NCBI GenBank assembly: GCA_046497275.1
Contig: JAWOFX010000172.1
Location: 1-24,000 of the forward strand
DNA from: Promethearchaeia archaeon
GTDB taxonomy: Archaea > Asgardarchaeota > Lokiarchaeia > Sigyniarchaeales > SOKP01
Length of the DNA stretch: 24,000 nucleotides
Direction of reading: 5' to 3'
The translations under genes were made by a program, and so were the position numbers. The notes under the pieces were generated by a model. The model was not told the DNA's origin. It saw only the letters and a program-made list of their open reading frames with translations, and made no database searches. Shown here in pieces: positions 1-24,000 of this stretch. How positions within the stretch are numbered: position 1 is the first letter of the stretch; each line of letters starts with the position of its first letter.

Positions 1-98
1 AAGTCTTAATATATGAGAAAAAATCTTTTTTAATCCGAGAAAGAGAAAAACTTGAAGATCTTATTGAAAAGCAACAAATCCCAGACCATCTTAAATAA
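1..98 (+). CDS. 3' end of an unknown CDS (partial, runs off left edge)
   Basis: A frame with codons starting at nt 3 is open from the window edge to TAA at 96-98 (..VLIYEKKSFLIREREKLEDLIEKQQIPDHLK*). No recognisable motif. It is convergent with the kinase gene. Confidence 0.3.
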   Translation, partial: VLIYEKKSFLIREREKLEDLIEKQQIPDHLK

Positions 99-113
99 TG
101 TTTGTTTATTTGT

Positions 114-1607
114 TTAGCTTTTAGATAAGGGGATCATTAACACAAAATTAGTTCCTTTTTCATAATTGCCTTTTATACGTGATTGTATAGAGATCTCGCC
201 TTTATAGAATTCGATAATTTTTTTAACTAAAGATAACCCCAAACCTAAACCATTTGATTTGGTTGATGTTTCAAAATCACCCTTAAAAATTGTTTCTCTA
301 TGTGAGGGAGGGATACCTATTCCATTATCGATAAACTCTAATTTTACAAATTCCTTGTCATTTTTAGTGGTTTTAGCTGTATTTATATTTATTTTTATAG
401 GATCACTCTGATTATATTTGACAGCATTTATCAAAATATTTTCAAAAATATCTGTAATTAATTCATCTGCTCTTACATAAATAGGATCCTCTGGAATATT
501 GATCTCAAATTTGAGGTTTTTGTTTGAATAGTTTTCTTGTATATATTCCACAGTTTTTGCGATTTCCTCATTTATATTTATTGATTTTAACTGTTTTTCA
601 TAATTTTCAAGTTCTGTTAATCTAATCACGTTTTTTATTAGATTTGAACCCCGAAAAATTTGGTTTTTTATCTTATCGTGATATTTCTCTACATTATTTT
701 TTTCCATTTTATAAAGATCTAATGATGAGATAATATTCTGGAAAATATTATTAATATCATGAGCAAATAAATCTTTATAAAAATTGGTACGTTTATAGGT
801 TTGATTTAAAGATTGTTCTCTCTGTTTTAATTGTTGAAATAAGGCTTGTATCGGATTTTTAAGTCCAATTCGAACAATTCCAAGGTATATAAAATAAAAC
901 GAGATTATTTTAAAAATATGACCAATAATATTAGATATACCGTATAAATGTGTATAGAGAGTGAAAGCAAATTCAGAAATTATCGTTGCAATCAATGAAT
1001 AAATGATGAGTAAAAAAATTTCATGCGTAAAATCTCGCCTCCTCTTATAGAGTAAGACTATTGATATTAATAGAAATAAAATTATGATATATTCACTAAT
1101 AATTTTAAAATTGGTTAACCCACTTGCCGAAATGAAACAATCTGGAAAATAGCCATAAAATATCAAAAATAACATGATAAGAGTAACTACTGCATAGCAA
1201 ATTAGTAAGTTTGTATAATTTCCTTCAAATTTATAAGGAATCAAAGCAATTATGAATGAAATCGATTGCATATATCGAGCTAAAATCCATAATTGAGTAG
1301 GAAGATTAGCATCATATCCTACGAATATATTCATACCTTCATAAGAGAGTGTATGCAGTAAATCTATAAATGCTATGAAAAAAGAAGCAATTCCGTATCG
1401 TATAAAAAAACTTGATTCAGTAAAATTACGCGTATTCCACCCTATTATAAAAATACTTATTGCGATAACTATGCTGAATAATTCAGTAATAACATGGAAT
1501 AATAAAAAATTATAAGCACTAATTAATGAGATGGGGATTAATATTATTATAATTCCAAGTATTTTAACATAAGTTTTGGAGAGCAATTCGGTATTATTAT
1601 CTTTCAT
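114..1607 (-). CDS. membrane-bound sensor histidine kinase
   Basis: 497-aa ORF. The N-terminal half is a run of hydrophobic helices (polytopic membrane sensor). It is followed by H-box YKDLFAHDINNIFQNI, N-box NAVKYN, G1 DNGIGIP and G2 GLGLGLSLVKKIIE (HATPase_c). Confidence 0.85.
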   Translation of the reverse strand: MKDNNTELLSKTYVKILGIIIILIPISLISAYNFLLFHVITELFSIVIAISIFIIGWNTRNFTESSFFIRYGIASFFIAFIDLLHTLSYEGMNIFVGYDANLPTQLWILARYMQSISFIIALIPYKFEGNYTNLLICYAVVTLIMLFLIFYGYFPDCFISASGLTNFKIISEYIIILFLLISIVLLYKRRRDFTHEIFLLIIYSLIATIISEFAFTLYTHLYGISNIIGHIFKIISFYFIYLGIVRIGLKNPIQALFQQLKQREQSLNQTYKRTNFYKDLFAHDINNIFQNIISSLDLYKMEKNNVEKYHDKIKNQIFRGSNLIKNVIRLTELENYEKQLKSININEEIAKTVEYIQENYSNKNLKFEINIPEDPIYVRADELITDIFENILINAVKYNQSDPIKININTAKTTKNDKEFVKLEFIDNGIGIPPSHRETIFKGDFETSTKSNGLGLGLSLVKKIIEFYKGEISIQSRIKGNYEKGTNFVLMIPLSKS

Positions 1608-1852
1608 AAAATTCTCACAAATTGGGAGGGAAAAAAGTTAATCAAGAAAATAAAAATTTTTATTATTAGTAAATTTGTTTATAGTATTTATAATTATTAT
1701 TAGATTTAAAACCCAATCGAATATTTATAATTCTCTCAGATTAATCCTTCATAGAAATGGGAGGTTTTTTCAATAAAATTTTTTTTGTATGATCGAAGAA
1801 GCAATTATATTTTAAGATAATAAGATTTTTAAAAACAATAAATATATCTTGA

Positions 1853-2677
1853 TTATTTTAATGAGAGAACATCTCTCATCTCGTAGATTTTAGGTTCATT
1901 TTGCTCCATAACAAATTTAATAGCTTTAATTGCCCCTGTTGCGAAACAGTTTCTACTATGAGCTTGATGTTTAAATTCAATTCTTTCTCCAGAACCAGCA
2001 TATAAAACGATATGATCTCCTACAATATCGCCGGCTCTTATTGAATGAACTCCAATCTCATTCTTTGCTCCAACATTACGTTTATTAGGTCCTTTATCCC
2101 TTCCAAATTTTGCAACATCATCGAACTTACAATTAATCGCGTCACAAATAGTTTTCCCAATAGTAAGGGCTGTTCCAGAAGGAGAATCTAGCTTTCTATG
2201 ATGATGTGTTTCAATTATTTCTATATCCCAATCTTCTAAATATTTTGATAATATCGAAACCATTTTAAAGAACACATTAACTCCTGTTGCCATATTTGAT
2301 GAGATAACTGCGGGAATTTCATTTTTTTCCATAATTTCTCTGAATTTTTCTAAAAATGTATTAGATAATCCCGTGGTGCCAATCACACATCTAATTCCTT
2401 TTTTAGCGCATATTAAAGAATTTATCTCAGTCGCTTTTGCTACAGTAAAATCAACCGCAACCTCTGGATGAGTCTGCTCAACAATATCTTCAAGATTTTT
2501 TACATCTGATATAATGATTTGATTTGTGTCAGTTTCACTCACTAAATTTCCTAATTTTTTCCCGATATTTTTAATATCACATGCAGCGACGACTTCAATA
2601 TTTTCATCATTTAATGCTAGTTTTGATACTAATTTTCCCATTGAACCCGAAGGTCCAAAAATTAATAATTTAATCAC
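1853..2677 (-). CDS. dapB: 4-hydroxy-tetrahydrodipicolinate reductase
   Basis: 274 aa. It has an N-terminal Rossmann loop FGPSGSMG and the DapB signature ETHHHRKLDSPSGTAL. It sits immediately downstream of dapA on the same strand. Confidence 0.9.
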   Translation of the reverse strand: MIKLLIFGPSGSMGKLVSKLALNDENIEVVAACDIKNIGKKLGNLVSETDTNQIIISDVKNLEDIVEQTHPEVAVDFTVAKATEINSLICAKKGIRCVIGTTGLSNTFLEKFREIMEKNEIPAVISSNMATGVNVFFKMVSILSKYLEDWDIEIIETHHHRKLDSPSGTALTIGKTICDAINCKFDDVAKFGRDKGPNKRNVGAKNEIGVHSIRAGDIVGDHIVLYAGSGERIEFKHQAHSRNCFATGAIKAIKFVMEQNEPKIYEMRDVLSLK

Positions 2678-2704
2678 TCTAAAACACCTAATAAAAATAG
2701 ATTT

Positions 2705-3604
2705 TTATATTAAATTTTGCTGTTTCAATACAGCTTTTATTTTTTCTTTACTCTCTTCTAAAGGAGGAGTAAGTGGTAATCTCATTTTTCCATTCATAAT
2801 ATTCATAAGTTCAGCAGCATATTTTACAGGGCCTGGATTTGTTTCTATAAAAATTACTTTAAATAAATCATAGAGCTCCAAATGTTCTTTCCTTGCATTC
2901 CCCCATTTATGATTTCCCATTAATTTTATAAATTCTACCATACGTTTTGGAATAATATTAGATGCTACACTAATAACACCTTTACCTCCTAAAGCCATTA
3001 AGTGATAGGTCATTGGATCATCACCACTTAATACTATAAAATCCTCTGGAGTCATTTTAATAATTCTAGTTATTTGATTAATATCTCCACTTGCACATTT
3101 TATTCCTATAATATTATCTTTATTATATGCTAATTTAGAAATAGTTTCTGGTTCTAAATTGCGACCAGTTCTACTAGGAACATTATAAAGAATAATTGGA
3201 CTTGAAACTGCGTCGGCAATCGTAGCAAAGTGATCATAAAGAGAATGCTGTACTGGTTTATTATAATAAGGCACCACAATTAATAATCCATCTGCTCCTG
3301 CTTTTTCAGCATATTTACTTAAAGATATCGCCTCTCTGGTGGAATTACTTCCAGTACCCGCTAATACGAAAGGTTGCTTTCCACTTTTACGAGCTTCATC
3401 AATAGTAATGTCAATTGCTTGATGATGTTCATCATGAGAAAGAGTTGCACTCTCTCCAGTAGTTCCCATTGTTAAAAGGTGGCATCCATTTTCGATTTGA
3501 AAGCGTATGAACTCACGGTATTTTTTTTCATCGATAGACATGTCTTCTTTGAACGGAGTAATCATTGCCGTTATTACGGTATTATTCAACTTATCATGTG
3601 TCAT
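2705..3604 (-). CDS. dapA: 4-hydroxy-tetrahydrodipicolinate synthase
   Basis: 299 aa. Motifs GTTGESATLS, VVPYYNKP and the Schiff-base lysine context IGIKCASGD are typical of the DapA/NAL family. It forms an operon-like arrangement with dapB. Confidence 0.9.
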   Translation of the reverse strand: MTHDKLNNTVITAMITPFKEDMSIDEKKYREFIRFQIENGCHLLTMGTTGESATLSHDEHHQAIDITIDEARKSGKQPFVLAGTGSNSTREAISLSKYAEKAGADGLLIVVPYYNKPVQHSLYDHFATIADAVSSPIILYNVPSRTGRNLEPETISKLAYNKDNIIGIKCASGDINQITRIIKMTPEDFIVLSGDDPMTYHLMALGGKGVISVASNIIPKRMVEFIKLMGNHKWGNARKEHLELYDLFKVIFIETNPGPVKYAAELMNIMNGKMRLPLTPPLEESKEKIKAVLKQQNLI

Positions 3605-3730
3605 TTTAGTTTCCTCATTATTTTTCTTATATAAATATTTGACTTTATTTAAAATATTATTGATTTTCGAATAAATATCAATAAAATTAGTTGATTTGTG
3701 AAAGATAGGGAAAAAAATTACCAGAAAAAA

Positions 3731-4981
3731 TTAAATTCTGTTTTTCTTATCTTTTTCTAATTTCTTTTTTATAATAAAACCCATTCTGGACTGTAAACCC
3801 CATAAAGGGATAAAACCATAACTCAGCTTCTGATCAAAGGAACTTCCCGCATCATAAGTGGCTAGATTTAAATCATAAATTCCATAGGGAGATTCGCGAG
3901 CGACAACATTAGCAGAACCTTTAAATAATTTTAGCTTTACACTTCCGATTACTTTTTTATTAATTTCATCGATAAACGCTTGTAATGAATCTCTTAAAGG
4001 ATCAACCCATAATCCTTCATATGCAAGTTCAGTCCATCTCTGGTCCACTATACTTTTAAATGAATTCTCATGTTTAGTACATACATATTTCTCTAAATCT
4101 TTATGTGCTTTAATTAGAATAAGAGCTGCGGGTACTTCATATGTTTCTCGGGATTTTAATCCAATAGCACGATCTTCCATATGTTCTATCCTTCCAACTC
4201 CGTGCTTACATCCTAGTTCATGAAGTTTGAATACAATTTCCACTCCATTCATCCTCTCTCCATTTAATCCAATGGGAATTCCCTCCTCAAAATTAATAGT
4301 TATATTTTCAGGAGTGTCTGGTGCATTTTTAGGATTCTTGGTCCATACTTTCGAATCTTCTGGAGGTTCAATTTCTGGATGATCCAAAATATCACATTCA
4401 GCACTACGTCCAAATAAATTCTCATCAATACTATATTTTTTATTTTGATTTGGAATTGGAATACCATGCTGTTCTGCATATTTCATCTCCTCATCTCGTC
4501 CCATATTCCATTCGATGAGCGGTTGCAGTATTTCTATGTCTGGAGCATAGGCTTTAGCAGTTACGTTAAATCGAATCTGATCATTTCCTTTTCCGGTACA
4601 TCCGTGAGCAATTACCGGAATATTTTCTTTCTTAGCAATTTTTATAGCTTCAATAGCGATTAATGGTCTGCCGACAGCTGTACTCAGGGGATAAATTCCT
4701 TGATATAGCCCATTTGCTTTTATTACCGGAAAAATATATTCATTAACAAAAACTTCTTTCAGATCAACTATATAATGTTTTATCGTACCTAATTTTTTTG
4801 CTTTCTCCTCAATTTCTCTGAATCTGGTTGGATCCGCAAATTCTTGGCCTAAGTCCGCTGTAAACGTATAAACTTTAGCATTATAAGTTTCTTGTAGCCA
4901 TTTTAAAATAATGCTTGTGTCAAGACCTCCTGAATACATCAATAATATTTTCGAGTAGCTCTCCTTTTTAGATCCTAACAT
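3731..4981 (-). CDS. argG: argininosuccinate synthase
   Basis: Motifs are the ATP-PPase P-loop LMYSGGLDTS, HGCTGKGNDQIRF and a typical ArgG C-terminal half. The ORF track extends to 5074, but those extra 31 aa (MNKILYLILSLIFVKKPIIQNKKKYDILIIN) are hydrophobic and precede the conserved N-terminus. I therefore prefer the ATG at 4981 (MLGSKKESYSKILLMYSGGLDTS). The stop coordinate is secure. Confidence 0.9.
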   Translation of the reverse strand: MLGSKKESYSKILLMYSGGLDTSIILKWLQETYNAKVYTFTADLGQEFADPTRFREIEEKAKKLGTIKHYIVDLKEVFVNEYIFPVIKANGLYQGIYPLSTAVGRPLIAIEAIKIAKKENIPVIAHGCTGKGNDQIRFNVTAKAYAPDIEILQPLIEWNMGRDEEMKYAEQHGIPIPNQNKKYSIDENLFGRSAECDILDHPEIEPPEDSKVWTKNPKNAPDTPENITINFEEGIPIGLNGERMNGVEIVFKLHELGCKHGVGRIEHMEDRAIGLKSRETYEVPAALILIKAHKDLEKYVCTKHENSFKSIVDQRWTELAYEGLWVDPLRDSLQAFIDEINKKVIGSVKLKLFKGSANVVARESPYGIYDLNLATYDAGSSFDQKLSYGFIPLWGLQSRMGFIIKKKLEKDKKNRI

Positions 4982-5122
4982 ATTTATAATTAGTATATCA
5001 TATTTTTTCTTATTTTGGATTATTGGTTTTTTAACAAAAATTAAACTTAAAATTAAATATAGAATCTTATTCATTTATGATCGATGATAGTGAATAATTA
5101 TTAAATAAAAGGGGTTTAAAAA

Positions 5123-7000
5123 GTGAAAAGCGATAACTCCATCTTCTCAAATACTTTCTATAAAAATATTATAGACTCACTTGATATACCAATATTAATT
5201 ATAAAAAAAATAGATAATCAATTTCTTATTATTGATTGTAATCTTGCTAGTGTAGAGATTTTTGAAAGAAATAAAGGAGATTTATTTGATCTAGATATAA
5301 TAGAACTTTACAAGAATGAAAAAATTATAGAAGATTTGAAAGAATGTTTCAATAAAAAAACACAATTCTCAAAATTAAGAAAATTACAGTATTTAGAATC
5401 TAAAGAACCCAAAATACAGATTATAAAATATCATTATATTGAATCAAATATGGCATTTTTATACTTTCAAAGTATAGAAAAATGTTTTGGGGATACTAAA
5501 AATAACAAAATGCAAGAAAAATATGTTCTGGAGAATCTTATCGAGCATATAGTCTTTCAAGATAACAATCACACAATTTTATGGGCAAATGAAGCCGCAA
5601 TAAAATCTATAAATGCAGATTTAAGTGATTTGGTAGGTAAGAAATGTTACGAAGTATGGGCAAATAGAAGTACTCCTTGTGAGAACTGTCCTGTTGAAGC
5701 TGCTATTAAATCGGGGAAATCAGAAATTGGCCAACAATCAACTTATGATGGAAGAGGATGGTATATTAAAGGTTTTCCAGTTAAAGATACTTACAATAAT
5801 ATAATTGGAGCTATAGAATATACAATTGATATAACAGAATGGTCTAATTTAGAAAAAGAATTATTAAATAAAACTAGATTAATGCATAAAATAACAGAAA
5901 CAAGCCCTGTTGCAATTACTCTTTTAAATCTGGAGGGAAATATTATTTTTTCTAACAAACGAGCAAAAGAGATTTTTGGGTTAAAGAGAGAAGAGATGTT
6001 AAGTAGAAAGTATAATTCTAAAGAATGGCAAATACATGATTTAGATGGTAATCCTTTCCCCGACGAAGAATTACCATTTCGTAAAGTAATAGAAAGGAAA
6101 AAGCCATATTATGGTATTAAACATCGGATAACAAATTCCGATGGAGATATGAAATATTTATCTATAAATGCGGCACCTTTATTTGGTGAAAATAAAGAGC
6201 TGATCAATATAGTCACTTCTATTGAAGATATTACTGAACAAAAAAAAACAGAGCAAAAACTTATAGAATCAGAAAAAAAATATCGTGAAGCATATAGCCA
6301 AATCAACCTATATAAAGATATTTTTGCCCATGATATAAATAATATTTTACAAAATATTTCCACATCAATCGAACTCTTAGATATATATTCAAACGAGAGT
6401 TATGTTTCAGATAATTTTAATGAAATTATTAAGATTATTGAAAAACAAGTTATGAGAGGGGCAAATCTTAATTCTAATATAAATGTGTTATCTCAATTAG
6501 AAAATAAAATAGAATCTTTAAAGCCAATCAACGCTCTTACCTATTTGAGAAAATCAGTTAATAAAATTAAAGATCATATGAAATACGACAAAAATATTGA
6601 AATAGAGATCAAAAGACTCCCCGTGGGAAATGATGTTTATATCAGAGCAAATAGTTTGATTGAATATCTATTTGATAATATTCTATTAAACTCAATATTA
6701 CACAATAAAAATGATCTTATTACTATTGAAATTAATATTGCACGAAAAGAAATAGAAGATTCAGATTATTTAACGATTGAATTCATAGATAATGGTGTTG
6801 GATTCATAGATGATTTTAAAAAGGAAATTTTTAGAAATAGTAAGGAATATAAAAGATTGGAGGGAATAGGCTTAGGATTTATGTTGATAAAGAAAATCAT
6901 AGAAACCTATGTAGGAAAAATTGAGATTGAAAATCGGAACGCTGATGATCCAAGCCAAGGAAGTAGATTTCTTCTTGTTTTGCCTGCAGCAAATATTTGA
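5123..7000 (+). CDS. multi-PAS sensor histidine kinase (cytoplasmic)
   Basis: 625 aa with a GTG start preceded by AGGGG at about 8 nt. It has at least two PAS-like modules; one carries CYEVWANRSTPCENCPVEAAIKSG (C-x11-C-x2-C). It also has H-box YKDIFAHDINNILQNI, N-box LNSILHN, G1 DNGVGF and G2 GIGLGFMLIKKIIE. The H-box region is paralogous to the 114-1607 kinase. Confidence 0.85.
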   Translation: MKSDNSIFSNTFYKNIIDSLDIPILIIKKIDNQFLIIDCNLASVEIFERNKGDLFDLDIIELYKNEKIIEDLKECFNKKTQFSKLRKLQYLESKEPKIQIIKYHYIESNMAFLYFQSIEKCFGDTKNNKMQEKYVLENLIEHIVFQDNNHTILWANEAAIKSINADLSDLVGKKCYEVWANRSTPCENCPVEAAIKSGKSEIGQQSTYDGRGWYIKGFPVKDTYNNIIGAIEYTIDITEWSNLEKELLNKTRLMHKITETSPVAITLLNLEGNIIFSNKRAKEIFGLKREEMLSRKYNSKEWQIHDLDGNPFPDEELPFRKVIERKKPYYGIKHRITNSDGDMKYLSINAAPLFGENKELINIVTSIEDITEQKKTEQKLIESEKKYREAYSQINLYKDIFAHDINNILQNISTSIELLDIYSNESYVSDNFNEIIKIIEKQVMRGANLNSNINVLSQLENKIESLKPINALTYLRKSVNKIKDHMKYDKNIEIEIKRLPVGNDVYIRANSLIEYLFDNILLNSILHNKNDLITIEINIARKEIEDSDYLTIEFIDNGVGFIDDFKKEIFRNSKEYKRLEGIGLGFMLIKKIIETYVGKIEIENRNADDPSQGSRFLLVLPAANI

Positions 7001-7272
7001 GATTATTTTTTATTCTTTCCGATTTATTGTACAATCACTATAAAGTAAAAAAAATTAAATAGTTCATAAATTATATTTTAATAAAATCTTAGATTTTTAA
7101 TGATATTTTTATAAATTTCTTTCCTAGTTGGGAGGAGGATCATTTTAACTACAAAGAACTGCCATAAAAAAGTCCTAAAGAAAAAAACATATCATTATAA
7201 TTATAGTAAATCCTTGGCGGAAACTTTTATAAGATTATATTTGGAGGGATAAAAATTACTTCAGTATTCATT

Positions 7273-7626
7273 GTGGAAGATGATAGATCAATACAGACCT
7301 TATATAAAAAGTTTCTTGATTTATACGGTTTTAATGTAGCCGGAACCGCCAGTAATGGTGAAGAAGCTGTCCAAAAATTTAGATCTTTTATTAAAAAACC
7401 AGATATAATACTTATGGATCATAGAATGCCAGTTAAAGACGGAATTGAAGCTACAAAAGAAATTCTCTCCATAGATAGTAGTATCAATATAATTTTTGCT
7501 AGTGCAGATAAAACAATAATGGATGAAGCACAAAAGTTGGGTATAATTAGTTTTCTTGAAAAACCATTTAGTTTAGAAATCCTGATTGATTGTATTAAAA
7601 ATCTGGGAACCCAAAAATCAGTTTAG
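7273..7626 (+). CDS. single-domain response regulator (CheY-like receiver)
   Basis: It has the acidic pair VEDD, the phospho-acceptor context IILMDHRMPVKDG, and the conserved Lys in LEKPF. There is no output domain. The first canonical start (GTG 7273) cuts off strand beta-1, which is encoded in frame upstream (KITSVFI), so the true start may be ATA 7249 or ATT 7255 after GGAGGG 7243-7248. Confidence 0.85.
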   Translation: MEDDRSIQTLYKKFLDLYGFNVAGTASNGEEAVQKFRSFIKKPDIILMDHRMPVKDGIEATKEILSIDSSINIIFASADKTIMDEAQKLGIISFLEKPFSLEILIDCIKNLGTQKSV

Positions 7627-7679
7627 TCCTCTCCAGCCGGAGAATCAAAAAATTGTTCTAGATTATAAGGATTGATTAT

Positions 7680-7787
7680 TTAGATAAATTCAAAGGAAGT
7701 TTAATTGGGACTGCCCTCGGAGATACTCTTGGGCGTCCATTCGAAGGAAAGCTTAGGAACAGCATACGTGGAAATTTTGAATCCTAA
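7680..7787 (+). pseudogene. N-terminal fragment of an ADP-ribosylglycohydrolase-family gene (remnant)
   Basis: The in-frame translation LDKFKGSLIGTALGDTLGRPFEGKLRNSIRGNFES* matches the characteristic N-terminus of ADP-ribosylglycohydrolases (D-x-F-x-G-x-L-x-G-x-A-x-GD-x-LG-x-P-x-E). The frame opens only at 7662, has no ATG/GTG/TTG start, and stops after about 35 codons. It is locally GC-richer than its surroundings. Confidence 0.45.
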
Positions 7788-7849
7788 ATATTGCCGAAAG
7801 ACTACATGGTAAATTTCAAAAATGAGTTTTTATTTATGTTTCTCATAAT

Positions 7850-8476
7850 TTAGAAAGAGTTACTCGAAATATTCACAGCGTTGAAATATTTTTTTGCCAA
7901 TCTGGCATAATAATAGAAAAAATATGCCATAATAAGAAAGAAGATTGAGGTAAAAAAAATGGAAAAAATTAGGAAAGATGAATTTAAGAATAGCGGGAAA
8001 AACAAAATTAAGGCTAAAATGCCTGCTAAATTTATTAATGAATATAATAAAGTAAGTTTAGCATAATTATGAAAACCTTTTTGAGGATTTTCTTTTTTTA
8101 AGACTTTTAGACATCTATAACAGATTAAAGAGCCGTCCTGATTCTTTTTTTGGTCTCTTTTAAACTTTCTTAGAATTGTAAAAATATTTCTAATATTTCG
8201 TTTACATATAGAACATTTAAATTGATTGCTGATTAATGACATATCATCCAAAATTTTTGTAATTTCAGACTTAGGAAAAAAACATTTATCGTTCTTATAA
8301 TTTTGGCAAGTTATACAAGTCAAGTTTTTAAAAGTTAGAAAATTTAATGCAAAATCATAAGTAGAATATTTCATGATATCATATGCTGAGTGATTTTTAC
8401 AAAGTACAAAACCATTCTTATTTATTTTAAATTTTGGGATAATATAATCCCGATTATTCAAATCTCTCTTGCCCAT
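7850..8476 (-). CDS. Cys-rich (zinc-ribbon-like) protein with C-terminal transmembrane anchor
   Basis: 208 aa. Paired cysteines (CKNH, CITCQNYKNDKC, CSICKRN, CYRC) suggest two zinc ribbons. The C-terminal ~70 aa are two hydrophobic helices (LTLLYSLINLAGILALILFFPLFL, IFSIFFTSIFFLIMAYFFYYY). No family was recognised. Confidence 0.55.
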   Translation of the reverse strand: MGKRDLNNRDYIIPKFKINKNGFVLCKNHSAYDIMKYSTYDFALNFLTFKNLTCITCQNYKNDKCFFPKSEITKILDDMSLISNQFKCSICKRNIRNIFTILRKFKRDQKKNQDGSLICYRCLKVLKKENPQKGFHNYAKLTLLYSLINLAGILALILFFPLFLNSSFLIFSIFFTSIFFLIMAYFFYYYARLAKKYFNAVNISSNSF

Positions 8477-8640
8477 ATCTTTTCGTTTTTGTAATAATAT
8501 TATCGTGGTTATAAAATTTAAGCTATGAGAGAATAAATAAGAATTTAAATTTTATTTTCTTAACAAGAGAAATCTGATTATGCTTCGAGAAAGAATAAAA
8601 AAATTAAAAATACACGAAATATTTATTATTTTATACCGAG

Positions 8641-8650
8641 TTTAAAAATT
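8641..8650 (+). promoter_or_regulatory. TATA-like box upstream of tRNA-Pro
   Basis: TTTAAAAATT lies about 28-37 nt upstream of tRNA position 1. This spacing is compatible with an archaeal TATA box. It is a weak call in AT-rich DNA. Confidence 0.3.
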
Positions 8651-8677
8651 TTCTTCTAACACTCGTTTCATAAAAAC

Positions 8678-8751
8678 GGGAGGGTAGTCTAGCTTGGTAT
8701 GATTCCTGGTTTGGGACCAGGAGGCCGCGGGTTCGAATCCCGTCTCTCCCA
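8678..8751 (+). tRNA. tRNA-Pro (anticodon UGG)
   Basis: I folded the cloverleaf by hand.
- Acceptor: GGGAGGG / CTCTCCC, 7 bp with one G-U.
- D arm: GTCT / TGAT, with a GG-containing loop.
- Anticodon arm: stem CCTGG / CCAGG, loop TTTGGGA, so anticodon TGG with G37.
- Variable loop: AGGCC.
- T arm: GCGGG-TTCGAAT-CCCGT.
- Discriminator: A, with no encoded CCA.
G1-C72 is archaeal/eukaryal-style for tRNA-Pro. Confidence 0.93.
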
Positions 8752-8757
8752 TTTTTT
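8752..8757 (+). terminator. oligo-T termination signal after tRNA-Pro
   Basis: A run of six T begins immediately after the discriminator base. Archaeal RNA polymerase terminates at such T-runs. Confidence 0.5.
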
Positions 8758-8814
8758 ACTTTCTAATAAATTTAAGTAATTAGAATACTTTTATAGTTTT
8801 TATCAAAATTATTT

Positions 8815-9081
8815 TCAGTTTTTTTCATATTCTTCAATAATAAGCGTTTCAGGAATGATTTCTAATATAGTTGAAATAAAGGAAATCATAACGGCCAAAT
8901 TGGAGGTAATAATCTTATAATATTTATGAAATCTTCTCTTCTGTTTGATTTTGATATTCTCATTAAAGAATTCTAAAACATCAACTATATCTTTTTCAAA
9001 TTCAGTATCACGCTCAATCCACGCAACTATATTTGAATATTTCTTATCTAAATCTTTTTTTAACTTTAATTTAATTATCAT
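8815..9081 (-). CDS. hypothetical small protein
   Basis: 88-aa ORF, charged in the N-terminal half with one hydrophobic segment (LAVMISFISTILEII). No motif was recognised. The coding call rests on ORF length only. Confidence 0.4.
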   Translation of the reverse strand: MIIKLKLKKDLDKKYSNIVAWIERDTEFEKDIVDVLEFFNENIKIKQKRRFHKYYKIITSNLAVMISFISTILEIIPETLIIEEYEKN

Positions 9082-9189
9082 AATATTTGAATGAAGAAAA
9101 CTCTCGTATTTTAAGTTAATAATAAGTTAGGATTAATCTTCTTAAACACATAGATTTCTTCGAAAAAATATTAAAACAAAAGAAAAAAA

Positions 9190-9732
9190 TTATTTTTTAA
9201 ATAATTTTATTAATTGTACTATAGCAGCAATAATGATATATCCAAGAACCAGAATAAAAAAGATGTACTTGAAGAGTGCGAAGAATGAATGAACAATAGC
9301 AATAATGTTAGGAAATCCAAAAGGATCCGCTAGAGTAATAAGGATAAATACATTTTCGATCGCATCAAATAAAGCTGCCGCTATTCCTAATAGAGCAATA
9401 ATTAAACCTATTTGTTTTGCTTTTGATTCTTGTTCAAATATCCGAGCAATTAATAAAGACACAGAAAAAAAGATCAATCCATAACCAAGCATAAATCCAT
9501 AGTCTAGTAATTGACCAATCAGATACAAATTAATATCTGTCGCACTATAATAGAGCTTTAAAAGCTCACCACTGAAGGATAATTGACTTTGGAAAAACCC
9601 CACGGGAAAACCAGAGATCATAAAAAAATAACTCATTATAGGATAGACTATAACGAGTAAAATTATTGCGAGAATTATTGTTCTTTTTAATATTTTAGAA
9701 GACGGCCATTCTGATAATTTATTAAAATACAT
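9190..9732 (-). CDS. integral membrane protein (4-5 TM helices), unknown function
   Basis: 180 aa, almost entirely hydrophobic helices separated by short loops. No catalytic motif was seen. Confidence 0.6.
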   Translation of the reverse strand: MYFNKLSEWPSSKILKRTIILAIILLVIVYPIMSYFFMISGFPVGFFQSQLSFSGELLKLYYSATDINLYLIGQLLDYGFMLGYGLIFFSVSLLIARIFEQESKAKQIGLIIALLGIAAALFDAIENVFILITLADPFGFPNIIAIVHSFFALFKYIFFILVLGYIIIAAIVQLIKLFKK

Positions 9733-9866
9733 ATTAATCGTTTATCTCGATTAATAATTAAATATTCCTATTTGAGAAATAATAAATTCTACTAACAAAA
9801 AAAGAATATGGATATAATATACGGTTTTAGGAAAAATTTTATTCAAAATTTATCGTATTTTCTTGC

Positions 9867-10955
9867 TTAACTATTACTTTTAGCCAATAATTTATCTAAT
9901 TCAGCTGCAACCTTATCCGATTTTCCATCCTTAATCCAATATCGAATTTTTTTTGATTTTAAAAGAGTTTGTATTTTTTCATTAATTTCATTTAACTTTT
10001 GCTTATCTTCTTTTGATAATTGTGGAATTTTTTCTTCCATTTCCTGAACTTCTTTTTCCACTTCCTGTTCAATAAGTGGAATCTCGATATTTGCTTTTCC
10101 CTCAACTATCCGTTTTCTAATAATTTCCTTAAGATATTTTATCCATCCTTCGATCCAAGGAAAATAACCAGGTTTTTTTGGGTCTTCGATTCTAATATCG
10201 GTACGATTCACTATAATTAAATCATCAGGACAAGAATTCACACACGCACCGCAATAACAACAATCATCTTCATTGCACGCAATTTTTCCGTATTTCTTCA
10301 CTTCTTCTGCAGTTTGAGGGATAAAAAAAGATTCAACAGGACAAATATTTACACATGCTTTACAACCTGTTGGATCACATTTATAGAGCATGTGTTCTTT
10401 TAAGACAACTTCTCCTAATATGGGCGATTTTATTTTAAAGCATTGAGTAGGACATTCTTCTTGAATTTTGTAGTATGCTTTAACATTATTTCTCTCACGC
10501 GAATTCACACATATCTGACATATCTCGTTCGATTCATCATATTCACATTCTTCCTCATCGATTTCATAAAATTTACCAATATGTGGATATTGATCCATAT
10601 CTATTTTTCCTTGTGGCTTTATATTTTCATGGAAGGCATCATTTGGACATACTATAGCACAAAGCATACAATAACAGCATTTTTCATGATCAATCATTAT
10701 TTTTGGATTTGATTCATCCATGAGCCCTTGAGCAATTTCAGGTATAGGTCCAAGTTCAATAGCATCCACAGGACAAACTTCCTTACATAAACTACATCCT
10801 ATACATTTTTCTATATCATAAGTAAGCTTTTTATCAACATCTTTGTATTTCCACGATAAAATAAGCTTATTTGGTTCCATGTCAAGACTTTTTTTTATTT
10901 CTTCATCTTGATCTTGAGATTCGTCTTTAGAAGTTGCTTCAGAAATATAGATCAC
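9867..10955 (-). CDS. polyferredoxin-like 4Fe-4S cluster protein with charged coiled-coil C-terminus
   Basis: 362 aa. It contains repeated CxxCxxCxxxCP motifs (CIGCSLCKEVCP, CCYCMLCAIVCP, CKACVNICP, CCYCGACVNSCP) plus extra Cys pairs. The C-terminal ~90 aa are K/E-rich and heptad-like. Confidence 0.8.
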   Translation of the reverse strand: MIYISEATSKDESQDQDEEIKKSLDMEPNKLILSWKYKDVDKKLTYDIEKCIGCSLCKEVCPVDAIELGPIPEIAQGLMDESNPKIMIDHEKCCYCMLCAIVCPNDAFHENIKPQGKIDMDQYPHIGKFYEIDEEECEYDESNEICQICVNSRERNNVKAYYKIQEECPTQCFKIKSPILGEVVLKEHMLYKCDPTGCKACVNICPVESFFIPQTAEEVKKYGKIACNEDDCCYCGACVNSCPDDLIIVNRTDIRIEDPKKPGYFPWIEGWIKYLKEIIRKRIVEGKANIEIPLIEQEVEKEVQEMEEKIPQLSKEDKQKLNEINEKIQTLLKSKKIRYWIKDGKSDKVAAELDKLLAKSNS

Positions 10956-11217
10956 ATCAAATTATTTTTAATACTACTGATTAGTTAAGTGAATCATTTT
11001 TACTTATTTTTATTGTTTTATTCTCAAAATGATTTAATATTTAAAATCTCTAATTTATAAATGTTTATTGTAAAAGCAAGGCAAATGTTATTTTATATTT
11101 TATTTTGGTGTATCTAAGTATTACTATTAAGCCAAAAATCAATTAAGCAAATTTTTTAATTTTATAATCAATAGAATTCTTAGAATTGTTATTGACAAAT
11201 AATTAAAATGTTAATTT

Positions 11218-11730
11218 TTATTCGAAATAAACTAAAATATCTCCACTACATCTTTCTTGAGTGTTTAATAGACATTTTTTAATTTTTGGCTCAATTTTAT
11301 GCTTCAATCCTAATTCTTTCAGCCAACAACTTACTCGATAAATCACTCCACATTCATATTCCTCTTGTACTCCTAATTTCTTCATTCCTTCAAACGCAAA
11401 ACATTTTCCCATCTCCCAATGAATACGGTTGCTACCTGGGAATGAGTAGGTGAAATCCATAAAGTCTCCCTTCAATACACTAAAGGCATCATTGACGAAT
11501 TTCTTTAATTCTTCATAATTAGATACCCTACTATCTCTGAATTTAGATAATTTCTTAACCCTATTTATTTCAAATGAGGATAATGTTTTTATAGCTCCTT
11601 TATTAAGTTTATTTGCCTTTTTAATTCCATAATGAAGGTAACAATTTAAAAACCACGCTCCATCATGAGTCATCCAATTTTTTACTAAGAGGTTTTTCAA
11701 TTCTTCTTTATTTAAGTTATCTAAAAGCAT
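11218..11730 (-). CDS. hypothetical soluble protein
   Basis: 170-aa ORF with non-repetitive composition (WMTHDGAWFLNCYLHYG, several Cys). I do not recognise the family with confidence. Confidence 0.5.
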   Translation of the reverse strand: MLLDNLNKEELKNLLVKNWMTHDGAWFLNCYLHYGIKKANKLNKGAIKTLSSFEINRVKKLSKFRDSRVSNYEELKKFVNDAFSVLKGDFMDFTYSFPGSNRIHWEMGKCFAFEGMKKLGVQEEYECGVIYRVSCWLKELGLKHKIEPKIKKCLLNTQERCSGDILVYFE

Positions 11731-11847
11731 AATATCACGCCTAAAAACTAATATTGACTTAGACTAATATTAATATTAAGGTTTAAGAATTAAAGATTCT
11801 ATTCTTATTGTGCCTTTTGTCCAATTATTTAGTGTATTTTTAAATTA

Positions 11848-11889
11848 ATATCTAAATCATCTTGAAATAAATTAAAGGATTTATAAAAA
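11848..11889. repeat. 42-nt direct copy of an internal segment of the regulator gene
   Basis: ATATCTAAATCATCTTGAAA..TTATAAAAA matches 12160-12201 at about 37 of 42 positions, including a 20-nt perfect run. It lies just downstream of the regulator stop codon. Confidence 0.7.
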
Positions 11890-11930
11890 AAGCGATTATT
11901 GGAAAATTTACTTACAATGAAAAATTTAAT

Positions 11931-12620
11931 TTATTTAGAGATTTGAATAGAAATATCTATATATCTTTCTTTATGATCAGCTGAAATAGCGATATCCTCC
12001 ACATCGCAATTTATTTTCATGTTTAAGTTTTGTAAATAAATGCCTTCTGTGATTCCACATGCGATATCGAAAAAATAGAGAAATTTGCCCGAGGGCTCTA
12101 AAAACTCGGAATTTTTTAATCTAAAAGTAATCTTATTATTTTTTAATTCAACAATTTCTATATCTAAATCATCTTGAAAAAAATCAAATGAATTATAAAA
12201 ATGTTGAAATAACTTTAACTTTGGAATTATATCTAAGCTTTTTTTAGCTCTTTTAAATTCTTCTATATATTTATCTCCTATTGGAAATTGAAATTCTTCC
12301 GTTATTATTCTTCCAATTTCTTTAAATATCTCATTTTTGTTTGGAATTCGTTGTTTGAGACCAGCAAGTAAAGCCTTAATAAAAGAGACAAACATCTCTT
12401 TTCTAATATATTTCCTTTGTTTTCTGTAATATACACTGGCAGCAGCGATTTCTCTTTTATCAACTAATAATTCTTCCTCAAAAATACTCATATATTTCGA
12501 TATTGTATTTCTGTGGAATCCTGTTTTCTCTGAAAGCTCTGTTATAGTCAATCCAAAGGGATGATCTTCCAAAGTTTCCAATATTTCTTTTCTATAATTC
12601 AAATTTTTAGTTTTAGTCAT
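11931..12620 (-). CDS. winged-helix transcriptional regulator with C-terminal putative ligand-binding domain
   Basis: The N-terminal wHTH is ILETLEDHPFGLTITELSEKTGFHRNTISKYMSIFEEELLV. The C-terminal ~130 aa are a separate domain (tentatively V4R-like, ACGITEGIY...VEDIAISAD). The ORF track starts at TTG 12656; I prefer the ATG at 12620 (MTKTKNLNYRKE). It is divergent from the radical SAM gene. Confidence 0.7.
   Translation of the reverse strand: MTKTKNLNYRKEILETLEDHPFGLTITELSEKTGFHRNTISKYMSIFEEELLVDKREIAAASVYYRKQRKYIRKEMFVSFIKALLAGLKQRIPNKNEIFKEIGRIITEEFQFPIGDKYIEEFKRAKKSLDIIPKLKLFQHFYNSFDFFQDDLDIEIVELKNNKITFRLKNSEFLEPSGKFLYFFDIACGITEGIYLQNLNMKINCDVEDIAISADHKERYIDISIQISK
12160..12201. repeat. 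partner of the 11848-11889 repeat (inside the regulator CDS)
   Basis: See 11848-11889. On the minus strand this segment encodes FYNSFDFFQDDLDI. The downstream copy would read FYKSFNLFQDDLDI and then hits a stop. Confidence 0.7.
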
Positions 12621-12742
12621 AATATTTCCATATCCTTTTAACAGGGAAATTCCCAAATCATATTAAAATATTATTCAAATGTGATAATCTAATTAATTTA
12701 TATAATAATTCAATCAAATTAAAAGTAAAATTTATCGATTAA

Positions 12743-12756
12743 TGTGCATATGTGCA
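12743..12756. promoter_or_regulatory. inverted repeat GTGCA-N4-TGCAC in the divergent regulator/radical-SAM intergenic region (candidate operator)
   Basis: GTGCATATGTGCAC is the only GC-containing symmetric element in an otherwise A/T-only 220-bp spacer. It also reads as the tandem 8-mers ATGTGCAT/ATGTGCAC. Confidence 0.35.
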
Positions 12757-12878
12757 CAATACTTAAATATTCACTCTTCGATATAATTATGTAATATAAT
12801 TCAATTTGTGAATAAAATTTCAAGACTTTTTGATCTATTAGAAAAATTCTTTACTAATTAAATAAGAAAAGTGATAAT

Positions 12879-14726
12879 ATGATAGAAGATCGTATGTTAT
12901 TAACTACCCCAACGTATCCCTACCCAACTCTTCCAGCAAATGATTCCCTTACCGACGCTACGGGACAGAGATTCACGAAGGGGGATGATATTTTTACATT
13001 AATTTCCCATACGCATTGCTACGCAAATCACATTTTAGCGCAAAATATTGATATCCCAGCAACTTTATTAGAATATCCCAGATGGGAAGATTTTACTGAA
13101 GAAGTTGATAAAAATTATGCTACAATAGGAATCAGCGCATTTCCTGTCCATCTTCAAACAGTCATAAAAATGTGTAAATATATTAGAGAAAATTCTCCAG
13201 ATACGACTATCCTTTTAGGTTCATACGCAGCACAAGCGTTTAAGGGAAGATATGACGAAGAGACTCAGAAAAAATATGTTGATCATGTGGTAAAAGGTGA
13301 AGGAGTTAAATTTCTAAGAGAATATCTCGGGGAGGAAACTGGGCGTCCCATTGACCAAAGATTAATGCCTAAATGTGGAGGAGTTCCATGGTTTATAGAC
13401 AGATTTCCCATAGGGAATGTAGGCTTTCTTGTATCTGGGCTAGGGTGCCCAGGTGGATGTGATTTTTGCTCGACCACAGAAATGTATGGATTTAAACGGC
13501 TCCAATTACTCTCTCCAGAGGAATTCATAAAACATATTGAATTATACCAAAAACATTTTCCCAATGTAAGACAAATATTTACAATTGAAGAGGATCATTT
13601 TAGACATCCTGAATATTTGATAAAAACGAAAGATTATTGGGGGAAGAATCCGGAAGTAGTAGAATCAATGGATTGGTTAGCTTTTGGTTCAGTTGATAAT
13701 ATTTGGAAGTTTGCTGATAAATATGGCTGGGATGCAGTAGCAGAGATAGGTATTGGTGCTATATTTATCGGAGTGGAATCTAAATTTGGTGGCGAGCATG
13801 GTTATGATAAAATAAGCGAGATTGACGCGAGAGAATTATTTCATAAACTTCATTCAATGGGAATTAGAACATTAGGAGCATGGATCTGTGGATGGGATTG
13901 GCATGATCATTCAAATATGTATGAAGATCTAAATTATTTTGTGGCATGTTATCCAACTTTCGTCCAGTTAACCAGATTGAGTCCATTTCCGGGGACTGTT
14001 CTCTATGATAAATTAAAGGAAGAGGGAAGAGTGAAGAATGTCCCTTGGGAAGATGTTCATTTTTGGAGTGGAGCCCAAGAAAATATTTCTTTAGAAACAC
14101 ATGAAACTCTGAATTTAACAGAATATGGCTATGACTTGCTCTATAGAACATGGGGACCTTCAGTACTTAGAAAGCTAGATGTCACCCTTAATGGATATGA
14201 GTATTGTTTACAATCTGATAATCCAATAATGCAAGAACATAAGTCTAAATTTTTCAAACAACAAGCAGCTGTGTTATGGAATTTAATTCCCGCAATGGAT
14301 AGATTCGCTCCAAATGGAGTAGTTAGGCGAAGAGTAAGAAAAATGGACGAAAAATATAGAGATCTTATAGGAGAACCTACCGCAGTTATGGAATTTTTAG
14401 GTAAGGTTGTTGATAAACTCGCAAAAGATTTTAAAAAGAAAGATTTTCTCGATCCTTTTAACAGACATCCAAAAGAAGAACCCTTTAAGCGTTATAAATA
14501 TGAGAAAGATGATAAGTTGCGAGATGGGGCAATTCCTTATACAACTGAATTTCCAGGTCACACCCCTTTAAAAACTACACTCTCTATGGGATGGAATAGT
14601 TTCAAATTTCGTATGTTAGGAAATTATTGTAAATTTTTGAAAGGATTAAAGAAGAAAAAGAGTGACACTGAAATTGATGGTTATCTTATCGAAAGTGTGA
14701 AAAAAAGAAATTTTATTGCTTTTTAG
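12879..14726 (+). CDS. B12-binding-domain radical SAM protein (class B-like), long C-terminal extension
   Basis: 615 aa. It has an N-terminal Rossmann-like cobalamin-binding region (ATIGISAFPVHLQTVIKMCKYIRENSPDTTILLGSYAA), then the radical SAM cluster motif GCPGGCDFCS (CxxxCxxC). The substrate cannot be inferred. The gene is visibly GC-richer than its neighbours. Confidence 0.85.
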   Translation: MIEDRMLLTTPTYPYPTLPANDSLTDATGQRFTKGDDIFTLISHTHCYANHILAQNIDIPATLLEYPRWEDFTEEVDKNYATIGISAFPVHLQTVIKMCKYIRENSPDTTILLGSYAAQAFKGRYDEETQKKYVDHVVKGEGVKFLREYLGEETGRPIDQRLMPKCGGVPWFIDRFPIGNVGFLVSGLGCPGGCDFCSTTEMYGFKRLQLLSPEEFIKHIELYQKHFPNVRQIFTIEEDHFRHPEYLIKTKDYWGKNPEVVESMDWLAFGSVDNIWKFADKYGWDAVAEIGIGAIFIGVESKFGGEHGYDKISEIDARELFHKLHSMGIRTLGAWICGWDWHDHSNMYEDLNYFVACYPTFVQLTRLSPFPGTVLYDKLKEEGRVKNVPWEDVHFWSGAQENISLETHETLNLTEYGYDLLYRTWGPSVLRKLDVTLNGYEYCLQSDNPIMQEHKSKFFKQQAAVLWNLIPAMDRFAPNGVVRRRVRKMDEKYRDLIGEPTAVMEFLGKVVDKLAKDFKKKDFLDPFNRHPKEEPFKRYKYEKDDKLRDGAIPYTTEFPGHTPLKTTLSMGWNSFKFRMLGNYCKFLKGLKKKKSDTEIDGYLIESVKKRNFIAF

Positions 14727-14768
14727 CATCCTTTTTTTAATATTTTTATTTTAAGAAATTGATGAGAT

Positions 14769-15116
14769 ATGATAAATGATATTTCTAAATACTCAAATAC
14801 ACCTATTAAACATATGCCCGAGGATTATTGTCCTACTCATGAAATGTATTTCTTTGAAAATCAGAAAGGATTAAATAAGGGAAAAAGAATGTTTTATAGC
14901 GATTCAATCAAAAGTTGGGGACATGAGGGATTAAATATTGAAGTTAGGGCGATATTGGGAAGATGGGACCCATTGGCTCAAAATGAAGTGATTAAACAAT
15001 GGATTAAAAAATTACCCCATTTGAAAAATAATATAAAAATTTAGAAGAATGTGGGACATTTCGTCGAAGAAGTAAAATACACTGATATTGCAAACTTAAT
15101 ATTAAAATTAGCCTAA
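14769..15116 (+). pseudogene. internally deleted, stop-interrupted copy of the alpha/beta-hydrolase gene found intact at 22948
   Basis: The first ~48 aa (MINDISKYSNTPIKHMPEDYCPTHEMYFFENQKGLNKGKRMFYSDSIK) align with the N-terminus of the 22948 gene. The next residues (SWGHEGLNIEVRAILGRWDPLAQNEVIKQWIKKLPHLKNNIKI) align with its C-terminal region. The ~245 aa between them, including HGNP and the HDWGG nucleophile, are missing. TAG at 15042-15044 replaces a Phe codon, and homology continues after it (KNVGHFVEE vs KDIGHFIEE) to TAA at 15114-15116. Confidence 0.75.
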
Positions 15117-15153
15117 TTATTAATTAAATAATTTTTTATTTGAGTTAAAAATA

Positions 15154-15882
15154 TCATTGATTTTTATTTTGAAATATGAGGAGATCTCTTGATCCAATTA
15201 AAATGAATTTTTTATTTAGACATATTCTCCTCCATTTATCAGTATGAAAAGATGTATTTTCATAGGGAACGGAAATCCTATATTTTAATTTCAAAAAATT
15301 TGACAAAATTTTTTCACATTCAAATCCTAAATCTATTAACTCTCTATTTTGTTCCCTTTTGTTAGAAATTATTAATGCTAAAAAACCATCTCTAGTTAAG
15401 CTGGTAAGAAATTTCTTCGCAGTCAATTCTATAGCATTTAAGAATTCTCTTAAATTTAGATTAGATAGATCTGTTCTTTCATTAGTATATTTACTTTTAT
15501 TCATATTAAAATAAGGAGGATCTAAGACAATTAATTTAAATATATTTGATTTAAAAGGGTTTTTATCTTCAATTACATTAAATTTCTTTATCTTTTTATT
15601 AACTGGATTAATATCTAATCCAATAACTCTTCTTCTCATTAGGTTTCCTGCATCCACCCCAGTACCACTACCACAAAAAACATCAAGAATATAATCATTT
15701 AAATCAGTAAAAAAATAGTATAGATTGATATAGATTTGACCTGGTATCCTTCCAGGATAAGGAAACCCAAATCTGTTGTCACATTTCTTAAAATGCCAAT
15801 TCGTTGTCGTTCTAATTATTTTTGGGTTTATTAATCTTAAATCATGAGGTAGATCCGTATTTTCTTGAACTAATTTTCTCAT
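15154..15882 (-). CDS. DNA methyltransferase, DPPY type (N6-adenine or N4-cytosine), motif I before motif IV
   Basis: 242 aa. It has the SAM-binding motif I LDVFCGSGTG (aa 66-75) preceded by FPYPGRIPGQI, and the catalytic motif IV VLDPPYFN (aa 119-126). It is divergent from a small nuclease gene. Confidence 0.8.
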   Translation of the reverse strand: MRKLVQENTDLPHDLRLINPKIIRTTTNWHFKKCDNRFGFPYPGRIPGQIYINLYYFFTDLNDYILDVFCGSGTGVDAGNLMRRRVIGLDINPVNKKIKKFNVIEDKNPFKSNIFKLIVLDPPYFNMNKSKYTNERTDLSNLNLREFLNAIELTAKKFLTSLTRDGFLALIISNKREQNRELIDLGFECEKILSNFLKLKYRISVPYENTSFHTDKWRRICLNKKFILIGSRDLLIFQNKNQ

Positions 15883-15912
15883 TAATCATGTTTTTTTTAT
15901 ATATAAGTATAA

Positions 15913-15980
15913 AAAACCGTAAAAATTATTTTTAATAGTTATTTTATTAGATCTCTATAAGCGTTTAAAACGGTAAAAAT
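15913..15980. promoter_or_regulatory. pair of near-identical 14-mers in the divergent methyltransferase/nuclease spacer
   Basis: AAAACCGTAAAAAT (15913-15926) and AAAACGGTAAAAAT (15967-15980) match at 13 of 14 positions. They are the only C/G-containing islands in the 143-bp spacer. One lies upstream of each divergent start codon. Confidence 0.3.
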
Positions 15981-16025
15981 CTAATTCATAAATAATATAT
16001 TTTGAACTAATTTAAATCAGAAAAA

Positions 16026-16520
16026 ATGAAAGAAAAAGATTATTATCCGATAATTAAGGTTTGGTTAAGAAATTTATTAGAAAGCTATTTTCCTAATAAG
16101 AATATCCATGTTTTTGACAGCTCGAATATTTATTTAGATAAACTTATTCAGGAAAATAATTGGACGAACTATCGTTCTGATTATGCAACTTATCAAATTA
16201 AAATTGATATTTTGGGAGTAATAATTGATGATGGAAAAATGGATTTTGTTTTCATTGAAGTGAAGAATACTAAAATTAGCTTAAAGGATGTTTCTCAATT
16301 ATTAGGTTATAGTAGAGTTGCGAATCCAATCTATTCAATAATAACCTCACCAAAATGGATTAGTAAACCAATAAGAATTTTATTTGATACTTATAGAAGA
16401 TTTGATATATTAAAATATGATCATAATAGAACCATAAAAGTATGTAAATGGGATAAAAACAAGAATGATATTGATTATAATTTAATATATCCAGGTAAAC
16501 CATTGTTTAATTCTTCTTAA
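16026..16520 (+). CDS. small PD-(D/E)xK nuclease (NucS/DUF91-like core), candidate restriction endonuclease
   Basis: 164 aa. The core is IKIDILGVIIDDGKMDFVFIEVKNTKISLKDVSQLLGY. This gives D61 ... E78-x-K80 followed by a QxxxY helix, the pattern of NucS-type PD-(D/E)xK domains. It is divergently paired with the DPPY methyltransferase. Confidence 0.6.
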   Translation: MKEKDYYPIIKVWLRNLLESYFPNKNIHVFDSSNIYLDKLIQENNWTNYRSDYATYQIKIDILGVIIDDGKMDFVFIEVKNTKISLKDVSQLLGYSRVANPIYSIITSPKWISKPIRILFDTYRRFDILKYDHNRTIKVCKWDKNKNDIDYNLIYPGKPLFNSS

Positions 16521-16525
16521 AATTT

Positions 16526-17488
16526 CTATTCTTCTTCATTCATGTAATTATTCATAAATTTCTGTTGATTAAATTCCTTACAACCTAAATCTCTACAAAT
16601 TTGCCAAAATGTATCATAATGGTTTCCTCTAATTTCGTCTGGTAAATCTTTATCATTTTCATCTGGATGGGGGGGATTTTTTCTTATTTTCCTTTCCATT
16701 TTTTTTATAGGATCACAGATACTACTTGAAATACCTTTCTCCTTATTTTCTTTAGCAAATTCTTGCGATTTATTATTCTTATGAGTAATATAAAATCCAA
16801 TGCTTTCAAAATCATGATTATATACCTTTATTTGATGTTCTCTTTTCGTCCACTTTTGATCTGGAGAATTTCTTAGATTAGGATGGCCCCAAGTCATAGT
16901 TTGAACGGGGATATTTAAATGATTCTGTAATAAATCACAAATTTGTATCGGTAAGTGCCAATTTTGATTTAAAACATCGATATAAATTCTATGACCTCCA
17001 TTTATATAAGCATTACTTTTCCTTACCTTTCCATTAACATCCACAAATCCTCTCATAAATTCTTTCTTAAAACTAATTGGAGATATAAATATTTCCTCAG
17101 GGACAGAAAATTCAGTGTAATCTTTTTTATTATTCAATAGCATCTGAATATCTCTGATAAAAAGAGTTTTCCTAGGAATTTCAAAAACTATTGAAACATA
17201 ATCATCACCTGGTTTTTTAAATGGGGTATTTGTTGTTAATTCGCTTAAACGATTAATTATAACATCAACACTCACTAACAAGGCATTTATATCACCCTCT
17301 CTGTCCCATGGAGATTCACCAATACGTAAGTTAGAATATGGAATCTCTATCGAAATAGTATAATGACCTCTATGCTCTAATATCGTTCCTCTGGCGACTA
17401 ACATTCCTAATAAATATGAGACATCTTCATCTAAATAATCAATAATTTTAATCATCAACCCTTTTTTGGAATAATAAAATATATTCAT
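16526..17488 (-). CDS. double-motif LAGLIDADG-like protein with both catalytic acidic positions substituted
   Basis: 320 aa. Motif 1 is YLLGMLVARGT (aa 25-35) and motif 2 is FMRGFVDVNGKV (aa 144-155), about 119 aa apart as in monomeric LAGLIDADG enzymes. Position 8 of each motif, normally Asp/Glu, is Arg and Asn. An alternative start ATG at 17455 (MIKIIDYLDEDV) overlaps the methyltransferase stop by 8 nt (ATGATTAA), which suggests translational coupling. Confidence 0.45.
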   Translation of the reverse strand: MNIFYYSKKGLMIKIIDYLDEDVSYLLGMLVARGTILEHRGHYTISIEIPYSNLRIGESPWDREGDINALLVSVDVIINRLSELTTNTPFKKPGDDYVSIVFEIPRKTLFIRDIQMLLNNKKDYTEFSVPEEIFISPISFKKEFMRGFVDVNGKVRKSNAYINGGHRIYIDVLNQNWHLPIQICDLLQNHLNIPVQTMTWGHPNLRNSPDQKWTKREHQIKVYNHDFESIGFYITHKNNKSQEFAKENKEKGISSSICDPIKKMERKIRKNPPHPDENDKDLPDEIRGNHYDTFWQICRDLGCKEFNQQKFMNNYMNEEE

Positions 17489-18302
17489 GTATCCTGTTAA
17501 CTCTGAAGACTGTTGGATATCCCAAAGGTCTCAAGTTATTATATTCCATTTGTCTATTCCATATTATAATATCATCAAGATAAAATCCAATTTCTCTCAT
17601 AAAATCTACAGTATCAATATGAAATGAATAGAATTTATCTTTTTTACGTATATCCATTAGGATTATTATGCAAAATTTATCCTTTTTGAGAAGAGAATAT
17701 ATTTGTTTAAAGATTTTTTTTAATTTTAACAAAAATTCATTATAATCTTCTATATTACCTAAATCTTGTTCATTATCGGAATAGGGTCGAATTTCTTTAT
17801 TATCAGCAGAACGTTTCATTCTTAGAATATCCCAATATGGAGGAGAAGTTAAGCATAAATCAATAGAATTTTCTTCTACAAATTCAGATATTTTATTTGC
17901 GTTTTTGTTATATATCTTAATATTTTTTTTCACTTCATTCGTCCCGAAGTTACTTGTAACCTTTTTTTGTTTAATTCTTTCCTTGAAAAGATCGATGTAA
18001 TTTTTATTAATTTCAAAACCTATTGCTTTTCTTTTATTATTTTTAGCTGATATTAGGGTACTTCCAGAACCAAAAAAAGGATCTAAAATAACATCTCCAG
18101 GTTTAGTAAAAATGTTTATAATTCGATCACATAATTTTAATGGAAACATTGCAGGGTGTCCTAGCTTTCTTTCCTCGGGTGTTTTAACTATATCCCAAAC
18201 ACTAATTGAATATTTTAACCATTTTTTACCATTTAAATTATTCAATCTTTTCTCATTTGATTCTATTTCATCTTCAGGAATTTCATTTTTTAGTTCAGTC
18301 AT
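17448..18302 (-). CDS. DNA methyltransferase, SPPY type (likely N4-cytosine or N6-adenine), circularly permuted motif order
   Basis: 284 aa. The block WDIVKTPEERKLGHPAMFPLKLCDRIINIFTKPGDVILDPFFGSGSTLISAKNNKRKAIGFEINKNY (aa 36-102) is the signature that normally forms the C-terminus of beta-class N4/N6 methyltransferases. Here it is followed by IDLCLTSPPYWD (aa 147-158) and IIIWNR, which normally form the N-terminal half. Confidence 0.85.
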   Translation of the reverse strand: MTELKNEIPEDEIESNEKRLNNLNGKKWLKYSISVWDIVKTPEERKLGHPAMFPLKLCDRIINIFTKPGDVILDPFFGSGSTLISAKNNKRKAIGFEINKNYIDLFKERIKQKKVTSNFGTNEVKKNIKIYNKNANKISEFVEENSIDLCLTSPPYWDILRMKRSADNKEIRPYSDNEQDLGNIEDYNEFLLKLKKIFKQIYSLLKKDKFCIIILMDIRKKDKFYSFHIDTVDFMREIGFYLDDIIIWNRQMEYNNLRPLGYPTVFRVNRIHEYILLFQKRVDD

Positions 18303-18499
18303 CGTATAAAACTATTTGATTCCTTTAAATTTTAATATGATTATTAAATTATTAATTAATTCTATTAAGGATTATTTCATCGGTATTTAAATAAAAAAAG
18401 ACTCTGAAATATAAGTTAATTTCATTTTAATTTTAAATTTTTATTTATAAAGGTTTATTTTTAATATGAGTAAACGAGTTGATAATAGTAATTGTGAAA

Positions 18500-18625
18500 A
18501 TGCAAAATTTCTTAATCGAAATAGAGGATCTTTCCAATATAGATATAAATAAGCGAATAAAGAAGATTGTGAAATCAATTGAGAAGGAGGATTTTAAGAT
18601 AATCAATTTTTTAGAATTAATTTAA
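18500..18625 (+). CDS. possible 41-aa small ORF (not in ORF track)
   Basis: ATG 18500 to TAA 18623-18625 gives MQNFLIEIEDLSNIDINKRIKKIVKSIEKEDFKIINFLELI. It is amphipathic and helix-like. There is no other support, and in AT-rich DNA this could be chance. Confidence 0.2.
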   Translation: MQNFLIEIEDLSNIDINKRIKKIVKSIEKEDFKIINFLELI

Positions 18626-18630
18626 ATAAA

Positions 18631-18810
18631 TTAGGAATTCTCTTCTTTTTTTACTTTTGCTAAATAAATTCTATAGGTTTGATCAGGATCAATTAATCCA
18701 TTTTCTATATAAACAGTAGGAATTGAGAAAATATACCGATCTCCCATCTTAGCGGGTTTTCTTTTAAAAGTTATACCCTTTTCCAAAAAATCTATTCCAT
18801 CATCAATCAT
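18631..18810 (-). CDS. possible 59-aa AbrB/SpoVT-like (swapped-hairpin) DNA-binding protein (not in ORF track)
   Basis: ATG at 18810 to TAA at 18631-18633 gives MIDDGIDFLEKGITFKRKPAKMGDRYIFSIPTVYIENGLIDPDQTYRIYLAKVKKEENS. The stretch G-D-R-Y-I-F-S-I-P-x-x-x-I-E-N-G-L-x-x-x-D-x-x-x-I resembles the AbrB/MazE-type pattern (G..v.IP..i...lgl..gd.v.i). It is on the same strand as, and upstream of, the SPPY methyltransferase, and divergent from the HNH gene. Confidence 0.35.
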   Translation of the reverse strand: MIDDGIDFLEKGITFKRKPAKMGDRYIFSIPTVYIENGLIDPDQTYRIYLAKVKKEENS

Positions 18811-18979
18811 AGTTAATTGAATATTTCTCCTTTATTTGATAATTTCTAATATTCTTGATTATATATCATAAGGTATACAAAAATTTATATATTCATATTT
18901 TTTTATTAAGATTATATAAGATCTTGTATATGTTTTGGTATATCTTCTCGTATAGCAAAAAATAAAGTAGTTAAAGAAA

Positions 18980-20929
18980 ATGAATAGAAATAAAATGAAT
19001 AACTATTATGAAAAGGATAAGTTTAAAAACCCAAATACAGAAATTAGGAATGTCTTGTTGATTGATAGCTTTCTTCCAGAAGAAATTGAATTTATAAGAA
19101 ATAAATCAATTAATATTGATAATTTAAAAAGTAAATGGTCATGGTTATATGAAAATCCCTCTTATGCGGAAGATTTTTTTATTTTTGTTGTTTTACCTTA
19201 TTTTATTGCCAAACCTCAATTAAATAATTGGGAACTAAAAAAACTATGTCTAAGTCCGTTTAAGTATGCTTTAAAATCGTATAGAGATAAGTTTGATTCA
19301 AATTTTTATACTTTTGGTCAATTAAAAAGAAAGTATGGGAACTTTAACTTTTCAGATCTTTGTAGGCTAATAGGAGAAGATAAAGCAAAACAAAAAGTGA
19401 ACCATGCTAAAAAAAGAATAAAAGATATTTTAGGAAGTGATAGTCCCAAAATAAAAAAAATTAGAGTTTATCTAAGAGAATTGGATTGGGATAAAGATAT
19501 TGATTGGACAATATTTAAATTTATAAATAAGAACAGAACTGATATGATTATTCTGGAGCCAAAAAATACATGTAGCGAAGAGAATCCATTATACATGCAT
19601 AAGGAATGGTTAACTCGTATATATAGGGATGAGAATTTACATCTTAATGATCCTCAAATTGCCCAGATTTGCGGTGTAAATCATTCAGCTATTTATAAAT
19701 GGAGGAAGAGATTTGGAATCCAAACTAAGCCAGACGTTCAAATTAAGGAATTAAAAAGAAAAAATAGTGCTGGTTATGTTGAAAAATTTATGCCAATGGA
19801 GTACAATCATCCTAATATTAATAAAAAATATGGAGAAAGACAAAAAAGAAGAGAACATGTTGCCATTATGGAAAATTTTTTATCGAATATTTCTCAATCT
19901 GAGAGTTATATAAGATTCGGTTTATATCCAGATGAGATAAAGGAAAAGTACCTGCTTTCTGATCGCTATCTTAAGAAGGAATGCGTCGTACATCATATAA
20001 ATTTTATAAAATCTGATAATCGAATAAATAATTTATGGCCTTATGAAAATAATCAAAAGCATAATGAACTTATAGATAATCTGAATAAATGTTTTTCATT
20101 TCTAATAAAAGTAGGACAAATCTTTTTTGAAAATGGAAAATATTATCTTAATGAAAGATGTGATTATAGGAAAATCCCAAAAGAGAAATTAAAGGAATTA
20201 TTAAAATCTCATTATAAGCCAAATCCGTATAAAAATCTTAAGGATGTCAAAAACGCATTAATTGATAAAAACATAATAAATTGGGATGAAATTCTCGCTG
20301 ATCTTCAAGATTGGCGGATTGAGTATAAAGTCAATCAATATAAAAGTTTTATTATTGAACTTAATCCTTACAATTATCCTTCTGAAAATAATCCCTTATA
20401 TATGAAAAAAGAATGGTTAGAAACCGTTTACAACGACGAAAGATTCAATTTATCTGATTCTAGATTAGCGAAAATCTGCGGTGTCCCAAAAACTCGGATT
20501 ACAGATTGGAGAGGGAACTTTGGTATTGAAGGAGGATGGAAACGATGGCTCAGAATTATAAATGAGGGTTTCGTGTGGATTCTTGTGCCCGTGAATTATA
20601 ATCCTAATGCTTACAAAAGAGACGGAAGAATGTTAGAACATAGATATCTAATTGAGAGATATTTATCTAGATGTTGTAGTGAAGAAATAAAAAGTAAATA
20701 TTTAGAGGATGGAAAATATTTAAAAAATGGTATTATTGTCCACCATATTAATTTTGACACACTAGATAATCGATTAAAAAATTTATGGATTTTTAAATCG
20801 AGAAGTGATCATTTAAGTTGTCATCATTCACTATATAAATTGATAGATAAACTTTTAAAAAAAAATTTCTTAATTTTCAGAAAAGGGAGATATCTTATTA
20901 ATTATCGTAAAAAAAAATACCATAAATGA
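18980..20929 (+). CDS. tandem-duplicated HTH + HNH endonuclease (two complete modules in one chain)
   Basis: 649 aa.
- Module 1 (aa ~200-390): NPLYMHKEWLTRIYRDENLHLNDPQIAQICGVNHSAIYKWRKRFGI ... REHVAIMENFL ... CVVHHINFIKSDNRINNLWPYENNQKHNEL.
- Module 2 (aa ~469-641): NPLYMKKEWLETVYNDERFNLSDSRLAKICGVPKTRITDWRGNFGI ... LEHRYLIERYL ... IIVHHINFDTLDNRLKNLWIFKSRSDHLSCHH.
Each module is an HTH followed by an HH-N-DNR-NL-H (HNH) core. The N-terminal ~190 aa were not recognised. Confidence 0.75.
   Translation: MNRNKMNNYYEKDKFKNPNTEIRNVLLIDSFLPEEIEFIRNKSINIDNLKSKWSWLYENPSYAEDFFIFVVLPYFIAKPQLNNWELKKLCLSPFKYALKSYRDKFDSNFYTFGQLKRKYGNFNFSDLCRLIGEDKAKQKVNHAKKRIKDILGSDSPKIKKIRVYLRELDWDKDIDWTIFKFINKNRTDMIILEPKNTCSEENPLYMHKEWLTRIYRDENLHLNDPQIAQICGVNHSAIYKWRKRFGIQTKPDVQIKELKRKNSAGYVEKFMPMEYNHPNINKKYGERQKRREHVAIMENFLSNISQSESYIRFGLYPDEIKEKYLLSDRYLKKECVVHHINFIKSDNRINNLWPYENNQKHNELIDNLNKCFSFLIKVGQIFFENGKYYLNERCDYRKIPKEKLKELLKSHYKPNPYKNLKDVKNALIDKNIINWDEILADLQDWRIEYKVNQYKSFIIELNPYNYPSENNPLYMKKEWLETVYNDERFNLSDSRLAKICGVPKTRITDWRGNFGIEGGWKRWLRIINEGFVWILVPVNYNPNAYKRDGRMLEHRYLIERYLSRCCSEEIKSKYLEDGKYLKNGIIVHHINFDTLDNRLKNLWIFKSRSDHLSCHHSLYKLIDKLLKKNFLIFRKGRYLINYRKKKYHK
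19577..20149 (+). repeat. intragenic repeat unit 1 (HTH-HNH module 1)
   Basis: Protein-level duplication with 20384-20902. The HNH core 1 is encoded at about 19991-20074. Confidence 0.7.
20384..20902 (+). repeat. intragenic repeat unit 2 (HTH-HNH module 2)
   Basis: Protein-level duplication with 19577-20149. The HNH core 2 is encoded at about 20741-20824. The linker between HTH and HNH is about 19 aa shorter than in module 1. Confidence 0.7.
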
Positions 20930-21062
20930 GAAGAAGCTTCATTTATAAAATAACCAATACTAAGCGCGATTTCTTCCCTAAATTATTGATTCAAATAAAA
21001 AATATCATTATACCTACAATGATCTAGGAATTTCTGGAATAAGTAATATTAAATAATGAATT

Positions 21063-21845
21063 TTATTTATTCATAAAAGATATTAATTCAGTGCCTATCT
21101 CTCTCAATTCTTCAATCCATTCATTTAATTGATCCGAATTTACATCTCTTTTACCATGAACTAAGTAATTTCTTATCTGATAAAATTTTAGGATTTTCTC
21201 TGCGAATTCGGAGGATATCTTTTTATTTTCCTCCAGTAAAGGGATTATTTTCAAGATAGTATAAGGTTTATTTATTTTTGGTATTAAACTCTCCGTTAAA
21301 GTAAAATTTCTTAGATTAGTTCGAATTTCATTCCAAATGTCTAAAAATAATTTTATTTGTTCTTCTTTTTCATTCATTTCTATTTCTCCTAATATTTTTT
21401 CATCTTTAATTCCAAATAATTCTTTTATAATATTCTTCGCTAATTCTAAATAGATAGGAACTACCTCCTTTTTTGGTATTATACCTATAGGTTCATGATA
21501 TAGACTATTTCTTAAATTATGGTAAAACTCAATCGCATCAAGATCGCTTTCTGGGATATTTTTAGGAGAATATCTCAACAATACGTCTAATAAAACAGGG
21601 AAAGATCTTTTAGCATTTTTGAACTCTTTTCTATTAATTCCTAAGGACCTTCTATTAATCATCAGATATGTTTTTAACGCAATTTCAATAGCATTATCAA
21701 TACTGATTAAAGCTATTCTTAAATCAAAATCTTCTCCTTTTTTAAAATGATCACTTGCATGTCTTAAAAGTTCCGAAAATCCTTCGATCCAAGTTTCAGA
21801 AGTGATTAAAATCACATTTTTTTGATTTATTTTAATATTAATCAT
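21063..21845 (-). CDS. single-chain tandem HEPN-like protein (two RNxxxH motifs), predicted RNase/toxin
   Basis: 260 aa, predicted all-helical by composition. Motif 1 is FYHNLRNSLYHE (R112-N-S-L-Y-H117, nt 21495-21512). Motif 2 is FYQIRNYLVHG (R225-N-Y-L-V-H230, nt 21156-21173). Each closes a segment of about 115-130 aa that begins with a long helix (e.g. DLRIALISIDNAIEIALKTYL), as in HEPN domains. Confidence 0.55.
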   Translation of the reverse strand: MINIKINQKNVILITSETWIEGFSELLRHASDHFKKGEDFDLRIALISIDNAIEIALKTYLMINRRSLGINRKEFKNAKRSFPVLLDVLLRYSPKNIPESDLDAIEFYHNLRNSLYHEPIGIIPKKEVVPIYLELAKNIIKELFGIKDEKILGEIEMNEKEEQIKLFLDIWNEIRTNLRNFTLTESLIPKINKPYTILKIIPLLEENKKISSEFAEKILKFYQIRNYLVHGKRDVNSDQLNEWIEELREIGTELISFMNK

Positions 21846-21982
21846 TAAATGCTAATTAATTATAAGTTCTATCTTCATCAAAATAAGAAAAGAGGATTTT
21901 TTGTAAATTGATCTAAAGAGCTAATCCTATATAAGGAAATTTTTAATAAAATAGTCTAAACTATGTCTTTTTCTTGAAAAAT

Positions 21983-22747
21983 TCAAATTAAAATATCCTC
22001 TCCAGCCCAATAAAATTTAAATTCTCTAGGTGTTAGTATAGCAATTTTTACATTACCTCCACATTGAGGAAATCTCGCTTGAAATTTTTCAAAACCAATG
22101 ACAGTATTAATAATATATTCAGTGAATTCTACTCCATCTTTTAAGGAAAAAAATTGAAATGATATATCTGACTTGGGTAAACTTTTAGATGGATCAGAAA
22201 TCTTCAATAATTTTGAAATGATCCAAGAACCCTCTCCTGCCCAGCTGAAGCCACAATCCTCATTTTTTAAAATTTTTCTAATTTGCTTCTTTTGAATGAT
22301 CAATTTTTCAGTTTTATCCAATAGAAAAAGAATCTGATACACTTCAGGTATATATCTTTTCTCTCTTAATGAAAATCCCGTTAAGAAGAACCCAAGTCCC
22401 TTTAATCGGGATTTATCATATTTTTTGAAATAATCTATAATTAGATCAGCATAATTTTCAAGCATATTCATATTTTCTGATTCTTTTTCTAAAATCTCTC
22501 TTAAGTTAAAAATATGATTGCTTAAAGGTCGACCACCGGGATTTGCTATTCCAAATTGAGAAACGGCTATCTTTAGATTTGAATTTTCTGTTGACAAATT
22601 AAAAATTTTTTGAGCATTTCTAAAAAAATTTACTGGAATTATTTCCTTTTTTTTATCATTCTTTTTAATTATTTTTGACAGTGTTGTTTGAGTATCAGAA
22701 CCTAATATAAATCCCTCTGGAATACCTAATATTGTAATTATTGTCAT
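21983..22747 (-). CDS. proteasome beta / HslV-like N-terminal-nucleophile (Thr1) hydrolase homolog
   Basis: 254 aa. The N-terminus MTIITILGIPEGFILGSDTQTT parallels proteasome beta/HslV starts (TTIVgv..dGvvlaaDtraT). Thr follows Met directly, so there is no propeptide. Asp falls at position 17 counted from Thr. The QKIF lysine (K47) is a candidate Lys33 equivalent after an insertion, and the WAGEGSW turn at aa 169-175 lies near the usual GSG(S) loop. The rest is divergent. Confidence 0.5.
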   Translation of the reverse strand: MTIITILGIPEGFILGSDTQTTLSKIIKKNDKKKEIIPVNFFRNAQKIFNLSTENSNLKIAVSQFGIANPGGRPLSNHIFNLREILEKESENMNMLENYADLIIDYFKKYDKSRLKGLGFFLTGFSLREKRYIPEVYQILFLLDKTEKLIIQKKQIRKILKNEDCGFSWAGEGSWIISKLLKISDPSKSLPKSDISFQFFSLKDGVEFTEYIINTVIGFEKFQARFPQCGGNVKIAILTPREFKFYWAGEDILI

Positions 22748-22947
22748 TTTTTTAATTTTTTTTAATTCTGATCATATGAATTTTATTTATACTTCAAAAT
22801 ATATCGATTTAATTTATATTTGCCTAGACAGAGAAGATTTTCTGTGAAAAAAAAAATTGTTCATTAACCTATTTTTTTAGCTTAAAAAATAAATATTTCT
22901 TTAATTTACTTTATTTTATCTTTACAATAAATATTTAATTAGAAAAT

Positions 22948-24000
22948 ATGCTTGATATTTCGAAATATACTAATAGTCCACTTAAATATATCCCAGAGGA
23001 TTATTGTCCTAAGTCAGATATGCATTTTTTTGAAATAAAAAAGGGATTTGATAAAGGAAAGAAATTATTTTATCGTAACTCAAAAATATTGGGAAATAAT
23101 CCTGATAACTGTATCGTATTTGTGCATGGTAATCCTGAATGTTCTTATACATATCGGGATATTATCAAACATATCATTAAAAATACTAAAAAAGCTTGTC
23201 AGATAATATCAATGGATCATATTGGATTTGGACTCTCTGATCAAGCTTCACATGAAATGGTATGCATGGATCACGCAGAAAATCTATTACAACTTATTAG
23301 AAAGCTTGATCTTCAAAATATTACTTTAATAGTGCACGATTGGGGAGGTCCAATTGGAATAGGGGCGTTTCTCCAAGATCCAAAACGGGTATCAAATTTA
23401 GTTATTCTTAATACTACAGTTTTTCCTATTCCTAAAATCGGGATGACGTTTCAAAATTATCCAATCTCTTGGTTGGGTTGGTGTTATACTCCTTATATAA
23501 TTCCAGATAAGTTTTGGGGAGATTTTGCAGCGTATGCAATCTTTACAAATCCACGTAAACCGATATCACTTCTCTCAAACATGATCAAAAATATCATCTT
23601 AATGGAGTTTGGTATATTTCAAAAACCAAATAGAATCGCTCAAAGTGTGTTTAAACAACAATTCCAATCAAAACTTAATGTGAAAAGTTCAAAGAGATTA
23701 GTTATGCAAACAAAAAGATGGGGATATGGAAATATATATAAAGATAAAGTATTGGGAAAAAGATCAACAAAACAATTTTATGAATTCATACAAAATAATA
23801 TAAAATCCTCATGGGGTTCGAATGAATCGACTATCGGAGTTAAAGCAATATTAGGGAGATGGGATCCTCTAGCTCAAAATGAGGTTATTAAACAATGGAT
23901 AGGTCATTTGCCTCAATTAAAAGGAAATGTTCGAATTTTCAAAGATATAGGGCATTTTATAGAAGAGAATAAAAGCGAAGCTATTGCTGAAGAAATTTTG
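22948..24000 (+). CDS. alpha/beta-hydrolase, haloalkane-dehalogenase/epoxide-hydrolase-like (Asp nucleophile); 3' end beyond window
   Basis: ATG at 22948, open for 351 codons to the window edge. It has the oxyanion motif VFVHGNPECSYTYR, the nucleophile elbow LIVHDWGGPIG, and catalytic His in DIGHFIEE. It was not in the ORF track because it has no stop in the window. It is the intact paralog of the 14769-15116 remnant. Confidence 0.85.
   Translation, partial: MLDISKYTNSPLKYIPEDYCPKSDMHFFEIKKGFDKGKKLFYRNSKILGNNPDNCIVFVHGNPECSYTYRDIIKHIIKNTKKACQIISMDHIGFGLSDQASHEMVCMDHAENLLQLIRKLDLQNITLIVHDWGGPIGIGAFLQDPKRVSNLVILNTTVFPIPKIGMTFQNYPISWLGWCYTPYIIPDKFWGDFAAYAIFTNPRKPISLLSNMIKNIILMEFGIFQKPNRIAQSVFKQQFQSKLNVKSSKRLVMQTKRWGYGNIYKDKVLGKRSTKQFYEFIQNNIKSSWGSNESTIGVKAILGRWDPLAQNEVIKQWIGHLPQLKGNVRIFKDIGHFIEENKSEAIAEEIL

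Follow-up and report, generated by a model that had tools for sequence, protein, structure and literature searches.

A LAGLIDADG-fold protein lacking metal-binding acids, paired with a small PD-(D/E)xK nuclease beside DNA methyltransferases, as a candidate two-part restriction enzyme

The analysed window, a stretch of 24,000 nucleotides from contig JAWOFX010000172.1 of a Promethearchaeia archaeon, carries four neighbouring genes between positions 15154 and 18302. An SPPY DNA methyltransferase of 284 aa (M1; 17448–18302, minus strand; Pfam N6_N4_Mtase, E 1e-39) is followed on the same strand by a larger protein of 309 aa (L; 16526–17455), for which AlphaFold2 and Foldseek point to a double LAGLIDADG fold with a Cys/His tail. 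Convergent on L, with 5 nt between both stop codons, lies the gene of a small predicted PD-(D/E)xK nuclease of 164 aa (S; 16026–16520, plus strand), assigned by an invariant motif, AlphaFold2 and Foldseek. The fourth gene encodes a second DNA methyltransferase, of the DPPY type and 242 aa long (M2; 15154–15882, minus strand; Pfam N6_N4_Mtase, E 3e-13). M2 and S are divergent, and the AT-rich intergenic region of 143 bp read between them (15883–16025) presumably contains both promoters. Base composition is flat at ~26% GC and the sole tRNA is far away, so that neither gives an island signature. An HNH homing-like gene is present 680 bp off, at 18980–20929. A sequence-only reading of this DNA had dealt with M1 and L but overlooked the convergent S gene as well as M2. 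On rechecking, its sequence statements (coordinates, starts, overlap, motifs and their spacing, position 8 residues, Cys/His tail) proved correct; its interpretation is partly supported, as set out below.

Two start codons are available to L: ATG 17488 gives 320 aa, and ATG 17455 gives 309 aa together with a ATGATTAA 8-nt overlap with M1, whose stop is the TAA at 17450–17448. The 309-aa form is the likely product, because homologues start at the position corresponding to 17455 (M-x-DYLDEDV) and this protein is 309 aa long in its database entry. The overlap had been read as a sign of coupling, and tight linkage is indeed the rule: in 125 of 147 loci the stop codon of a same-strand upstream methyltransferase falls within -35 to +30 nt of the predicted L start. 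The exact 8-nt geometry recurs in only 2 of these loci.

The AlphaFold2 model of L (pLDDT 91.6) has a topology matching LAGLIDADG. All 50 PDB matches listed by Foldseek are LAGLIDADG proteins with a probability of 1.00; the best listed is the TliVMA intein endonuclease (E 1.5e-7), and PI-PfuI, I-AniI, I-DmoI and WhiA are among the others. For the modelled structure this match is far beyond chance, and it bears out the LAGLIDADG-like fold proposed earlier. Sequence searches were much less informative. A single-sequence search of PDB sequences yielded a marginal match to TliVMA (E 0.06) in which both motifs were aligned, and a profile search of the same sequences yielded nothing meaningful. Pfam returned nothing for L at E up to 0.1 except DUF3990 (E 0.098), and there was no family match in NCBIfam or in PADLOC (5027 models covering proteins from established and candidate anti-phage defence systems). 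Neither L nor S gave a significant match when Pfam, NCBIfam, PADLOC and PHROGs were searched.

The two motifs of L, spaced 119 residues apart, are LLGMLVARG (residues 15–23; 17387–17413, minus strand) and MRGFVDVNG (residues 134–142; 17030–17056, minus strand). L shares with LAGLIDADG homing endonucleases the Gly at motif positions 3 and 9 and the Asp at position 6 of motif 2 (D139), which is invariant in the family. At position 8, the first motif has R22 and the second N141. Across family representatives, the former is R in 78 of 82 (H in 2, K in 1) and the latter A in 50 of 84, T in 20 and N in 4; none of the 84 representatives has an acid at position 8 of either motif. Judged from the alignment, L is thus without the catalytic metal-binding acids of an active LAGLIDADG homing endonuclease, and the loss of both acids noted earlier for this one protein extends to the family.

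Most of the family-invariant polar residues lie in the second LAGLIDADG domain (residues 127–240; 16736–17077, minus strand), namely R145, N148, R156, N165, W166, H191-P192-N193, E206-H207-Q208 and K226. The beta-sheet of this domain is also the better conserved of the two, with a mean entropy of 1.25 bits versus 2.33 bits in domain 1 (Mann-Whitney p = 6e-5), which is compatible with one domain recognising a short, conserved half-site. Alternatively, H191, N193, E206, H207, Q208, R156 and K226 could belong to an unrecognised active site or to a surface that binds S. The C-terminal tail (residues 245–309; 16529–16723, minus strand) forms helices in the model and contains C247, H263, H279, C287 and C292; conservation across the family reaches at least 95% for each of these but H263. 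We regard the tail as a module putatively stabilised by zinc and as a possible place for S to dock.

In S, the residues D61 (16206–16208, plus strand), E78-x-K80 (16257–16265, plus strand) and Q91xxxY95 (16296–16310, plus strand) follow the spacing D-x16-ExK-x10-QxxxY. None of D61, E78, K80, Q91 and Y95 varies among 40 diverse homologues (26–57% identity) or in a set of 59. The AlphaFold2 model (pLDDT 96.4) shows a restriction-endonuclease-like alpha/beta core, matched by Foldseek to NucS (E 2e-3), BsaWI, AF1548, PaqCI, MspJI, MunI, BamHI and EcoRI. Profile comparison with PDB sequences reached NucS/EndoMS at E about 1, and the Pfam matches, to NucS_C and HSDR_N_2, are weak. Taken together, motif and model identify S as a predicted PD-(D/E)xK nuclease of the NucS/RecB-like type. 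The model is a bare nuclease core with no obvious recognition elements and resembles the cleavage domains of NucS, FokI-type enzymes and PaqCI.

The association of the two proteins extends well beyond this locus. S is encoded immediately downstream of L, mostly with an overlap of a few nucleotides, in every one of the 165 loci whose contig extends far enough, and both look-ups seeded with S found L upstream. In addition, at least 26 protein clusters are natural L-S fusions of 539–557 aa whose S domain keeps the D/ExK/QxxxY residues. This fusion subfamily carries an extra free S paralogue that has lost ExK and Q, does not retain R145 and N148 of L, and may only nick DNA or cut its strands one after the other. 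In more distant architectures, L-like domains are paired with other small PD-(D/E)xK proteins. Homologues of L number 63 in the protein collection and 360 among GTDB species hits, and form 509 clusters at 50% identity. They occur in archaea and bacteria (Asgard archaea, Bathyarchaeia, Chloroflexota, Poribacteria, Bacteroidota and Lactobacillaceae plasmids), a patchy spread of the sort expected of mobile restriction-modification systems. On 6.5-kb Lactiplantibacillus plasmids the system adjoins replication and toxin-antitoxin genes, a setting typical of addictive restriction-modification modules.

Both methyltransferases of the window carry catalytic motifs: in M1, motif I (FFGSG) lies at residue 76 and motif IV (SPPY) at residue 153; in M2, FCGSG is found at position 69 and DPPY at position 121 of the protein. 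Each matches MTase_II in PADLOC (E 6e-53 and E 2e-18, respectively). The best PDB relatives of M1 are TTHA0409 (2zie, E 4e-26) and N4-cytosine methyltransferases; a characterised close homologue was not found in our methyltransferase comparisons. To describe the family, upstream-neighbour families were assigned with Pfam and methyltransferases per locus were counted by HMM, with the catalytic motifs used for counting because iterated N6_N4 and D12 HMMs converged on overlapping sets. The immediate upstream neighbour of L is an N6_N4 (orthologous SPPY) methyltransferase in 110 of 139 loci, and a D12, C5 or EcoRI-like methyltransferase in others. All 81 family loci with complete flanks contain a DNA methyltransferase, which supports the functional tie between L and methylation suggested by the sequence-only reading; 76 of them have an M1-type enzyme and the remaining 5 are of the Lactobacillaceae type. 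The accompanying families vary: SPPY N6_N4 enzymes alone, SPPY enzymes together with an N6_N4 or D12 DPPY enzyme (D12 and N6_N4 being separate or fused), an EcoRI-like plus C5 methyltransferase fusion on Lactobacillaceae plasmids, and a gamma-class Eco57I/TaqI_C methyltransferase beside the L-S fusions. As is expected of Type II restriction-modification, the linkage of nuclease and methyltransferase genes is kept across taxa while unrelated methyltransferase families are exchanged. A second, DPPY-type enzyme is present in 27 of the 81 complete loci. We considered whether two methyltransferases are universal and hence indicate an asymmetric site, and rejected this, as 47 of the 81 have the SPPY enzyme only. 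For a strictly asymmetric target, a single methyltransferase in most loci is awkward.

Building upon these observations, we propose that the four genes at 15154–18302 probably constitute a Type II restriction-modification system in which two subunits make up the endonuclease, an interpretation drawn from sequence conservation and structural models. The two-part reading of the enzyme rests on S always adjoining L, being sometimes fused to it and keeping an invariant D...ExK...QxxxY motif. L would be a monomer of two LAGLIDADG domains, both of whose motifs have lost the metal-binding acid, and would serve as a scaffold for sequence recognition and DNA clamping, with the site read chiefly through the conserved beta-sheet of domain 2. 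S would dock on L, possibly at the Cys/His tail, and provide the catalytic site. A lone S active site is insufficient by itself to explain double-strand cleavage; S modules would probably work as a pair so that both strands are cut. Host sites would be protected by M1, probably an N4-cytosine methyltransferase, and M2, probably an N6-adenine methyltransferase. That L finds the DNA site and S cuts it is the most likely division of labour. Among the roles that the sequence-only reading had offered for L, those of a sequence-specific DNA-binding partner and of a domesticated homing endonuclease agree with this proposal. Two others, an endonuclease that cuts through its own non-canonical active site and a controller of the methyltransferase, probably do not apply, in view of the PD-(D/E)xK protein next door that would supply the catalytic centre and of evidence favouring a restriction endonuclease subunit; both nevertheless have counterparts among the alternatives weighed here.

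An unlikely alternative is a heterodimer with two active sites similar to BtsI/BsrDI or BspD6I. Here L would recognise the site and nick one strand through a non-canonical site in domain 2 (for example H191, N193, E206, H207 or D139), and S would cut the other strand. With sizes of about 36 and 19 kDa and a pair of amino-methyltransferases alongside, L and S resemble BtsI, with its subunits of 38 and 18.6 kDa and its M1 and M2 (PMC1950550), and the invariant His, Asn, Glu, Gln, Arg and Lys residues of domain 2 form a dense cluster. Moreover, since the second S-like protein of the fusion subfamily is degenerate, this subfamily would have one PD-(D/E)xK site per two strands unless L cuts. Against such a role stand the absence of an acid at either canonical metal position in 84 L representatives and the case of WhiA, which has similar substitutions (Arg and Gly at the catalytic positions) and, according to a 2012 review, does not cleave DNA (PMC3384342). 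Two of the conserved residues, R145 and N148, behave like specificity contacts rather than catalytic residues, since the fusion subfamily does not keep them. The catalytic motif of BtsIB, PD-ExK at P57, D58 and E72 (PMC2909958), has no counterpart in L, and the BtsI/BsmI family combines EcoRI-like and FokI-like domains, joined in BsmI by a central domain, not LAGLIDADG (PMC11889245). Decidedly doubtful, too, is a more specific form of this idea, in which L is a strand-specific nickase with a new non-carboxylate site built from invariant H191, N193, E206, H207, Q208, R156 and K226, the holoenzyme then having a re-invented LAGLIDADG site and a PD-(D/E)xK site, one per strand. A nickase of this kind would account for the tolerated degenerate second S paralogue in the fusion subfamily.

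It is also rather improbable that S is a self-sufficient homodimeric Type IIP enzyme while L, a WhiA-like DNA-binding regulator and in effect a giant controller, times expression or otherwise modulates the system without taking part in cleavage. Type IIP enzymes complete at about 160 aa do exist, PvuII being an example, and the single methyltransferase in most loci suits a palindromic site. WhiA shows that dead LAGLIDADG proteins can be transcription factors, and natural fusions of restriction endonucleases with regulators are on record (PMC3850674). Nonetheless, a regulator sits poorly with an L-S pairing in 165 of 165 loci, in overlapping frames, that persists as the methyltransferase family changes, and with L-like domains that also pair with other small PD-(D/E)xK proteins. 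In addition, Pfam detected no HTH_WhiA or other HTH in L, whose 300 aa far exceed known controller proteins, and S has the bare core described above. Finally, a mobile homing- or repair-type module that is unrelated to restriction and travels with methyltransferases (e.g. a NucS-like mismatch or damage nuclease with L as targeting subunit) is very improbable: S is weakly nearest to NucS/EndoMS repair nucleases in profile, L is structurally nearest to intein homing endonucleases among the Foldseek matches listed and the HNH homing-like gene is close by, but the adjacent methyltransferase in 81 of 81 complete loci varies in family and not in position, no signature of an intein, intron or insertion site is seen around L in the loci examined, and the Lactiplantibacillus plasmid setting is that of restriction-modification modules.

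Returning to the proposed L-S enzyme, four groups of known proteins offer comparisons. WhiA/DUF199 likewise is a monomer with two LAGLIDADG domains (Foldseek 3hyi, E 5e-5), carries an extra C-terminal module after both of them and lacks the catalytic acids; Thermotoga WhiA also has Arg at the acidic position of the first motif (PMC3384342). L differs in that its tail is a Cys/His helical segment in place of HTH_WhiA, that it lies outside the whi operon context of Gram-positive bacteria, and that it is always paired or fused with a PD-(D/E)xK nuclease and linked to a methyltransferase. Among the Foldseek matches listed, it is structurally nearer to archaeal intein endonucleases than to WhiA. 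With the monomeric homing endonucleases I-DmoI, I-AniI, PI-PfuI and TliVMA, L shares the topology and the two LAGLIDADG helices at the domain interface; unlike them, it has no acid at position 8 of either motif, is not encoded in an intron or intein, and always shares its operon with a methyltransferase and another nuclease.

The Class III heterodimeric Type IIS/IIT enzymes (BtsI, BsrDI, BspD6I/BstNBI) are the closest in layout, with a large recognition subunit, a small PD-(D/E)xK subunit of about 19 kDa, which in S is likewise expected to be inactive alone, and, in the BtsI type, nearly identical subunit sizes and two amino-methyltransferases, the latter found here in many loci (PMC1950550, PMC3017599). 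Their large subunits, however, are PD-(D/E)xK nickases, EcoRI-like in the BtsI/BsmI family (PMC11889245) and FokI-like in BspD6I, whereas L is a LAGLIDADG protein with no recognisable active site. Membership of the BtsI family, suspected from the sizes and the two amino-methyltransferases, was rejected on the BtsIB motif, the domain make-up of BsmI and the sequence comparison, BtsI itself being compared by description only: a conserved PD is absent from residues 57–58 in the L family alignment, and BsmI (9f38) was not matched by the L or S profiles among PDB sequences at E up to 10. Together with the blank PADLOC search, these comparisons give no match of L to a known restriction-enzyme family. 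The nearest parallel in design is man-made: in fusions of inactive I-SceI with PvuII, FokI or MutH, a dead LAGLIDADG protein binds DNA and delivers a PD-(D/E)xK module (Fonfara et al. 2012, PMC3258161; PMC3627573), the roles proposed here for L and S, and the natural L-S fusions of 539–557 aa are the single-chain counterpart. Those fusions are laboratory constructs with 18-bp specificity; the L-S system is natural, ancient, widespread and tied to methyltransferases, and this tie presumably implies a short recognition site that methylation can protect.

Restriction endonucleases are known with the PD-(D/E)xK, HNH, GIY-YIG, PLD and half-pipe folds, and we know of none with a LAGLIDADG fold. Our literature searches found no report of a LAGLIDADG restriction enzyme and no relevant methylome data on carrier strains. 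The available text of the 2012 review counts restriction enzymes among the host relatives of homing endonucleases and discusses WhiA as the sole bacterial LAGLIDADG host relative (PMC3384342). A two-part L-S restriction enzyme is therefore of a kind for which we found no description in the literature and no match in Pfam, NCBIfam or PADLOC. The L family is large, spans both prokaryotic domains and includes cultured strains, which makes it amenable to testing; among the cultured carriers are Lactiplantibacillus plantarum P9 (plasmid p9, NZ_CP060181), Alkaliflexus imshenetskii DSM 15055 and Bizionia sediminis KCTC 42587. A possible use lies in compact, modular, site-specific nucleases or nickases on a scaffold that is well understood for re-engineering. 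If the proposal is correct, this system would tie the LAGLIDADG fold to restriction-modification for the first time. It would also mean that the scaffold was domesticated as a DNA-binding module a second time, independently, and would set a natural precedent for engineered fusions of dead meganucleases with nucleases.

M1 is a DNA methyltransferase of 284 aa (17448–18302, − strand; Pfam N6_N4_Mtase, E = 1e-39; PADLOC Type II methyltransferase, E = 6e-53) whose motifs are FFGSG (residue 76) and SPPY (residue 153) and whose TAA stop lies at 17450–17448. On the same strand lies the ORF of the large protein L, which ends at 16526 and has two possible starts, 17488 (320 aa) and ATG 17455 (309 aa), the latter giving a ATGATTAA overlap with M1. 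Because homologues begin at the equivalent of 17455 and the database copy has 309 aa, we use the 309-aa numbering for L. Its motifs LLGMLVARG (residues 15–23) and MRGFVDVNG (residues 134–142) are spaced 119 residues apart and have R22 and N141 where active LAGLIDADG enzymes have Asp or Glu; the only difference from the public copy P0001 is at residue 94 (17174–17176), Pro in the window and His in the database. Our re-reading of the window agrees with the sequence-only reading on these ORFs, their overlap, the motifs, their spacing and R22/N141. That reading found M1 and L but missed two further genes, those of the small protein S and a second methyltransferase, M2.

S (164 aa; 16026–16520, + strand) lies directly past the L stop and is convergent with L, the stop codons being 5 nt apart. 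Past S, and divergent from it across a 143-bp spacer, is M2 (15154–15882, − strand), recognized by Pfam and PADLOC. The SAM-binding F.GSG precedes the catalytic (S/D)PPY in both methyltransferases (residues 76/153 in M1 and 69/121, the latter DPPY, in M2), and Pfam N6_N4_Mtase aligns to each in two stretches, the best stretch of M1 (residues 22–108) covering positions 132–221 in the C-terminal portion of the Pfam model. Both enzymes thus have a circularly permuted motif order when compared with the beta-class model.

Family-library searches with L (Pfam, NCBIfam, PADLOC, PHROGs) recognized nothing, and phmmer against PDB sequences gave only a marginal match, the Thermococcus VMA intein endonuclease (E = 0.06), with both motifs aligned. 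The AlphaFold2 model, built with 40 homologues on the database copy (P94H relative to the window), is confident (pLDDT 91.6, pTM 0.91) and places a second LAGLIDADG unit at residues 127–240, followed by a helical tail. All 50 PDB matches listed by Foldseek are LAGLIDADG proteins, including the 7qss intein endonuclease (E = 1.5e-7), PI-PfuI, PI-SceI, I-AniI, the bI3 maturase, I-DmoI, I-OnuI variants and WhiA, so that model and structure search bear out the fold initially guessed from the motifs. To assess the catalytic positions across the family, we surveyed 84 representatives (80% identity cut) from 166 loci. At position 8 we counted 78 Arg, 2 His and 1 Lys in motif 1, and 50 Ala, 20 Thr and 4 Asn in motif 2; none of the 84 has Asp or Glu there in either motif. 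The loss of both catalytic acids, noted before for the window protein, is thus family-wide. In WhiA, a LAGLIDADG protein that does not cleave DNA, those two positions are occupied by Arg and Gly (PMC3384342).

S, for which Pfam gives weak matches to NucS_C and HSDR_N_2, shows the signature D-x16-ExK-x10-QxxxY, with D61, E78, K80, Q91 and Y95 invariant among 40 diverse homologues (26–57% identity). Its model (pLDDT 96.4) retrieves PD-(D/E)xK nucleases in Foldseek, namely NucS, BsaWI, AF1548, PaqCI, MspJI, MunI, BamHI and EcoRI.

We compared 171 L-encoding loci, the window plus 170 fetched through individual homologue look-ups, from 80 GTDB genomes (of 360 matches) and from 80 metagenome contigs (of at least 440 matches). 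An S homologue lies directly downstream of L in 165 loci, and the other 6 end at a contig edge; conversely, look-ups seeded from two distant S homologues found L upstream in both. The two genes are co-directional in 159 pairs, with overlaps or gaps of mostly a few nt. They are convergent in 6, namely the window and the five Promethearchaeota-type loci closest to it (L007/L008, with S at 6909–7409 on the − strand, L011, L012 and L091); here S apparently acquired a promoter region of its own, which it shares with the divergent M2, through a local inversion.

The immediate upstream neighbour of L is an N6_N4 methyltransferase in 110 of 139 loci, the remainder including D12, C5 and EcoRI-like genes. 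Of 147 methyltransferase–L junctions, 125 are tight (−35 to +30 nt), without conservation of the exact 8-nt overlap. All 81 loci with full flanks contain at least one methyltransferase within 4 kb: an SPPY enzyme alone in 47, SPPY and DPPY enzymes in 27, two SPPY enzymes in 2, and a Lactobacillaceae type with a 700-aa EcoRI-like + C5 fusion in 5. The DPPY enzyme of the 27 is of the N6_N4 (as in the window) or D12 type, separate or fused, and in Bacteroidota it is fused into a 613-aa protein. Bacteroidota loci (L079 5612–5986, L068 4942–5391 and others) also hold an extra conserved ORF of 124–149 aa between the fused D12+N6_N4 methyltransferase and L, which lacks Pfam matches, resembles none of L, S and M1, and could be a controller. 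Most loci have a single methyltransferase, which is awkward for a recognition site that is strictly asymmetric.

An L profile search of 1.84 billion cluster representatives returned 509 clusters at E ≤ 1e-3. The top 150 include at least 26 proteins (539–557 aa) in which an S domain comes after L (hmmsearch E = 1e-15 to 1e-35), and the fused domain kept D, ExK and QxxxY in all eight examined. Four fusion loci share a layout of fusion gene, overlapping free S paralogue (L172 2857–3354; L173 2204–2701; L174 2696–3214; L175 5611–6072), convergent N6_N4 methyltransferase and a further gene, which is a gamma-class (Eco57I/TaqI_C) methyltransferase in L172 and L175 and is cut by the contig edge in the other two. 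In all four, the free paralogue keeps D61 and has lost E78 (N/F), K80 (E/D/M) and Q91 (E), making it a likely pseudo-nuclease partner. With an intact fused S beside such a degenerate copy, the nuclease modules would appear to work in pairs that tolerate a pseudo-enzyme as one member. Three fused proteins (P0212, P0216, P0224) have a ~30-residue CxxC...CxxC insertion in LAGLIDADG domain 1 (residues about 45–75) that resembles a zinc ribbon and that the window L lacks.

More distant L-like proteins also adjoin methyltransferases and small PD-(D/E)xK proteins. One group has 461–482 aa and a different C-terminal domain; another has 905–1299 aa (P0227–P0230, P0266, P0327), with the L-like domain at or near the C-terminus and a long N-terminal region without a Pfam match. 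In L176, the genes after P0227 encode an N6_N4 methyltransferase and a 217-aa protein bearing a PD...ELK motif. The N-terminal region of three proteins of 400–446 aa (P0276, P0279, P0316) appears HEAT-repeat-like by eye; a Pfam search of P0279 was negative.

Conservation within L is much higher in the beta-sheet of domain 2 than in its domain 1 counterpart (entropy 1.25 versus 2.33 bits, p = 6e-5), and the hairpins and strands carry conserved Arg, Asn, Glu, Gln and Lys. R145 and N148 are absent from the fusion subfamily, whose methyltransferases differ, which fits a role of these two residues as specificity contacts. Alternatively, the invariant polar cluster of domain 2 could be an unrecognized active site or a protein–protein interface. 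The conserved C247/H279/C287/C292 of the tail suggest a putative zinc-stabilized module, possibly the docking site for S.

Among known systems, the Class III heterodimeric Type IIS/IIT enzymes BtsI/BsrDI and BspD6I have a parallel organization (PMC1950550, PMC3017599). The cluster resembles BtsI in its two-subunit architecture (read from the genes for L/S), subunit sizes and two amino-methyltransferases (PMC1950550, PMC3017599). Unlike L, however, the large subunits of BtsI/BsrDI and BspD6I are PD-(D/E)xK nickases, and L has no counterpart of the BtsIB motif at P57/D58/E72 (PMC2909958). Neither L nor S matches the sequence of BsmI, which is built of EcoRI-like, central and FokI-like domains according to its crystal structure (PMC11889245). 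WhiA shares the dead scaffold with L but differs in its HTH domain and context. Engineered fusions of inactive I-SceI to PvuII or MutH follow the same design principle as L–S (PMC3258161, PMC3627573), and our literature search turned up no account of a restriction enzyme with a LAGLIDADG component.

Directly upstream of the cluster, a 615-aa ORF (12879–14726, +) with sub-threshold Radical_SAM (E = 5e-5) and B12-binding (E = 2e-3) matches may encode a divergent B12-dependent radical SAM enzyme. A 649-aa ORF (18980–20929, +), 680 bp from the cluster, contains HTH + HNH_3 modules in two tandem copies (Pfam HTH_23, E = 3.5e-7, and HNH_3, E = 2.6e-10, the latter in two stretches) and matches HNH endonuclease families in PHROGs. 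It resembles an HNH endonuclease of the homing type, and its repeated NPLYM(H/K)KEWL... segment indicates internal duplication. A 260-aa ORF (21063–21845, −) has a weak HepT-like ribonuclease match (E = 1.5e-4, under the Pfam cut-off) and may be a toxin-type gene. The HepT-like and HNH genes hint at a possible small defence or mobile region at 15–22 kb, although the base composition is flat.

The best-supported reading of the cluster is a Type II restriction-modification system with a two-subunit endonuclease, based on the constant linkage to methyltransferases of changing family, the intact nuclease motif in S, the patchy spread over both prokaryotic domains and small plasmids, and the L–S fusions. 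L is without a LAGLIDADG active site, and S amounts to a nuclease core alone. The simplest way for them to share the work would be for L to recognize DNA and S to cut it. The initial interpretation is partly supported: the LAGLIDADG fold (Foldseek), the loss of catalytic acids (84 representatives), the methyltransferase tie (81/81) and the idea of a domesticated DNA-binding scaffold stand, while the endonuclease role probably belongs to S and not to L. L would best be described as a domesticated, inactive LAGLIDADG scaffold serving as recognition subunit.

Follow-up and report, generated by a model that had tools for sequence, protein, structure and literature searches.

Two neighboring genes, here termed A and B, lie in one Asgard (Promethearchaeati) genome within a stretch of 24,000 nucleotides that was analyzed as a whole and to which we refer as the window. 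The evidence taken together is best explained by two independent genes, which probably stand side by side through the chance of local gene order: gene A encodes an Ntn hydrolase with a proteasome-beta fold, and gene B encodes a standalone protein with two HEPN-type domains. A first-pass annotation had proposed the pair as a protease–RNase conflict system and had named beforehand the lack of linkage between homologs in other genomes as a reason to abandon that proposal. The two families are indeed unlinked at all other loci covered here.

Gene layout and linkage of the two families

An ORF check returned both genes, their coordinates and the gap between them exactly as first annotated. All positions are those of the window:

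21983..22747, minus strand: gene A, ORF of 254 aa; an identical NCBI protein carries the tag ACQERB_05695 (Promethearchaeati archaeon)
21846..21982, no strand: A–B spacer, 137 bp, AT-rich in sequence
21063..21845, minus strand: gene B, ORF of 260 aa; NCBI tag ACQERB_05690

The ORF translation of gene A starts MTIITILGIPEGFILGSDTQTT. The start of gene B possibly lies about 10 codons further in, with homologs starting near residue 11–17 and residues 7–14 modeled at a pLDDT below 50. The spacer holds neither a repeat array nor an Rfam match and is long enough to contain a putative separate promoter for gene B. Gene B is flanked by gene A upstream and by an HNH protein gene downstream, while an ordinary alpha/beta hydrolase gene occupies the other flank of A. 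The two R-M-like modules and the HNH nuclease previously described nearby are real and correspond to two N6_N4 methyltransferases and an HNH_3 protein in the island near the pair. The window contains no CRISPR array, and no Rfam RNA was found near the pair.

Linkage was assessed from both sides. The set for gene B comprised 76 distinct proteins in 86 loci, which together offer about 350 kb of flanking sequence; these are short metagenomic contigs, on which 67 of the 76 have a flank of 900 bp or more on at least one side and 52 have it upstream. A combination of tblastn and the A-family HMM detected a relative of A at none of the 76. Conversely, tblastn and HMM searches found a relative of B at none of the seven other distinct A loci, a comparison that covers few independent loci; a scan of the genome collection for A returned two loci and thus gives a small sample of A contexts. 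Two metagenome assemblies, SDBS01 and SDBT01, contain both families on different contigs. Downstream of A homologs, the loci carry different genes (for a TPR protein, DUF4238 or an unknown 537-aa protein) or none, and the A family has no recurrent neighbor. None was found for B either, across the 86 loci, whether antitoxin-like, controller-like or of another kind. The suggestion that A serves as the activator, controller or antitoxin-like partner of B is thus not supported. Since relatives of A and B are never neighbors at the other loci, we regard them as two separate, uncharacterized genes and not as a new protease–RNase defense system.

A functional two-gene system, with the peptidase as an activator of, a restraint on or a complement to the double-HEPN RNase, thus has to be set against the missing conserved linkage, which persists even at the level of profile searches and by which it is largely refuted. 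The genes are co-oriented and closely spaced, the identical arrangement is found in a second assembly of the source organism, R-M-like and HNH genes lie alongside, and the catalytic motifs are intact in both proteins. The genes that follow A homologs nevertheless differ, and the two families have different distributions: members of the B family also occur in bacteria and on a Leptospira plasmid, while the close relatives of A are apparently confined to Asgard archaea. A search of PADLOC-DB 2.0 agreed with the earlier expectation that the pair is not a known system, with no match for A and only marginal matches for B (DzbB, E 1.2e-3; Cas7b, E 9e-3), none of them convincing. Neither protein reaches a curated threshold in Pfam, NCBIfam, PADLOC or PHROGs. 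On balance, we consider a two-gene system highly improbable.

Gene A: fold, active site and relatives

The proteasome-beta/Ntn fold proposed for gene A was borne out by structure prediction. The AlphaFold2 model (pLDDT 87.6, pTM 0.86) gave 200 Foldseek matches in the PDB at E ≤ 1e-3, the best 50 of which are 20S proteasome subunits, nearly all beta-type, together with Anbu (5nyw). The 20S beta subunits were matched at E 1.2e-7 and weaker, with a probability of 1.00 and a target TM-score of 0.6–0.72. In sequence searches, A does not reach the PF00227 gathering score and has no Pfam or NCBIfam match at all, and its profile matched no PDB sequence; two remote relatives match PF00227 at E 0.01–0.04. 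The candidate active-site elements are the following:

22742..22744, minus strand: codon of Thr2, predicted N-terminal nucleophile (Thr1 after removal of the initiator Met)
22694..22696, minus strand: codon of Asp18, proteasome Asp17 equivalent, 27/27 homologs
22607..22609, minus strand: codon of Lys47 in QKIF, proteasome Lys33 equivalent, shifted by a variable insertion, 26/27 homologs
22226..22237, minus strand: GEGS turn, residues 171–174, with G171-x-G173 in 27/27 homologs
22055..22063, minus strand: Cys229-Gly-Gly, with C229, G230 and G231 invariant

The motifs picked in the first-pass annotation (the Thr after Met, the Asp, the QKIF Lys and the GEGS turn) are thus conserved in 26–27 of 27 homologs, M1-T2 being kept in 26. 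The Asp17 and Lys33 assignments are moreover in register with a genuine Asgard beta subunit that belongs to PF00227 (locus L013): in an hhalign comparison, GSD falls on GSD and QKIF on QKVF (P = 6.5e-4). Gly66 is invariant in all 27 homologs. In the model, a strand at residues 166–171 is followed by a helix at 174–181, and the GEGS turn at this strand–helix junction would, judging from proteasome topology, occupy the site of the proteasome GSGS (Ser129). Cys229-Gly-Gly probably takes the position of the proteasome Ser169-Gly-Gly turn. We propose that methionine aminopeptidase removes Met1 and so bares the Thr as the N-terminal nucleophile, which would then work with Asp18 and Lys47 in the manner of HslV, Anbu, BPH and connectase.

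The A profile matched 753 representative clusters at E ≤ 1e-3 and just 4 at E ≤ 1e-30. The close family appears to be a small subfamily limited to Asgard archaea, as indicated by its sources (Promethearchaeati, Loki_b31) and by neighboring Roadblock, Ras/gelsolin and RING genes. It is nested within a large superfamily of Ser1/Thr1 proteasome homologs that lack a propeptide and occur in bacteria and archaea. Remote relatives begin with MS (105 of 149) or MT (35 of 149; 140 of 149 together), followed by 'EGIV.A.DSR'. A cluster look-up for this wider superfamily returned 'hypothetical protein' names only. Phage genomes gave no match to P0061, a remote bacterial relative, and no A locus was found on viral contigs.

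Superfamilies of propeptide-less proteasome homologs were catalogued by Fuchs et al. 2021 (PMC8665760). Gene A resembles these families in its proteasome-beta fold, in the Thr or Ser directly after Met, in the missing propeptide, and in the Asp17 and Lys33 equivalents. It also has insertions at the same S3/S4 and H3/H4 sites, here at residues ~24–42 (of variable length) and ~182–201, and it shares with the new families of that study the lack of both a conserved genomic context and an AAA+ partner. In contrast to the catalogued families, A falls below the PF00227 threshold and, judged by position, has a Cys in place of Ser169 and no Asp166 equivalent. A resembles the PMI families in architecture, through the S3/S4 and H3/H4 insertions and the lack of a propeptide; the PMI rows of PMC8665760 list Euryarchaeota and not 'other archaea', whereas the close A family is apparently Asgard-only. 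Unlike HslV, A has no gene for an HslU-type AAA+ unfoldase alongside.

These features bear on the oligomeric state of A. According to Fuchs et al. (PMC8665760), the S3/S4 insertion is a signature element of connectase, and H3/H4 insertions could block double-ring assembly. Gene A has both insertions and lacks the C-terminal H5 helix, and no AAA+ unfoldase gene adjoins it in the window or at the seven other A loci. It could accordingly be a monomeric or low-order specific enzyme, for example a connectase-like peptide ligase or transpeptidase, and not a self-compartmentalizing protease. The best structural matches, however, are ring-forming beta subunits and Anbu, and Pfam returned no match to the connectase family (DUF2121). 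We consider such a non-compartmentalizing enzyme unlikely.

Gene B: a single chain with two unequal HEPN-type halves

The assignment of gene B as a protein with two HEPN motifs held up in structure matches, in the alignment of its halves, in family conservation and in weak Pfam matches to the HEPN clan. The model is all-helical (pLDDT 89.4, pTM 0.84), and its confident Foldseek matches, which were not assigned to either half, are HEPN domains only. The best is the HEPN protein AF_0298 (2hsb; probability 1.00, target TM-score 0.75); the others (5yep, 6m6w, 7bxo, 2q00 and 8jbb) include HepT, PaREP-type HEPN and Csm6. No meaningful match was found among the viral structures of BFVD. The domains and motifs are located as follows:

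21408..21797, minus strand: N-terminal domain, residues 17–146, a divergent, highly conserved HEPN-like four-helix domain
21495..21512, minus strand: HEPN motif 1, RNSLYH (R112–H117), at the end of helix 99–117, 97/97 members
21066..21377, minus strand: C-terminal domain, residues 157–260, a fast-evolving HepT-like HEPN domain
21156..21173, minus strand: HEPN motif 2, RNYLVH (R225–H230), R and H both kept in 79/97 members

The motifs are 113 residues apart, and in the model each lies at the end of the next-to-last helix in its half. Two RNxxxH motifs arise by chance with P = 1.7e-4 (100,000 shuffles of B's own sequence), and hhalign of the two halves places motif 1 and motif 2 in register (P = 1.3e-4). 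Profile matches are weaker. The C-terminal half matches the Pfam HepT-like model over residues 191–246 (E 1.5e-4) and NCBIfam HepT_toxin (E 2.9e-5), and the full B profile has only marginal HepT matches in the PDB (E ~0.2). Family members have weak Pfam matches, all to the HEPN clan (six families). The N-terminal half alone gave one weak Apea match among 10 sequences in Pfam and nothing relevant among PDB sequence profiles.

B had been described as a constitutively assembled pseudo-dimer of two halves. The two motifs stand, whereas the equivalence of the halves does not: they have evolved at very different rates, with a mean pairwise identity of 51.5% for the N-terminal half versus 20.2% for the C-terminal half. 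Residues R43, D50, E54, H109, R112, N113, Y116 and H117 are 100% conserved among the 97 members. Motif 2, on the other hand, is lost in 18 of 97 (19%), and the members without it retain a perfect N-terminal domain. Judging from its conservation, the N-terminal domain would be the catalytic RNase module. The C-terminal domain may pack on it and, within the same chain, take the place of the partner subunit in a HEPN dimer. In this role it would complete or gate the cleft, and it perhaps forms the variable, trigger-sensing part. The pTM of the model corresponds to a fixed arrangement of the two domains.

The asymmetry also admits a different assembly, in which two copies of B pair through their N-terminal HEPN domains to form a composite site and the C-terminal domain is a regulatory or sensor appendage. 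Characterized HEPN RNases generally require two motifs (bioRxiv 10.1101/760058; PMC12165695). An invariant motif 1 next to a motif 2 that some members have lost fits such a homodimer, and faster evolution of the C-terminal half is what would be expected of a specificity or sensor module. The model nevertheless shows a confidently packed two-domain monomer, and motif 2 is kept in 81% of members amid rapid divergence, which argues for selection on motif 2. We view pairing between chains as possible but rather doubtful, and we favor the intramolecular arrangement.

As in HepT, RNxxxH is equivalently placed in the C-terminal domain of B, whose best sequence matches are to HepT-like models, and HepT is also among the structural matches. 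The scores, however, fall short of the curated thresholds (21.9 against 23.5 bits in Pfam; 23.9 against 60 bits in NCBIfam), no MntA/MNT nucleotidyltransferase neighbors B, and in place of a homodimer a second, unrelated-looking HEPN-type domain is fused at the N-terminus. Nucleotidyltransferases are absent from the top neighbor families of B, and a HepT/MntA-type toxin–antitoxin was rejected, as no neighbor recurs. B shares two HEPN motifs per polypeptide with Cas13, with the compact Cas13an (PMC12165695) and with CnuE of CoCoNuT type III-A, which has two HEPN domains (PMC11090510). With these compact proteins described, the roughly fourfold larger size stated earlier for double-HEPN proteins of a single chain no longer holds. 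B is still much smaller than all three (~245–260 aa), lacks REC-like or other domains, and has no detectable sequence relationship to Cas13, Cas13an or CnuE. Unlike CoCoNuT, it has no McrBC partners. A Cas13-like role was also rejected, with no arrays in the window or at 103 of 104 loci and no Rfam RNA near the pair. Among the families of Anantharaman et al. 2013 (PMC3710099), B resembles HEPN-T through its best fold match, AF_0298, and the B family weakly matches the DUF4145, Apea and RiboL-PSP models, yet all members fall below the curated family thresholds. The available text of that survey does not list a tandem arrangement of two domains in which FDxRIAxISIDNAxE...IExxHxxRNxLYH is the invariant N-terminal part.

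Distribution, neighborhoods and possible role of gene B

The B family comprises at least 327 metagenomic relatives and one Leptospira plasmid copy and is covered by no curated model. It is widespread, horizontally scattered and standalone, with proteins of ~245 aa that carry two HEPN-type domains per chain. Its neighbors are heterogeneous, often with an apparent defense flavor: they include TIR_2, SLFN_AlbA_2, Shedu SduA and integrases, and some match models of Mokosh, MADS and PD-T4-6. Many others are ordinary genes, for example those for ETF and MFS transporters. The single locus of 104 with arrays (L017) has B inside a CRISPR-Cas region, whose Cas6 and CARF genes hint at a type III-like locus. 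The Leptospira plasmid copy has an HNH gene and a further HEPN-like gene as neighbors. HEPN genes beside R-M systems, as here, are a common context, which Anantharaman et al. 2013 (PMC3710099) count among the commonest for HEPN genes.

From this context alone, B may be a single-gene, RNA-cleaving effector of defense or of the abortive-infection type, residing in variable islands. It could instead be a housekeeping or mobile-element protein for RNA processing or RNA binding, or a selfish toxin-like gene, with the islands reflecting mobility only. Such a role would be in line with the missing conserved immunity or antitoxin partner, with the many ordinary neighbors, with the near absence from viral contigs (2 loci in IMG/VR), and with the lack of any PHROG match and of a convincing PADLOC match. 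Yet B is spread patchily over archaea, bacteria and a plasmid, lies repeatedly near TIR, Schlafen, Shedu, Mokosh, MADS, CRISPR and R-M genes, and has a fast-evolving C-terminal domain, all of which is typical of conflict genes. We therefore judge a role outside defense to be quite unlikely and retain the single-gene effector as the preferred reading of B.

A bolder reading of both genes, which we put forward only tentatively and hold to be less than probable, takes B as the smallest known single-chain two-HEPN RNase, an autonomous one-gene immune or suicide effector, and A as a Thr1 proteasome homolog that is specific to Asgard archaea and acts on a substrate of its own. In B, the catalytic N-terminal HEPN domain would then be completed and gated by a fast-evolving, invader-sensing C-terminal HEPN domain. 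If this is true, B would represent in free-living form the stage of a 'fusion of two HEPN genes' that has been proposed for the origin of Cas13.

The analysis removes a tempting 'new defense system': adjacency within an island is insufficient evidence for a system. Specialists are unlikely to be surprised by either gene, as the great diversity of both superfamilies is already known. Gene A adds an apparently Asgard-restricted branch to the proteasome homologs and bears on how proteolysis evolved in the archaeal relatives of eukaryotes. Gene B represents a widespread, strongly asymmetric tandem HEPN family and may inform the origin of intramolecular HEPN pairs such as that of Cas13.

Gene pair and linkage elsewhere

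Both open reading frames, and the motifs claimed for them in the first-pass annotation, were found on the minus strand with a spacing of 137 bp. The upstream gene encodes a proteasome-beta-like protein (gene A) and the downstream gene a protein with two HEPN-type RNxxxH motifs (gene B). NCBI holds identical proteins for both, ACQERB_05695 (A) and ACQERB_05690 (B), each annotated as hypothetical and assigned to the Asgard archaeon ‘Promethearchaeati archaeon’.

Features of the window
8678-8751, plus strand: tRNA gene (Rfam RF00005, 61.7 bits), away from the R-M/HNH/HEPN stretch
15154-15882, minus strand: N6_N4 methyltransferase, R-M-like module 1
16026-16520, plus strand: 164-aa partner in module 1, divergent from the methyltransferase; weak NucS-like endonuclease match
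16526-17488, minus strand: 320-aa partner in module 2, of unknown family; 41-nt overlap with the methyltransferase
17448-18302, minus strand: N6_N4 methyltransferase, R-M-like module 2
18980-20929, plus strand: HNH_3 protein, 649 aa, with an internal tandem duplication
21063-21845, minus strand: gene B, 260 aa
21983-22747, minus strand: gene A, 254 aa, N-terminus MTIITILGIPEGFILGSDTQTT
22950-24000, plus strand, continuing past the window end: alpha/beta hydrolase with HGNP...HDWGG motifs; Abhydrolase_1 in the matching NCBI contig

The gene content of the remaining window (dapA, dapB, argG, histidine kinases and a tRNA) is in keeping with a low-GC archaeal chromosome. Each of its two N6/N4 DNA methyltransferases has a small partner gene, and the 320-aa partner is a candidate restriction enzyme. 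The 649-aa HNH_3 protein contains both its HTH segment (ENPLYMHKEWL...KWRKRFGI, NNPLYMKKEWL...DWRGNFGI) and its HNH segment (VVHHINF...NLW, IVHHINF...NLW) twice, and matches PHROGs of phage HNH homing-endonucleases. On the far side of A, and divergent from it, the ordinary alpha/beta hydrolase is the apparent edge of the variable region. The annotated start of B is probably too far upstream, by about 10 codons (21816-21845), as homologs start 10–17 residues later and the model is poorly resolved (pLDDT below 50) at residues 7–14. Starting at Val11 instead would give an A-B gap of ~167 bp.

The two genes had been proposed to form an undescribed protease-RNase conflict system, but their homologs are unlinked at the other loci surveyed. 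None of the four closest B homologs has an A relative nearby, and neither tblastn nor the A-family HMM detected one in ~350 kb of flank from 86 B-family loci. These loci represent 76 distinct proteins, of which 67 have 900 bp or more of flank on at least one side. The same HMM picks up remote relatives in a 1.8 billion-protein database. Likewise, no B relative was found at seven other distinct A loci, where the genes adjoining A differ each time, and the metagenome assemblies SDBS01 and SDBT01 carry both families on separate contigs. All-against-all clustering of 318 B neighbours revealed no recurrent partner beyond near-identical contigs. Elsewhere, the A-B arrangement occurs only in a second assembly of the same organism. 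The hypothesis of a two-gene A-B system is thus not supported.

A proteasome-like protein in Asgard archaea

Gene A has 28 close homologs with 39–55% identity, almost all 245–256 aa long and none with a Pfam domain on record. In an alignment of 27 of these, M1-T2 and K47 (in QKIF) are each kept in 26, while D18, G66, G171 and G173 of the GEG turn, and C229-G-G are invariant. Sequence libraries alone did not recognize A. The AlphaFold2 model built on this alignment is confident (pLDDT 87.6, pTM 0.86), and a Foldseek search with it returned 200 PDB matches at E ≤ 1e-3, the best 50 of which are 20S proteasome subunits, almost all beta-type, and Anbu (best E 1.2e-7, probability 1.00, target TM-score up to 0.72). 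When its profile was compared with that of a genuine beta subunit (PF00227) encoded on an Asgard contig, ‘PEGiILGSDTQ...QKIF’ paired with ‘KDGVVLGSDRR...QKVF’ (P = 6.5e-4). This places the Asp and Lys chosen in the first-pass annotation in register with the beta subunit as the equivalents of Asp17 and Lys33, with a variable insertion between them. Together, the model, the Foldseek matches and this alignment support the proposed proteasome-like fold.

The family profile, run against 1.84 billion representative proteins, matched 753 clusters at E ≤ 1e-3, 140 at E ≤ 1e-10 and only 4 at E ≤ 1e-30. The remote relatives, which include Bacteroidales proteins, span 215–300 aa and start with MS (105/149) or MT (35/149), followed by ‘EGIV.A.DSR’; two of them weakly match PF00227. 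Their pattern is that of the propeptide-less Ser1/Thr1 proteasome homologs catalogued by Fuchs, Alva and Lupas 2021 (PMC8665760), who described 22 new families and found neither an informative genomic context nor an AAA+ partner for them. Based on its modeled architecture, with insertions between strands S3/S4 and helices H3/H4 and no C-terminal H5 helix, A most resembles their PMI group.

The close family looks confined to Asgard archaea, judging by its named sources (Promethearchaeati, Promethearchaeota Loki_b31 and an uncultured archaeon) and by its neighbours, among which are Roadblock/LC7, a canonical proteasome subunit, TFIIB, a RING protein and a Ras/gelsolin protein. A is a new and apparently Asgard-restricted member of the known proteasome-like superfamily. 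No context recurs across the A-family loci. At one locus (L013:3394-4014 and 1062-3026), genes for a canonical PF00227 proteasome subunit and for a RING-finger protein of 654 aa are found ~2 kb from the A-family gene. Homologs at L007-L009 adjoin a Roadblock/LC7 gene, and the homolog at L096 adjoins DUF4238 and an AAA_15/AAA_21-Schlafen protein.

An asymmetric tandem HEPN family

B carries RNSLYH at residues 112–117 and RNYLVH at residues 225–230; two RNxxxH motifs occur in only 1.7e-4 of shuffles of its own sequence. In its confident, all-helical model (pLDDT 89.4, pTM 0.84), each motif lies where the penultimate helix of that half ends. Foldseek E-values for the whole chain are weak, and the only high-probability matches are HEPN domains: AF_0298 at the top (2hsb, probability 1.00, target TM-score 0.75), HepT toxins (5yep, 6m6w, 7bxo), 2q00 and Csm6. 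Family members weakly match six HEPN-clan Pfam families and nothing else consistently. The C-terminal half scores slightly below HepT-like thresholds. The N-terminal half alone was unrecognized by Pfam and PDB sequence profiles, and its assignment draws on the motif, the helix position of the motif and an internal hhalign alignment, which pairs residues 81–123 with 196–236 with the motifs in register (P = 1.3e-4, probability 54%). The description of B as a two-HEPN-motif protein holds. Homologs numbered 5 in a first search and 28 in a profile search, a metagenome scan yielded 327 relatives, and tblastn located a copy on Leptospira interrogans plasmids. Within the HEPN superfamily, B belongs to a widespread, uncharacterized family whose tandem architecture is asymmetric.

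This asymmetry calls for a revision of the earlier view that the halves are equivalent and together make up a constitutive site, as their conservation is very different. Mean pairwise identity is 51.5% in the N-terminal half and 20.2% in the C-terminal half, and the former is more conserved in 99.8% of pairs. Across 97 family members, R43, D50, E54, H109, R112, N113, Y116 and H117 are 100% conserved, whereas 79 members retain both R225 and H230. From these sequences, the conserved effector appears to be the N-terminal domain, and the C-terminal domain appears to be a fast-evolving partner. The two domains may pair as an intramolecular pseudo-dimer; an N:N' homodimer is also possible. The tandem architecture has precedent, since two HEPN domains are found in Cas13, where they pair intramolecularly, in the compact Cas13an, about one-third of normal Cas13 size and proposed to have arisen when two AbiD/F-like HEPN genes fused (PMC12165695), and in the CnuE proteins of type III-A CoCoNuTs (PMC11090510). 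No bare standalone double-HEPN protein of ~245 aa without a curated family model was found in the literature searched.

Genomic context of the B family

Among 150 proteins flanking B-family genes, no family dominates. Conflict-type domains occur in scattered numbers (TIR_2, SLFN_AlbA_2, Shedu SduA_C, AAA_21, phage integrases), as do matches to Mokosh, MADS and PD-T4-6 models, with ordinary genes alongside. B is nearly absent from viral contigs.

Only one of 104 loci contains a CRISPR array (L017, metagenome contig SDBS01000634.1:2884-9955). Here, CRISPR arrays in opposite orientations, with the repeat GTTTCAATCTATTTCTAGTTAGTTACAAAC, enclose the B-family gene (6004-6732) together with two unknown genes (6748-7776 and 7793-8317). 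A leader-like sequence of ~180 nt, itself repeated, divides the array into several blocks, and the flanking genes encode Cas6, two Card1-type CARF proteins and a PHP-domain protein. On Leptospira interrogans plasmid pGui2 (L104, NC_025197.1:4211-6569), the B copy (WP_000414754.1, 232 aa, annotated hypothetical) has an HNH endonuclease gene on one side and, on the other, a 229-aa protein with its own RNFIVH motif and weak resemblance to the B C-terminal domain. An HNH gene adjoins B in the window as well.

Linkage to R-M systems is among the commonest HEPN contexts, and multi-pronged defence has been proposed for it (Anantharaman et al., PMC3710099); the placement of B beside R-M-like genes fits this pattern. 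From this context, we infer a possible role for B in defence.
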